From Candidatus Binatia bacterium (GTDB lineage Bacteria; Desulfobacterota; Binatia; UBA9968; CAXXLF01): DNA of 64,000 bases. Location of the stretch: positions 384,001 through 448,000 of the forward strand of contig CAXXLF010000002.1 of assembly GCA_963664015.2 (NCBI GenBank). Reading direction: 5' to 3'. Under the pieces are notes generated by a model. It had not been told where the DNA came from, did no database searches, and was given only the letters and a program-made list of their open reading frames with translations. Below are positions 1 to 64,000 of the stretch, piece by piece (the first letter of the stretch is position 1; every line of letters starts with the position of its first letter). A program made the position numbers and the translations under genes.

Positions 1-1
1 C

Positions 2-2401
2 CATGCGCACGGCGAAGCCGCCGGTTCCTTCCGGGCAAGGCTCGAGGGTACAGTCCCAATCGCTCTCTTTGACATCCACCGGGCGCACCACAATGCTGTG
101 ACGCTTGGCGTCTTCCACGATCGTGGCCGGTGTGTAAAAACCCATAGGCTGAGCGTTAAGCAGGGCGCAGGTGAACTCGGCCGGATAGTGGCACTTGAGC
201 CACGCCGTGGCGTAGGCAATCAAGGCGAAGCTCGCCGCATGGCTCTCGGGAAAGCCGTATTCCCCGAAGCCACGGATCTGGTCGAAGACGCGCTCAGCGA
301 ACTCGGGGGTGATCCCCTTGGCCTGCATGCGCGAGATGAGCCGTTCGCGATGGCGTTCCATACGGCCGGTGTGGTGCCAGGCCGCCATGTCACGCCTGAG
401 CTGGTCGGCCTCGCCCGGCGTGTAGTCGGCGGCGACCACCGCCAGACGCATCACCTGTTCCTGAAAGAGCGGCACGCCAAGGGTTTTTTCGAGGACAGGG
501 ATCAGGCTCGGGTGCGGATACTCCACGGGTTCCTCGCCGTTGCGCCGGCGCAAATAGGGATGCACCATGCCGCCGACAATCGGCCCGGGGCGCACGATGC
601 TGATCTCGATAACGATGTCGTAAAAGTTTCGCGGCTTCATGCGCGGCAGCATGGCCATCTGGGCCCGGCTCTCGATCTGAAAGGTCCCCAGCGTATCGGC
701 CCGGGTCATCATCTCGAAAGTCCCACGGTCTCCCGGCGGGATCGTGGCCATGGAAAGCTCCACCCCCCGGTGTCTCTCGAGAAGACGGAAGCAGCGGTCG
801 AGATGCGTGAGTCCCCCCAATCCCAGGAGGTCGATCTTGAAGAGCCCCAGGTTCTCCAGGTCTTCCTTGTCCCACTGGATAACCGTGCGCTCCGCCATGC
901 TCCCATTCTCGATGGGAACGATGTCGTGCACGGGTTCATGACCGAGGAGGAACCCGCCGGGGTGGATCGAGAGGTGGCGCGGAAATTCCAGGATCTCGTT
1001 GGCAAGCTGCATGAGATGCCCATGCACGGGAAGCTCCGGGTCGAGCCCCGCCTGCCTGAGCGCCCCCGGAGTCACCTCTTCGAAGTGCGCAAGGAGCTTG
1101 GCCAGGCGATCCATAGCGGTCTCCGGAAGTCCCAGGGCCTTGCCCACATCACGCACGGCGGAGCGAGTCCGGTAACGGATCACGTTGGCCACCATCGCTG
1201 CGCGGTCGCGCCCGTACTTTTCGTAGATATGCTGGATGGCCTCCTCGCGCCGGTCGTGCTGGATATCGAGATCGATATCCGGGGGCTCGGCGCGTTCCTG
1301 AGAGATGAAGCGCTCGAACAAGAGCCCCATCCTCACCGGATCGATAGCCGTGATGCCGAGACAATAACAGACGGCCGAGTTGGCCGCTGAACCCCGTCCC
1401 TGGCAGAGGATATCGTGCTCACGGCAGAACCTGACCAGCTCCCACATGGTGAGAAAGTAGCCCGGGTAGTCCAGGGCCTCGATCAGTGCAAGCTCTTTTT
1501 CCAGCTGGCTCACGACCTCCGGTGGCACCTCCCCGCCATAGCGACCTCGCGCACCTTCATAGGTGAGACAGCGGAGCCACTGGGAAGAGGTCCTCCCGTC
1601 GGGCATACGCTCCGAGGGGTAGCGATAGTGGATCTCGGCGAGGGAGAACGTGCAGCGCTCGGCGATCTCTTCGGTCCGAACCACCGTCAGCGGGTCGTCC
1701 GCATAGAGCGTCCGGAAGGCAACGGAAGACAACAGGGCATGCCCGGCGTTGGGCTTGAGCCTCCGTCCCGCGGAGGATACGGGAGTCAGGTGGCGGATGG
1801 CGGTGAGGATGTCCTGGAGCGGGCGGCGGGCAGGCGTGTGGTAGAGCACTTCCGTTGCCGCAACCAGCGATAGGCCATAGTGCGCCGCGCGCTGGCGCAG
1901 ACGCGCTTCTCCCCGTACCTCTCCATCCCGGCGATGCCGTGCAACCATAGCGTAGAGCCTGTTATCAAACACATCACGCAAATGACCCACGACTTCTCCG
2001 GGATCCTCCTCACCCACGAGCAAACTCCGCTCACCGCCCAAGAGGGCAACGAGCCCGGCCCCGTGCCGGCAGACCTCGTCCCATGTCACACGGCTCCCCC
2101 CCTTGGGAGAGCGCAGGCGCCCGACAGTAATGAGACGGCAGAGATTGGCGTACCCACTCCTGCTCTCGACCAGGAGGACGATCGCCGATCCATCGTCCAC
2201 GGTGATCTGTGACCCCACGATCAAAGGAAGCCCCAACTCCCGGGCCTTCACATGGGCACGCACAATGCCGTAGACACCATCGCGGTCGGTGAGGGCCAGG
2301 GCGGGAAGGCCGAGACGATGGGCCTGTTCCACCAGCTCATCGGGATGGCTCGCCCCTTCGAGAAAGGAAAAGTTGCTCTTGCACCAGAGGGGAACGTACA
2401 T
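2..2401 (-). CDS. dnaE2: Error-prone DNA polymerase DnaE2 (ImuC), runs off the window's left edge
   Basis: Not in the ORF track. Manual minus-strand translation from ATG 2401 gives [22 protein letters not shown] (PHP domain), then [46 protein letters not shown]. Lies downstream of imuA-imuB. Confidence 0.95.
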
Positions 2402-2404
2402 ACA

Positions 2405-2625
2405 GCGATCGGAGGTCAGAAGTCAGATATCAGCGATTCTGAGTTCATTGAGTTTGTTGAGTTCGGTCGGGTTGGTAACCAATTGACTGTTGACGATTAA
2501 CCATTTGCCATTCTCTATCTTCTATCTTCCATCCTCCGACCTTGGTGTCCTTTGCGTCTTTGCGCGAGATATTCTTTATCCGAACCGACCTCTGACTTTC
2601 GACTTCTATTCACTATTCGCTATTC
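2405..2625. repeat. Intergenic mosaic of 7-mer/9-mer short tandem repeats
   Basis: Runs such as GGTCAGA/AGTCAGA, GAGTTCATT/GAGTTTGTT, TCTATCT, CTTGGTGTC/CTTTGCGTC and TATTCAC/TATTCGC; modules shared with 12781-13105 and 21270-21440. Confidence 0.75.
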
Positions 2626-4110
2626 TCATTCTACCGCCCCTTGCAGGAACCAGCGGCGGCGCTGCCGGTCGTGATAGACCCACAGGAGATTGCCGCGCCG
2701 GGTCTCGGCAAAGTAGTACTCTCGATGCACCTCCCGAACCCACCAACCGCCGGAGAAGACGTACGGCCCGATGAGTCTCTCTACCGCCCCGTATCTCGCC
2801 CCCAGGAGAAGCCACCCGTCCTCCCGCGTCCAGTGAGGTTGGGAAGGCAAGGGAATCGGCTTTACAAAGATCCGGCGCAGCAGGGTCTCGGCCCCCCGTC
2901 CCGGTTCGGGGAGCTTGACGTGCTCGAAGGGCTCCCAGCTGAACTGTGCCTCGGGTAGATGTCCATAGGTCAACTTCGCCCGCACCACCGCCTGCTCACC
3001 GAACTCGGCGCGCAGGCGAGCCAACGCCCGATTGGCGGCGTCGAGGTCGCGCGTGGGCCGTTCGGTGAAAAGCCGAAGTTGTTCCCGTGTAGCCGCACCG
3101 GCCACGACTGTAACCTCGACCTCCACCACTCCGGCGGCGAGTTTCAGTGTCTCCAGGCGCAAGCGGACCAGATCGAGCAGCTGGACCGGATCCAAGGTGG
3201 GCACGGCGGGGCGGATGTGATGTTGGTGCGAGCCGTCTCGATCAACGAGCAAGTCGAGTTCGAGTTCCGCCACCGCCTCGCTTCGAGTGGCAAGGGTCGT
3301 AAGCATAGGATGGAGGAGCTGTTTGATAAGGAAGATGAGACGGGTGGTGTCTGTCTCCGGATCGTCGAGCAGGAGTCTCTGCCGAACCGGTTCCTTGGGC
3401 ACAAAAGGCTTGAGTGGCGCCCACAGATCGCCGGCGGCCATCCGGTAAAGGCGGTGGGCCTTTGGCCCGAAACGCTCGTGCAGTCCTCCCACCGGTAGAG
3501 AAAGCAAGGCCCCGACGGTCCTTATCTTCAGCTTGAAAAGCGTATCGCGGAAGTCCGGATCGAGATCGAGAAGCCCCAGGGGTATCTCTTGTGCCGCCCG
3601 ACGCTCCGCAGAAGGGTCGGCGAAAACCACAGTCCCTTCTTTCACTTTGGCCACCGCGTAGGTCCCGAAGCGGGTAAATCCGACGGCCACCCTTGCATGG
3701 AAGCCTCGACCCTGGAGATCCCTATGGAGGACACGGCCCCACTCTTCGAACGAAGGATAGAGCAAACCGAGACCGAGCCCATTGAGCCAGAAGACCCCGG
3801 GCTCTTCGCCGGAAGGCTCGACCTCGGGAGTAAAGCGCATCAGACGATGGGTCAGCTCGGTTGTTTCTTTTTCGATCTCAGCCAATGGAACTACGCCGGC
3901 ATGCAGGCCGGGCTCCAGAGAAGCACCGGTGGCATAGTGCAACCCGGGCAGGACTCCCGCTCGGCGCGCCTTTTGGTTGACCCATAGGATCACCGCCTGC
4001 GGTTTATCCTCGGCTACTACGGCCACCGGACGGTCCGTCCACTCGGGATGGCGCCTGAGCAGGAGCTGGAGCGGAAACACTGGAAGATTAGCGCAGGCCA
4101 GCCGGTCCAC
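2626..4110 (-). CDS. imuB: ImuB, Y-family DNA polymerase-like protein
   Basis: DRLAC..LP.FPLQLL start, RFTPEVE, C-terminal GPYVFSGGWW...REYYFAET...WFLQG. Probable GTG start at 4110 (ORF track extends to 4164). Confidence 0.88.
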   Translation of the reverse strand: MDRLACANLPVFPLQLLLRRHPEWTDRPVAVVAEDKPQAVILWVNQKARRAGVLPGLHYATGASLEPGLHAGVVPLAEIEKETTELTHRLMRFTPEVEPSGEEPGVFWLNGLGLGLLYPSFEEWGRVLHRDLQGRGFHARVAVGFTRFGTYAVAKVKEGTVVFADPSAERRAAQEIPLGLLDLDPDFRDTLFKLKIRTVGALLSLPVGGLHERFGPKAHRLYRMAAGDLWAPLKPFVPKEPVRQRLLLDDPETDTTRLIFLIKQLLHPMLTTLATRSEAVAELELDLLVDRDGSHQHHIRPAVPTLDPVQLLDLVRLRLETLKLAAGVVEVEVTVVAGAATREQLRLFTERPTRDLDAANRALARLRAEFGEQAVVRAKLTYGHLPEAQFSWEPFEHVKLPEPGRGAETLLRRIFVKPIPLPSQPHWTREDGWLLLGARYGAVERLIGPYVFSGGWWVREVHREYYFAETRRGNLLWVYHDRQRRRWFLQGAVE

Positions 4111-4696
4111 GACATATCTCCCGTTGAGTCCAGGTAGGACCCCGACGCTTATCTTTGAGAACATTCAGCTCACATGCGAACCGACCCTCCGAGACCTTTT
4201 TCCGCTGGGCATGAACCCTGAGCGAGATGAGTGATCCCAGGGACGGCTCCCCGCTCGGTTTCTCCGTAAGACAAACCAGAGCGGCGTGGTGTCGATTGGT
4301 AAGGCCGGCCAAACGCGACTGTAGCGGCATCGGGATCTTTACCGCGCCGATATCAAGCACGACCAGAGCAAAGGCACCCGAGCGCAGGAGCTTTTCACCA
4401 ACCCGAGAAACAGTGTGAAGGTCAGGGACACGAACAACCACCAGCGAGCCAAGATCCACGCCTCGCTCGGCAGCGTCGGGTGGATAAAAGGAACTCCCAC
4501 TCCCAGTACCCCAGCCCACCAGCTCACCCCGCTGCTGCGCCTCGAGCACCAAGCCGAAGGCGAGGGTGAGTGAAGCGGTTGCTCCCGATCCCGAGATCTC
4601 CACCAGACGCCCGGTGATCTCCGGAAGAGTCCAGTGGCTCCGTTGAGCGGACTCAACAACGGATTGTTTGAGACTTGTCGTCTGAAAAGAGTTCAC
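4088..4696 (-). CDS. imuA: ImuA, RecA-like protein
   Basis: GRLVEISG with a degenerate Walker A, FYPPDAAERGVDL, LLRSGAFALVVLD; first gene of the cassette. Confidence 0.85.
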   Translation of the reverse strand: MNSFQTTSLKQSVVESAQRSHWTLPEITGRLVEISGSGATASLTLAFGLVLEAQQRGELVGWGTGSGSSFYPPDAAERGVDLGSLVVVRVPDLHTVSRVGEKLLRSGAFALVVLDIGAVKIPMPLQSRLAGLTNRHHAALVCLTEKPSGEPSLGSLISLRVHAQRKKVSEGRFACELNVLKDKRRGPTWTQREICRGPAGLR

Positions 4697-4757
4697 GATT
4701 GTCCCCCTACCCCCCTTGGGAAAAAGCTTAAAAGAGCCCCCTCAATATGGGGTGGAC

Positions 4758-4786
4758 AGATTAGGCGAATAAAAAACGAAAGTCAA
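4758..4786 (-). promoter_or_regulatory. Sigma70-like promoter of imuA with a direct-repeat operator candidate in the spacer
   Basis: Minus strand TTGACT-17 nt-TAATCT; the spacer reads TTCG-TTTTTTA-TTCG. Confidence 0.55.
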
Positions 4787-4943
4787 TTCAAAAAGGCACT
4801 GGGCAGAGAAAACTATCGGAAAAAGATAGGGTTTTTATGTTGCTATGGAGCAGTCGCCAGGATATATTACCCTATAAGTACTCAATGTCCCGAAGGCCCC
4901 CCCCCGGGGGACCCCGAACAATCCATCCAGAAATGGCTAGCCA

Positions 4944-5348
4944 ATGAAGGAAAAAGTTCAAAAGACGGAAGAGGATTGGGAAAAAGACCTCACCCCGGAG
5001 CAGTTCGCGGTCTGCCGTAAAAAGGGAACCGAGCGACCCTTTAGCGGGAAATATCACGACTGCAAAGACAAGGGCCTCTACCAGTGCGTGTGCTGCGGAA
5101 ACGACCTGTTCAGCTCGGAAACCAAGTTCGACTCCGGCACCGGGTGGCCAAGCTTCTGGGCCCCCATGGACCCCGAGTGCGTAGCCGAAGAATCCGATAA
5201 CAGCCACTTAATGCAAAGGGTGGAGGCCCTCTGCAATAGCTGTGGCGCCCACCTCGGGCACGTCTTTGACGATGCTCCCCAACCGACCAACAAACGCTAC
5301 TGCATCAACTCGGTTTCCCTCAAGCTCGCTAAGGATATGAAGTCATAG
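4944..5348 (+). CDS. msrB: Peptide-methionine (R)-S-oxide reductase
   Basis: GTERPF, CVCC, KFDSGTGWPSF, HLGHVF, RYCINS motifs. Confidence 0.96.
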   Translation: MKEKVQKTEEDWEKDLTPEQFAVCRKKGTERPFSGKYHDCKDKGLYQCVCCGNDLFSSETKFDSGTGWPSFWAPMDPECVAEESDNSHLMQRVEALCNSCGAHLGHVFDDAPQPTNKRYCINSVSLKLAKDMKS

Positions 5349-5415
5349 GTGCCCATCTTCTTCCATCACGGGCCTACAGGCCTGCCTCTACAACTCTACC
5401 GTCGGGAGATCTGTT

Positions 5416-6156
5416 ATGATTGTCGAACGATTGCCCGAAAAATTTGAAAAGAGACTTGCAGCATTCGTCACCACCGCACGGGACCTACTGGGATCAGACC
5501 TGAAGAGCATCACTCTTTACGGCAGCGCGGCACGGGGTGAGTTCGACACCAAACGATCTGACCTGAACATCCTCCTGGTCTTGAACGAGGTCCAGTACCG
5601 TCACCTGGCGACCCTGGCTCCTTATATAAGGAAGTGGTCCCGTCAGCGCATCGCGACACCGCTGGTTGTGAACCCTCAGTATATTGCCAGCGCCCTGGAT
5701 GTCTATCCACTGGAGTTTCTCGACATGCAATCGGCCCGCAGGGTGCTCTTCGGCGACGACGTGCTGGCCGATATTGATCCTCCTGACCAATCCGTAAGGC
5801 GCCAATGCGAACAGGAGGCCAGGGGAAAGCTTCTCCACCTGCGTGAAATCGTGATGGAAACTGCTCTGAAGCCTCGACACCTCAAGCAAGCCATTATTAT
5901 TTCTGTACCCTCATTTATAAAGATCGGCCGGCATGTCCTGAGACTCCAGGAACATCGGCCTATCGTTCATAGCCAGGATGTGATCACGGAGCTGCGCAAG
6001 GTATCGGAGCTCTCGCTGGATGGCCTGGAGGCCGCCTGGCAGATCAAGACGGGGGAGCAGAGCCCTTCCCGTCACGAACTCCCATCCCTCTTTGAGACCT
6101 ATCTAAACGACGTCATGGCCATCACCCGTTATGTAAATACGATGAAGGTCGGCTAG
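5416..6156 (+). CDS. Nucleotidyltransferase-domain protein
   Basis: LYGSAARGEF...SDLNILLV Pol-beta-like signature; DVYPLEFLDM. Confidence 0.8.
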   Translation: MIVERLPEKFEKRLAAFVTTARDLLGSDLKSITLYGSAARGEFDTKRSDLNILLVLNEVQYRHLATLAPYIRKWSRQRIATPLVVNPQYIASALDVYPLEFLDMQSARRVLFGDDVLADIDPPDQSVRRQCEQEARGKLLHLREIVMETALKPRHLKQAIIISVPSFIKIGRHVLRLQEHRPIVHSQDVITELRKVSELSLDGLEAAWQIKTGEQSPSRHELPSLFETYLNDVMAITRYVNTMKVG

Positions 6157-6174
6157 CGTCGGATAACGAAGCTA

Positions 6175-6996
6175 TTGTTGATCTTCTTTGAGAACATTGG
6201 CGTGATGACTGCTTCATTCCTTTTTGCTTCTTTCGTGTTTCGTCTGCGGGCAAGGACAGTGGCGGCTTTTATGGCGTTGCTGATTTGTCTCCCTTCGATG
6301 GCGATAGCGGCCCAGATAGACGTCGTCCCCTTCAAAAACTATGTCAACGATTACGCCGGCACGGTGAACGATTCAACCGAGGCGCAACTCAATACCCTAC
6401 TCAAACAACTGGAGTCCAAAACCGGAGCCCAGATCGCCGTCGTCGTAATTGACTCCACCGAAGGGGTACCACCGTCGGACTATGCGGTCGAATTCGGTCA
6501 AAAATGGGGAGTCGGTAAAAAGGAGAAAGACAACGGGGTCGTCTTTCTCGTGGCTGTAAAAGATCGCAAGGTATTCATTGCAACCGGGTATGGCGTCGAA
6601 CCCATCCTGCCCGACGGGAAAGTTGGCCGCATTCGGGACCAGGTCATCTTACCCCACTTCCGGAAAGGAAATATGGAGGCCGGCATCGTCAACGGCACGA
6701 TTTACCTGGCCCAGGAGATCGCCAAAGCCAACGGCACCTCTGTCCAGTCCCTGGCATCAGGAATCAGGAGCCCACCACCTTTACAGAAGCAGCGGCGAGG
6801 CTCGCTCTTCGGCGGCTTTCCCCTGCTCCTCCTGTTTCTGCTATTTTTTGCGCGTGGAAGGCTCGGCCTCTTGCCGCTCCTTTTTCTTGGAGGCTTCGGG
6901 AGGAGCGGCAGCTTCGGAGGAGGATTCGGTGGTGGTGGATTTGGAGGCGGCATGGGAGGCGGATTCGGCGGCGGTGGCGCAGGTGGTAGCTGGTAA
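6175..6996 (+). CDS. TPM-domain membrane protein with Gly-rich tail (start uncertain, possibly 6205 or 6271)
   Basis: YVNDYAG, GAQIAVV, WGVGKKEKDNGV, ATGYGVE, GGFGGGGAGGSW end. Confidence 0.9.
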   Translation: MLIFFENIGVMTASFLFASFVFRLRARTVAAFMALLICLPSMAIAAQIDVVPFKNYVNDYAGTVNDSTEAQLNTLLKQLESKTGAQIAVVVIDSTEGVPPSDYAVEFGQKWGVGKKEKDNGVVFLVAVKDRKVFIATGYGVEPILPDGKVGRIRDQVILPHFRKGNMEAGIVNGTIYLAQEIAKANGTSVQSLASGIRSPPPLQKQRRGSLFGGFPLLLLFLLFFARGRLGLLPLLFLGGFGRSGSFGGGFGGGGFGGGMGGGFGGGGAGGSW

Positions 6997-7023
6997 GAGT
7001 ATTATTGAGAGGGAAAAGCAAAA

Positions 7024-7599
7024 ATGAAAAAGGGACTCACTATCGTAGGAATCACCCTTGGACTGATCGTCATTCTGGCCATTGGGAGCTGCGGGTACGT
7101 CGTTTCGCTGCGTAACGGCTTAGTGACGAAGGAAGAGAGCATCAGGGGACAATGGGCACAGGTAGAGAACGTACTTCAGCGCCGTAGCGATCTCATTCCC
7201 AACCTAGTCAACACGGTGAAGGGTATTGCCGCCCAGGAAAAAGAGGTCTTCTTAGGCATCGCCGAATCCAGGGCAAAACTGGGAGGGGCCAAGACCATCG
7301 GCGACAAGATCAACGCAGCCAACGGCATGTCCTCGGCACTGGGACGTCTACTGGTGGTTGTCGAGCGCTATCCCGATCTGAAATCAAACCAGAATTTCCT
7401 GTCATTGCAGGACGAACTGGCCGGCACGGAAAACCGTATCGTTGTGGAACGGAAGCGTTATAACGACAGGGTGCGAGAATTCAATACGGGCATCCGCCGC
7501 TTTCCAGGCAATCTCGTTGCCTCCTCTATGGCTCTCAGCTCGTTTCCTTATTATGAGGTGCCTGCGGAGAAAAAAAAAGTGCCTCAGGTTAAGTTCTGA
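7024..7599 (+). CDS. lemA: LemA family protein
   Basis: QRRSDLIPNLVNTVKG, ERYPDLKSNQNF, LAGTENRI. Confidence 0.93.
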   Translation: MKKGLTIVGITLGLIVILAIGSCGYVVSLRNGLVTKEESIRGQWAQVENVLQRRSDLIPNLVNTVKGIAAQEKEVFLGIAESRAKLGGAKTIGDKINAANGMSSALGRLLVVVERYPDLKSNQNFLSLQDELAGTENRIVVERKRYNDRVREFNTGIRRFPGNLVASSMALSSFPYYEVPAEKKKVPQVKF

Positions 7600-7628
7600 T
7601 ACCTTTGAGATGAGAATTCCACAAGCCC

Positions 7629-8261
7629 TTGGTCGTTGAGCACGTGAACCCTCGCAAGGATCCAATCCTCGCAGCAATTCTTTCTGGTCTGATTCCAGGG
7701 TTGGGACAGATCTACTGCGGCAGATGGGGTAAAGGCGCCCTTTTCTTTTTCGGAATCGTGGTCCTAGGCGGAATTTTCCCTCTCCTCGCCATTGGGATAT
7801 GGGTCTGGGGCATCGTCGATGCATATGGCATTGCCAAAAACACGCAAGGCGGTGGTGTGGCGGGAGAAGGTCCCGTTATCGATATCAGTAGAGCCTCGTT
7901 TCCTCAAATCGACATACGTCAGGTTGCGACATACGTGGGCATCCCCCTGGGGATCGCGGTGCTGCTTGCAATCATGGGCTTCTTTGCTCTGAGCCGTTAT
8001 GGTTTTTTGGGCGTTGATCATTCGGGTAAGAAACTGGAGCCTCTCATTGCAAGGATCGAAGCTTATAAAGACAAGACAGGTGTCTACCCAGATACGCTTC
8101 TGGCAATGATCGATCCGACGGACCCCATGGAGAAAAGACAGATCCTCGACTCGTGGAGCCGTTTCTACCGCTACCGGCCCACCGGTAGCAGCTTTGAGCT
8201 TTCCAGTTCAGGGAAAGATGGGCAGCCGGACACCGATGACGACATCCGTTATTATCCATAA
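7629..8261 (+). CDS. Membrane protein with TM2-like N-terminus and GspG/pseudopilin-like C-terminal domain
   Basis: ILAAILSGLIPGLGQIYCG; C-terminal DSWSRFYRY...ELSSSGKDGQPDTDDDI resembles the GspG DPWG...SxGxDG...DDI pattern. Confidence 0.6.
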   Translation: MVVEHVNPRKDPILAAILSGLIPGLGQIYCGRWGKGALFFFGIVVLGGIFPLLAIGIWVWGIVDAYGIAKNTQGGGVAGEGPVIDISRASFPQIDIRQVATYVGIPLGIAVLLAIMGFFALSRYGFLGVDHSGKKLEPLIARIEAYKDKTGVYPDTLLAMIDPTDPMEKRQILDSWSRFYRYRPTGSSFELSSSGKDGQPDTDDDIRYYP

Positions 8262-8294
8262 GAACTTATTTTTGCAACGCTACCTCTAATTGCT

Positions 8295-8974
8295 ATGCTT
8301 TACCCGGGTTTGATACTACTGATCGCCATCCTCGGCTCGCTGATCCTGCTGCCGTTTTTCTTTACCCAGCTGATGATCACGGCCCTTGGCAAGCTAGAGT
8401 TGAGCCCCGAGATGGCCCTCCGTGTCCTCCTGGGGATTCTACTAGGGGAGCAATCAACATCCCGATCAAGCGCATCCCAAGGGAAAGTCAGTACGTCGTC
8501 AACTACGTCGACCTGTTCGGTCTTGGTCAGCTCTTCCCGCGTTTGCAAGTGGTACGCGGCTACACCACTCTGGCGGTTAATGTCGGCGGCTGCCTGATCC
8601 CTTGCGTTATCGCAGTGTCCCAATGCTTTCGGGTCTTTGACGAGAGGTTCGCCCCAACCCTGATCATGCTCATCATTACGATCGTCAACATAGGTCTGTC
8701 GTACCGGCTGGCGCGCCCCATTCCGGGGGTGGGTATCGGACTTCCTACACTTATCCACCGCTGGTCGCCGCGGTGCCGAGAATCATTCTGTTCCCCAACT
8801 TTGCCCCTCCAATCGCCTTCGTTGCCGGTGTACTGGGTCCACTCATCAGCGCCGACCTTTTCCATTTACGCGATGTTCGAAACCTTTCCACCGGTATGGG
8901 CAGCATTGGCGGGCTGGGACCTTAGATCGTATCGTCCTGTCCGGCCTGATGGCGGCCTTTCTGGCGTGAGTTAG
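8295..8974 (+). pseudogene. DUF1614-like membrane protein, frameshifted
   Basis: Family-like segments (INIPI, TTLAVNVGGCLIP, RPIPGVGI, GVLGPLISAD, SIGG) are spread over different frames. Confidence 0.65.
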
Positions 8975-8987
8975 AGGAGTCCTTATA

Positions 8988-10238
8988 ATGAGCCTTTTTG
9001 ATCTTGTAGCCATTCTGCTGACACTTGCAGCGTTACTGAGCTTTCTGAACGAGCGCTATCTGCACCTGCCCTCCACCATCGGGCTAATGCTGATCTCTCT
9101 TCTGCTCTCCCTCGGGCTTATTGTCACCGCCTTGCTTGGATGGGAAGTGGAATCCCAGGCCGAAGCAATCCTCACCAGGGTCAACTTCAGCGATCTCCTG
9201 CTCCACGGCATGTTGGCCTTTCTCCTGTTTGCAGGGGCATTGCACGTCAACCTGGACGACCTGCTCGAACAAAAGTGGATTATCAGCTCTCTGGCTACGG
9301 TCGGTGTGCTGACCTCGACCTTCCTGGTCGGTATCCTGACCTGGTTTTCTTTCGGCGCCCTCGGCCTGCACATCCCCCTTCTCTACTGTTTAGTCTTCGG
9401 TGCCCTCATTTCGCCCACGGATCCCATTGCGGTCCTGGGCATCCTCAAGAGCAGCAATGCCCCCAAGAGTCTCGAAACCAAAATCACCGGTGAGTCGCTT
9501 TTCAACGACGGTGTCGGAGTTGTCCTGTTCCTCGTTCTCTTGGGTATCGTGAAAAGTGGGCATGCCCAAAAACCCATTGATATCGTGCTGTTTTTCCTGC
9601 AGGAGGCCGTGGGTGGAGCATTGTTCGGCCTTGCCGCGGGATTCCTGGTCTATTGGATGCTTAAACGCGTCAATCACTATCCGGTGGAGATCCTGCTGAC
9701 ACTGGCGCTGGTCACCGGTGGTTATGCCCTCGCCGAGAAGCTCCACATCTCGGCACCCATTGCGATGGTCGTGGCGGGACTCTTGATCGGGAACCACGGG
9801 CGGGCCCTGGCCATGTCCGAAAAAACGTGCGAACACCTGGATTCATTCTGGGAGCTGCTGGATGAAGTCCTGAACGCGGTACTGTTTGTGCTGATTGGTT
9901 TGGAAATCCTGGTGCTTTCTTTTCAGATCACCTATCTCGTTGCGGGCCTGGCCTCGATCCCTATCGTGCTCGTTTGCCGATGGATTAGCGTCGGTATCCC
10001 CGTTGCCGTGCTTAGCTTGCGACGCCAGTTCTCGAAAAATGTGGTGACAATTATGACCTGGAGCGGCCTGCGCGGCGGGATCTCCGTTGCTTTGGCTCTT
10101 TCGCTGCCCCCTGGGCCTGAGCGGGAGGTTATTCTGGTGGCCACGTACACCGTCGTGGTCTTCTCTATCCTGGTACAGGGCCTGACAATAGGGCGTCTCT
10201 TCCCAGAAACCGAAGCGATTAAACCTGTTACGCATTAG
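8988..10238 (+). CDS. nhaP: CPA1/NhaP-type Na+/H+ antiporter
   Basis: ALISPTDPIAV, GESLFNDGVG, WSGLRGGIS; many TM helices. Confidence 0.92.
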   Translation: MSLFDLVAILLTLAALLSFLNERYLHLPSTIGLMLISLLLSLGLIVTALLGWEVESQAEAILTRVNFSDLLLHGMLAFLLFAGALHVNLDDLLEQKWIISSLATVGVLTSTFLVGILTWFSFGALGLHIPLLYCLVFGALISPTDPIAVLGILKSSNAPKSLETKITGESLFNDGVGVVLFLVLLGIVKSGHAQKPIDIVLFFLQEAVGGALFGLAAGFLVYWMLKRVNHYPVEILLTLALVTGGYALAEKLHISAPIAMVVAGLLIGNHGRALAMSEKTCEHLDSFWELLDEVLNAVLFVLIGLEILVLSFQITYLVAGLASIPIVLVCRWISVGIPVAVLSLRRQFSKNVVTIMTWSGLRGGISVALALSLPPGPEREVILVATYTVVVFSILVQGLTIGRLFPETEAIKPVTH

Positions 10239-10283
10239 GCCAACCGGCCCGGGAGGGCATTGGATCTTCGGGTAGGCGCAAAA

Positions 10284-10312
10284 GAAAGGGGCGGCATAAA
10301 GCCGCCCCTTTC
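10284..10312 (-). terminator. Rho-independent terminator between convergent genes
   Basis: GAAAGGGGCGGC-ATAAA-GCCGCCCCTTTC perfect 12-bp inverted repeat, T-rich on the minus strand. Confidence 0.8.
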
Positions 10313-10345
10313 AGATCGCGAAGAAGAAGGAAGAAGAAGGCTAAA

Positions 10346-10648
10346 CTACTTCCTGATGGCGATCTTACTCGCAGTCTTGCGCTCCTCGTTCTCGTCGAAA
10401 GTCACGTTAACTCGCTGCCCTTCCGCGAGCTCGGAACGATCGCTGGCACCCTCTAAAGGGGAACCACGGCCGCTGACCCGGACATTCACTTCCTTACCGT
10501 CTCTCTTCCGGAGCGTGATGGATCTCCCATCATTCTCAACCTTTGCGATTCTGCCCCGAAAGTCTTCCGCCAGGACCGAACCGACCAGGGACAGTGTAAA
10601 CAACCCCAGCGCAAACAAACTTGATAGCTTTTTAACCATTGTTTTCAC
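10346..10648 (-). CDS. Small exported protein, OB-fold-like (start may be 10639)
   Basis: Signal peptide, then FRGRIAKV...SITL...LAEGQRVNVTF; purine-rich RBS upstream. Confidence 0.65.
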   Translation of the reverse strand: MKTMVKKLSSLFALGLFTLSLVGSVLAEDFRGRIAKVENDGRSITLRKRDGKEVNVRVSGRGSPLEGASDRSELAEGQRVNVTFDENEERKTASKIAIRK

Positions 10649-10878
10649 TCCCCCTTTCCGCTTAAATTAGTATCGGAGGCTTTACTACGTCCCCAGAACG
10701 ATGTCAAGCAGGAGGGATAGAAACCGGAAGGTGACTGACTCATAATATCTTATGTAGATTATTGAGATAGTGCATATATATCTAGTTCTAATAATGAAAA
10801 ATGAATATTAATTTAGTCAAATTTTGCCACCCCACCTAGGCTACACATGCTGAAGAGCCACGGCTGAAGCTAAATTCT

Positions 10879-11997
10879 ATGATAGCTGACCATGCCGAGA
10901 CCGTAGGCAGTCTTCTGCGCCCTGATTGGTTGCTAAACGACCGCAAGGACCTGTCTGCGGGTATTATCAACGAAGGTAGGCAGGCTAGATTCAAGGAAAT
11001 TGAGAATCGCGCGGTCGATGAGGCCATCCGGCTCCAGGAAACGGCGGGACTGGCGATTGTTACCGACGGCGAGATGCGCCGATTGTCCTTCCAGGGTCAG
11101 ATGGTGGAGGCCGTGAACGGATTTGGCGAGTATGATATCGACGCTTTCCTGTGGGGGGAATGGCAAGGTGATAGAGATGTCGGCCACTGGAACCTGGAGC
11201 GTCCCCACACACTGGGAGTCGTCAATAAGTTGGCTCCCAAACGCTACCTATCCGTCGACGAGTTCACCTATTTGCGCGACCGAACTACACGAATACCCAA
11301 GATTACACTGCCAAGCCCGAGCCTCTTTGCCAACTTCTGGTCCGAGGAGCGCTCCAGGAATATCTACCCGACACTGGATTCTTTCCTGGCCGATATCGTC
11401 CGTATCCTCCAAAGCGAGGTCGCCGAGCTCACTCGCGTTGGGGCCACCTATATTCAGCTGGATGCGCCCCACTATTGCCAGCTCCTAAATCCCAGGACCC
11501 GGACCTTCTACGAGTCTCGAGGCTGGAGCATGGACCGATGGTTGAGGAAAGGAATCGAGCTGGACAATGCCGTAATCGACCACGCCCCATCAGTCACCTT
11601 CGGCTTTCACCTGTGACGGGGCAACCAGGGCAGCCGGTGGCTGTCCGAGGGAGGCTACGACGTAATCGCGAAAGAAGTATTTTCAGGAGTCCGGGCCCAG
11701 CGACTCTTGCTCGAATTCGATGACCCGCGTTCCGGCTCCTTCGAACCGCTGAAAGAAGTCACCGAGGAGAAAACGGTTGTCTTGGGGCTAGTTTCTACCA
11801 AACGGCATCTGCTGGAGAGCCAAACGGATCTTATCCAGCGAATCCAAGCCGCTGCCCGATTCCTACCCCTCGATCGGCTAGCTTTGAGTCCACAATGCGG
11901 CTTTGCAAGTTCGGTGATGGGTAATCGCATCTCGATCACGGATCAGTTAAAGAAGCTCCGCCGGGTTGTGGAAACGGCCCGGGCGGTCTGGGGCTAA
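10879..11997 (+). CDS. Cobalamin-independent methionine synthase II-family (MetE C-terminal-like) protein, probable selenoprotein, 372 aa with UGA readthrough
   Basis: ORFs 10879-11616 and 11707-11997 share one frame. Motifs VGSLLRP, TDGEMRR, KITLPSPS, YIQLDAP, GFHL[TGA]RGN, LLEFD, LSPQCGFAS. The TGA at 11614-11616 occupies the Zn-ligand Cys position. Confidence 0.85.
11628..11646 (+). promoter_or_regulatory. Candidate bacterial SECIS hairpin
   Basis: GGGCAGCC-GGT-GGCTGTCC: 8-bp stem with one G-U pair and an apical GGU, starting 11 nt after the in-frame UGA. Confidence 0.7.
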
Positions 11998-12106
11998 CCC
12001 GTTGTCATCCCTCAGCTACAATGGTAAATAGCGGGGATCGACAGTCATTTTTTGATGTGATCCGCATTCGTACAATTCAAGGCACCAACACAAAGGAGGT
12101 CTCCCC

Positions 12107-12775
12107 ATGGCAAGCCAAGAATTCATCGACTCTCTGCTAAAAGACATCATTCACCCGGGGGTCGAGCGTCTTATGGAGACACGCTTTTTCTCCGAGTTGA
12201 GAGAAGGAAAACTATCCGTCAAGAGACTACAGGGATTTGCCTTGCAGCATTACCTGCACAACGAATCCATCAACAGGGGGTTCGCCCTCTGCATAGTGAA
12301 AAATGCCCATATCCCCGACCTCTATGAACACTTTGCCCATCAGTTTCTCGAAGAGTATCACCACCCCAATCTGGCCAAACGCTTTGGGCTGGGGCTGGGG
12401 CTCAAGGAGGAAGACTTTAAACAAATCACCCCGGTCTTTGAGTGCCTCGCGCATACAAGCGCAGTCCTACGGGGGATGCTACTCGGCGCTGCAGGAGAGA
12501 ACCGGACCGGTGCCCTGGTCAACGAAACCATGGTCTGCCGCTATTCTACCGAATTCAACAGTTGTCTACACAAGCACTACCATCTTTCCAGTGATGACTG
12601 CCAATTTTTCGTGGTCCACGCCGTGGCGGACATCGAACATATCAGGCTGAACGCAGAAGTCATCGCCCGTTACGTTCAGACCCCCTGGGAAGAAGAAGCG
12701 TCCGTCGCGTGCGCAAAGAATATGGTTCGCTTCAAAATCGCCAAGTTCGACGGCATCTACGAAAGCTACGCTTAG
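12107..12775 (+). CDS. Heme-oxygenase-like diiron enzyme (PqqC/TenA/CADD-like)
   Basis: EEYHHP, E in NETMV and FFVVHAVADIEH give a metal-ligand pattern; strong AGGAGG RBS. Confidence 0.75.
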   Translation: MASQEFIDSLLKDIIHPGVERLMETRFFSELREGKLSVKRLQGFALQHYLHNESINRGFALCIVKNAHIPDLYEHFAHQFLEEYHHPNLAKRFGLGLGLKEEDFKQITPVFECLAHTSAVLRGMLLGAAGENRTGALVNETMVCRYSTEFNSCLHKHYHLSSDDCQFFVVHAVADIEHIRLNAEVIARYVQTPWEEEASVACAKNMVRFKIAKFDGIYESYA

Positions 12776-12780
12776 AGAGC

Positions 12781-13105
12781 GTGGGGAATAGTCAATGGAG
12801 ATCGGAGATCATAAGTTAGAGATCAGACAGAGACAGGGACAGAAGTCGGAAGTCGGTTCGGATAAAGAATATTTCGCATACCCTTCGACCCATCGACAGG
12901 ATCAGGGTCCCGAGCGAAGTCGAGGGAAAGACGCAAAGGACACCAAGGTCGGAGGATGGAGGATAGAAGATCGAGGATTTGGGATTTTCAATTGAAGATT
13001 AAAGATCGAGGAGAGCGAATAGCCAAAAGTGACTCGTTACTGGTTATTTTGTACCCGATAACTCAATGAACTCAAGCAACTCAAAAGTCCCAACGAACTC
13101 AGGCC
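12781..13105. repeat. Intergenic modular tandem-repeat element with a nested REP-like palindrome (12881-12926)
   Basis: Reverse-complement match to 2530-2600 (GTCGGTTCGGATAAAGAATAT...AAAGACGCAAAGGACACCAAGGTCGGAGGATGG) and to 21270-21335. Confidence 0.75.
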
Positions 13106-13165
13106 GTTTCTATCCATTCACCCGTTCTGAGTCGATCGGCTACGCGTAAATCCATCGGCGGGAAT

Positions 13166-14195
13166 CTAACTCTCAGCCTGCGTGAACAGCTTGGACAAAT
13201 GATGCCAAGGAGTCGGCGACACTCGGGCTACGCCAAGGTTTTCCTCGATGTGAACGATCTGCTTCATCTCCACCAGAGCTATTGTAACCCCCGGGGCCGA
13301 GCGAACGAACTGAAGAGCGCGCTGGACATCACTGAGAGTCCCAACTTTTGCGCCGCCTCCACGGTGGTCAACATCTCCCCCTCAACGAGTGGTTCCTGAG
13401 GGGCAAGGCCTGCTCCATGCCGAGATTCAAAGGCAACTGAATGACCTTGAAATGGTGATCGTCCCCGCCGACTTTCCGCGCGATGGCAATGACATCCTCC
13501 AGGGAAAGGTAGTCTTTGGCGCCAGGGTCGTTACGGTAGCCGTTCCAGGTTGCGGTCCCGTACATACGGATATTACTCGCCGATACGGCTTCTTCCGATG
13601 CCTCAAAAGCGGTCTGGAGACGCCAATTGAATTCACTACGCGGGACCTCTGCCAGCTGGGATTCAGGATTGTGGACGTAGTAGAAGTCGATACACTGAAC
13701 CGATAGGTTTCTCAGGCTGTAGTCGAGTTGATCCAAAAGGTAAGCGGGCATCATACAGTGGCAGCCGGAAACGATGTCACCGGCTTTGACGATACCCGGC
13801 TCTATAAACATCTTTAGAAAATAGCTACGGACATCGTCCGGTGGCGCCCCATCAAAAGGGATAAAGCCCCCTTTGGTCGCCAGGACGATTTCGCTACGCG
13901 GGACACCGTTGCGGGCCAACTCCTTCAATGCAGCCCCGATGGCACGCTCGCTCCTCTGGAAGCGATAGTTGATGGCGCTATCGATGACGTTGCCACCAGA
14001 TTGGACGGTGCGAACGACAGCCTATCGATAGAGATCATCGGTATCGTCGTCGTGGCCTCCCAGGTAGGTCCCGATCCCGATGGAAGAGATCCAGAGGCCC
14101 TGCTCGTTATGGAAGTGTCCCTCGGCAACCTGATTCCTGAAGCGATCCCGGTATCCGGCGGTCCCTTCTTCCGTCGCCCAGGTCTACTGATTCAT
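13166..14195 (-). pseudogene. Aldo/keto reductase pseudogene
   Basis: ISSIGIGTYLG, IDSAINYRFQRSER, ATKGG, YVHNPE; two in-frame TAGs near the 5' end and a frameshift near 13380. Confidence 0.85.
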
Positions 14196-14215
14196 GAGTT
14201 AGTCCAGAGGAAGGA

Positions 14216-14983
14216 TTAAAAGGAGTCCTTGAGCTCGCGAACCTGGGCAAACACGGAGACAGGTTCCATAGACAGGTTCGGAAATTGATTCTTGAGGTTT
14301 TGCTGAATCTCTTGACTATCCCAGCGGAGAAACGGGTTGGTCTCCCTCTCCTCCTTCATAGGAGAAGGGACCGTGGACAACCCTTTATCCCTGAGGGAGT
14401 TGGCCTTTTGCAATTTTTCTGTAAGATTCTTGTTATTGGGCTCAATGGAAACGGCAAATTTGAGGTTGTTCACCGTGTACTCGTGTCCGCAATGAACCAG
14501 AGTATCCGAAGGAAGTCCGCTCAATTTAGCCAAGGAATTCTGCATCTGCTCGGGTGTCCCCTCAAAGAGCCGCCCGCAACCGGCCACGAAAAGCGTGTCC
14601 CCGCAAAACACGTTTCCTGGAAACACATAAGCGATATGCCCCTTCGTATGGCCTGGAATAAAAAGGATCTCGGCTTCGAGTTCACCCACACGAACACGGT
14701 CGCCTTCGTCAAGGGGATGGGAGAGTCCGTGAATCCGGTCCTTATCGACTATACCTCCGTATACCTCGAGAGAAAATTTCTCCAGCAATCCGAGATTGCC
14801 GCCGATGTGATCCCAATGATGGTGGGTATTGAGAATGGCAACGAGGTCGACTCCCTCCTGGCAAAGCTTTTCCAACACCGGTTCGCTCTCGGACGGATCA
14901 ACCACAGCGGCCTTGTTGGTATTTTCACAAATAATAAGATAGGCGTAATTGTCTTTGAGACAGGGGACCTGTACTACTTTCAT
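14216..14983 (-). CDS. gloB: Hydroxyacylglutathione hydrolase (glyoxalase II)
   Basis: THHHWDHIGG, PGHTKGH, FCGDTLFVAGCGRLFEG, CGHEYT, ETNPFLR. Confidence 0.95.
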   Translation of the reverse strand: MKVVQVPCLKDNYAYLIICENTNKAAVVDPSESEPVLEKLCQEGVDLVAILNTHHHWDHIGGNLGLLEKFSLEVYGGIVDKDRIHGLSHPLDEGDRVRVGELEAEILFIPGHTKGHIAYVFPGNVFCGDTLFVAGCGRLFEGTPEQMQNSLAKLSGLPSDTLVHCGHEYTVNNLKFAVSIEPNNKNLTEKLQKANSLRDKGLSTVPSPMKEERETNPFLRWDSQEIQQNLKNQFPNLSMEPVSVFAQVRELKDSF

Positions 14984-15019
14984 GCCTAAGGTTTATAGCA
15001 AAACTGACCGAAAAGGCTA

Positions 15020-15150
15020 GAAGGCTGGAGACCAGGATACCAGAGAGCCCGATGACCACTAACTAATGACCTCTCACTGCCGACCTCTGCCTCCTATCCT
15101 CGGTCCTCAATCATCAATCCTCGATCTTCTGGCCTCTATCTTCTATTTTC
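15020..15150. repeat. Heptamer tandem-repeat tract
   Basis: ACCAGGAT/ACCAGAG, CTAATGA, TCCTCGG/TCCTCAA/TCATCAA/TCCTCGA, TCTATCT/TCTATTT. Confidence 0.6.
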
Positions 15151-15188
15151 CATTGACGAACACCTCCTCTTTCAAATAAAGTGCCCCC

Positions 15189-16376
15189 ATGCTTCGCGTC
15201 GGTGTCGGTCATTCGACCGCAACTTCTACGAGTCGAGCTGTTGAAGAGGCCACCGGTGCAGCCATGGCCGGCGCCGGAATTAAACAGGCCGATCTTGCCC
15301 TGGCCTTTTTCACAGCCAATCATATCGATCAGGGGAAAGAGCTCACCTCGGGCCTAAGCCGTATGGCTCAGACAGACCGGACCGTCGGCTGCAGCTCGGT
15401 GGGCATCCTGACGATTGAAGGGGAAGTCGAGAAGGGTTCAGGGCTGGCCGTTATGGTTCTGTCTTCGGACAGTTTAAAGGCCACCCCTTTTCTCTTTCAT
15501 CCTATCAGAAATCGCGAGCAGGAAGTGGGAAAAGCTATCGCGACCACTATGCGATCCGAGTCGGACGATAACTCCCATCTGATCCTGCTCCCGGATCCAT
15601 ACACCGGACGGCCGGCCTCAATCATCAACCAGGTGGAGGAAGAGTTCGGCCCAGTGCCGGTGCTGGGAGCAGGCTGTTCGGAAGATGGCAGTCACGGTAA
15701 AACCTTCCAGTTTTACGGTGACCGTATCACAGACAATGGAATTGCCGGGCTCGTTCTCAACGGTTCCTTGGAAAGCTCCATCGACATCACCCAGGGATGC
15801 CAGCCGGTAGGTCGCCCAATGGTTATTACCAAGGCACAGGGAAATTTTATCTTGGAGATCGACAACCGGCCCTCCATCGAGGTCTTCACCAGCACGATCA
15901 AAGGCCCCCTCCTCGAGGACATTCGCCGCGCTCTCTCGGTAGTCTTTATAGGGCTGCCGTCGGATCCTGAAGAGAACAATGTTGGGCCGGGCCATTATGT
16001 GGTACGGAACATTATCGGGCTGGATTCTGAGAAAGGAATTTTGGCGGTAAGCGACCAGGTTCATGAAGGCGAGTCGATGATCTTTACGCTGCGGGAAGGC
16101 CAGAGAGCCAGAGAAGACCTCGACCAGATGTTGCAACGGCAAAAAGAGAGCTTGGGAAAGAAAAAACCGGCGCTGGGCCTATACTTTAACTGTTGCGCCC
16201 GCGGGTCATCGCTCTACGGGTTGTCCGGGATCGATACGGCTTACATCCGTCGCGCCTTAGGGGACTTCCCCCTGATCGGCATGTTCGGCAATTTCGAGTT
16301 AGGCCCCGTGGGGGGGGGAAACCAGCTCCTGGCGTACACTGGGGTGCTTGCGCTCTTTACGGAACGGCAACACTGA
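15189..16376 (+). CDS. FIST signal-transduction domain protein
   Basis: VGCSSVG, TQGCQPVG, YFNCCARG, GMFGNFELGP. Confidence 0.9.
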   Translation: MLRVGVGHSTATSTSRAVEEATGAAMAGAGIKQADLALAFFTANHIDQGKELTSGLSRMAQTDRTVGCSSVGILTIEGEVEKGSGLAVMVLSSDSLKATPFLFHPIRNREQEVGKAIATTMRSESDDNSHLILLPDPYTGRPASIINQVEEEFGPVPVLGAGCSEDGSHGKTFQFYGDRITDNGIAGLVLNGSLESSIDITQGCQPVGRPMVITKAQGNFILEIDNRPSIEVFTSTIKGPLLEDIRRALSVVFIGLPSDPEENNVGPGHYVVRNIIGLDSEKGILAVSDQVHEGESMIFTLREGQRAREDLDQMLQRQKESLGKKKPALGLYFNCCARGSSLYGLSGIDTAYIRRALGDFPLIGMFGNFELGPVGGGNQLLAYTGVLALFTERQH

Positions 16377-16571
16377 AACGGGGTCAGAGAGAGATAGAGA
16401 CAGAGCGTCAGTAAAACCTAACAAGACCCTGTATCACTAATGTTTCTTAAAACTCTACTTAAACCGTTGGTAACGAAACAATAAGAATTGGGATAGGGAG
16501 AGGGTAGTGTGGACAAAGAGAAAAAAGAATTTCTCTGTCTCAAATCTCTGTCTCCCTTCGTCTCTGTATTT

Positions 16572-18401
16572 TCAGTTTCGCCCTATGCGTTTGCGCTTGT
16601 TGGATAGGTAGTCGACAACGATGTAGTTGCCGATCTGGTTGGCCGAAGTGTAGAAGACCCGACCCACGTTGAGCCGGGTAAGCTGGTCTACGAAACCTCT
16701 TCGATAGAAGTCGGTGCCCAGCATGAAGGTATTGATCTTGATCCCACTCTGCGTACAACGCCGGACCTCTTTCAAGGTCTCGCGTACGATGCGTTCGTGT
16801 AGCAGCGCGGAGCCCCAGCCACTGTGAATTCGACCTCCCTGGTCGAGACTTGCCGCCGTGGGTTCGCCGTCGGTAATCAGGATGATCTGCCGGTTGGCCG
16901 CCTTCTGCGAACCTAGCATGTGACGGGCATACCGCAAAGCCTCTTTGATGTCGGTTCCATGCTCCATAAAATAGGTGATGGCCACGATAGACGGCAGGTC
17001 CTCGGGGCGGATCTCCTTGGCATTGGATCGAAAGGCCACCAGGTGCAGAACGTCTTGGGGAAACTTGGTCTCGATAAGCCGCTGCAGGGCAAGGGCGACC
17101 TTTTTCCCTGCGTGCAGGGTGTCATTCATCAGCATTGAATAGCTGACATCGATCAGGAGTACCGTCTCCGTATCGGTGGAGAATTCATGACGGTGCACGG
17201 AGAAGTCGTTTGGAGCCACCTGAATCGGGACCCCTTGGCCTCCTCCCTTTACCGCATTCATCAGGGTCTCACTGATCTTTACATTTAAAGGGTCCCCGTA
17301 ACTGTACAACTTGGTCTCTTCCAGTCGTTCGCCTTGCTGCCCCCGCTGGTGAACATTGTGGCTGCCCCAACGATTCTTGTTGAGTACTTGAAATATCTCT
17401 CTCAAAGCCTTGTCGCCGATTTTTCTCATGCCCTTGGGGCTCAGCTTCAGGCCGTCGCCTGAGCGCATCAGGTAGCCCTCCTCCACCATCATCTGCTCGA
17501 CACCCTTCAGATATTTGAGGTGTTCGTAGGCCTCTTCCCCGAGCAGCTCCCGGACCGCATCCAGGTCCAAGTGGGACAGGTCTCCCAGCCCCCGCTGTCC
17601 CCAGCGCAGGAACTGATCCAGGTTCCTCAGTTGACCCAGGATCTGGCCGGCCTCTCCCATCCCCATTTGCTGGGAGCCACGGAATGGAAACTGGTTCAAA
17701 AGCTGCTCCAGCTGTTCCATCTGGGCCAGGGACTCGCTTAATTGATTGAGTTGCTCCTGCGTCAGGGAATCCAGATTGTCCAGCAGGTTGTCCAGGTCCT
17801 CCACTGCGGCATCCAACATATTAGGCAGATTGTTGAGAAAGTTATCGTCTTCCAGAAGCTTGTTGAGGCGATCGAGCATTTGGTCTAAATCGGGCATGCC
17901 CTGGAGCCCCGAGGATCCGGGCTGCCCCGGCATCCCTCGCTTTGAGATCTGATCCCCCAGCCGGTTTTTGAGTTCCTGGTATCGTTCCTGCGCCTCGCGC
18001 ATCTTGCGAGCCATCTCATCCATGTTCTGAGCGTAACGGCCCGACATGCGCTCCATGAAATTCTTCATCTGCTCATGATAGGCTTCGAGTTTTTCTGACA
18101 GCTTGCTGAGCTTTTCGCTCAACTCTTGAGTTTGCTCGGGGGTGAGCTTGAAGGAATCGGGAGAGTACTTTTGTAGAAGTTCTTTCTTTTTTTCCTCGGC
18201 GTCCCGCAAAAAGTCCCTGAGACCCTTGACCGAACGCAACTCATCATCGGAGATGAGACCGCGCCTCATGAGATCCCTAAGACCCTTGCGCACTCCTCCC
18301 TCATCCAGAAAGCGGTCGGAGAGATGCTTCAGGAGATCCTGGGCAGTTGGAAAGACAACCTGCTGGCTTCCATCCCAATTTGTGTAGCGATGGATCCTCA
18401 C
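16572..18401 (-). CDS. VWA (MIDAS) domain protein with coiled-coil N-terminus
   Basis: RYTNWDGSQ start, LLIDVSYSM MIDAS motif, HGTDI, ILITDGEPT. Confidence 0.85.
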   Translation of the reverse strand: MRIHRYTNWDGSQQVVFPTAQDLLKHLSDRFLDEGGVRKGLRDLMRRGLISDDELRSVKGLRDFLRDAEEKKKELLQKYSPDSFKLTPEQTQELSEKLSKLSEKLEAYHEQMKNFMERMSGRYAQNMDEMARKMREAQERYQELKNRLGDQISKRGMPGQPGSSGLQGMPDLDQMLDRLNKLLEDDNFLNNLPNMLDAAVEDLDNLLDNLDSLTQEQLNQLSESLAQMEQLEQLLNQFPFRGSQQMGMGEAGQILGQLRNLDQFLRWGQRGLGDLSHLDLDAVRELLGEEAYEHLKYLKGVEQMMVEEGYLMRSGDGLKLSPKGMRKIGDKALREIFQVLNKNRWGSHNVHQRGQQGERLEETKLYSYGDPLNVKISETLMNAVKGGGQGVPIQVAPNDFSVHRHEFSTDTETVLLIDVSYSMLMNDTLHAGKKVALALQRLIETKFPQDVLHLVAFRSNAKEIRPEDLPSIVAITYFMEHGTDIKEALRYARHMLGSQKAANRQIILITDGEPTAASLDQGGRIHSGWGSALLHERIVRETLKEVRRCTQSGIKINTFMLGTDFYRRGFVDQLTRLNVGRVFYTSANQIGNYIVVDYLSNKRKRIGRN

Positions 18402-18571
18402 GACAACGATAAATATATCCTACATGCCTTGGTGCATGCAACCCACAAAATGCCCCCCGACCCCTGCCTCACCGGCTATCATTGAGGCCGGTGGAACCTC
18501 ATCAGCCGTGTAGTATGCCAGTAAGAATTAGGGTATATACCGGTAGGCTAAACCAGGGAAAAGGAGGACTT

Positions 18572-18784
18572 ATGAAAGTCACTGTAGATTCGACCCTATG
18601 CGACGGACACGGAAAATGTGTCGAGGTTTCCCCCAAGGTCTTTAAGATGAATGAGCAGTATATTTCGGAGATCATCGATACCCACGGGGACACGGACGAG
18701 AAGATCCTGCTTGCGGCCAAGGTCTGCCCGGCCAAGGCCATCTTCCTTGAAGAAGAGGAGAGCGGAAAGAAAATCTTTCCTTAG
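18572..18784 (+). CDS. Monocluster ferredoxin ([3Fe-4S]-type)
   Basis: CDGHGKC...CPAKAI; AGGAGG RBS before ATG 18572. Confidence 0.88.
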   Translation: MKVTVDSTLCDGHGKCVEVSPKVFKMNEQYISEIIDTHGDTDEKILLAAKVCPAKAIFLEEEESGKKIFP

Positions 18785-18798
18785 AGATATTTCCCCAT

Positions 18799-19923
18799 AT
18801 GACATCCGCCCGTTATGTCATTGTCGGCGGCGGTTTTGCCGGTGCCTCGCTCGCCTATCATCTCGCCGCCAACGGAGCCGAGGGAGTCCTGTTGGTCGAG
18901 CAGGAGAACGTCCCCGGCGTCCATTCCTCCGGGCGTAACGCTTCCATGATACGCCAGGTGATCCCCGACCCGGCCATCGCTTCGCTGGCGAGCCAAGGGG
19001 CCACCTTCCTACGCACCCCCCCCATCCAATGGAAAGCCCCGGTAATCTTTCAGCAAAACGGTTCCCTCCTACTGGCCAGTAACGAGGCCCTTCACAATCT
19101 ACGACGTGATGCGGACCAGGCGCAGCAGAGTGGGATAGAGGTAGAGTTCTGGACTCGGCATATGGCCCAGAGCAGGATCGAGGTCCTCAAGGGCGCCGAC
19201 TTTGAAGGAGCGATTTGGTGTCCTACTGATGGAGTCGTCGATATCCATGCCCTGCTTACCGGCTTTCTCAAGGAAGCCACTTCACTGGGCGTGGAGATTC
19301 GCTATGGCTGTCCTGTACAGAAGATAGATGTTAAAGCGGGCCGGATCACCGGTGTCGTGGCAGGAGGTGAATCGATCAAGACCGAGGTGGTCATCAACGC
19401 CGCTGGAGCCTGGGCGGGGGAAATCGGGCGAATGGCCGCAGCTTCAACCGTACCTTTACACCCTTTACGACGCCACCTCTTTGTAACGCCCCCCCTGCCC
19501 TGGGTGGATCCCGCATGGCCTTTTATATGGGACGTTTCTCACGGATTTTATTTTCGACCCGATTCGGGCGGGTTGCTCTTATGCGCCTGCGATGAGGACG
19601 AGATGCCTCCGGGACTTCCACCAACGGAAGATCCCATCGTGGAGATACTGGCGGATAAGGCCTGGTGCTATTTTCCCGAGCTAGCCAACGTACCCATCAA
19701 GACCTGCTGGGCCGGGCTCAGGACCTTTGCCTCAGATGGTCGATTCGTGATCGGTTGGGACGGGAAGTGTCAGGGCTTTTTCTGGCTTGCCGGACTTGGC
19801 GGCCACGGCGTGACCACCAGCCCCGCCGTCGGCGCGCTGGCAAGCCGGTTGCTGATCCAACGGGATACTAGCGAGGGGAGTGAATTTAGCCCCCAACGAT
19901 TCAACCCTTCCGTACGTCCTTGA
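18799..19923 (+). CDS. FAD-dependent oxidoreductase (DAO/DadA family)
   Basis: VIVGGGFAG, SSGRNAS, NAAGAWA, WAGLRTF, GGHGVTTSPA. Confidence 0.9.
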   Translation: MTSARYVIVGGGFAGASLAYHLAANGAEGVLLVEQENVPGVHSSGRNASMIRQVIPDPAIASLASQGATFLRTPPIQWKAPVIFQQNGSLLLASNEALHNLRRDADQAQQSGIEVEFWTRHMAQSRIEVLKGADFEGAIWCPTDGVVDIHALLTGFLKEATSLGVEIRYGCPVQKIDVKAGRITGVVAGGESIKTEVVINAAGAWAGEIGRMAAASTVPLHPLRRHLFVTPPLPWVDPAWPFIWDVSHGFYFRPDSGGLLLCACDEDEMPPGLPPTEDPIVEILADKAWCYFPELANVPIKTCWAGLRTFASDGRFVIGWDGKCQGFFWLAGLGGHGVTTSPAVGALASRLLIQRDTSEGSEFSPQRFNPSVRP

Positions 19924-19944
19924 TCGAAAACAAAAGCTTCGAAT

Positions 19945-21174
19945 TCAAGCTTCGAAGATGAGGCTGGCAAAGCTGCAAATGGAGCCGACACTATCCATCT
20001 CGCCGTGGTCGTGGGAAAGAAGGGTCCCCTTGGTCGCATCCAGCGATTTGAGGAGCGTATAGATAGGAGACAACCCGCAGATCCTGCGGCGGTCTTCCTC
20101 TTGATCGATGTAGTTTAAAAATCCGTCACCATCGAGCTGCTGGGCGTAAACAAGCATCTCCGCATCAGCCTTCTTGACCTCCGCCAGCCTTTCACCGTCG
20201 ATCCCTTCTCTGTCGCCATAGCGAGGCCCCACGTGGGCGAGATCTGCACTTGCGACCACGCATACGCGACGCTTTTCCTGTCCAAGAGCCGTCCCGAGCG
20301 CCTCTATAAATTGCCGGACCATGTCCCCAGTTCCCCCGTCCGTCACCATCCGATGCCCGAAGGAGCAAAGAACCGGGACCAGCGAAACCGAGGTCCCGAA
20401 GAGCAACTGCAAGAACAGCACCTGGAATTCAATGGTGTGCTCGTTACGATGGGCAAACTCTTCCGAGAAAAGATCGTAGGGACAGAGAGAGGCCAATCGT
20501 TCCACGAATTCAGAGTCCACGGTCAATCGCCCCAAAGGCGTTTCGAAGTCCTTTCGAGTCACCGAATAGAGATTCTTGAGACCGCTATGTCCGGTCCCCA
20601 GGACAATAACAACATCCGGTCTCTCTGCCTCGGCAAGCTCTTTGTAGGCCCAGGCATAGGAGTGCCCACCCAGTCTCAAATCAATGTGGGGAACGATCAT
20701 ACCGCGAATTTGCCGATGGCTGTTTACCCCATCGGGATAACCGGGCCCCCGGGGTGGTGAAAAGTGTTGCCTCAATGATTCATGGAGCCCCGCCGGGTCC
20801 GTGGCATATCCACCCCCCGCATGGTAGGCCTCACGCACCTCTGCCTTTTGAAAGGCCTCAACGAGACTCTTGAACTGCCTCCGGAACTTATCGCTGACAA
20901 GGAAGAGGGCCTCGTCCAGCGCTTGAACCAGTTCGATTAAATGACCCAATGGGAACTCTCGCTTCCATTGATGCTTATAAGCGGCCTGGATTTCGTTCAA
21001 CGTACGTGTTCCATCCAAGAACTGTAGGGCCCCGGCAACTTCCGGTGGGACACCGAGAACGTGAGGACTGATTTGCTGAGGGTCCCGAAGTGCAAAGAGC
21101 TTCCGTCCCTCCTCTCCCTTGAAAGGGAAAAACTCTACATAACGCAAATGTGGACGCAGATTTTTGTCTTCCAT
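19945..21174 (-). CDS. amrB: AmmeMemoRadiSam system protein B (MEMO1 family) with N-terminal extension
   Basis: IVPHID, LGTGH, FETPLG, EHTIEFQ, ASADLAHVG, ICG motifs. Confidence 0.88.
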   Translation of the reverse strand: MEDKNLRPHLRYVEFFPFKGEEGRKLFALRDPQQISPHVLGVPPEVAGALQFLDGTRTLNEIQAAYKHQWKREFPLGHLIELVQALDEALFLVSDKFRRQFKSLVEAFQKAEVREAYHAGGGYATDPAGLHESLRQHFSPPRGPGYPDGVNSHRQIRGMIVPHIDLRLGGHSYAWAYKELAEAERPDVVIVLGTGHSGLKNLYSVTRKDFETPLGRLTVDSEFVERLASLCPYDLFSEEFAHRNEHTIEFQVLFLQLLFGTSVSLVPVLCSFGHRMVTDGGTGDMVRQFIEALGTALGQEKRRVCVVASADLAHVGPRYGDREGIDGERLAEVKKADAEMLVYAQQLDGDGFLNYIDQEEDRRRICGLSPIYTLLKSLDATKGTLLSHDHGEMDSVGSICSFASLIFEA

Positions 21175-21269
21175 GGCATTCCTCAAATCAGCTTTGACTG
21201 CCCAACAGGCCCCGTACAACGGCGCAAGATTAGTTCATAATTGAAAAAGGGTCAAACAGAAAGCCATGC

Positions 21270-21440
21270 GGCCTGGTTGATTGAGTTCGTTGGGTTCATT
21301 GCGTTGATTCAGTTATCGGGTACCAAATAACCGGTGGCTATTTGCTCCAACTCTGACCTCCGACTTCCGATCTCTGATCTCTGTCTTCCATCCTCTATCC
21401 CCGATCCTCAATCCGCAATCTACAATCAAAAATCTCCACT
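21270..21440. repeat. Intergenic modular 9-mer/7-mer tandem repeats
   Basis: GAGTTCGTT/GGGTTCATT/GCGTTGATT, then TTATCGGGTACCAAATAACC (shared with 13043-13065), then TCTGACC/TCCGACT/TCCGATC/TCTGATC. Confidence 0.75.
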
Positions 21441-21530
21441 CCTCTTCCGCCGGTTGACAATGCCTGAAGGGAATGAAAGGTTTGAACGTTAGTACCGTTC
21501 AGAAATCCTTCGTCATGGATTGCCAATCAA

Positions 21531-22352
21531 ATGCGCGATAAAGAATCAACGGAATTTCTTGCGGCCGCCTGGGAGGCTGCAAAGTCCGCAGGCTCTCTGA
21601 TCCGGGATAACTGGCGGAAAAAAAAACAAATCGAATACAAATCATCCATCGATCTGGTCACTGCCATCGATCGGGAATCGGAGCAACTTATCGTCAGAAC
21701 CCTCCAGAAGCGCTTTCCCCAACACGCTATCCTCGCAGAAGAAAATACGGCCATCGGCGGTAACGAAAGCGATTACCGCTGGATCATAGACCCATTGGAT
21801 GGAACCACCAATTTTGCCCATGACTATCCCCAGTTCTCCGTGTCCATTGCTCTCGAACGGCAAGGGAAAGTCATTCTGGGGCTCGTCCACGACCCCATAC
21901 GGGAAGAGACTTTCAAGGCGTACGAAGGACAGGGCGCCTATCTAAACGAAAGTCCGATTCATGTTTCCGAGGGAGCAGAGCTCGGGAAAGCACTCGTGGC
22001 AACCGGGTTTCCCTACGATCGCAGGGAAAAGGCTGATTTCTACCTTTCCTTCTACAAGAAGTTCATGATGTCCACCCACGGGGTACGGCGCGCCGGGTCC
22101 GCGGCCCTGGATCTCTGTTTCGTCGCCTGCGGACGCGTCGACGGGTTTTGGGAGTTTGGACTCCACGCATGGGACATCGCGGCGGGAAGCCTGATCGTAA
22201 AGGAGGCCGGTGGGACCGTAACAGACCTCTCGGGTCAACAATTCTCCATTATGGGCACCGAGACCCTGGCTTCTAATGGCAGAATCCATGAGGCCATGCT
22301 CCAGGCTATCCGGGAAACCCGCAACGTTGACTCTCCCCCGGGAGATTGTTAA
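21531..22352 (+). CDS. suhB: Inositol monophosphatase family protein
   Basis: WIIDPLDGTTNF, RRAGSAALDL, WDIAAG. Confidence 0.93.
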   Translation: MRDKESTEFLAAAWEAAKSAGSLIRDNWRKKKQIEYKSSIDLVTAIDRESEQLIVRTLQKRFPQHAILAEENTAIGGNESDYRWIIDPLDGTTNFAHDYPQFSVSIALERQGKVILGLVHDPIREETFKAYEGQGAYLNESPIHVSEGAELGKALVATGFPYDRREKADFYLSFYKKFMMSTHGVRRAGSAALDLCFVACGRVDGFWEFGLHAWDIAAGSLIVKEAGGTVTDLSGQQFSIMGTETLASNGRIHEAMLQAIRETRNVDSPPGDC

Positions 22353-22363
22353 AAAGAAGCCCC

Positions 22364-22438
22364 GCGCCCGTAGTGAAAAGGATATCACGAGGGTCTCCGA
22401 AACCCTAACTCCGAGTTCGATTCTCGGCGGGCGCACCA
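22364..22438 (+). tRNA. tRNA-Arg(CCG)
   Basis: Acceptor GCGCCCG/CGGGCGC, D arm GTGA/TCAC with A20, anticodon arm AGGGT-CTCCGAA-ACCCT, T arm CCGAG-TTCGATT-CTCGG, encoded CCA. Confidence 0.95.
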
Positions 22439-22559
22439 TTAAAAGTCCCCGCGTTTAAAAGGCAACCTATGATCTTCATCCCCGCAATGAAAATGTCTAA
22501 CGCATCCGTTGGGTCTCAATTGCCTACAGAACCTGCCCACTGGGAAGGAGAACACATCC

Positions 22560-23354
22560 ATGCTCGAACTCTATCATGGTGAGGGATCAGTCTGCGCACG
22601 AAAGGTCCGAATCGTGCTTGCCGAAAAGGGCATAACAGACTGGGTCGGCCATATGGTCAACCTCGGCAAGGGTGAGCATACAAGACCCGAATACCTGGCG
22701 CTTAATCCGAAGGGCGTCATTCCCACGCTTGTTCACGACGGCCATGTGATTACCGAGTCCACCGTCATCTGTGAATACCTGGAAGACATCTTCCCCAAGC
22801 CGCCTTTGCGGCCTACGGATCCCGTCGCCACAGCGATGATGCGCAAATGGGCCAAGATCCCCGACGAGGAGATCCACCCGGCCTGTGCCGCGATTTCTTC
22901 CGCCGGCCTTCTGGGCCGCGCCCGGCGCAAAAACCAAGAACAGTATTTAAAGCAACTCGCGAACGTACCCGATCACATCCGGGCAAATAATGCCCGGGAC
23001 TGCACACTGGAACGGTGGCAAAATCCGGTTGTTAAAAACTCCGTCTTGATCCATCAAACACTATTAAAGAATATGGAAAAGGAGCTTTCCAAGAACGGAC
23101 CTTGGTTGGCAGGTAAAATGTTTACCCTCGCCGATGTAGGGATAACCCCCTATGTTCACCGGTTATTGGAAATGGGCTTGCAGGAAATGTGGGCCGACCG
23201 GCCTCAGGTTACCGAATGGCTGGAGCGAGTCATGGCCCGACCGAGTTTCAAGGAGGCCATCGACAAATACGAAGCCCGCTATGTAGTTGACGCAGATGAG
23301 GCAGAGGACGGGTACGACAGGGCCGAGGTCCAAAAAATCTTTGCCGCCGCTTAA
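22560..23354 (+). CDS. Glutathione S-transferase family protein
   Basis: SVCARKVR, LNPKGVIPTL, ESTVICEYL, FTLADV; AAGGAG RBS. Confidence 0.92.
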   Translation: MLELYHGEGSVCARKVRIVLAEKGITDWVGHMVNLGKGEHTRPEYLALNPKGVIPTLVHDGHVITESTVICEYLEDIFPKPPLRPTDPVATAMMRKWAKIPDEEIHPACAAISSAGLLGRARRKNQEQYLKQLANVPDHIRANNARDCTLERWQNPVVKNSVLIHQTLLKNMEKELSKNGPWLAGKMFTLADVGITPYVHRLLEMGLQEMWADRPQVTEWLERVMARPSFKEAIDKYEARYVVDADEAEDGYDRAEVQKIFAAA

Positions 23355-23408
23355 CACGAGTAAGCTGTCTGTGCAACGAAACCTATGAGTCTTTAATTTT
23401 GGAAATTC

Positions 23409-23830
23409 CTAGCGTGCAGGGAATACGAAGGCCTGGCTCGGATTGATTTGAACCAGAACGGCGCTCCCCAGCTCAGGTAAAAAGACACCCGGAATGCGGG
23501 CCCGAAGTTCGAAACCACCTTTAGCTTTCCCGCCCTCGCAGCCAACCCGAACAAAGGTTGATCGTCCCACAAGCCGGCCTGAAAGTACGGTAACCGCGTT
23601 CGCTCCGGAAAAACCCTGGCCTGCCACTGTGAGCGAGAGACCATCGGGCAGGTTTGCGGCCTCGAATCGGCCGATCGTAGTCTCGACGGTACCGGCGGTC
23701 ACGGTGCCGGGAGCCCGGTTGATGGGCCCGAACAGTGCAGCCCCGTAGTCGTTCGCTGGTTTGAAATAGGCATCCGCCGGTGTCGTTGTCGTTGAGGACT
23801 GCACCATGGTTCACCGGGAAGAGGAACCGC
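23409..23830 (-). pseudogene. C-terminal remnant of a PotA/FbpC-type ABC ATPase (TOBE-like region)
   Basis: TPADAYFKPANDYGAALFGPIN resembles TPxELYxxPANxFVAxFxGxxN; no Walker motifs upstream. Confidence 0.45.
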
Positions 23831-24050
23831 CGGGGGCAAATGAAGGTGCACTGAGAATTATCCGGAATGTCCTCGGTGGTGAGGACTTGCCATTGCAAGA
23901 GGTTACCGCAAAGTACCTGAGCCCGGGATGATTCTACGGGATGAGATCAGATTTCGGCTCTTGAGCTGCTTCAAGGCATCGACCACCACCTCATCCCGTA
24001 GAACGTCATTAACCTCAAGGGATCTGTCGATCTCGCCATATCCCACCATG

Positions 24051-25097
24051 TTATGCCTGGGCGCACCTCATGTCGGTTATGGAAGGCAGATCAACATCGA
24101 GTTTCTTCCAGCGGTTTCCTTCATCATCACTTTGGTAGAGACTCCCGTTTCTCAGGCCCGCATAGAGGTGGTTGGGTTCCACTCCATCGATCACGAGAGA
24201 TTCGGCGTACTCCCGATTAAACTCGGGAACCTTTCCTTCCACCTTTTCCCAATCTTTCCCTCCATTCCGAGTTCTTACGATGAAACTTTCAGCCCCGGAG
24301 GATCTCCTCCTCCAATCCCCCGGGCTCCCCTTCGCCACAACCGAGTATAGAATATCGGGATTATTCGGATGCATGACCAGCGGCACCGAGTATTCTTCCT
24401 CGAAGTTCATCGCAAGGGGGATCCAGCTCTCACCACCATCGGGGGTCTCGTACAGGGCCCGTCCGGGGGCCTTGCCGTCCCTGGAATAATCTCCTCCGGT
24501 GGCGATATAAACATGCTTGGAATCCTCGGGGTCTATGACGAATGTATGGACGTCCGCGTCCACGCCTTCATTCAAAAGCTTCCAGCTTGCCCCCCCGTCG
24601 CTGCTCTTGAGCATGAAGCCGACCTGAAGGGCCGCATACAAAATGTTAGAATCTTTCGGGTCAACAGCAATGTCCCTAACGTGGGGCTCAACCCTGCCGT
24701 TGACATAGTTTACTGACGATACCCAGGGGACGTTCCATACGGCATCCAACCGGGACCAACTTTTTCCCGTATCGTGGCTAACGAAGATATCAATGGGCTC
24801 GGTTCCCGCGTAGATCGTATCCGGGTCTTGAGGATCCACAGTTACGCATCGCACTTTACCCGGACCACGTTTTCCGTAGCAGGGCTTCTTCCAGCTCTGG
24901 CCGAAGTCTTCGCTCAACCAGACACCGTCGCCCCGCGTCCCCACAACAACCTGGTTGGGTCGGGTGGGAACCGTTGTAAATTTTGGGACTTCCCAATTCT
25001 TTAAACTGTGACTCTCCACCTTCCATGACTGGCGATCTTCACTCTTGAGAGTAAAGAAGCCCTTTTCAGTACCCACATACATCCGGGATGCTCCCAT
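24051..25097 (-). CDS. BNR/Asp-box beta-propeller protein
   Basis: Repeated SxDxGxSW Asp-boxes (SEDFGQSW, SHDTGKSW, SSDGGASW, TPDGGESW). Confidence 0.85.
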   Translation of the reverse strand: MGASRMYVGTEKGFFTLKSEDRQSWKVESHSLKNWEVPKFTTVPTRPNQVVVGTRGDGVWLSEDFGQSWKKPCYGKRGPGKVRCVTVDPQDPDTIYAGTEPIDIFVSHDTGKSWSRLDAVWNVPWVSSVNYVNGRVEPHVRDIAVDPKDSNILYAALQVGFMLKSSDGGASWKLLNEGVDADVHTFVIDPEDSKHVYIATGGDYSRDGKAPGRALYETPDGGESWIPLAMNFEEEYSVPLVMHPNNPDILYSVVAKGSPGDWRRRSSGAESFIVRTRNGGKDWEKVEGKVPEFNREYAESLVIDGVEPNHLYAGLRNGSLYQSDDEGNRWKKLDVDLPSITDMRCAQA

Positions 25098-25367
25098 TTT
25101 TACCTCCTTTATTTAAGTAGAACAGACTTAAGACTCTGCCGGACGAATCTTTGGAAAAACGATCTTCCGTCATAGGGCCTTTTTCCATAATAAATCTTCT
25201 TTATTATTCGATGATCTAATTGAACGACAGGATACAGCACAGCTAGCAACTCGACTCCTCCTCACACCAGATACGCAAAGGGATGTAAAGGGCCGTATAA
25301 GCCAGGGGAACACTTAATTCTGGAACGATTCGATTCAAATTAGAATGGGAAAGCATTGTCGAACTTT

Positions 25368-26348
25368 CTAACTGGACACCGCTGAAAGCGCTCGTTTAGC
25401 GAGCGTTTTCGCCAACTGGACCTTGTACTGATTCATTTTTAGAGGACGGGCGTCGGCGAGGGCAACCTCGCTCGCCTGACTTGCCGAAGCTTCGTCGATT
25501 TTCTTTCCACGGAAAAAGTTCTCGGCCTCAAGGCTACGAAAGGGATGAGTAGCCACGCCTCCAAATACCAGCCTCACACCGTCCGATTGCACTGTTTTCT
25601 CCTCCGCTACAGCCGCCACGCTGGCCACGGCAAAATCCCAAGACTTCCGGTAGGCGAATTTTATATAGGTGCTACGCGCCTGCCTAAACGGAACTTCGAC
25701 CTCGCTGATGATTTCATCATGCTGCAAGATATGGCACTGCAATCGACTTCCGACCCAAATATGACCCGGGAAGAAATCGGCGGCAGAAACCGTCCGCGGT
25801 CCTCTCGGTGAGGCGATGTGAATGCTTGCATCCAGGGCTACCAGTGCCGGCCCCAAATCCGAAGGATGATTGGCCAAGCAGAGATGACCACCCATGACAC
25901 TTCCATAAATACTGCTGTCACCGCCGGCCAGGTCGCAGAATTTACCGCCTGACTTCCAGCAGGAAAATCCGTCCTGAAGATACCAGCACCACACATCCTG
26001 ACAGAGGTTACCCCCTATCGTTCCAAAGTTACGGATCTGCGGAGACGCCACGACCTCCGCCGCTTGGCCCAATGCATGGAAGTGAAGCTGAACCTCGGCT
26101 GAGGATGAGATGGCCGAGAGGGTGACCAGAGAGCCGATTCTCAAGCCGCCGTTCTTCTCGTGGCGAATCTGGTTTAATCCCGGGATCGTCTTCAAATTGA
26201 CTAGCACAGTGGGTGTCACGATATATTTTTTCATCCGAAAAAGGATATCCTGGCCCCCTGCAATCACGCGAGCCGCTTCGCCGTGTTGACCGAGGAGAGC
26301 GGTGGCGTGGTCAACTGACGTCGCATTAAAATGTTCAAAATCTTTCAA
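25368..26348 (-). CDS. Xanthine dehydrogenase-family FAD subunit (PaoB/YagS-like)
   Basis: IAGGQD, ASPQIRNFGTIGGNL, Cys-rich insert, HPSD. Confidence 0.9.
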   Translation of the reverse strand: MKDFEHFNATSVDHATALLGQHGEAARVIAGGQDILFRMKKYIVTPTVLVNLKTIPGLNQIRHEKNGGLRIGSLVTLSAISSSAEVQLHFHALGQAAEVVASPQIRNFGTIGGNLCQDVWCWYLQDGFSCWKSGGKFCDLAGGDSSIYGSVMGGHLCLANHPSDLGPALVALDASIHIASPRGPRTVSAADFFPGHIWVGSRLQCHILQHDEIISEVEVPFRQARSTYIKFAYRKSWDFAVASVAAVAEEKTVQSDGVRLVFGGVATHPFRSLEAENFFRGKKIDEASASQASEVALADARPLKMNQYKVQLAKTLAKRALSAVSS

Positions 26349-26875
26349 CGTCCGGCTCCATCGGCCGCCGCTTCCTTCACCGCTTGAATCACCGAGGTAT
26401 AACCGGTACAGCGACAGAGAACCCCTGATAAAGCCATGCGAATTTCATCGTCCGACGGATTGGGCTTTCTATCCAACAAAGCCTTGGCCGACATGATCAT
26501 CCCGGGAGTGCACCAGCCGCACTGCGCCGCATAGAGTGAGGCAAAGTAGTTTTGGAGCGGGTGAGGCTCGGACCCGTTCGAAAGTCCCTCGATGGTCTGG
26601 ATATCCTTACCTTCCGCTTCAACGGCAAGTGTGACGCAAGAATAGGCATCGAGCCCGTTGATCAGTACCGTACACGAGCCGCAGCCACCGTAGTCGCAGG
26701 CCCGTTTCGTACCGGTAAGGTCCAACCGGTTTCTCAGCACGTCGTTCAATGTCCAGGTCGAGGCTACTTTGACACGGTGAGATTGACCGTTGACGGTTAG
26801 CTCAATATCGTACAAATGGCGCGGGTCTTCGGGTTGTTTCTGCTCGTCTACTTCCGCCACAGATAGTTTCCCCAT
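26345..26875 (-). CDS. Xanthine dehydrogenase-family 2x[2Fe-2S] subunit
   Basis: CDYGGCGSCTV...SC; QCGWCTPG; LCRCTGY. Confidence 0.92.
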   Translation of the reverse strand: MGKLSVAEVDEQKQPEDPRHLYDIELTVNGQSHRVKVASTWTLNDVLRNRLDLTGTKRACDYGGCGSCTVLINGLDAYSCVTLAVEAEGKDIQTIEGLSNGSEPHPLQNYFASLYAAQCGWCTPGMIMSAKALLDRKPNPSDDEIRMALSGVLCRCTGYTSVIQAVKEAAADGAGR

Positions 26876-27087
26876 AAATAGTCAACTACAGTTCGATTGA
26901 ATGCTCTGAATTCATCCAAACCCGACAAAACACATGCCTCGACAGCACTTTAGCAAAGAGAATCTAAAGCACGGCCAAAATCGCATATCCGATTGGGGAT
27001 GTCAATTGACTGTTTTACACCGTCGAGGCGCTAGGAACCCTGGGATTAGGAAAGATTCGATTGAAATTTAAACGGAACCAAGTTGCC

Positions 27088-28198
27088 CTAAGGGCGCAAG
27101 GCCCGGTACAGAAACGGCAGGCTTCGATCCATGCGGTAGTCGATACCCGAGTGCGTACCGTCAAACTCCTCGTAGATGTGCTCGATACGTTGCTCGCGAA
27201 GACGTTTGGAGAGGATGCGGGATCCGTACTGGATGTGGTACTGGTCGCGCCATCCGCAATCGATAAAAATCCCCTTCAGCGTCTTGAGGTTGTTTCGATA
27301 GCGCTTGACCAAATGAATGGGGTCGTGACGCAACCATTGGCGCCAACGGTTCTCCAGTATTTCACCGGTCTCCAAATTGAAGGGCAGACGAAAGCCGTTT
27401 GGCGCCTTCGGGTCCGGGTCGTAAGTAGCGGCCATACACAGGTTCATCAGGCAATGCACCTCTGAACCTGAGAGATTATCTTTTTTCCAAATGGCTTTTA
27501 GAAAGTTCCTTACGCGCCCGTCATCAAGGCCTTCCTTTGCCCCACGTTCTTCCTTGAGCACATCGATAGCACCCGCCCTTCGCTTACGGGGCCGGTGCCT
27601 GGCGACCTCCTTCAGAGTATTCGGCCAATCGCTTCGGTAGATGTAATCGAAATAGGTATCACCCGAATGGTCAGCCACCGCACCCCAGATACTCGGGTAT
27701 TTCATACCATGCAAAATCGCCCCATACCCGCCCGAGGACTTACCGAAGCAACCCCGGTGCTCCCGCGACGCGAGAGTTCGAAACTGACGATCGACGAAAG
27801 GAACCAGCTCGCGGGTGATATAGTCCGCATACTGCCCAATGGCCGAGGAGTTCACGTATTGATTACCGCCAAGGGCCGTGAAACAATCGGCAAAGACAAT
27901 GAGGCAAGGCCCCATCTTGCTCTCATGGATGAGCCGTGCCGCCCGTTCCGGCACATTTTCATCGAAGCTCCGCCAGTTGGTGTGTGATTTTCCAGAACCC
28001 GTATAGCCGACGAGATCGAACACTACGGGAAATCGTTTGCCGCGTCCTCCGGTCGCACCCTCATCGTATTCGGGCGGTAGCCAAACATCGAGCATTCGTA
28101 CATGGGGATCCCTGAGAGGATTATGCGCCAGGACCCTGGAAACATGCTCCAGGGTTACAACCGTTCCGGGATGACCACTTCGGTCTTTTGAGTGCCAT
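27088..28198 (-). CDS. Fes-like alpha/beta esterase with a probable +1 frameshift near 28168
   Basis: GKSSGGYG nucleophile motif, EEFDGTH. The RBS-linked ATG at 28198 is out of frame by one extra C. Confidence 0.75.
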
Positions 28199-28497
28199 TG
28201 TAGGACCTCGACTTAAAAATGATTGGGGATGTTATTGTGGAGCATTAATAACCGATGCAGGGCTATTGTGTCAACGCAACCTCAGTTTCCAGACAAAGCT
28301 AGACACGCGTTCTCAACGGAATGAAGGTAAGCTTCTTCACATCAACTGGTGCCCCCCATATTCCTCGGAAGAGCAAGAAGGCGAGCCTGACCCTCCGCTA
28401 TTCAATCCCTTAAGAAAATCAATCCGAAAGTCATTGTGCCAGAGCACTGTACAGGATGGCGTGCAAACCATGAGATAGCTCGGGAATATTATCTTGC

Positions 28498-29470
28498 CTA
28501 GCGAAAGGAACCAGGTAGTTTCGACAAGAATAGATCTTCAACCTTGATGGGGCGATTGACCAGATGTTGTTCGGATGCCGCCAGCACTAAAGCGTCGAGG
28601 GTCTTTCGGTTGGATTTTCACGCCAAACGGCCAGGGGTCTTCGCCTCCCATCAGTTCTTTCATCTCCAGCGTGGTTTCTCCGGCCTTAGGCGTTGCGGAT
28701 GAGCGTATGGTCTCCCTGGATTGGGCCAGTTTCTTGGCTTCACCGTAAGCGTGACACAGGCTCTCCACGATCCAGGGCTTTTCCTTGGCGAGCTCGGCTT
28801 TCATGACCGTCACATGCATGATCGGAAAGATACCGGTCTTCTCATAATATGCACGCTGAGCGGCCACGTTGTCCGCATAGCCGCCCACCACGACATCGTC
28901 TCCTCCGGACTTGACGTCCGCTCCGCCTCCGGGCGTGAAGATTGCATCGATCTCGCCGGCCTCCATGAGCTCCCTCGGTTTCCGCCCGCTGGTGTCCCGC
29001 TTCGCGTTTACACCCGGGGGAATGGTGAGTTCATTGAGACGTTCGGGCTGCAGCGTGATCCATTGGAGCTCTTGGGGAGCGATCCCATGGAAGTCCTGTA
29101 AAATACTTCGCTGCCAGATGCATGACGACATCCAGTACTGGGGCGTCCCCACATTCTTGCCGCGCAGCTCTGAGAGGTCGCGAAGTCCCGCCCGCTTGGA
29201 TACCTGGAATCCCGCCTGCAGGAAGCGGCGGCCCGATGTAAAGATCGGAAGCCCGACGAGAGGAATCCCTATCTCTCGTGCCTTCACAAATGTTGCGATC
29301 GCCATTTCGCCGACATCGAACTCAAGGTTGAGCGTACGCTTGGTCACATCATCCAGACTCTCGGGTTCTCGAGTCTGAAGTTCGATCCCTTCCGGCTTGA
29401 TCTCCCCATCGAACAGGGGGCGGGTCAAAAGTGAAGGCATCACCGAAATTTTAATTGCGAAATCTGCCAT
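28498..29470 (-). CDS. 4,5-dihydroxyphthalate decarboxylase-like protein (SBP fold) with a C-terminal +1 frameshift near 28617
   Basis: TRPLFDG, FDVGEMA, TGIFPIMH, DPWPFG; the paralog-like tail NRKTL...VEDLF is in the shifted frame. Confidence 0.75.
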
Positions 29471-29703
29471 GGAGACTCCTTATATTCTTATCGATAAAAT
29501 CTTCAACAGAACAACTTCAACAAAGGGTTTCGCGCCAAGACTCCAAGCCTGGAAAGAAATTTACCGCAGATTTTCGCCGAATCTCGCAGATACTAGTTTT
29601 CATGTCCGTCGGGGCATGTTTCGGCCATCCCGGCCGAAAAACTATCTGCGTCCATCGGCGTAAATCTGCGATTAATAGTATTTGCAACTATTTACCCATC
29701 ACG

Positions 29704-31365
29704 TTAATGCCCTGACGGGAATCCCTTTGCCGGATCGCATACAACATCGACCAGTGTGGGCCTTCCCGACTTGAACCCCTCCTCGATGGCGAGGCGGATC
29801 TGATCAGGTCGCTCCACACGGATCCCTTCGCATTTGAACTCCCGTGCGATATTAGCGAAGTTCAATCCGGGCAGGAAATCCATCTCTTCCTTGAGCGGTG
29901 AGTCCTTTATATGATTTTTCTCCAGCAGAAAACATCCGTTGTTGAAGACCACGAGCACAAGTCCGATATTATAGCGCGCCGCCATTTCGAGCTCGGAGAT
30001 GATGCCGCACATGAGACCGCCATCGCCTTCGAAACAAATAACGTTTTTGTTGGGCGCCCCAAGCTTGGCTCCGATAGCCATGGGAAGCCCGGTACCGATG
30101 GCCCCCGTTCCCCGGGGAGTAATAAAGGTAGGCCCAGCATCGACAAAGGTGTGGCTCGTTGCCCACATAAAGGGACTGGACCCGTCGGAGACCAAAATAG
30201 TATCCGGACCCATAAATTCCCCCACCTCTTTCACAAGACGCGCCGGGTGTATAGGGACGGCGTTGGAGTTCGACGTCGCCGCATTGTCTTCTTTCCAACG
30301 GTCGAGGAGGTGCTTGATCTCAGCGGCACGCGATTCTTTCGGTTCGAACTTGCCGTCCTTCATAGCCGCTTTCAGTGACCTCAAGGCGGACTTGGCATCG
30401 GCGACGACACCCACCTGGGTCCGATAGTTTCTGCCAATTTCCTCTGGATCGATATCGATGTGAACAATCGTAGACTTCGGATCGGGGACTTTCCAGCGGC
30501 TGGTGGCCATCTCGTTGGTCTTCGTCCCGACTAAAAGAACGAGATCCGAATTTTTAACGACCTGATCAGCCACACGGCCCCTTTCAAGTCGACCGCCAAC
30601 GACCCCACCCGTCGGACCGGCGCTTAGGGGATGCCGCTCGAGAAAGGCACCCTTTCCAGATATTGTCGTGGCCACCGGGATCTGGCCGAATTCGGCGACC
30701 TCTCTCAACTCATCCCATGCGCGGGAAAGGTTGACACCGCCACCGGCGATGATGCAAGGGCGCTGGGCCGACCCGAGCGCACCCACCACGTCCTCGATCG
30801 CTTTTGGGTCCGGCTCCGCCCGTTGGGCCGGATACGTCGCGAATTGAGTCTCTGCATAGGGCTCGTCGTCGATCTGCTGATCCGGGCCCATGACGGAGCC
30901 AACGCCTCGAATATTGAGCACGACCGGTCCGGGTCTTCCCGTAGTGGCTATGCGAAACGCCTTGCGCAGCATCTCCGGGGCTTGCTTGAGGTCGTGAATA
31001 TCCGCTACCCACTTGGAGACCGGGGATACCATTTCGATCTGTTTCTGTTCGTAGAGCGAGTGCTTCCCTTCGTTCTTGGCCAGCATACCGTCCATAAGAA
31101 CGATGATCGGCACCGAGGAGTTCCACGCCTCCGTAAGGGCCATTATAATGTTCATCGTTCCCGGGCGGTTCAGGGTAATGACCCCCGGCTTGCCGCTAAC
31201 ACGGGCGTAACCGTAGGCCATCAGCCCCCCGGAAGTTTCAAAGTGGATATTCATCGGCTGGATTCTTCCCGGGTCCATCTCTGGATAGATTCGCATACCG
31301 AAAAGCTGCGGTACACCGTATTGAATCAGAATTTCGCTCAAGTGGTTGTAAACGTGGGATATCAT
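29704..31365 (-). CDS. TPP-dependent enzyme, acetolactate synthase-like family
   Basis: YGYARVSGKPG, ATTGRPGPV, HIDIDP, GDGG...NN motif. Confidence 0.9.
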   Translation of the reverse strand: MISHVYNHLSEILIQYGVPQLFGMRIYPEMDPGRIQPMNIHFETSGGLMAYGYARVSGKPGVITLNRPGTMNIIMALTEAWNSSVPIIVLMDGMLAKNEGKHSLYEQKQIEMVSPVSKWVADIHDLKQAPEMLRKAFRIATTGRPGPVVLNIRGVGSVMGPDQQIDDEPYAETQFATYPAQRAEPDPKAIEDVVGALGSAQRPCIIAGGGVNLSRAWDELREVAEFGQIPVATTISGKGAFLERHPLSAGPTGGVVGGRLERGRVADQVVKNSDLVLLVGTKTNEMATSRWKVPDPKSTIVHIDIDPEEIGRNYRTQVGVVADAKSALRSLKAAMKDGKFEPKESRAAEIKHLLDRWKEDNAATSNSNAVPIHPARLVKEVGEFMGPDTILVSDGSSPFMWATSHTFVDAGPTFITPRGTGAIGTGLPMAIGAKLGAPNKNVICFEGDGGLMCGIISELEMAARYNIGLVLVVFNNGCFLLEKNHIKDSPLKEEMDFLPGLNFANIAREFKCEGIRVERPDQIRLAIEEGFKSGRPTLVDVVCDPAKGFPSGH

Positions 31366-31561
31366 CTCAATCTTCCTCTTTCCCTACTGAGTTGGTTCAT
31401 GAATTGAAGAGACAAACGGACTCCGAATTCCAAATTGCCCGTCTGCCGTTGCAAAGGTTGTTGGCTCCCAGTGGAAACCGTTCGGCGCGCCAACCTCAGA
31501 TAACTAGGGGCCTAACTCGCCGTGTGATGCTCCCTGCCTTGGTCTTTGACCCATTGCCCCA

Positions 31562-32788
31562 TCATTGGTCCCCTCTCCCCAATTTCTGAAGGGCCGGCAA
31601 AAGCGGCGATGGCGACTGGTAATGCAGCTCAATCTGCCGGTGTTCTTTTGAGGACTGGATCATGGCCAGACAGGCCTCCAGGCTGGCCCTGCCCCAATAG
31701 GCATCGGGGAAGATGGGTTCGTTATGATCCAGGTTGCCCCTCAGCGTGTCGAGTTCCGAGGCGCCGCGGATATTGACATCGGGCTCGACAGCAACCTCCT
31801 CCCTGCCGTCCGCTGTGTAGACGTAAAGGCCGTCGGGCGATTGGCGGATATCGCCCTTTTCGCAGCTCACAATGATAACACCAAAGAAGTCCTGGCGACT
31901 CGCCTGCTTGCTTCCCCCCACCAATCGCTGCTCCATGGAATCGAGGGAGTACATAGGGTTGGCGTAGCGTTCCTCGATACTCACCGGGCCCTTGGTTCGG
32001 ACCCTCGGGCCGTAAAGAAACTCGTCTGAGTGCATCTGCCCTCCCTCGCCGATCCCCCAGGTCATTTCGACGACGTCGAAATGGCCGTAACCGTTAAAAC
32101 CTATTAGCCCGGCGGCACCCTCTTCGAATTCGAGGAAGGCCGAATAGTTCCCTTCGATGTCGAAGATTGGCATGGCACGCCCGACCATCGCACGAAGGCT
32201 CCGGATCTTCCCGCCGGCGAGGTAGCGCGTAATGTCCATCTGGTGGGGGCCCTGTCGGAATACCACACCACCGCCCTTTTTCTCGTCGACCTCCGCGGCC
32301 AGCATCGGCCGGATCATCCAATCGTTGTACATCCAGGTATGGAGCTGGATGACGCGGCCCAACCGGCCACTGGCGATGATCTCTCCCATCTTCCGGAAGG
32401 TAGGCCGAAAAATCTTACTGTGGCCCTGGACGAACCGGACGTTGTTTCGCTCCACCGCTTCGATCATCCGATTGGCCTCGTCCAGGGATATGGCCATGGG
32501 CTTCTCGCCAATCACGTGTTTTCCGTGCTCGGCGGCGATGATTGCGTGCTGCGCGTGCAGTTCATTGGGCGTAGCAACGTAGACTACGTTGATATCCGCC
32601 TTGCGGCACATCTCCTCGTAGTCGGTGTAGGTATCGAGCCCGAATCGCTTCTTAAAAAAATCCAACTCCTCATGACGCAGGTCGCAAACCGCCACCAGCT
32701 TGGTATCTTTGCAGGCCATCAAGCCGGGGATCACGATCCTTGCCGCAGCCCCGAGGCCAACCATGCCTACACGAAACTCATATGCCAT
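31562..32788 (-). CDS. Gfo/Idh/MocA oxidoreductase, phthalate cis-dihydrodiol dehydrogenase-like
   Basis: GLGAAA, ATPNELH, EKPMA, GGGVVFRQGPHQMD, GFNGYGHFD, CEKGDIRQSPDG. Confidence 0.85.
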   Translation of the reverse strand: MAYEFRVGMVGLGAAARIVIPGLMACKDTKLVAVCDLRHEELDFFKKRFGLDTYTDYEEMCRKADINVVYVATPNELHAQHAIIAAEHGKHVIGEKPMAISLDEANRMIEAVERNNVRFVQGHSKIFRPTFRKMGEIIASGRLGRVIQLHTWMYNDWMIRPMLAAEVDEKKGGGVVFRQGPHQMDITRYLAGGKIRSLRAMVGRAMPIFDIEGNYSAFLEFEEGAAGLIGFNGYGHFDVVEMTWGIGEGGQMHSDEFLYGPRVRTKGPVSIEERYANPMYSLDSMEQRLVGGSKQASRQDFFGVIIVSCEKGDIRQSPDGLYVYTADGREEVAVEPDVNIRGASELDTLRGNLDHNEPIFPDAYWGRASLEACLAMIQSSKEHRQIELHYQSPSPLLPALQKLGRGDQ

Positions 32789-32825
32789 AAATGATTCCCC
32801 TTACGAGTTAAAATAAGTTTTCGAA

Positions 32826-34076
32826 TTAACGAGGTCCCGGCCTCGCAGATCCTACGGGCACCTCGAACTCTTCGAACTTGTCATCGAAGACTTGCTCGGT
32901 GGATAGCCGCGGCCCGTTGTAAGCATTTCGGCCCGCCCCCGTTCGCCTCTCTCGAAAAGGGGTCCAGGCCTCCAACTCGATGGATTCGTTTTGGGCCGGG
33001 TCCCAAATCAGTGCCATAGGATCCCCTCCCTTTTCTACGATCCCAATCTGTTCTTTTAACATCTCGCGGAACATGAGGATGCCGCGGTCGGAAACGCCCA
33101 GATTCTCTCCGGAACGATCGTAGAGGCGCCCCTGGGACTCCCAGGCCATACCGTCCTGGGAGGCAAAAGTGCGCATATGGTATTCTCCATCCTCACGCTG
33201 CCACGCCTCGTCGTACTCAACGGGGGGCTCGTCGGGCTGCTCCACCGGCTTCCCATCGGGAGACGCATTAAACGCAACGTGAAAGATCGTCGTACTGTAA
33301 TCGTCGATTGAGACACGCCAGTGAAGTGTGCTCATGACGTCGGTCTGGCGCAGCATGTTAGGAAACAGGAGAAAATTTCCCCACCCTCGACCGGCTTTTG
33401 CTCCCTCGAACTCCCATGTCTTGATGAGACCCCAGGGACAGGGTTGGAAGCCGTAGCGTGCAAACGGCCGTGTAAAGAAGCCCACTTCATTATCCCGCCC
33501 CTTTCTCTTGATCGCCTGGCCGTGAAGAAAAAAGGTATGGACAAAGTCCGCCGTATTCTCCTCCGCCTGAAGCCAGTTGCAGTTGAGTACGGGACGAATC
33601 TGGAGTTTCCGGACCCCATGATTCCACGCCAGAACATCCCAATGGGGAAGAAGAGGTTTTTTTTCCGGGGGCCCCAGGTACGCAAACAGCAACCCGGCCA
33701 GCTTTTCCACCGGGTAGGCCCGATGACGAATGCTCTCTTTGAATCGCGGGTTCGGCTCGAATGGCTGCTCGACACAGGTTCCCTCGCTATTGTACAACCA
33801 ACCGTGGTACGGGCACCGAATACAACCGTTCTCTATGAAGCCATAATACAGAGATGTCCCTCGATGAGAGCAGTGCTCTGCCACCAGCCCATAGCCCCCA
33901 TTGCCGTCCCGGTACAATAGCAGGTCTTCCCCCATAATTTTTACCCGTTTCTTGGGGTTCTGTTCCGACAACTCGCAGGTAGCCGCCACCGGATGCCAAT
34001 AACGGCGCAACAGGTTCCCGCACGGGGTCCCGGGTCCCACCCGCGTGATCAAATCGTTTTCCTCTTTCGAAAGCAT
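32826..34076 (-). CDS. Rieske non-heme iron oxygenase alpha subunit (phthalate dioxygenase/LigXa-like)
   Basis: VGPGTP.G.LLRRYW, CSHRG...CPYHG, ENTADFVHTFFLH, QDGMAWESQG. Confidence 0.92.
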   Translation of the reverse strand: MLSKEENDLITRVGPGTPCGNLLRRYWHPVAATCELSEQNPKKRVKIMGEDLLLYRDGNGGYGLVAEHCSHRGTSLYYGFIENGCIRCPYHGWLYNSEGTCVEQPFEPNPRFKESIRHRAYPVEKLAGLLFAYLGPPEKKPLLPHWDVLAWNHGVRKLQIRPVLNCNWLQAEENTADFVHTFFLHGQAIKRKGRDNEVGFFTRPFARYGFQPCPWGLIKTWEFEGAKAGRGWGNFLLFPNMLRQTDVMSTLHWRVSIDDYSTTIFHVAFNASPDGKPVEQPDEPPVEYDEAWQREDGEYHMRTFASQDGMAWESQGRLYDRSGENLGVSDRGILMFREMLKEQIGIVEKGGDPMALIWDPAQNESIELEAWTPFRERRTGAGRNAYNGPRLSTEQVFDDKFEEFEVPVGSARPGPR

Positions 34077-34142
34077 AGTCCCCTCCCGTTAACGAAACTT
34101 GAGCCTACTCCCTGGATCGCGTTCCAATTACGGCCCGACCGT

Positions 34143-35102
34143 CTAGGGATTTTGATCCTCGATCCAAAGGCTACCCAGGTTGTCTATGGGTTTGATAAAC
34201 TGGTCCGCCGCCGAATACCGCGCTGTAGTCTGGATAACCTTCAGGTTGCTCTGTACGTCGAAGGGAAACGGGTCTTCGCCTAGAATGGCATTTTGTTCTC
34301 TGAGGTCATACTTGCACAGAGTAAGGGATCCTCCGGGGAACCGGTTTCTCCACTGGTACCACATGGCCTTACTCTTCGAATAGGCCTCGGTTAAGTACCG
34401 CGCGACCCATGGGTGTCTATCGATGATTTCTTGTTTTACGACAACCGTATGCATGATGGGGAACAGGCCGGTCTGCCTGTAATAGCGAATCTCTTCGGCC
34501 TTTGTGTCATCGAAGAGGGGGACCACGTTTTCGGACTGAGGCGGGTGCCAGCACATGGCGGCAGCCAGCTCCCCTTCTGCCAACAGATCCCCGTTGGTCT
34601 TGCCGTCAGGGGCGCGCTCCACCTTGACACCGGGCGCAACCCCGAGATCCATCTTCTCCGGGAAATCCGTCACCCAGGTCACGTCCGTTCGCTCTACGCC
34701 GTAAAACTCTTCGAAAACCCCCCGAACCCACATGGGCCTAGTGGCTTGATGTTGGGGTACCCCGACCTTCTTTCCAACCAGATCCGCCGGTCCCTTAATA
34801 CCCGAGTTCTTGTTTTTGAACATAAAGGAATGAATAAACAAACGGTTCAGAAAGACAGGAACGGCAACGATGGGAATTCCCCGCTGCCGCGCCACGAGAT
34901 AGTGAGCCGTGGACATTTCCGCCGCGTCGAACTCGAGCTTCAGCATGCGCCGGAAGATTGCATCCACGTTGATAAAATCCGACAGGACGTTGAGATTGAT
35001 ACCCTCGACGTCAACGAGACCGTTGATCAACGGCTGGGTGATGTCGTAGATACCGCTTGCCAGCGTAATGGAGAGACGATTGTCCTTGGATGTACCCGCC
35101 AT
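34143..35102 (-). CDS. 4,5-dihydroxyphthalate decarboxylase-like protein
   Basis: FRRMLKLEFDAAEMS, VPVFLNRLF, TGLFPIMHTVV, DPFPF. Confidence 0.8.
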   Translation of the reverse strand: MAGTSKDNRLSITLASGIYDITQPLINGLVDVEGINLNVLSDFINVDAIFRRMLKLEFDAAEMSTAHYLVARQRGIPIVAVPVFLNRLFIHSFMFKNKNSGIKGPADLVGKKVGVPQHQATRPMWVRGVFEEFYGVERTDVTWVTDFPEKMDLGVAPGVKVERAPDGKTNGDLLAEGELAAAMCWHPPQSENVVPLFDDTKAEEIRYYRQTGLFPIMHTVVVKQEIIDRHPWVARYLTEAYSKSKAMWYQWRNRFPGGSLTLCKYDLREQNAILGEDPFPFDVQSNLKVIQTTARYSAADQFIKPIDNLGSLWIEDQNP

Positions 35103-35308
35103 ACAAACTCCTGTTTGCGTATAAATGGTTAAACGTTGCTTGATCAGCCTAGAACCAACCGCAACAATTTGAACGCTATCTTCTCTTCCTAGCCGCCTTA
35201 CCCGCGTCAGCTCTCGCTTTAGCCACAAATTTCTTTAAGTCGCTCACATCCCTATACTTGTGCAGGCTCTTGAGCAGATACCCTCCAGCTGCTTTGGGGG
35301 CGGAAACC

Positions 35309-35734
35309 TTATTGGTGAGCATGTTTTTGGGGATCAGCGTACAGGTGTTGTTTTTTAAACCAGAGGGACGGGTCCGTGTTTTCCGGCAAGATCAACCGAG
35401 GTGGAATCGGTTCAAAGAAACTTTTTGCGGCTAAAATCCCGCCTGTTCCGGAACCTCCGATATAAATGTCCGCGAGAACTTCCCCCGCTCTGCGCTCGGC
35501 ACCCATACGGTTGGAGTGCTGGCTTCCCCCACCTGGAACATCGACCATCCTGACCTTGGGATAGACCTTTTTAAATGTCTCAATGGCATTAATGTACTGT
35601 GTCCCCGGAGGTCCGTGGACCTTAATCTGTCCCTCTTTCCGGTCAGCGGCCAGTGTCTTTTCCCAGTCGGCCTTCCAATCCGCTTGTGCTGTCACCTGAA
35701 AAAACGACAAGATCAGAGCCAGGAAGGCGCTCAA
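35309..35734 (-). pseudogene. Truncated ABC extracellular solute-binding protein
   Basis: WKADWEKTLAADRKEGQI...ERRAG N-terminus; stops at about 140 aa. Confidence 0.7.
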
Positions 35735-35914
35735 AAACAGGCTAAACCTCGCTCGATCTAATATCGGATACCTCTATGCAAATTATGATTTTGGGAGCAG
35801 AGGGGAGTTTATTGGGAACGACCGACACTGTCAAACCCCAGTTGTGGATCGGACGATAGGAGACGGAGAGGGATGCTTGGGCCAATGGCATCCCCTTTTT
35901 TTTAGCTGCCAAGA

Positions 35915-36892
35915 CTACCAGAGTGGGTTTATTTCTTCCCAGTCGAGAGTCGAAGGGACGAATAGCTCGTCGACAGTGACTCGCTTGCGCATGATCCCCT
36001 GCTGGAGGCAGTAATCGATCTCCTTCTCGAGCACATGCCGGTTGGCCTTCAAACCGTAGGCCCAAAAGTCCCCGAATGTATCCCTTTGCTCCTCCCAGCG
36101 TTGGTGATGCCAGATCAAGCTCGGACTCTGCTGGCGTGATAAATGCTCATGGGCAATTTTTCTGGCCTTCGCCCAGGCCTTGGCCAGGCTTATCGCGACC
36201 CATGGGTAACGCTCCAGGATCTCGTCCTTGATCACGACGCAATGCATGATGGGGAAGATATTCGTTTTCCGAAAGTAGGCGATTTCCTCCTCCTGGTAAT
36301 CGGGGAAGAGACGGCGGAATCCAGGCATTTTCTGCTTCACGGCGGGCGGCTCCGGCGGATAGATCAGCACGTCAAACTCACCCCGCTCGAAGGCCGGTGG
36401 GAGGGTCCCGCCCTCGGGCTGGCGCTCGACCTTGATTCCGGAAGGCGGCTCCCAGTTGGGGACCTCGTCCTCCCGTTCCGTCACCCAGGTACAGCCGCTA
36501 AAATCGACCCCGTACTCCTCGCTTAGAATCCCCCTGGCCCAAACGCCGGTGCTGTTTGTATAATGGGATGTCCCAATACGCCGCCCCTCGAGATCCTTGG
36601 GCTTTTGAAGATCCGGTCGCTCCCGGATAAAGATCGATTCCTGACGGAACTGGCGGTGAGGAAAAACCGGGATCGCCGTAATGGGTAACCCACGTTCCTT
36701 GGCCGGTAGATATGTCGCCATCGAGTACTCGCAGGCGTCGAAATCCAGATTGCGGGTCATCCGGTCGTGTCGCTCAGGAGGCATCAGCACGATCGTATTT
36801 AAATCGATTCCATCCGGCTCCACGGTACCATCGATTAGGGGACGGGCTCGATCCAGGTTGGAACACGAGAATGTGAGCTTCAACTTACCCAT
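35915..36892 (-). CDS. 4,5-dihydroxyphthalate decarboxylase-like protein
   Basis: DRARPLIDG, FDACEYS, IPVFPHRQFR, IFPIMHCVV, WAYGLKANR. Confidence 0.82.
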   Translation of the reverse strand: MGKLKLTFSCSNLDRARPLIDGTVEPDGIDLNTIVLMPPERHDRMTRNLDFDACEYSMATYLPAKERGLPITAIPVFPHRQFRQESIFIRERPDLQKPKDLEGRRIGTSHYTNSTGVWARGILSEEYGVDFSGCTWVTEREDEVPNWEPPSGIKVERQPEGGTLPPAFERGEFDVLIYPPEPPAVKQKMPGFRRLFPDYQEEEIAYFRKTNIFPIMHCVVIKDEILERYPWVAISLAKAWAKARKIAHEHLSRQQSPSLIWHHQRWEEQRDTFGDFWAYGLKANRHVLEKEIDYCLQQGIMRKRVTVDELFVPSTLDWEEINPLW

Positions 36893-37015
36893 CCGTTCTT
36901 CTCCTCAATTTCTATTCATGTAAGGAAGCCTCCGAAGGCGTACGCCAGTCGTATCCTACCGTACAAAATCCCACAGCCGTGGATCTTACCCGCAAAAGGG
37001 CCGAAACACTGTTCA

Positions 37016-38186
37016 TTACGCATCACGTTCTTTGGTCGGTCCCACCTCACCAGTGCACCAGGGAACAAAGGCCTTCATTCTGCACGGTGCCCCGTGGGCT
37101 TCGAGCTCCTTCTCGAAAATCTCGTGCATCTGCCGATCCTCGTCCTCGTACTCGATCTGCCAGCCACCCTCCTTGATGCTCGTGTTACTGCCTTCGCCAC
37201 GGACGTTGGGGTCGAAGGTGCCCATATTCCCCCTCTTGAGGGCCAGATAACGGGCCCGATTGGTCCCCGTGTTAAAATGCTGGTGGAAGCAGTTGTCATT
37301 GGGGACGACCACCATCGAACCGAACTGCCAGTCGCACTTGATCATGTCCGAACGGTCTTCCTTGGTCCAGACCATCGAATAGCCACCGGTTCCGTTGAGC
37401 AGTACGAGATGGGCCCCCGGTCCGTGGCAGTGGGCTTTCTTATACGTGCCAATGGGAAACTCGGAGATATGGCTCTTCATATTGTTACTGGCCATCTCCA
37501 AGCGGGCGTTGATACCACCGGCGCCCCGTTCCTTGTACCCATACAACGGCATATCCGGGGCGTTGGCGATGAAGTTGGACTCCCACACTCTTCGGTTGAA
37601 TAGCTTGCCATTACCGCTGAAATAGTCGTCTTCGCCGGCGTAGCGGGAATGGAACTTGAAATCGCTATTGGAAAATGAATTTGTTATCGCGGAACATTCG
37701 CATCATGGGAGGCGCGTTGGTCACCGCCAGGTAGCGCAGAGGCTCATCCCCACTGCCATTAAAGTTCTGGTACCAGGCGTTGAGCGGAATGCAAAAGAGA
37801 CTGCCCGCCTGCCACTCAAAGGTCTGCTTGTGTTTCTCATCTTGCCAGATGGTCGTCGCCCCGCGTCCCGAGACGACATAAATGGTCATTTCGTACATAT
37901 GGTGCTCCGGCTCGGACTTGCCCCCGGGGCCGATCTCGACCACATGACAGTCGTTAAGCAAGAGCGGGTTCTTGATATGAATAACTGCGCCGCTGCCTCC
38001 CTTGCGCTCCCACGGCCCTAGCTCAATCTTGGCCAGACTCGGGAAGTAAAACTCCTCATAGACTTTGACACCCTCATCCTTCAGCCACGCCTCGTACGCG
38101 TCGTAGACCGAAAACTCTGGTAAGCCCTCGGTGGGTGTATCGGCGACCTTCATGTCGGTACCTTCCATAATTCCTTCCATGGACAT
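37016..38186 (-). pseudogene. Bicupin protein, frameshifted copy (+1 at about 37670)
   Basis: The two ORF halves align with the intact neighbour at 38249-39421; one extra C after FIF. Confidence 0.85.
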
Positions 38187-38248
38187 AGTCAAAATCCTCC
38201 TCTAAGACGACTAGGTTTGTTCTAACAGGTTACGCAACCGGTAGTTGC

Positions 38249-39421
38249 TTATGCATCGCGCGAGCTGGTGGGACCCGTCTCGCCGGTGCAATAAGGGATA
38301 AAAGCTTTCATCCTGCACGGGGCAGCGTGGGCTTTCAAATCCTTCTCGAAAATTTCGTGGATCTCGCGCTCTTCGTCCTCGTATTCGATCTGCCAACCGC
38401 CTTCCTTGATGCTGGTGTAGCTCCCGCTCGCCTGGCCACCACCTCCAGGCGAACTGATGCCCATGTTCCCAGGCCTGAGGGCCAGATAGCGGGCCCGATT
38501 GGTTCCGGTGTTGAAGTGCTGATGGAAACAGTTATCGTTCGGCACCACAACCATGGACCCGTACTGCCAGTCACATTTCACCATGTCCGAACGGTCCTCC
38601 TTGGTCCAGACGAGAGAATACCCGCCGGTGCCGCTGAGCAGTACCAGATGTGCGCCAGGACCATGACGGTGAGCCTTCTTATAGGTACCGATAGAAAACT
38701 CTGAGATGTGGTTCTTCATATTGTTCTCGCCCATCTCCAAATGGGCGTTGATCCCCCCAGCCCCCCGCTCCTTATAGCCATAGAGGGGCATATCCGGGGC
38801 GTTGGCAATAAAATTGGACTCCCAGATCCTCTTTTTATAGAGCTTGCCTTTCCCGCTGAAGTAGTCATCCTCTCCCTCATAGCGGGAACGAAACTTGAAG
38901 TCACAGTTGAAGATGAAATCCAGATCCCGGTAAAGACGCATCACGGGAGGCGCGTTGGTCACCGCGAGGTATCGAAGGGATTGGTCGCCGCTACCGTTAA
39001 AGTTTTGGTACCGGGCGTTAAGGGGAATGCAGAAGAGACTTCCAGTATGCCATTCGAAGGTTTGCTTCTGATTTTCCTCGTTCCAGACGGTGGTAGCCCC
39101 GTTACCCGAGATCACATAGATGGTCAGCTCGTACATGTGGTGTTCCGGTTCCGACTTGCCCCCCGGTTTGATTTCCACCACGTGACAATCGTTTGGCATA
39201 TTTTTGTTTTTTATGTGAATCACCGCACCGCTGCCGCCCTTCCGTTCCCAGGGCCCCAGTTCCATATTGACCAGGCTCTCGACGTAAAAGTCCTCGTAAA
39301 CTTTGACGCCTTCCTTCGCCAGCCATTCTTGGTAACCGTCTTTGGTGACAAACTCCGTGAGGCCTTCCTTGGGAGTTTCCGCAGTCTTCATATCCGTACC
39401 AATCATTACACCTTCGTCCAT
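38249..39421 (-). CDS. Bicupin metalloprotein (gentisate 1,2-dioxygenase-like fold)
   Basis: PEHHMYE...SG.G.T; YKKAHRHGPGAH...FHQHFN. Confidence 0.8.
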   Translation of the reverse strand: MDEGVMIGTDMKTAETPKEGLTEFVTKDGYQEWLAKEGVKVYEDFYVESLVNMELGPWERKGGSGAVIHIKNKNMPNDCHVVEIKPGGKSEPEHHMYELTIYVISGNGATTVWNEENQKQTFEWHTGSLFCIPLNARYQNFNGSGDQSLRYLAVTNAPPVMRLYRDLDFIFNCDFKFRSRYEGEDDYFSGKGKLYKKRIWESNFIANAPDMPLYGYKERGAGGINAHLEMGENNMKNHISEFSIGTYKKAHRHGPGAHLVLLSGTGGYSLVWTKEDRSDMVKCDWQYGSMVVVPNDNCFHQHFNTGTNRARYLALRPGNMGISSPGGGGQASGSYTSIKEGGWQIEYEDEEREIHEIFEKDLKAHAAPCRMKAFIPYCTGETGPTSSRDA

Positions 39422-39712
39422 GATAGTTCCCCTCCTGCAAGACAATTAGCAACAATTGACCTATTGGGTTTTATGCCACGAAACCAATCGCGACCACACT
39501 GCGAGTGGTCGCTGACCGGGTCAACAGCATACATTCAAATGGGACCGAGTGCCAGAGTTACGCTTTTGAGGTGGATGCAATATCCGCCGCTATGGGTGGA
39601 TCCTCCTTGGGCAACGGGGCGCCGGCCTTCTTCGCCCTTTCCAAGTTCACGGGACTGTACTTTCCTGACGTTCCCGTCGAAACCCTGGCTGTGCGTCGGG
39701 TGTAACCATACG

Positions 39713-41154
39713 TATTGCGCCATGTATAATCTAACCCAAGGGCGATACGTTGCGCCATTTGTGATTCTAACCCTCCAAGGGCTCACATTAGAGCTCAAGG
39801 AGGGCAACAATGGAAGGGTTCACCATGGCACGACGATCCAAGCAGGAGTATTTACGATCCATCTATGATCGTTATCAGCACGCACCACGGGCACAGAAGG
39901 GAACGATGCTAGAGGAATTCTGCAAGGTTTACGGCTACAACCGCAAATATGCCATCTGGCTTTTAAACCGGCCCTTGCCCGAGGCAACTGTACGCAAACG
40001 GGGTGCACCTCGCTCTCCTACATACAATCGGGCAATGGTAAGGATTTTGGCAAAGGTGTGGGAGGCCTCGGGGTATCTGTGCTCCCAACGTCTGAAGGCC
40101 GCCCTTGTACACTGGTTGCCCTGGATAAGGCAACACTTCGAGCTGACCCAACCGTTAGAGGATCAGCTCCTGGCCATCAGCGCCCGTCAGATGGATCGGC
40201 GCCTGAGGGAAACCAAGCACATCGTGAAACGCCGACTCTATGGCACCACTCGGCCCGGATCGCTACTAAAGCAGATGATCCCGATTAAGACCGATCACTG
40301 GGATGTGAACCGGCCGGGCTATCTGGAGATTGACCTGGTGTCACACTCAGGGGCCTCAGCGGTTGGGGAGTTTGTCCATAGTCTGGACTGTGTCGACATT
40401 GCTACCTGCTGGGTAGAGCGCAAGGCCGTCATGGGTAAGAGCGCTTTGGGTGTCTTGAATGCGGTCACCGAGATCGAACACCAGCTTCCTTTTCCCCTCA
40501 AGGGGATCGACTCCGACAACGGCAGTGAGTTTATCAACAACCGCCTTCTTGCCTTCTGTCAACAACGCCCAGCTGGCCACACCATTCAGTTCACCCGCTC
40601 GCGTCCCTACAAAAAAGATGACAACGCGCACATCGAGCAGAAAAACTGGACCCATGTCAGAAAGCTTATGGGCTGGGATCGCTACGACACCGCAAAGGCC
40701 CAAGAGGCCGCCAACCAGCTCTATGATGAGCTTAGGATCTTCCAGAATCTGTTCCAGCCCTCCATGAAGCTGCGATGCAAGATCCGTATAGGCTCTCGAC
40801 TTATTCGCCGCTATGACACGCCTCGTACCCCGTTCGAACGGGTCGTGGAGTCCCGAAAGGGAGACCCCAAAAAGCTGGCAGCCCTCAAGCACACGCTTAA
40901 GACAACTGATCCCTTCGAGCTCTCTACCCGAATCGATCAGCAACTGCAGCGGATCTACAAGCTGGCCAGCCATGCAGACAGAGCCCCACGAGAGAGACCA
41001 CCGCTGAAACAAACGCCGTGGAGAAACTGGACCTTCAGCAAGAAACTACAGCGCCAACAACAGGACATGAAACGACAGATGCGAGACGACTTCGGTTAGA
41101 TTTTGTAATGACGCAACGAATCCCGCTAGGGTTAGATTTTTTGATGGCTTAACA
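39713..41154 (+). mobile_element. Insertion sequence (ISNCY-type) with repeated terminal motifs
   Basis: Each end has two copies of TTGCGCCAT-N-ATCTAACCC-like units, inverted between ends; flanked by CG...CG. Confidence 0.85.
39810..41099 (+). CDS. DDE transposase (rve integrase core)
   Basis: PGYLEIDLVSH, IDSDNGSEFIN, FTRSRPYKKDDNAHIEQKN. Confidence 0.92.
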   Translation: MEGFTMARRSKQEYLRSIYDRYQHAPRAQKGTMLEEFCKVYGYNRKYAIWLLNRPLPEATVRKRGAPRSPTYNRAMVRILAKVWEASGYLCSQRLKAALVHWLPWIRQHFELTQPLEDQLLAISARQMDRRLRETKHIVKRRLYGTTRPGSLLKQMIPIKTDHWDVNRPGYLEIDLVSHSGASAVGEFVHSLDCVDIATCWVERKAVMGKSALGVLNAVTEIEHQLPFPLKGIDSDNGSEFINNRLLAFCQQRPAGHTIQFTRSRPYKKDDNAHIEQKNWTHVRKLMGWDRYDTAKAQEAANQLYDELRIFQNLFQPSMKLRCKIRIGSRLIRRYDTPRTPFERVVESRKGDPKKLAALKHTLKTTDPFELSTRIDQQLQRIYKLASHADRAPRERPPLKQTPWRNWTFSKKLQRQQQDMKRQMRDDFG

Positions 41155-42579
41155 CGCATAGACAACGTCGCCCGTCTCGTCCCCCGCTCCCTCCCTTCCC
41201 TCATAGGGAAAAGTCACGCACTGGTTAATGGCGGGGTCGCGAAAGACGTTCATTGGATCCTTGCCGTCCTCCATAGTCTCGATCTGCTCACTCAGTAAAC
41301 GGCGAAACAGGATAACCCCCACGTCCGACTCGCCCAACTGTTCCAGATGCCGTTGGGTGCGGGGGCCTTGAGAGCTCCAAGCCATATTGTCCTGACCGCT
41401 GTTGTTTTCCAGGCGCTGCCATACGGGTACGCCGAATTCGTCCACGCCGGACAGCGGAACCTTGTAAGTCGGAATATCCTCGGACATCTGTTGTACGCCC
41501 TCCTCATCGGGCAGCGGCGTGCGGCAGGTGTACCAAATGTAATAGGTGTGGGTGTCGTCCATGGGAACCCGAATCTGGAAGCCCCCACCCCCTGCCCCAT
41601 GCTCGTAATTGGGAAAAAGAATCGGGTGGCCGATGCGCCATGACGCGGAGGTCTCCTCCGACTCACCCTGAAGCAACCGGTGTTTGGTAATACCGTGCTC
41701 GAACACCTTGAAGTCCACCTTGACGTGGTGCACAACCTTCGCTCCTGTGCGCCAGTAGTCGACAGGGGTCTGGCCCTTGGGACGCCCCGGTTCACCGTCA
41801 GGGCCACGCAGGCTACCTTTATCCTCCAACAGTCCCATCTGCTCGAGAACGTAGTTGGTAAAGTAACGGTGCAGGTATTCGCCGTGGACCGGATCCAGGG
41901 AATTTTCCATGATCTGGAGCCAGTTGCAGGGGACCACCGCCCAGCCGATGTCCCGGATCGAGTTCTCCAGCACGAAGGGATACCAGCGCGGTACCAGGGG
42001 AACCGGTTCCGGTCCCAGGTAAGCAAAGACGAGCCCACCGAGCTCTTGCACTGGATAGGCCTTGAGTTTGACCCGGCACTTGAATGTGCTATCGGCTGGC
42101 TCGGCGGGCATTTCTAAACACTGCCCCGTATGATCGTAAAGCCAGCCATGATAGGGACAGCGTAGCCCCTCATTCTCGGGAATGCCGTACAGCAGGTTCA
42201 CTCTCCGGTGTGCACAGGCTTCATCGATAAGACCCAGCCGCCCCTGACGGTCCTTGTACAGGACTAAAGACTCTCCAAGGAGCCTAACGGCCCTGGTTGG
42301 GTTCTTTTTAAGCTCCGAATAAGCGGTGATGGGTTGCCAGTATCGGCGCATCAACTCCCCCATAGGGGTTCCCGGACCAACCTGCGTCAACCGGTTGTTT
42401 TGTTCATCGGTTAGCATCTACGCCTCCTAGCCATTGGGCACACCTGAACCCCGCTACGGACTCACATTCACGGGATATAAAACCACCGCAGCTACCGGTC
42501 TGTCAATAACAACGAGGGTCTAGACATTTTCCACCGTGGAAGCTAATGATCTAATTGTACCTTGAGGATACGAGAAAGA

Positions 42580-43746
42580 ATGGAACCGGAACTTTACCGC
42601 GATTTCGAACATACGGGTCCGAGAACCCTCGCCGGGCGCTATATGCGCACCTTCTGGCAGCCGATCTACCGCGCCGAGGACCTCCTCCCGGGGCACGCAA
42701 TCCCCATCCGAATCATGAGCGAGGATTTCACGCTGTACCGCGGCCATGGCGGAAGGCCTCACCTCGTTAATTTTCGCTGCGCTCACCGCGGGGCACAACT
42801 CTCCACCGGTTGGGTTGAAGACGACTGCATCCGCTGCCGTTACCACGGTTGGAAGTACGATGGTTCGGGACAGTGTATCGAGCAGCCAGGAGAAGAGGCC
42901 ACTTTCAAAAAAAAGGTAAAGATCCGCACCTATCCGACGCGCGAATACCTAGGACTCACATTTGCTTTTTTGGGAGAAGGAGAAGCCCCGCCTTTCAGAA
43001 GCTTTCCTCATTTTGAAGGCCCGGGGCTCCTCCTCATCCTCCCGCGGGAGACCTGGCCATGCAACTATTTCAATCGCATGGACAACGATCCCGACCCGTT
43101 TCACGTGGTATTCACCCACCATGAGTCGGTTCACCGGGCTCAACTACAGGGACGTTATACCAAACGACGGGTGAGCGCCGAAGTGACCCCTTACGGCGTG
43201 AGGGAGACGGTGCGCCTGCCCAATTCGGGATTCGACTTCCTGCACCAATATATGCCAAACGTATTTCAGCTCCGTGTGCGCACCGGTGTGGTCAGCGCTC
43301 GGGGTGCAGATGAAAAAAAGGTATGGGAGGATCGCCTGATCTGGGCCGTGCCCCTTGACGATGAAAACAGTTATCGCTTCGAGATCGATCTGGCGGATGT
43401 GAGCGGTTTCGAGGCCAAAACTTTGGATGCCGATCGCCGGAAACAAGCCCAACGGTCCGGCGACAGCCTGAATTGGTACGGCGAAGAGATCCTGGCCGGG
43501 AAGCTCAGCATTGAAGACCTGAGACGAGACCTCAGTACTTATGAAATTTTCCGGGTCGAAGACTATGTCGTTCAAGTCGGCCAAGGTAGAATCGCCAACC
43601 GATCCGCCGAGCACCTCACCTACCTCGACGCGGGAGTCGTGCTCAAAAGAAAGCTCTGGGAACGCGAGCTCAAGTTGCTCGCCGAGAGCAAACCCCTCAC
43701 CCAGTGGACCATTCCATCCGTACGGGACAATGAGTTGAGAGACTAG
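42580..43746 (+). CDS. Rieske oxygenase alpha subunit
   Basis: GPRTLAGRYMRTFW, CAHRG...CRYHG, DPFHVVFTH, EDY..QVGQG. Confidence 0.92.
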   Translation: MEPELYRDFEHTGPRTLAGRYMRTFWQPIYRAEDLLPGHAIPIRIMSEDFTLYRGHGGRPHLVNFRCAHRGAQLSTGWVEDDCIRCRYHGWKYDGSGQCIEQPGEEATFKKKVKIRTYPTREYLGLTFAFLGEGEAPPFRSFPHFEGPGLLLILPRETWPCNYFNRMDNDPDPFHVVFTHHESVHRAQLQGRYTKRRVSAEVTPYGVRETVRLPNSGFDFLHQYMPNVFQLRVRTGVVSARGADEKKVWEDRLIWAVPLDDENSYRFEIDLADVSGFEAKTLDADRRKQAQRSGDSLNWYGEEILAGKLSIEDLRRDLSTYEIFRVEDYVVQVGQGRIANRSAEHLTYLDAGVVLKRKLWERELKLLAESKPLTQWTIPSVRDNELRD

Positions 43747-43770
43747 TCCGGCCCACCTGCGCAATCGAAA

Positions 43771-43860
43771 AGAATCCTCGCGCCAGGACTTCGTCGTGAG
43801 CTCCCTTCGAGTCTGAGCCTCAGGGTCGAAGACAGTCGAACGACGCCAAGATCGCAAAGA
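43771..43860. repeat. REP-like palindromic element nested in a 9-mer repeat
   Basis: CCCTTCGAG...CTCAGGGTCGAAG...GTCGAACG followed by ACGCCAAGATCGCAAAG; related to 12881-12950. Confidence 0.55.
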
Positions 43861-44138
43861 AACATCTTTTTCCAATCTTCTCCGAACTTATTGTCCTTTG
43901 TGGTTCGGCCGATTCGACAGGTTCAGGGTCCTGGTGAAGTACTCGAACTATGAGTCCATCGAGGGGCGGCATTGAGCGAACTCCTCCTATGCTTAGGTTT
44001 CGGAGAATCGCTTGAAGCCCTGGCGAAGGGGAGAATTTTGTTGAGCTTGTTGCCTTCAACACTTTACTGGTAAGAATCTCAAGGTTAGACTTTTAGACCC
44101 GTCTGGGGTATTTTGCAGCCATCAGGAGGGAAGATAAA

Positions 44139-45326
44139 ATGGGATCAGAAGCCTATCGTGATTTCGAGCATACGGAACCTGGAACCCTTGCCGGCCGCTA
44201 TATGCGTAGCTTCTGGCATCCAGTTTCTCGAGGCGAGGATCTGGCGCCGGGACAGGCGATCCCCATTTTAATCATGGGTGAAAGCTTCACTCTTTTCCGC
44301 GGTGAAAGTCGCGAGTGCTATCTGGTGGCCTCCCGTTGTGCCCACCGCGGGACACAACTCTCCACCGGGTGGGTTGAGAAAGATTGCATTCGATGCCGCT
44401 ATCACGGGTGGAAGTACGACGGATCGGGCCAGTGTGTCGAGCAGCCTGGAGAAGAGGCTACCGACCGGAGTCGAGTTAAGATTCGCGCCTATCCGGTGCG
44501 TGAATATCTGGGTCTTATCTTCGCCTACTTGGGTGACGGTGAGCCACCGTCCTTCAGACGCTACCCCCAATTCGAGGCGTCCGGACTTCTTATCACCCTC
44601 CCACCGGAACACTGGCCGTGTAACTATTATAACCGCCTCGACAATGACGCCGACGGTTTTCATGTGCTCTACACCCACCACGAGTCAATCCAGCGGACCG
44701 GGAGACTGAATCGATATACGGAACGGGGAGTCGGCGCCGAGTTGACCCCCTACGGAGTAAGAACAAGTGTCCGTATGCCGGGTTCAGAACTCGACTATCT
44801 CTATCAGTACATGCCCAACATTAACCAGATCCGGGTGCGCACCGGTGTAGCCAGTGCGCGTGGTGCAGACGAGACAAAGGTCTGGGAGGATCGACTTACC
44901 TGGGCGGTGCCCATCGATGACCGGAACAGCCTTCGATTCGAGATCAACCTAGTCCATGTGACCGGTGAAGCGGCCACCGCTTTGGGAATCAGCCGCCGGG
45001 AACAAAACGAGAGCGGGAGAGACTTCGCCAATCAGTGGGGAGAAAAGATCCTGGCCGGCGAACTGAGTATTGAGGATATGAACCGGGAGTTCAGTACCTA
45101 TGAGCTGTTTCGCGTGGAAGACTACGTCGTCCAGGTGGGTCAAGGACAAATGGCAAACCGCTCCGCAGATCGTCTAGCGCAGATCGATACGGGGGTTGTT
45201 CTCAGGCGAAAACTCTGGGAGCGAGAGTTGATGGCCCTTGTCGATGGCCAACCCCTTACCGAATGGATCATTCCCGAGGTGCGAGACGAAGCGCCGAGGG
45301 AGCAGACAGCCCCGCTTGAGGTATAA
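44139..45326 (+). CDS. Rieske oxygenase alpha subunit, tandem paralog of 42580-43746
   Basis: Long identical blocks (CAHRG.QLSTGWVE.DCIRCRYHGWKYDGSGQC; RVRTGV.SARGADE.KVWEDRL). Confidence 0.92.
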   Translation: MGSEAYRDFEHTEPGTLAGRYMRSFWHPVSRGEDLAPGQAIPILIMGESFTLFRGESRECYLVASRCAHRGTQLSTGWVEKDCIRCRYHGWKYDGSGQCVEQPGEEATDRSRVKIRAYPVREYLGLIFAYLGDGEPPSFRRYPQFEASGLLITLPPEHWPCNYYNRLDNDADGFHVLYTHHESIQRTGRLNRYTERGVGAELTPYGVRTSVRMPGSELDYLYQYMPNINQIRVRTGVASARGADETKVWEDRLTWAVPIDDRNSLRFEINLVHVTGEAATALGISRREQNESGRDFANQWGEKILAGELSIEDMNREFSTYELFRVEDYVVQVGQGQMANRSADRLAQIDTGVVLRRKLWERELMALVDGQPLTEWIIPEVRDEAPREQTAPLEV

Positions 45327-45359
45327 GACCACTAACTATCCTACAAAGGAGTCCAATCT

Positions 45360-46007
45360 ATGGGTGTACTGGAATCTTTGAGTCTCGCCATGGGCGTGGC
45401 CTGGACCTCGGGCATTAACCTCTATGCAACAGTAGCGGTACTGGGCCTCGCCGGTAAATATGAGATGATCCAACTCCCGCCCGAGCTATCGATTCTGATG
45501 CATCCGGTCGTCATTGTCGCGGCCTCGGCCATGTACCTGATCGAGTTTTTCGCCGATAAAATACCCTACGTGGATAACGGGTGGGATGTCCTGCACACCT
45601 TTATTCGAATTCCTGCTGGGGCCGTACTAGCGGCGAAGGCCGTGGGGGACGTTGGGCCCGCCCTGGAGGTCGCGGCCATTTTGGCTGGCGGCGCCGTTGC
45701 CATGGCCGCCCACGGAACCAAAGCAACCACCCGTCTCGCCATTAACACGAGTCCGGAACCTTTCACCAACTGGTTTTTCAGCGTTGGTGAAGACCTAGCC
45801 GTCTTGGGAGCCCTCTGGTTGACCTTCAACCATCCCATGATTATGTTAATTTTCGTTCTCCTCTTCATCGCCCTGGCCGCATGGCTGATACCCAAGATAT
45901 TTAAACTGGTCAAGGCCGGCTTCCAATTGCTCAAGTCCCATTTCACGAAAAATCATGGACCGAGTTCCCCTCCCGGCCCTTCACCATCAGCAAGAGAACA
46001 CTCATAG
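45360..46007 (+). CDS. DUF4126-family membrane protein
   Basis: SGINLYA, EFFADKIPYVD..WD..HTFIR, SPEPF. Confidence 0.88.
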   Translation: MGVLESLSLAMGVAWTSGINLYATVAVLGLAGKYEMIQLPPELSILMHPVVIVAASAMYLIEFFADKIPYVDNGWDVLHTFIRIPAGAVLAAKAVGDVGPALEVAAILAGGAVAMAAHGTKATTRLAINTSPEPFTNWFFSVGEDLAVLGALWLTFNHPMIMLIFVLLFIALAAWLIPKIFKLVKAGFQLLKSHFTKNHGPSSPPGPSPSAREHS

Positions 46008-46050
46008 ATCAAACCTTTACATGAACTATCGAAACCCTAACAGAAGCCCC

Positions 46051-46649
46051 ATGTATCGATTCATCTTTACCATTTGGATTTTCGTGATCCTGCTCACTGC
46101 TTTCCCCGTTGCTCCTCAGTGGCAGGATTTTTAGAGGGCTTCGGGGTAGGTAAAAAAGGGGGCATGAACGATACAAAGATCCAATCAGGGTTAAAAGAGG
46201 CGCTTAAGGTTGGAACGGCCAACACCGTCAATTTGACGGGGCGCACCGACGGGTATTTTCGCAACGAAGCCATAAAGATTCTGATGCCCAAGAGCCTAAA
46301 GACTCTGGACAAAGGATTGAGGCTCGTGGAATACGGCGATCAAGTAGACCAGCTCGTACTAAGCATGAACCGTTCCGCAGAGAAGGCCGCCCCGTTTGCC
46401 AAGCAAATGTTCCTGGATGCCATCCAAAGATGAGCTTTGAAGATGCTCAAAAGATTTTTCCCCGGTGGAGGAACCGCCGCAACCGACTATTTCAAAGGCA
46501 AAACCAGCAAACAACTCGCAGCTGCATTCCGCCGCGTTGTCGAAAAATCAATGAATCAGGTTGGAGGGACCCGGCAATATAAGAATCTAGTGGGACGCTA
46601 TGAGGACATTCCTTTCGCAAAGGGTTTCACCTTTGACGTGGATCAGTAA
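46051..46649 (+). pseudogene. DUF4197-family protein, frameshifted and truncated
   Basis: GLKEALKVG, DGYFRNEAIKILMP, SMNRSAEKAAP, ATDYFK split over frames. Confidence 0.8.
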
Positions 46650-46937
46650 GTAGTAGAGCAGTAAAGCGACTCGTGATGCCGTTACCGTGACTGTTGGGTT
46701 GGTTATATTCTGGCCCGCATTGTTTTTCCTTGCCAGTGGCGACAGGAGCCAAGAGTTGGCGCGGCTCAAGGGAGAAGCCGAAGCCTTGGAGCAATCTGCG
46801 ATTCAAAAGAATTGCAAGAGATTACTGGAGCAGATAGAACGTGAACGAAAAGAAATCGCGAAACGAAAGAAGGTGTCCAAGGCCGAAGAACCAGGAGAAG
46901 ACAGCTGAGGAACACCTACTTCTCCCCCAGCTCCATC

Positions 46938-47609
46938 TCATACTGATCGTTCTGAAGCACAAAGGCACGCTTGAGGCTGCGTTGGAATTGCCCCCAATTC
47001 GGTGCGGCTCTCATTAGCGCAGTTACAGCGGCTAGATGCTCTTTGAGCCTTGGGTGTCCATAGTCTGGTTGAACCACTGGTGATGACGATCTCTGCGGTG
47101 ACCGACTGGCAGTGTCGGGTTTTTCTCGCGTAGCTCTTTAAGTACACTGGGTGCGATACGGGCATATACGATGTCATTGGTGTAGTGGCCAATAACCTGT
47201 GGACGTTTCACGCCGTCTGGTTCCGGCCACCCCTTCAATCGAAGAAACTGGCTGTAAAATTCATAAGGGAAAGTCTTGGTCCAAGGTTGAAGTTCCTTAG
47301 CGATGAACTGTTCAAGAATTGTAGCAAGAGCACGTTGTGCTCGGACCTTTTCTTATCCGGTGGCTTCATCGACTAGGGCGATGATCCCGACGCGAGCAAA
47401 TTTATGGCCCTCCCCTTCACGAAACTAAACAATCGATCACAACCGCCTCCCTGGGCACTGCCCAGAGCCATTCCAAGGCCCGTAATCATTGCGCTTTGCA
47501 CCAATACCCGCGTCTCATCTTCCAGCACATAGCATGGAATTTGGTTCCCCCCGATTATAAGCGGGTGATCCGGTGTTCCAGCAATAACCTTGAGGGGTTG
47601 TTTCTTCAT
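46938..47609 (-). pseudogene. P63C-domain protein remnant
   Basis: IPCYVLEDETRVL and KRPQVIGHYTNDIVYARIAP..LKEL..KNP...RHHQW fragments. Confidence 0.7.
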
Positions 47610-48450
47610 ACGGTCACCCCCAGTCCGCGGTTGATGGTAGAGTTAAAGGCCACGAGAGAGTTTTCCTTGCACAGGTTGTAGCGGTAGCAGAACTCATCAA
47701 CGTAGCGTTGCAGGTGCCTACGGCTGACGCTGTGAAACTGGCCGAACATTCCACGCTTCAAGCCTGCCCAAAACCCCTCGATTGTGATGCTGTGAATATC
47801 GCCGTCCACATACCAGTCTTGATGCTTGATGACGGAATGAGGCAGAACCTTGGACATGCCGAGTTATCCCTTGTACTCATCCGTGATTAAGCGGGCAGTT
47901 AAGGTATCGACTCGGTCCCGAACGAAGGCCCGCATGTGCCGACCCTTCATCTTCTCCTTACCAACAGACTTCGCCGTGACATTGCCCCCACGTTCCACAG
48001 CCGCGATCACCGGAGCCTTTGCGGTTTCACGTCCTCTTTTGTGTTCCCCGTTAGGTCCGTCCCCTAGGGTGCCTTTCCTCGGCTTCCCGCCTATATAGGT
48101 TTGATCCATTTCAACTATGCCGGTGAGTATCCCACGCTGTTCACTTTGAGTCATGGATTTACGGATCTGCATAGCGATCCGCTATGCCGTGTTCTTGTTT
48201 ACTTTAAGATCGCGTGATAGTTGAAGAGCAGAAAGCCGCTTCTTGGCGTTCAATACCAGCATGACCGCGAGGAACCACTTTTGAAGTGGCATATGGGTAT
48301 GGTGAAAGATGGTCCCCACTGTTACGCTAAAAGAGGTTCGACACTTATAACAGCGGTGCCGGTGTTCGCTGCGCGCCGTCTTGGTAGACTTGCAATAAGA
48401 ACAGACCGGCTTGCCCTTCCAGCGCGCCGTTTCTAATAGATAGCGTCATT
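47606..48450 (-). mobile_element. Decayed IS1595-family transposase
   Basis: Zn ribbon (CSYC...CYKC), EMDQTYIGG, TDEYKG, IEGFWAGLKRG, HLQRYVDEF; in-frame TAG (~48182) and TAA (~47864). Confidence 0.85.
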
Positions 48451-48497
48451 ATGTGCCACGGGGGCAACGAAAACCGTGAATAGGATCCCGCCATTTG

Positions 48498-49157
48498 CTA
48501 AAGGGCAGCGGCAACAACACCGCCGAATCCGGCTGAATACAGGTTGACCTGAGTGTTGGGTATCGCACGGTATAGAAACGTGAATGCAGTACTGAGAAAC
48601 AGAAAGGGGATCACAACATGACTCGCAGTTGCCACAACGACTCCCAGGTGCTTGATTTGGAGAATCCACTGTACCAACCAATAGCTTCGAGCAGAGGCAG
48701 TCAGTGCAAAGGCGGCAAAGACCAGGATCGGCCCTACCAGGACCACACTCAGATAGTCGCTGAACATTCGATCCAGTCCCCGGGACCGCCGAACACGCCA
48801 TATGGCATTCAACGAATCCTCGATCTTTCCTATGAGCGAGATCACGGTGTAGAACAGAAACGCCACTCCCAATGCTCCGAGCACACCCACTCTGAGACTG
48901 TTTACGAACTCGATCACGCGAGCGCTAATCTCAATGCCCCCGGAGCCGAGGGGCTTTAACGCCTGGGCGAGAAAAGGCTCGAGCTGATTTTGTACTCCAA
49001 ATGCCTTGAGTACGGAAAAGGCTAAAGCCAAGAAAGGGACCAGAGACAGGAATGTGGTGAAAGTCAGACCGATGGCACTAGGCTCAACATATCCTGCTCG
49101 AACCTGGACCAGGTCACGATACCAAAGCGATAGGAATGCACCTTCACCAGAGGACAT
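48498..49157 (-). pseudogene. YihY/BrkB-family membrane protein, truncated
   Basis: LTFTTFLSLVPFLAL, IEDSLNAIW, LYRAIPNT; C-terminal part missing next to IS1595. Confidence 0.75.
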
Positions 49158-49587
49158 ATGGGCCTTACCCGCTTTAGATACAGGCCTAGTAATTTCTCTT
49201 TACGCAATCGATAACGCATTTAAAGGATTCCGGAGACAAAATATGTAATTGAGAGGGGAAATTCCCTCAAGTTCCCAATTTTATGCAAGAAACATGCCAA
49301 TGGGAGGGTCGTGCCTCAACCTTCCAAGGCATCGAAAGAGCAAAGCTCCGGCTCGTGTCTAGGTTTGATGAAGGGGACGGTTCTTGAATGAAGTCCAAGA
49401 CTGTGCGGCCTGGGATCCTGAGCGGACACTCGTTGAATACAGCGTGCCTCGGCCAGGAAAGCCTAAAAGCAAGTTGGCAAGTTAACTAGGTAGCTAGCGA
49501 ATCAAATCATACCCACCACTGGTCTCGAATCCCCGTGGTCGAGCAAATTAAAGTATTACCGATCCTCCCCGTTGGAAGTCGCATCAG

Positions 49588-49664
49588 TCCTTCGACTTTG
49601 CTCAGGATGGTGAGCTTGTGGTTCGAGTTACCTCACCGCCATGAGCCTGGCGATGGGTCGAACC
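49588..49664. repeat. Nested REP-like palindromic element downstream of lepB
   Basis: CCTTCGACTTTGCTCAGGATGGTGAGCTTGT...GGTTCGAG...GTCGAACC. Confidence 0.55.
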
Positions 49665-49702
49665 ATCATGGTCCCGCGGTAAGCCGACCGGGTTTATTAT
49701 AT

Positions 49703-50353
49703 TTAATATATGATGTCTCCGGTTCGCTCCCAGCGAACCCAGCGATCCTTGCCGTCCCAGGACCAGTAAATGACAAAGGCTTTTCCCTTGATGTCTTTGA
49801 AATTAACAAAGCCCCAAAACCGGCTGTCATAGCTGCGATCACGGTTGTCCCCCATGACAAAGATATGTCCCTGGGGAACCGTCCTTGGACCGTAGTTGTC
49901 CCGGCGCCGGATCCCACCATGGATGACTGGGCCGTCTTCAAAGAATGCGTGGGTATCCTTGATGAGCTCACTGTTGACGTAGACCTGCTTATCGCGGATC
50001 TCCACTTGATCACCCTCAACAGCGATAACTCTCTTGATGAAATCCTTGGTGCGGTCAACGGGGTAAACAAAGACCACCACCTCTCCGCCTTTCGGTTTAC
50101 CAAAACGTAGTGTGTAGCGTTCAAGAAATGGCATACGGATCCCATAGGCCAGCTTGTTGACCAGGATATGGTCCCCGATCTGGAGTGTGGGCAACATGGA
50201 TCCGGAGGGAATTTTGAATGCCTGGACAATGAAGGTCCGTATAAAAAGGGCCGCGATCAAGGCAATGCTTATGGCCTCGAGATATTCACGGACGACCGAC
50301 TTCCCTCGTTTTGCTGCTTCTTCCACCTCGCCAATTTCCTCCTTGCCACGCAT
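49703..50353 (-). CDS. lepB: Signal peptidase I
   Basis: IPSGSM.PTL, DFIKRVI, MGDNRDRSYDSR. Confidence 0.96.
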   Translation of the reverse strand: MRGKEEIGEVEEAAKRGKSVVREYLEAISIALIAALFIRTFIVQAFKIPSGSMLPTLQIGDHILVNKLAYGIRMPFLERYTLRFGKPKGGEVVVFVYPVDRTKDFIKRVIAVEGDQVEIRDKQVYVNSELIKDTHAFFEDGPVIHGGIRRRDNYGPRTVPQGHIFVMGDNRDRSYDSRFWGFVNFKDIKGKAFVIYWSWDGKDRWVRWERTGDIIY

Positions 50354-50379
50354 TGGGTATCTACTATAGCCGTATCGGG

Positions 50380-52173
50380 CTATACCTTCAAAGCCGCGAG
50401 AAACGCCTCCTGAGGCACCTCCACCTGACCCACCTGTTTCATTCGCCGTTTACCCTCCTTCTGTCTCTCTAGAAGCTTTCGTTTCCGAGTGATATCTCCA
50501 CCGTAACACTTGGCTGTCACGTTCTTCCTCAATGGCTTAACCACTTCACGAGCCACGATTCGGCTCCCGATGGCGGCTTGAATCACAACTTCGAACAACT
50601 GACGGGGGATCAACTCTCTCAATTTCTGAATCAGGTCTCGCCCTCGATAGTACGCCTTTTCTCGATGGATGATTAGGGACATTGCATCCACCACCTGTCC
50701 GTTGATTCGAACGTCCAACTTGACCAGATCCGCTGGCCGCATTCCGACTAGTTCGTAATCCATGGACGCGTATCCGTGGCTCAAGGATTTCAAACGATCG
50801 TAGAAATCATAAACGATCTCATTGAGCGGAAGCTCGTAGATCAGCATGACCCGTTTGGGACCCAGGTAGCGGATTTCTTTCTGAGCACCCCTCTTTTCCT
50901 CGCAAAGGCTCATGACGTTGCCTAGAAATTCCTGCGGTAAATGGATGGAGGCCTGGATGTAAGGCTCTTCAACCCGCTCGATCTCCATTTCCGCCGGGAG
51001 TTTAATGGGATTGTCAATCATCAGGGTCTCTCCTGTTCGAGTCACGATTTGATAGATAACCGTCGGAGCCGTGGTTATCAAATCGAGCCCGAATTCCCGC
51101 TCCAACCGCTCCCGAATAATATCCATGTGGAGCAGCCCGAGAAATCCGCATCGGAACCCGAATCCTAGGGCCTGGGAGGTCTCACCCTCGAACGTGAACG
51201 ACGAATCGTTCAAGCTCAGCTTTTCCAATGCCGCCCGCAAAGCCTGATACTGCCCCGAATCCGTCGGGTAGAGCCCACTGAAAACTACAGGCTTCATGGG
51301 TTTGAAACCGGGCAAGGGGTGTTGGGACGGCTGGTCCGCAAGAGTCACAGTATCACCCATTCGTGTGTCTTGGATCTCCTTAATCGCCGCCATCATGAAC
51401 CCAACCTCACCGGGCCCGAGCTCGAAAACTGCTACAGGGACCGGAGCAAATATACCCAGACCCGTGACCTCGAAGGTCTTATCGCTGGACATCATCCTGA
51501 TCCTGCTTCCCCGTTTCACGTGTCCGTCAAAGATCCGGATGAGGACAACCGCCCCATGATAGGGGTCAAACCAACTGTCAAAGATCAGGGCCCGCAAAGG
51601 GACCTCGGGATTTCCTTTTGACGGAGGAAAGCATTGAACGATTCCCTCAAGAATTTCCTCGGTGCCGATTCCCTCCTTGGCGCTGGCCAGGATCGCCTGA
51701 GAACCGTCCAGACCGATGATATCTTCGAGTTCCTGTCTCACCCGTTCCGGATCGGCGCTGGGCAGATCGATCTTGTTGATGACCGGTAGAATCGCCAGGT
51801 CGTGATCCAGAGCCAGATAGACATTTGCCACGGTCTGGGCCTCCACACCCTGGGCCGCGTCCACGACCAGGATCGCCCCCTCGCAGGCTGCCAAACTCCG
51901 CGATACCTCATAACTAAAGTCTACGTGTCCAGGGGTATCGATTAGATTTAATTTGTACTCCACGCCGTCCTTTGCCCTGTAACGGACGCACACCGGACTC
52001 GCCTTGATCGTGATTCCTCGCTCCCGCTCCAGATCCATACTGTCCAGTATCTGGTCCTTGCGCTTCCTATCGTTGGTCGCTCCCGTATATTCCAGCAAGC
52101 GATCGGCAAGGGTGGATTTGCCGTGATCGATATGGGCGATAAGGCAGAAATTCCTGATCAGGTCCGGATTCAT
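50380..52173 (-). CDS. lepA: Elongation factor 4
   Basis: [35 protein letters not shown]. Confidence 0.98.
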
Positions 52174-53096
52174 GCCGACGTCCTCTGACGATAGTAAGCA
52201 AGGGTATTTTCCAGTCCGGCCTCCAGGGGGGTACGCGGGACCCCCCCCAGCTTGCGTGCGGCGTGGGAGGAATCCAGGGAACTGCGCATTTGCTCGCCGA
52301 CCTTGGCGGGACCGTGAACGGCTGAGAGTTTGGAGCCCGTATTTTCTTTTAGGAGTGAAACCAGAGTCAAAACATCCGTCTCGCGGCCCGTACCTATATT
52401 GACCGGACCGCGCAGCTCGGTCTCCAGCGCCAGGATATTAGCTTCAACCAGGTCACCCACGTAAACATAATCCCGGGTTTGCTTACCATCGCCGTGAATC
52501 GTAGGCCCTTCGCCGCTGAGCAATTTTCCTATAAAGATCGCCACCACTCCCGCCTCTCCGGTAGACAGCTCCCTGGGTCCGTAGACCTTGCTGTACCGCA
52601 GGGCCACGTATGGAATCCCGTGGGTCTGCTCGTAGTAAGAGAGGTAATGCTCGCCAGCCAACTTGCTCACGCCGTAGGGACTTGTAGGCCGGGTCGCGTG
52701 ATCCTCGGTTGCGGGGACCCTTTCCTGTTCGCCGTAGATCGCACCCTCGGAGGAGCCAAAGATAACTCGATTGCCCCCTGCACCTTTGCTAGCCTCCAAC
52801 AGGTAGATCAATCCCAAGATGTTGATTTGGGCGTCGAATTGTCGATCCGCCACGGATCGCCGGACATCCATTTGAGCCGCATGGTGGCAAAAGACATCCG
52901 GCGAGATCTTTGAGAGAACCTCTGGGATCTTGGGATCCAGGATATCCAGAGGGTAGAAGGAAACTTTTTTGTTTAGGTTCCTCTCGCTTCCCGTAGAGCA
53001 ATTATCGATGACCCTGACCTCGTGTCCCCTTTCGATGTAGGCGTCGGCGATATGAGAGCCGATAAATCCGGCTCCACCAGTGACAACGATCTTCAT
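52170..53096 (-). CDS. NAD-dependent epimerase (UDP-glucose 4-epimerase-like)
   Basis: [24 protein letters not shown]. Confidence 0.88.
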
Positions 53097-53101
53097 AACC
53101 C

Positions 53102-54040
53102 CTAGGCCCTCAGCCGATCCTGGAAATACTGGATGGTCTTTTTCAGCCCTGCATCCAGGGATACCCGGGGTTGCCATCCAAGGATCTCCTTTGCCTTGGA
53201 AATATCCGGTTGGCGGACCTGGGGATCGTCCTGGGGCAGGGGGCGATAGATAATGGAGCTTCTAGAGCCGGTGAGATCGAGGACCTTTTTCGCAAAATCC
53301 ACAACTGTCATCTCCTGAGGGTTTCCAATGTTGACTGGAAGGTGGTAATCGGACTGGAGCAGCTTGTGGAGCCCTTCCACGAGATCATCGATGTATTGAA
53401 AACTTCTCGTCTGCTGTCCCTTTCCGTATACCGTCAGATCTTCCCCCCTGAGAGCCTGAGTAATGAAATTTGGAACCACTCGTCCATCTTTCATCCTCAT
53501 CCTGGGACCGTAGGTGTTAAAGATTCGAACTATTCGTGTATCCAGTGAATGAAACTGGTGATAAGCCATGGTGATGGCCTCAGCAAACCGCTTGGCCTCG
53601 TCATAAACACCGCGCGGGCCGATAGGATTCACGTTACCCCAATAGTCTTCCCGCTGGGGCTTGACCAGGGGGTCCCCATATACCTCTGAGGTCGAAGCCA
53701 AAAGAAAAACGACTTTTTTGGATTTGGCTAGGCCCAGGGCGTTGTGGGTCCCCAGGGAGCCCACCTTAAGGGTCTGGATCGGCATTTCCAGATAGTCCTC
53801 GGGACTCGCAGGTGAAGCAAAATGGAGGACCAGATCGAGAGGCCCATCCACTTGGATGAACCGGGTCACATCCTGCTGGACAAAGGTGAAACGGGGATGG
53901 GAGGAGAATGGGGCAATATTTTCAGGGCTGCCGGTTGAGACATTGTCCATACAAACAACCTCATCCCCCTGCTCCAAAAAACTCTCACAGAGATGAGAGC
54001 CGATGAAACCCACGCCCCCGGTGATCAATACCCTAGCCAT
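53102..54040 (-). CDS. uxs: UDP-glucuronate decarboxylase (UDP-xylose synthase) family
   Basis: [38 protein letters not shown]. Confidence 0.92.
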
Positions 54041-55337
54041 CACGTCTTCCAATACAATAATAGGCGAATCCCGTCTTCTTCATCTCCTCCGGGTCATAGA
54101 TATTGCGTCCGTCAAATATCACGGGTTTCTTGAGCAGTTCCTTGATACGTTGAAAATTCGGGCGACGGAATTCGTTCCACTCGGTAATGATGATAAGGGC
54201 ATCGGCCCCTTTCAAAGCATCGTAGTTCCGTTTGGCATTCTGAATACGATTACCAAAAATCCTTTTCGCCGCCTGGCCCGCCTCGGGATCGTAGGCCTGG
54301 ACTCGAGCCCCGGCCTTGAGGAGGGCCTCGATGACCACAATAGAGGGAGCTTCCCGCATATCGTCGGTTCGTGGTTTGAAGGACAGTCCCCATACGCCAA
54401 AGGTAAGGCCCGTGAGCTTAGGACCGAAATGGCTCTGGATTTTCTCTACCAGCAAGCGTTTCTGCTCTTCGTTAACCTGTTCGACGGCACGAAGCAAAGG
54501 CATCTTCAATGCCGGGTTTCCCATGCTGATCATCGCACGGATATCTTTGGGAAAACACGACCCCCCATAGCCAACGCCGGGAAAGATGAAATGAGGACCA
54601 ATGCGCTGGTCCAGTCCAAGGACACGGCGCACCTGGTTGATATCGGCTCCGACATTTTCGCATAGGATCGATACTTCGTTGATAAAAGAGATCTTGGTCG
54701 CAAGCATGGCATTGGAGCCGTATTTGCTCATCTCGGCACTGCGGGCGTCCATAACAAGAATCGGATTGCCGGTACGCACGAAGGGTTCGTAGATTCCCTG
54801 AACGATTTCCAAGGCTTCTGGATCATCTCCGCCCAGAACCACACGATCGGGCTTCATAAAATCGTCAACTGCTGCCCCCTCTTTGAGAAACTCGGGGTTG
54901 GAAACGACGGCGAGCGGATGCAAGGTCTCGGCCCTCATAAGGGCCGCAACCTGTTCCGCCGTGCCCACCGGAACCGTGCTCTTGTTCACAATCACCTTTT
55001 TCTCGGTCATGCCCCGAGCCACGGCCTTGGCCGTGGCCAGTACCTGATCGATCTGCGGGCTCCCATCTGGTCCCTGCGGAGTTCCCACGGCAATGAAAAT
55101 CAACTGGGACCCAGCCACCGCGGCCTTGAGGTCAAGTGTAAAGGAAAGCCTCTGCTCATCGATGTTCCTTTTTACCAACTCGCCGAGCCCTGGTTCATAA
55201 AAAGGGACCGATCCCTTTTTCAACGAGGCAATCTTCTTTTCATCGACATCGACGCAAACCACATCGTTCCCGCTCTCCGCAAAGCAGGTTCCTGCCACCA
55301 ACCCCACGTACCCGGTTCCGATCACGGCCAAGTTCAT
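54033..55337 (-). CDS. ugd: UDP-glucose 6-dehydrogenase
   Basis: [30 protein letters not shown]. Confidence 0.95.
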
Positions 55338-56296
55338 GAGAATTTCCCCTCATCTGCCCGATCCAGGATCTCCCGGATGGCAAAGATCGGCCGGTCTTGA
55401 GATTCGTAATAGGTTCGGGCCAGCATCTCCCCCAGCAGCCCCATGGTAATGAATTGGAAGCCAATCATCATCAGCAGGACGGCAAGCAGCAGTAAGGGTC
55501 GTCCCCCAATTTCGACCCCGTAAAGGAGCTTCTGCAACGTCAAAGACAAGGCAATGAAGAATCCCGCTCCCCCGCTCAATAGACCCATGAGACCGAAAAT
55601 GTGCAATGGCCGTGTTCCATAGCTCATAAGAAACTTCACCGTCATGAGATCGAGAATCACTCGAAAGGTCCGCACCAGGTTGTACTTTGACTTTCCCCGC
55701 TCCCGCGCACGGTGATTGACCTTGATCTCAGCCACGCGGGCGCCTCGCTCATAGGCGATGGCAGGGATAAATCGGTGCATCTCTCCGTAGAGTCTGATGT
55801 CCTTGGCCAGATCACGTCGCAATGCCTTGAGTGTGCAACCATAATCATGCAGCTTTACTCGGGTCATCCACGAGATCAGCCAATTGGCCAAATAGGATGG
55901 GATCCGCCGAGTCAAAAGCGGATCGCGACGTGGCAAGCGCCATCCGTTGACCAGATCGAACCCTGCGTCAATTTTTTCCAGGAGAGCGGGGATGTCCTTG
56001 GGATCGTTCTGCCCGTCTCCATCCATGAAGACAAGGATTCTACCCTTGGCATGGGAGATCCCCGCCGCCATAGCGGCCGTTTGTCCGAAGTTTCGCCGCA
56101 ACCCTAAAACCTTGACTCGAGAATCCTGCCGGTGGAGCTCCGAAAGGGCTGCGAAGGTCCCGTCGGTGCTCCCATCGTCAACGAAGACAATCTCGACTTC
56201 CTTCTCAAGGGATCCGATAATCGAGATAATCTCTCGGCTCACCGGTGCGACGTTTTCCTCCTCGTTATAAACGGGGACCACTATGGATAGGTCCAT
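55334..56296 (-). CDS. GT2 polyprenyl-phosphate glycosyltransferase (ArnC/GtrB-like)
   Basis: VVPVYNE, VDDGSTD, RNFGQTAA, MDGDGQNDP, two C-terminal TM helices. Confidence 0.9.
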   Translation of the reverse strand: MDLSIVVPVYNEEENVAPVSREIISIIGSLEKEVEIVFVDDGSTDGTFAALSELHRQDSRVKVLGLRRNFGQTAAMAAGISHAKGRILVFMDGDGQNDPKDIPALLEKIDAGFDLVNGWRLPRRDPLLTRRIPSYLANWLISWMTRVKLHDYGCTLKALRRDLAKDIRLYGEMHRFIPAIAYERGARVAEIKVNHRARERGKSKYNLVRTFRVILDLMTVKFLMSYGTRPLHIFGLMGLLSGGAGFFIALSLTLQKLLYGVEIGGRPLLLLAVLLMMIGFQFITMGLLGEMLARTYYESQDRPIFAIREILDRADEGKFS

Positions 56297-56434
56297 CACA
56301 TCCAGTCCATTCCTCTTAGGTTTTATCCAAGAAGTCAGCGGTCGTACCTTCCGGGGGCACACCGGCCTAAGACTTCTAGTATACATAAGATTTGCCAGGA
56401 TCGCATAGAGAATACGGATCCAGCGAATGGGAAA

Positions 56435-57340
56435 TCAGGTATGAAAGTCTGTCAGTTCGAGAAAGCGGTGGTATCGCTCCTCGATCTGCTCGAGGGTGAG
56501 TGCCACCATTCTTTCCATGCCAAAGGCCTCAACATTGAAGGAAGCGGCCACGCTTCCATAAGCAATGGCTCGGCGCAGCCCTCGCTCGCTGTGATCGCCG
56601 GTTCGGGCAAGATAGCCCATAAACCCGCCGGCGAAGGAGTCGCCCGCGCCTGTCGGGTCGCAGACCTCCTCAAGAGGATAGGCGGGAGTAGCAAAGAGGG
56701 ACGAATCGGAGAATTGGAGCACTCCGTATTCACCTCTCTTTATCAGCAGCACCTTGGGACCCATCTTAAGTATAGAGCGGGCAGCCCGAACTACGTTATG
56801 CTCGCCGGAAAGGAGTTTAGCCTCCGAATCGTTGATGACCAGTATCTCAACTCGCTGCAGCACCTTCCTGAGTTCCGGGAGGCTCTCTTGAATCCAGTGA
56901 TCCATAGTATCGCAGGCCACCAGGCGGGTGTTTTTCAACTGGTTCAAGACCTCCATCTGCATGGTGGGGTCGATGTTGCCAAGAAAGACGTATTGGGTAT
57001 CCTTGTAGGTTTCGGGCAGACGGGGAACGAATCCGGAAAGCACATTAAGGTGAAGTTCCAATGTGTCGCGTACATTCAAGTCCTCGTGATATCGGCCGCG
57101 CCAGTGAAAGGTTTCCCCCTTCTCGGTCTTTAGCCCCTGGAGATCGATCCCCTTTTGGGTAAGGAGCTCCACGTACTCAGTAGGGAAATCCTCACCAATC
57201 ACACCGACAATTTGCACCGGGTTGAAAGAGCTTGCGGTCATGGCAAAATAAGCCGCCGATCCGCCCAGGATCCTTTCCGCAGAACCGAATGGGGTCTCGA
57301 TAGAATCAAAAGCAACCGTACCGACAACAAGAACACTCAT
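56435..57340 (-). CDS. PfkB-family sugar/nucleoside kinase
   Basis: GGSAAY, DPTGAGDSFAGG. Confidence 0.92.
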   Translation of the reverse strand: MSVLVVGTVAFDSIETPFGSAERILGGSAAYFAMTASSFNPVQIVGVIGEDFPTEYVELLTQKGIDLQGLKTEKGETFHWRGRYHEDLNVRDTLELHLNVLSGFVPRLPETYKDTQYVFLGNIDPTMQMEVLNQLKNTRLVACDTMDHWIQESLPELRKVLQRVEILVINDSEAKLLSGEHNVVRAARSILKMGPKVLLIKRGEYGVLQFSDSSLFATPAYPLEEVCDPTGAGDSFAGGFMGYLARTGDHSERGLRRAIAYGSVAASFNVEAFGMERMVALTLEQIEERYHRFLELTDFHT

Positions 57341-57377
57341 AATTTAGCCTCTTAACAAATGGGTCTTCCGTAAATTC

Positions 57378-58238
57378 TTAAACATACTTATCAATAAGCA
57401 ACCCCAAGTCCTTACGGGTCTTCTTGGGGATCCGACGACCCTCGGTCAGAATGGCGTCCTGCAAGGAGGTGGCGCATGGGCAGGAACGGGTCTCTGGAAA
57501 ATAACCTATAGCCCGAGCAATGATCTGTTGCGCCAGCCGCGCGTTCTTTTGTAGAACCCTGATGACTTCTTCGATCTCCACATCTCCGGCGGACTCATTC
57601 CAGCAGTCATAATCGGTGGCCAGGGCTATGGTCACGAAACAGATCTCCGCTTCGCGTGCCAGTTTAGCCTCCTGCAGATTGGTCATACCGATCACGTGGG
57701 CACCCCAGCTTCGATAGAGATGGGATTCGGCACGGGTGGAGAACTGGGGTCCCTCCATGCATACGTAGGTTCCTTTGGGATGAATCTGTGCCCCTTCTTC
57801 TTCACCGGCACGGATAACTGCCTTTCGCAGCTCCCCGCACACAGGGTCAGCAAAGGCCACATGAGCCACTAACCCTCTCCCAAAAAAGGTGCTGGGTCGC
57901 TGGCTGGTACGGTCGATGAATTGATCGGGAATAACGATATGTCCGGGGGCGATCTCTTCACGCAAACTGCCAACACTTCCAATGGCTATGATTTGCTCAA
58001 CACCGAGTTTTTTCATACCAAAAATGTTTGCGCGAAAATTTAGCTCGGTTGGCAGAATCCGATGTCCCTTGCCGTGACGCAGGAGAAAAACCAAATCAGT
58101 TCCCCCGATGGTTCCCCTGATGAAAGAGTCGGAAGGCCTTCCAAAGGGGGTCGTTACCCTGACCTCCCTCACCTTCTTCAAACCCTCCATCTGGTATAGT
58201 CCTGTCCCCCCAATAATCCCGACCATCCGCTTTCCCAT
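57378..58238 (-). CDS. mtnP: S-methyl-5'-thioadenosine phosphorylase
   Basis: GIIGGTG, RHGKGH, EGPQFSTRAES, TDYDCW. Confidence 0.94.
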   Translation of the reverse strand: MGKRMVGIIGGTGLYQMEGLKKVREVRVTTPFGRPSDSFIRGTIGGTDLVFLLRHGKGHRILPTELNFRANIFGMKKLGVEQIIAIGSVGSLREEIAPGHIVIPDQFIDRTSQRPSTFFGRGLVAHVAFADPVCGELRKAVIRAGEEEGAQIHPKGTYVCMEGPQFSTRAESHLYRSWGAHVIGMTNLQEAKLAREAEICFVTIALATDYDCWNESAGDVEIEEVIRVLQKNARLAQQIIARAIGYFPETRSCPCATSLQDAILTEGRRIPKKTRKDLGLLIDKYV

Positions 58239-58354
58239 GGCTATCTACTTTCTCAGTACAGTGGACTGGTGCCGCCTGGGAGCACCCACAGTCGGTTCCC
58301 AGTCCATCTCCATAGGGATGATTACCAAACTGGGTCTTCCAGTGAATCTTGAAG

Positions 58355-58777
58355 TTAACCGCAAAGGTCTTTCGGTTCGAAGAAGAAGGCAATCTCCTGA
58401 GCGGCCGTTTCCGGTCCGTCGGAACCATGAACCGAATTCTTCTCTATGTCCACGCCCCATTGATGACGAATTGTCCCTTCAGCCGCCTTGGCGGGGTCTG
58501 TAGCGCCCATGATTTCTCGATTCTTAGAAATCGCACCCTCACCTTCCAACACGGACACGAAAACGGCTCCCGAGGACATGTAATCGGTGAGACTTGAAAA
58601 AAAAGGCCGTTCCTTATGGACTGCATAGAACCCTTCAGCCCGTTCCTTGCTCAATCGAATCAATCGGCCAGCGACGATCTTCAGACCCGCTGCTTCGAAC
58701 TTCCGTAGTATCTCCCCGATGAGATCTCGGGCAACGGCCTCCGGTTTGATGATAGAGAGAGTTCTCTCGATAGCCAC
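58355..58777 (-). CDS. ndk: Nucleoside-diphosphate kinase
   Basis: [22 protein letters not shown]. Confidence 0.97.
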
Positions 58778-58778
58778 T

Positions 58779-59648
58779 TTACTTCATCACCTCCTGTACA
58801 GTCTGACCGATGAGTGCGAGCGACGGTGCCAGACGGACACCGGCCCTCTGCAAGGCTTCCATTTTATCCTGCGCCGTGCCTTTTCCCCCTGCAATGATTG
58901 CGCCCGCATGTCCCATGCGCTTTCCCGAGGGAGCTGTCTGGCCCACAATAAAACCAACAACCGGCTTTTTCATGTTCTGTTCGATCCACAGCGCCGCTTC
59001 CTCCTCCGAACTCCCCCCGATCTCCCCAATCATGACCACCCCTTGGGTATCTGCATCCCCATTGAACAACTTCAGCACGTCAATGAAGCCTATACCCCGA
59101 ACCGGATCGCCACCGATACCGATACAGGTGGATTGTCCCATTCCCAAGCGAGTCAGCTGGTCTACGGCTTCATAAGTAAGCGTTCCACTGCGCGAGACCA
59201 CACCGATAGACCCAGGCTTATGAATATGCCCTGGCATAATTCCAATCTTGCACTGACCCGGCGTAATAGCTCCAGGACAATTGGGACCGAGGAACCGAGT
59301 GCTCTTACCGTGCAGGACCCGCTTGACCCGCACCATGTCAATTACGGGAATTCCCTCTGTGATACAGATGACAAGCTCCACGCCCGCGGCCACCGCTTCC
59401 ATAATGGCATCAGCGGCAAAGGCTGGGGGCACATAAATCACACTCGTGTTGGCCCCCGTAGCGGTCACTGCATCTTCGACCGTATCGAAGATAGGAATCC
59501 CTTCGAAGGAGCCTCCACCCTTACCCGGGGTGACCCCGGCAACCATCTGGGTCCCGTACTCTTTACAGGCCCGCGTATGGAATTGGCCCGTAGATCCCGT
59601 GATGCCCTGGGTCAGGACCCGTGTATTTTTGTCGACTAGAACTGACAT
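58779..59648 (-). CDS. sucD: Succinyl-CoA synthetase alpha subunit
   Basis: [27 protein letters not shown]. Confidence 0.97.
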
Positions 59649-59664
59649 AACTTTTTTATCGCCT

Positions 59665-60864
59665 TCAGGTCCGCTGCGCAGAACGCACATACGCCCTGGA
59701 CCCTGATTCCCTGGCCGCCTTCACGATTCTTTCCGCCGCCTCGGTCATGGTATCAGCCGAAATGATCGATAGGCTCGATTCAGCGAATATCTGTTTGCCC
59801 CGCTCTACGTTGGTCCCTTGCAGCCGAACCACCAGGGGGATCTTGACGCCGATTTCGGTGGCTGCCTGTACGATACCCTCGGCGATAATGTCGCATTTCA
59901 TAATTCCACCAAAGATGTTGACCAGGACCCCCTGGACCCTTTCATCGGCGAGAATGATTCTGAAAGCCTGTGCCACCCGTTCCTTGTCCGCTCCTCCACC
60001 GACATCCAGGAAGTTAGCCGGTTCACCTCCGAAGAGTTTGATAATATCCATGGTCGCCATCGCTAAACCGGCACCGTTAACCATGCAACCAATGTTACCG
60101 TTCAAAGAGATGTAAGACAGGCTGTACTTGGACGCTTCGAGTTCCTTAGCGTCCTCCTCATCGGCATCTCTCAAGGCGGCAATCTGCGGCTGCCGCGGGA
60201 GGGCATTATCGTCGAAATTCATCTTTGCATCGAGAGCCAAAAGTCGGCCGTCACCCGTGATGACTAACGGGTTAATCTCCAACAGTGAGCAATCACAATC
60301 CATGTACGCCTTGACCAGTCCCTGCAGCATGGGGCCAAGCAATTTGATTTTATCCGCGGAGAGGCCCAGGCGGTATCCCAGGCGTCTAATTTGGTAAGGG
60401 AACAGGCCGACGGCCGGATCGATGGCTTCACGAATGATCTTTTCAGGGCTCTTCTTGGCAACCTCCTCGATCTCAACCCCTCCCTCGGCGCACGCAACCA
60501 CAGACGGGCGGGACAACGAAGTGTCTAAGGCAACTCCTAGATAGAGCTCCGAGACGATATCGCATCCCTGCTCTACCAACACCCGCTTGACCACTTTCCC
60601 CTCAGGCCCAGTCTGGTGTGTGACCAGATTCATTCCGATCATCTTACCGGCCAGTTCCTTCGCCTCGACCGCACTCTTTGCCAGTTTGACCCCGCCTCCT
60701 TTGCCTCTACCACCGGCATGGATCTGGGCCTTGACCACACAGGGACTTCCCAGTTCCTCCGCCGCGATGAAGGCCTCATCCGGTGTCGTAGCCATCCTTC
60801 CCTTGGGGACTGGCACACCGAAGCGGGCAAGAATCTCCTTTGCCTGAAATTCGTGGATATTCAT
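59665..60864 (-). CDS. sucC: Succinyl-CoA synthetase beta subunit
   Basis: [40 protein letters not shown]. Confidence 0.97.
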
Positions 60865-60949
60865 AATTTGATGGGCGAATAGGGAATAGCAGACAGCAAA
60901 TGGAAGGGGAAGAGGCTGGGTCTATTCACGATATGCCATTCGCAATTTG

Positions 60950-63180
<2,231 letters not shown>

Positions 63181-63666
63181 AGCGTCCTTTTTTTTTAAAA
63201 CCGAATTACCTCGGGCAATAAAAAAGACCAAGGAATCCAATTTAGGCGGCATTGTTGCTAAAGATGAAAAGCCGCCGCTTCTCGTTTCCCGTATTAGGTT
63301 GAGCCCTTCATCGGTAGGATCTTAGGCTACATTGTGAGAAAAAAACCAAACCCGTTGGGTTTACAGCGCTTTTATTATCCGATTTAGAGATTCGTGTCAA
63401 CCCCGGAGCAGGACTGGAGCACAAACAATGGGCCTCAAAAAACCCTCGATACGACATTGTATCAAAGTAATGGCCACACCCTTTATAACCCCGTTTCTCT
63501 CCTATTGGGCTTGAATCCACTCCAGCCAAGGATTATATTCAAAGGAATTTGAATTTTGCTTCTATGATTAGAAGCTTCAGCGTTACGTTCGGCGAGGCTG
63601 CATGAGGCGTAGATTCAATCGTTTTTACAACCGAAGCAATTTCAAATCGGGGCTAAGGAGTCAATT

Positions 63667-64000
63667 TTGGGCGTCGTCTTGCGTCGGGTATCCAAATCCT
63701 ACGGCTTCTTTTGGGCCTTAAGAGAGATTGATCTTACCTTTAATAAAGGCGACTGCGTGGCGCTGCTTGGCCCCAACGGAGCAGGAAAAACCACGTTGCT
63801 CAAACTCCTCTCGGCCCTGCTCTACCCCACATCCGGTGAGATAGAGGTCGATGGACAGACGTTGAAACAAGGGAACCTTCAAGCCCGCTCGACGGTCGGC
63901 CTTCTTTCTCCCGACGGACAGATTTACGACAAGCTAACTGCCAAGGAAAACCTTCAGTTCTTTACCGCCTTGTCGGGAAACAATTTCAGCCCGAGAGACC
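63667..64000 (+). CDS. ABC transporter ATP-binding protein (CcmA-like), partial
   Basis: AAGGAG RBS, TTG start, GPNGAGKTT Walker A; runs off the right edge. Confidence 0.8.
   Translation, partial: MGVVLRRVSKSYGFFWALREIDLTFNKGDCVALLGPNGAGKTTLLKLLSALLYPTSGEIEVDGQTLKQGNLQARSTVGLLSPDGQIYDKLTAKENLQFFTALSGNNFSPRD

What the first reader, a model, noticed from the sequence alone, without database searches (positions are those of the whole stretch)
10879..11997. Probable selenocysteine-containing MetE-like (methionine synthase II family) enzyme hidden as two ORFs
Seen: the two ORFs are in one frame and separated only by TGA 11614-11616 in the context GFHL*RGNQGSRWLSEGGYD. The codons after the stop continue with family-like residues (LLEFD, VVLGLVSTK, LSPQCGFAS), and there are no other lesions. 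Established: in cobalamin-independent methionine synthases and related thiol-alkyl transferases (e.g. epoxyalkane:CoM transferase), H-x-C-R-G-N supplies two Zn ligands and the CGF motif a third, and Sec/Cys pairing at a catalytic Cys is the hallmark of selenoproteins. Inference: a 372-aa enzyme with Sec as a Zn ligand for thiol activation. This is not one of the classical bacterial selenoprotein families, and pipelines would call it a pseudogene. I cannot confirm whether it has already been catalogued.
Basis: partly seen in the sequence, partly recalled or inferred. Interest (0 to 1): 0.9.

Follow-up and report, generated by a model that had tools for sequence, protein, structure and literature searches.

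The report
Selenocysteine in a MetE-like zinc methyltransferase
The two ORFs are one gene for a small methionine-synthase-like zinc enzyme whose in-frame TGA very probably encodes selenocysteine at a zinc-binding position, a widespread selenoprotein family that gene callers routinely cut in half and that I did not find in the latest published catalogue.

Summary
Window 10879-11997 is one 372-codon frame with a single TGA at 11614-11616, in H-L-U-R-G-N.

The reading as a selenoprotein is strongly supported:
- Among 87 distinct orthologs (57-70% identity, many phyla), 43 have TGA and 44 have Cys at this same codon. All 16 more distant paralogs examined have Cys.
- A tree needs at least 5 Sec/Cys switches.
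- An 8-bp hairpin with a GGU loop lies 19 nt after the UGA and meets all four published bacterial SECIS criteria.
- The loop's Arg codon is CGG in 40 of 43 Sec forms, against 10 of 44 Cys forms.
- Codons after the UGA are under purifying selection.
- The genome has selA, selB, selD and tRNA-Sec, and uses TGA as an ordinary stop.

The protein is a single-domain (beta-alpha)8 member of PF01717. Its closest solved relative is the uncharacterised Listeria protein 1YPX. The family's four Zn-ligand positions read H244, U246, E279, C340.

Function is inferred, not shown: Zn-dependent methylation of homocysteine, or a similar thiol, from an unknown methyl donor.

The family is not among the 119 families of the 2026 selenoproteome review and has no dedicated NCBIfam model. 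In the protein database, 105 of the 120 best hits to the N-terminal half stop exactly before the UGA. Supplements of earlier surveys could not be read.

The parts
10879..11997 (+). Complete coding sequence of the 372-aa MetE-like (PF01717) selenoprotein; ATG start, TAA stop at 11995-11997
   Evidence: frame; PF01717, E 3.8e-13, residues 34-346; 1YPX, E 1.3e-46 over residues 5-372; one domain, pLDDT 89.4, pTM 0.91
11608..11610 (+). Codon of His244, first predicted Zn ligand (H-x-U motif)
   Evidence: Invariant in 42 of 42 aligned homologs. Aligns with the H of the H-x-C motif of 1YPX and of Candida MetE. Ligand role taken from E. coli MetE His641 as quoted in PMC7857596.
11614..11616 (+). In-frame UGA, read as selenocysteine 246; takes the place of the Cys Zn ligand (E. 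coli MetE Cys643)
   Evidence: Same column is TGA in 43 and TGY in 44 distinct orthologs. Cys in 16 of 16 paralogs.
11628..11646 (+). SECIS-like hairpin: stem 11628-11635 with 11639-11646, apical loop GGU at 11636-11638, 19 nt after the UGA
   Evidence: -14.2 kcal/mol, z -3.39, 1 of 200 shuffles as good; 86.6% of cells paired in 43 Sec forms; pair 24-36 seen as CG, GC, AU, GU and UG; loop Arg codon CGG in 40 of 43; criteria from PMC13188914
11713..11715 (+). Codon of Glu279, predicted third Zn ligand (LLLEFD)
   Evidence: Invariant in 42 of 42 and at the end of strand 275-279 in the model. Equivalence to MetE Glu665 is inferred; HMMER's local alignment to Candida MetE is unreliable here.
11896..11898 (+). 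Codon of Cys340 (P-Q-C-G-F), predicted fourth Zn ligand
   Evidence: Invariant in 42 of 42. Aligns with the CG motif of 1YPX, MesD 3RPD and Candida MetE.

Best explanation
Window 10879-11997 is one gene for a selenoprotein.

Decoding. SelB carrying Sec-tRNA(Sec) binds the hairpin at 11628-11646 (GGU loop, 19 nt after the UGA) and inserts selenocysteine at UGA 11614-11616. The ribosome therefore makes the full 372-aa protein rather than a 245-aa stub. Shown by comparison: the UGA, the hairpin and the machinery are all present and conserved. Not shown: the insertion itself.

Protein. It is a single-domain (beta-alpha)8 barrel of the cobalamin-independent methionine synthase catalytic family (PF01717), in the ~370-aa branch of Listeria 1YPX. 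It has no folate-binding N-terminal domain.

Metal site. The four positions that bind the catalytic Zn in MetE are H244, U246, E279 and C340, so a selenolate replaces one of the two thiolate ligands (inferred from homology).

Chemistry. By analogy with MetE, the Zn binds and deprotonates the thiol of homocysteine. The Ser, Glu and Asp that I match to MetE's homocysteine contacts are invariant here. The activated thiol is then methylated. The methyl donor is unknown.

Why Sec (my inference). A selenolate ligand makes the Zn site a better activator of the bound thiolate, and/or makes it less prone to lasting oxidative inactivation than the Cys site, which is a known oxidation target in MetE and YxjG. 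Cys orthologs do the same job where Sec is unavailable or unnecessary.
For: 1. One frame, one TGA, no other lesion.

2. Sec/Cys pairing at one column. 9 of 9 orthologs in related genomes have TGA and 16 of 16 paralogs have Cys. Of 80 loci from other genomes, 36 have TGA and 44 have Cys. That gives 87 distinct sequences, 43 Sec and 44 Cys. The orthologs form one clade (SH-aLRT 100) with at least 5 Sec/Cys changes.

3. SECIS. The hairpin has an 8-bp stem and a GGU loop (-14.2 kcal/mol, z -3.39). It meets all four criteria of the published bacterial model. The loop Arg codon is CGG in 40 of 43 Sec forms, against 10 of 44 Cys forms and 23.6% of the 1331 other Arg codons in the Sec-form genes. The wobble pair at columns 24-36 covaries: CG 25, GC 4, AU 1, GU 1, UG 1. 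The covariation score was reached by 0 of 500 shuffles.

4. Machinery. selA, selB, selD (itself with one TGA) and tRNA-Sec are in the genome. selA is over its cut-off in 33 of 36 other Sec-form genomes. Of the 3 without it, 2 have a strong tRNA-Sec and one of those also has selB.

5. The part after the UGA is translated. dN/dS is 0.09-0.28 in 10 close pairs. E279 and C340 are invariant. The model is one barrel with strands 275-279, 299-305 and 334-338 after the UGA.

6. TGA is a normal stop here. It ends 3 of 10 neighbouring Pfam-supported genes and is internal in none.

7. Family and fold. PF01717; 1YPX at E 1.3e-46; Foldseek top hits are 1YPX, MetE and MesD.

8. Oxidation sensitivity of the MetE/YxjG Zn-site Cys: passages of PMC4360819.
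Against: - There is no direct evidence of Se incorporation or expression. No RNA holder was listed and no proteomics was available.
- The hairpin alone is not specific. Cys orthologs keep 83.8% of the same pairs, because the S-R-W-L codons are self-complementary or because the structure is a fossil. Only the loop codon and the UGA distinguish the Sec forms.
- The 76-nt context does not fold better than shuffles (z -0.94).
- Sequences on the tree are related, so the shuffle tests overstate significance.
- A near-identical strain contig set (X9) differs at 25 sites, 17 of them non-synonymous. None touches an invariant residue. Depth is only 3-6.
- Zn binding, substrate and methyl donor are all inferred. 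The nearest homologs (1YPX; YxjG/YxjH) have no demonstrated biochemistry in what I read.
- NCBIfam family scores are below their cut-offs.
- The genome also has MetH, so this enzyme need not be the main methionine synthase.
Confidence: 0.87

Rival explanations
1. Pseudogene or naturally truncated gene: TGA 11614-11616 is a real stop, only the 245-aa N-terminal fragment is made, and the downstream frame is a decaying remnant.
For: Gene callers treat it this way. The window's own product is stored as a 245-aa protein (P0005), and 105 of the 120 best database hits to it end at the same place.
Against: - The same 'lesion' occurs in 43 distinct orthologs from many phyla, with no other stop or frameshift.
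- dN/dS after the TGA is 0.09-0.28.
- Three of the four Zn-ligand positions and three barrel strands lie at or after the TGA and stay invariant.
- The fragment alone could not form the active site.
Confidence: 0.02
2. The UGA is decoded, but not as Sec: either a general TGA reassignment (code 4/25, Trp/Gly) or near-cognate readthrough inserting Cys or Trp.
For: One JGI gene call of an ortholog reads the codon as W (P0054, HLWRGN, with a W-rich tail past the true stop).
Against: - TGA terminates 3 of 10 neighbouring genes at full Pfam coverage and is internal in none.
- selA and selB have no internal stops.
- Sec-form genomes carry selA in 33 of 36 cases.
- The GGU loop is conserved at a synonymous site only in the TGA forms.
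- Trp could not serve as a Zn ligand. Every non-TGA homolog has Cys here.
Confidence: 0.03
3. It is a real selenoprotein, but in this branch residue 246 is not mainly a Zn ligand. Instead Sec acts as a catalytic nucleophile (a transient methyl or alkyl acceptor), as a redox-active residue, or the enzyme works on selenium compounds such as selenohomocysteine or methylselenides.
For: - Most catalogued selenoproteins use Sec as a redox or nucleophilic residue, and Sec-containing methyltransferases exist (arsenite methyltransferase, methylated-DNA-protein-cysteine methyltransferase; Table 1 of PMC13188914).
- The methyl donor of this branch is unknown.
- A TauE/SafE-type anion exporter gene lies convergent to 18 Sec-form genes.
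Against: - H244, E279 and C340 stay invariant together with U/C246 in both Sec and Cys forms, as expected for an intact four-ligand Zn site.
- Sec and Cys forms interchange repeatedly within one orthologous clade.
- The TauE link is confined to one related clade and is absent from the window's own locus.
Confidence: 0.08

Closest known systems
Listeria 'putative vitamin-B12 independent methionine synthase family protein' (PDB 1YPX) and the Firmicute YxjG/YxjH proteins (NCBIfam NF005085 / NF004875)
   Same: Same length class (~370 aa) and a single PF01717 barrel with no folate domain. Full-length alignment at E 1.3e-46 with the H-x-C-R-G-N and P-Q-C-G-F motifs in register. Best Foldseek hit. 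yxjH is co-regulated with methionine genes by a Met T-box, and YxjG is S-bacillithiolated under oxidative stress (passages of PMC6004538 and PMC4360819).
   Different: Those proteins have Cys where this one has Sec. The window protein scores below both NCBIfam cut-offs (233 vs 313 bits; 207 vs 576 bits). In what I read, no biochemical assay of donor or acceptor is reported for them.
Cobalamin-independent methionine synthase MetE (TIGR01371; e.g. T. maritima 1XPG/1XDJ, Candida 4L5Z)
   Same: Fold of the catalytic C-terminal barrel (Foldseek E ~1e-19, TMq 0.71-0.75). The Zn-ligand pattern is His/Cys/Glu/Cys (E. coli H641, C643, E665, C726 as quoted in PMC7857596). The motifs G-S, D-G-E and Q-x-D-x-P, which I match to MetE's homocysteine contacts, are invariant here.
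   Different: MetE is ~750 aa, with an N-terminal barrel that helps bind methyltetrahydrofolate. This protein is 372 aa, scores only 24 bits against TIGR01371, and has Sec at the Cys643 position. No Sec-containing MetE appears in the literature I could search.
Folate-independent 'core' methionine synthases MesA-MesD (Price et al. 2021, PMC7857596)
   Same: The concept is the same: single-domain MetE homologs that keep the Zn and homocysteine sites and take methyl groups from donors other than methylfolate.
   Different: Similarity to the one Mes family I could compare, MesD (3RPD), is weak (E 2.7e-8). The four Mes families are under 30% identical to each other (abstract). The paper's main text mentions neither YxjG/YxjH, 1YPX nor selenocysteine. 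MesX was not found in the genome, but that search's control did not ring, so this is uninformative.
Known bacterial selenoproteins in which Sec binds a metal (formate dehydrogenase Mo/W; [NiFeSe] hydrogenase Ni)
   Same: Sec sits in the first coordination shell of a catalytic metal. These families also have Sec/Cys pairs among homologs and a SECIS inside the coding region (PMC13188914).
   Different: Here the metal would be redox-inert Zn and the chemistry is alkyl transfer, not redox. I found no natural Zn-Sec enzyme site in the review's table or in my searches.

Membership tests
Bacterial selenoprotein (SelB/SECIS-dependent UGA recoding) | In-frame UGA aligned with Cys in homologs (Sec/Cys pair) | tested here: met
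   43 TGA and 44 Cys among 87 distinct orthologs; 16 of 16 paralogs have Cys
Bacterial selenoprotein (SelB/SECIS-dependent UGA recoding) | SECIS: 3-9 nt apical loop with G in its first two positions, 4-16 bp upper stem, 16-37 nt from the UGA, MFE <= -7.5 kcal/mol (PMC13188914, Fig. 2 legend) | tested here: met
   GGU loop, 8-bp stem, 19-nt spacing, -14.2 kcal/mol. Present in 43 of 43 Sec forms at least as the 4-bp top stem. Caveat: Cys forms keep most of the stem.
Bacterial selenoprotein (SelB/SECIS-dependent UGA recoding) | Genome encodes selA, selB, selD and tRNA-Sec | tested here: met
   All four found over their cut-offs in G000. ARAGORN calls a tRNA-SeC with anticodon tca.
Bacterial selenoprotein (SelB/SECIS-dependent UGA recoding) | Sequence after the UGA is conserved as protein | tested here: met
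   dN/dS 0.09-0.28 over the 118 codons after the UGA in 10 close pairs; invariant E279 and C340
Bacterial selenoprotein (SelB/SECIS-dependent UGA recoding) | Selenium demonstrated in the protein | not testable with these tools
   Needs 75Se labelling or mass spectrometry
PF01717 Meth_synt_2 (MetE catalytic domain) | Profile match above Pfam's gathering score, and a (beta-alpha)8 fold | tested here: met
   49.9 bits against a cut-off of 21; model pLDDT 89.4; Foldseek top hits are 1YPX, MetE and MesD
PF01717 Meth_synt_2 (MetE catalytic domain) | His-Cys-Glu-Cys zinc ligands | tested here: inconclusive
   H244, E279 and C340 are invariant and U246 takes the Cys place. The equivalence of E279 is inferred. 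Metal binding itself is untested.
Canonical MetE (TIGR01371) | Two-barrel ~750-aa architecture with a methyltetrahydrofolate-binding N-terminal half | tested here: not met
   372 aa; 24 bits against a cut-off of 929.95; the match covers only profile positions 430-612
YxjG/YxjH-type proteins (NCBIfam NF005085 subfamily, NF004875 equivalog) | Score over the curated cut-off | tested here: not met
   233.3 vs 313 bits and 206.8 vs 576 bits. It is related full-length (positions 9-368 of 368) but forms a separate branch.
MesD (Price 2021) | Close similarity to MesD and dependence on MesX (DUF1852) | tested here: inconclusive
   3RPD matches at only E 2.7e-8. PF08908 was not found in G000, but the control genomes did not ring either.

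The most novel reading that the evidence does not exclude
This would be the first natural enzyme family in which selenocysteine is a first-shell ligand of a catalytic zinc ion. The site would be His/Sec/Glu/Cys in a folate-domain-less methionine-synthase-like methyltransferase. The family is widespread: Binatia, Gemmatimonadota, Acidobacteriota, Chloroflexota, Nitrospinota, Verrucomicrobiota, Poribacteria, Bacteroidota and 'Deltaproteobacteria' MAGs. Sec and Cys have been exchanged repeatedly. The selenolate would tune thiolate activation or protect the oxidation-prone MetE-type Zn site, extending selenium biology from redox catalysis to Lewis-acid alkyl transfer.
Probability: 0.55. Interest if true: 0.8.

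Novelty: new variant of a known kind. Interest (0 to 1): 0.7.

Why it matters
- Almost all known selenoproteins use Sec for redox chemistry or as a ligand of redox metals (Mo/W, Ni). A Sec ligand on catalytic Zn in an alkyl-transfer enzyme would be a new chemical role for selenium. With 43 natural Sec forms and 44 natural Cys forms, it is also a ready-made experiment on what Se does to a Zn-thiolate site.
- The annotation problem is systematic. In the 5.8-billion-protein collection, 105 of the 120 best matches to the N-terminal half stop exactly before the UGA. Where named, they are called 'hypothetical protein', 'methionine synthase, partial' or a homocysteine methyltransferase. One was read with TGA as Trp. 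A family model with a Sec position would repair these calls.
- It draws attention to the ~370-aa YxjG/1YPX-type 'methionine synthase II' branch, whose methyl donor is still unknown.

Tried and rejected
- Rfam gathering scan of the whole window found only a tRNA. Rfam gave no SECIS call here.
- Folding the 76-nt context was not better than shuffles (z -0.94). Only the 23-nt core stands out.
- I first took the hairpin as Sec-specific. I rejected that when the 44 Cys orthologs showed 83.8% of the same pairs, and used the loop codon instead.
- The selD SECIS of the same genome was folded as an internal comparison. It has a different shape and gave no help.
- A second TGA-bearing paralog hit in G002 turned out to have Cys at the motif, with the TGA upstream of the matched part. 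It is not a second Sec form.
- Gene neighbourhood:
  - The window's downstream heme-oxygenase-like gene is shared only with same-family genomes.
  - TauE/SafE (18 loci) and isochorismatase (8 loci) neighbours are confined to Sec forms of one related clade.
  - I draw no functional conclusion from either.
- MesX search: no hit, but the controls were silent, so it is uninformative.
- Expression: the look-up of sequencing runs listed no RNA holder. Only contigs were laid, so nothing can be said about transcription.
- Complex prediction, the protein-atlas search and the search of protein representatives were not used, because no open question needed them.
- Literature: eight full-text searches found no paper describing a Sec-containing methionine-synthase-like protein.
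- I read the whole of Table 1 in PMC13188914. Of PMC12013277, PMC10418091, PMC7857596, PMC8318568, PMC9402790, PMC6004538, PMC4360819 and PMC9999580 I read passages only.
- Supplementary tables of selenoproteome surveys were closed and may list this family. Subscription papers are not in the library.
Full report
OBSERVATION. The window has an ORF at 10879-11616 that ends in TGA (11614-11616). The same frame stays open to TAA at 11995-11997. Reading TGA as U gives a 372-aa protein with ...VTFGFHL-U-RGNQGSRWLSEGGYD... followed by LLLEFD, VVLGLVSTK and LSPQCGFAS. There are no other stops or frameshifts. Contigs of two public runs (X1, X3) match the whole gene with 0 differences, but they may be its source. 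A 585-nt contig from a different study (X9, seawater metagenome, depth 4.4) covers 11446-11997 with 14 differences, none of them in the TGA.

FAMILY AND FOLD.
- Pfam gives PF01717, the cobalamin-independent synthase catalytic domain (E 3.8e-13, residues 34-346).
- NCBIfam gives full-length but sub-threshold matches to NF005085 (233 bits, cut-off 313) and NF004875 (207 bits, cut-off 576). It gives only 24 bits to canonical MetE, TIGR01371.
- The closest solved chain is 1YPX, an uncharacterised Listeria 'putative vitamin-B12 independent methionine synthase family protein' (E 1.3e-46 over residues 5-372). MesD (3RPD) is far weaker at E 2.7e-8.
- An AlphaFold2 model built from a 42-row alignment is one confident domain (pLDDT 89.4, pTM 0.91). 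Strand 240-245 runs into residue 246, and strands 275-279, 299-305 and 334-338 follow it.
- Foldseek ranks 1YPX first, then T. maritima and Candida MetE and MesD, then MtaA-like and UroD barrels.
- In the 42-row alignment H244, C/U246, R247, G248, N249, E279, C340, G341 and F342 are invariant. So are G10-S11, D63-G64-E65 and Q193-x-D195-x-P197.
- E. coli MetE binds Zn through H641, C643, E665 and C726, and binds homocysteine through S433, E484 and D599 (PMC7857596, passages).
- The HMMER alignments put H244/U246 on the H-x-C of Candida MetE and 1YPX, C340 on their C-G motif, E65 on MetE's H-G-E, D195 on I-Q-x-D-E-P, and S11 on MesD's G-S.
- Mapping these motifs to the E. coli residue numbers, and E279 to E665, is my inference.

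IS THE UGA CONSERVED?
- A six-frame search of 40 related genomes found, besides the window, eight orthologs at 60-70% identity. Every one has exactly one TGA. All weaker hits (46% identity or less) had none, apart from one truncated paralog.
- Aligned, the TGA falls in the same column in 9 of 9. The 16 paralogs examined have Cys there. The extra paralog has Cys at the motif, with its TGA upstream of the match.
- A scan of one genome per species of GTDB returned 176 related stretches. Of the best 80 (57-69% identity), 36 have TGA and 44 have Cys at this codon. L113 reads H-L-C-K-G-N.
- After removing two duplicates (L026=L045, L030=L095) there are 87 distinct orthologs, 43 Sec and 44 Cys.
- By record title, Sec forms come from Binatia, 'Deltaproteobacteria'/Thermodesulfobacteriota/Myxococcota, Gemmatimonadales, Acidobacteriota, Chloroflexota, Nitrospinaceae, Poribacteria, Cytophagia and Verrucomicrobiota MAGs.
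- Cys forms come mostly from Actinomycetota (Gaiellaceae), Alpha- and Gammaproteobacteria and Chloroflexota.
- I built a quick maximum-likelihood tree with the U column masked. It has 84 orthologs plus 6 paralogs. Left out were the two duplicates and three partial genes (L033, L091, L094).
- The tree unites the orthologs (SH-aLRT 100). It needs at least 5 Sec/Cys changes, 3 of them forced by well-supported branches.
- Binning errors may inflate the taxonomic spread. One example is a Cys form labelled Nitrosopolaris, an archaeon.

SECIS.
- Nineteen nucleotides after the UGA lies GGGCAGCC-GGU-GGCUGUCC (11628-11646). It folds at -14.2 kcal/mol, with z -3.39 and 1 of 200 shuffles as good.
- It meets the four constraints of the published bacterial SECIS model: a 3-9 nt loop on a 4-16 bp stem, G in the first two loop positions, 16-37 nt spacing, and MFE <= -7.5 (PMC13188914, Fig. 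2 legend).
- In a gapless alignment of the 43 Sec forms, 86.6% of helix cells pair. The four apical pairs are essentially invariant.
- Pair 24-36 joins the wobble positions of a Gly and a Leu codon. It occurs as CG 25, GC 4, AU 1, GU 1, UG 1 and unpaired 11. Nine of the unpaired cases belong to a GGCGGCC...GGCU(C/U)GCC variant that pairs in a shifted register with a bulged U.
- The covariation score is 0.150 against 0.110 for shuffles (0 of 500 reach it), and no more than 0.050 for slid partners.
- The X9 strain's change at 11631 turns this pair from C-G to U-G.
- A result that cuts the other way: the 44 Cys orthologs keep 83.8% of these pairs. The top of the stem is therefore partly dictated by the conserved S-R-W-L codons, or is a fossil SECIS.
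- What does separate the two classes is a synonymous site in the loop. The Arg codon is CGG in 40 of 43 Sec forms (CGT 2, AGG 1). In the Cys forms it is CGC 29, CGG 10, CGT 3 and CGA 2 of 44. CGG makes up only 23.6% of the 1331 other Arg codons in the Sec-form genes.
- The sequences are phylogenetically related, so none of these numbers is a probability.

MACHINERY AND GENETIC CODE.
- The genome (3.51 Mb, 2 contigs, 97% complete) has selA (606 bits), selB (409 bits), selD (373 bits, itself with one in-frame TGA) and a tRNA-Sec (74 bits; ARAGORN anticodon tca). They cluster at C2:1306534-1322625.
- selA is over its cut-off in 33 of 36 other Sec-form genomes.
- Of the remaining three MAGs, G042 has selB plus an adjacent tRNA-Sec, G053 has a 76.7-bit tRNA-Sec, and G067 has only a borderline 47.3-bit hit.
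- selA is over its cut-off in 28 of 43 Cys-form genomes. Cys forms therefore occur with and without the Sec trait, whereas Sec forms are found, as far as can be told, only with it.
- TGA ends 3 of 10 Pfam-supported neighbouring genes and is internal in none, so TGA is not reassigned genome-wide.

IS THE C-TERMINAL PART TRANSLATED?
- In 10 moderately close Sec-form pairs with usable dS, dN/dS over the 118 codons after the UGA is 0.09-0.28. Over the 60 codons before it the range is 0.05-0.23.
- Three of the four ligand positions and three barrel strands lie at or after the UGA, so a 245-aa product could not be active.
- Against this, the X9 strain differs at 25 sites, of which 17 are non-synonymous (11 of 16 before the UGA, 6 of 9 after it). 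All are at variable residues, and the contigs are at depth 3-6.

MECHANISM.
- Shown by comparison: a conserved UGA/Cys pair, a SECIS-type hairpin with a Sec-specific loop, the Sec machinery, and selection on the downstream codons.
- Inferred: SelB-dependent insertion of Sec246; a His/Sec/Glu/Cys Zn site; and Zn-mediated deprotonation of homocysteine followed by methyl transfer from an unknown donor, since there is no folate-binding domain.
- My hypothesis for the advantage of Sec is a more electron-rich and more oxidation-tolerant Zn site. The Zn-site Cys of MetE and YxjG is a prominent target of S-thiolation under oxidative stress (PMC4360819, passages).
- The genome also has MetH (1653 bits), no canonical MetE and at least three Cys paralogs at about 40% identity. 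The Sec enzyme is therefore one of several routes, or it has a related substrate.

NOVELTY.
- The 2026 review PMC13188914 presents what it calls the most comprehensive inventory, with 119 families and subfamilies. I read the whole table and found no PF01717, methionine-synthase or MetE-like entry.
- The deep-Sep paper does not mention one in its main text. NCBIfam release 20 has no dedicated model. Eight full-text searches found no description.
- In the protein collection, the 120 best hits to the read-through protein are 118 Cys forms, the window's own 245-aa stub, and one ortholog read with W at the site.
- The 120 best hits to the stub are the stub itself, 14 Cys forms and 105 proteins that all end ...F-x-x-H-L. 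Ninety-five of these are 242 aa long. Where named, they are called 'hypothetical protein', 'methionine synthase, partial' or a homocysteine methyltransferase.
- That they stop at a UGA is inferred from the 45 loci whose DNA I read; I did not read their DNA.

VERDICT. This is a genuine, widespread selenoprotein family that is systematically mis-annotated and apparently uncatalogued. Selenocysteine sits at a zinc-ligand position of a MetE-like methyltransferase. The recoding mechanism is standard. The chemical role of Sec, and the enzyme family it appears in, are what is new.

Four genomes flagged unpublished by the tool (G061/L087, G098/L092, G106/L107, G109/L112) are included in the counts. 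Removing them leaves 42 Sec and 41 Cys sequences and changes nothing.

Noticed in passing
G000:C2:1306534-1328123 (outside the window; loci L001, L002, L009, L012, L021): selA, selB and selD (selD itself with one in-frame TGA) lie in a row, with tRNA-Sec about 10 kb further on. A Cys-containing paralog of the MetE-like gene (41% identity) lies about 4.4 kb beyond the tRNA-Sec. This may be coincidence.
   Followed up: partly
window 12107-12775 (+): Directly downstream on the same strand is a 222-aa heme-oxygenase-like 'iron-containing redox enzyme' / TenA-PqqC family gene (PF14518, PF03070). It is conserved next to the selenoprotein gene only in same-family genomes (L026/L045, L027), not in other phyla.
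   Followed up: partly
window 13368-14213 (-), stop at 14022-14024: An aldo/keto-reductase-like frame continues upstream of the listed 186-aa ORF through a single in-frame TAG (...DDLYR*AVVRTV...). It could be a pseudogene, an assembly error or something else. I did not compare it with orthologs.
   Followed up: no
protein P0054 (database hit, JGI): An ortholog stored with W at the Sec position (HLWRGN) and a W-rich extension past the normal C-terminus. The gene was apparently called with a TGA=Trp code.
   Followed up: partly
L028, L029, L031, L032, L068, L072, L074, L079, L083, L089, L091, L094, L102 and others: In one clade of Sec forms, a 250-aa TauE/SafE-family (PF01925) membrane protein gene lies convergent to the selenoprotein gene (18 loci). 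An isochorismatase-family gene lies upstream on the same strand (8 loci).
   Followed up: partly
window 11593-11660, seen in runs X1, X3, X6: Short contigs from other organisms in the same metagenomes match only the ~35-67 nt around the UGA and hairpin at 90% identity or more. This stretch is therefore the most conserved part of the gene at the nucleotide level across species.
   Followed up: no
Cys-form orthologs of Actinomycetota, e.g. L096, L099, L104, L113: These Cys forms have a perfect 8-bp hairpin at the SECIS position but with a GCU loop, and many of these genomes still carry selA. It may be a fossil SECIS, or a structure kept for another reason.
   Followed up: partly
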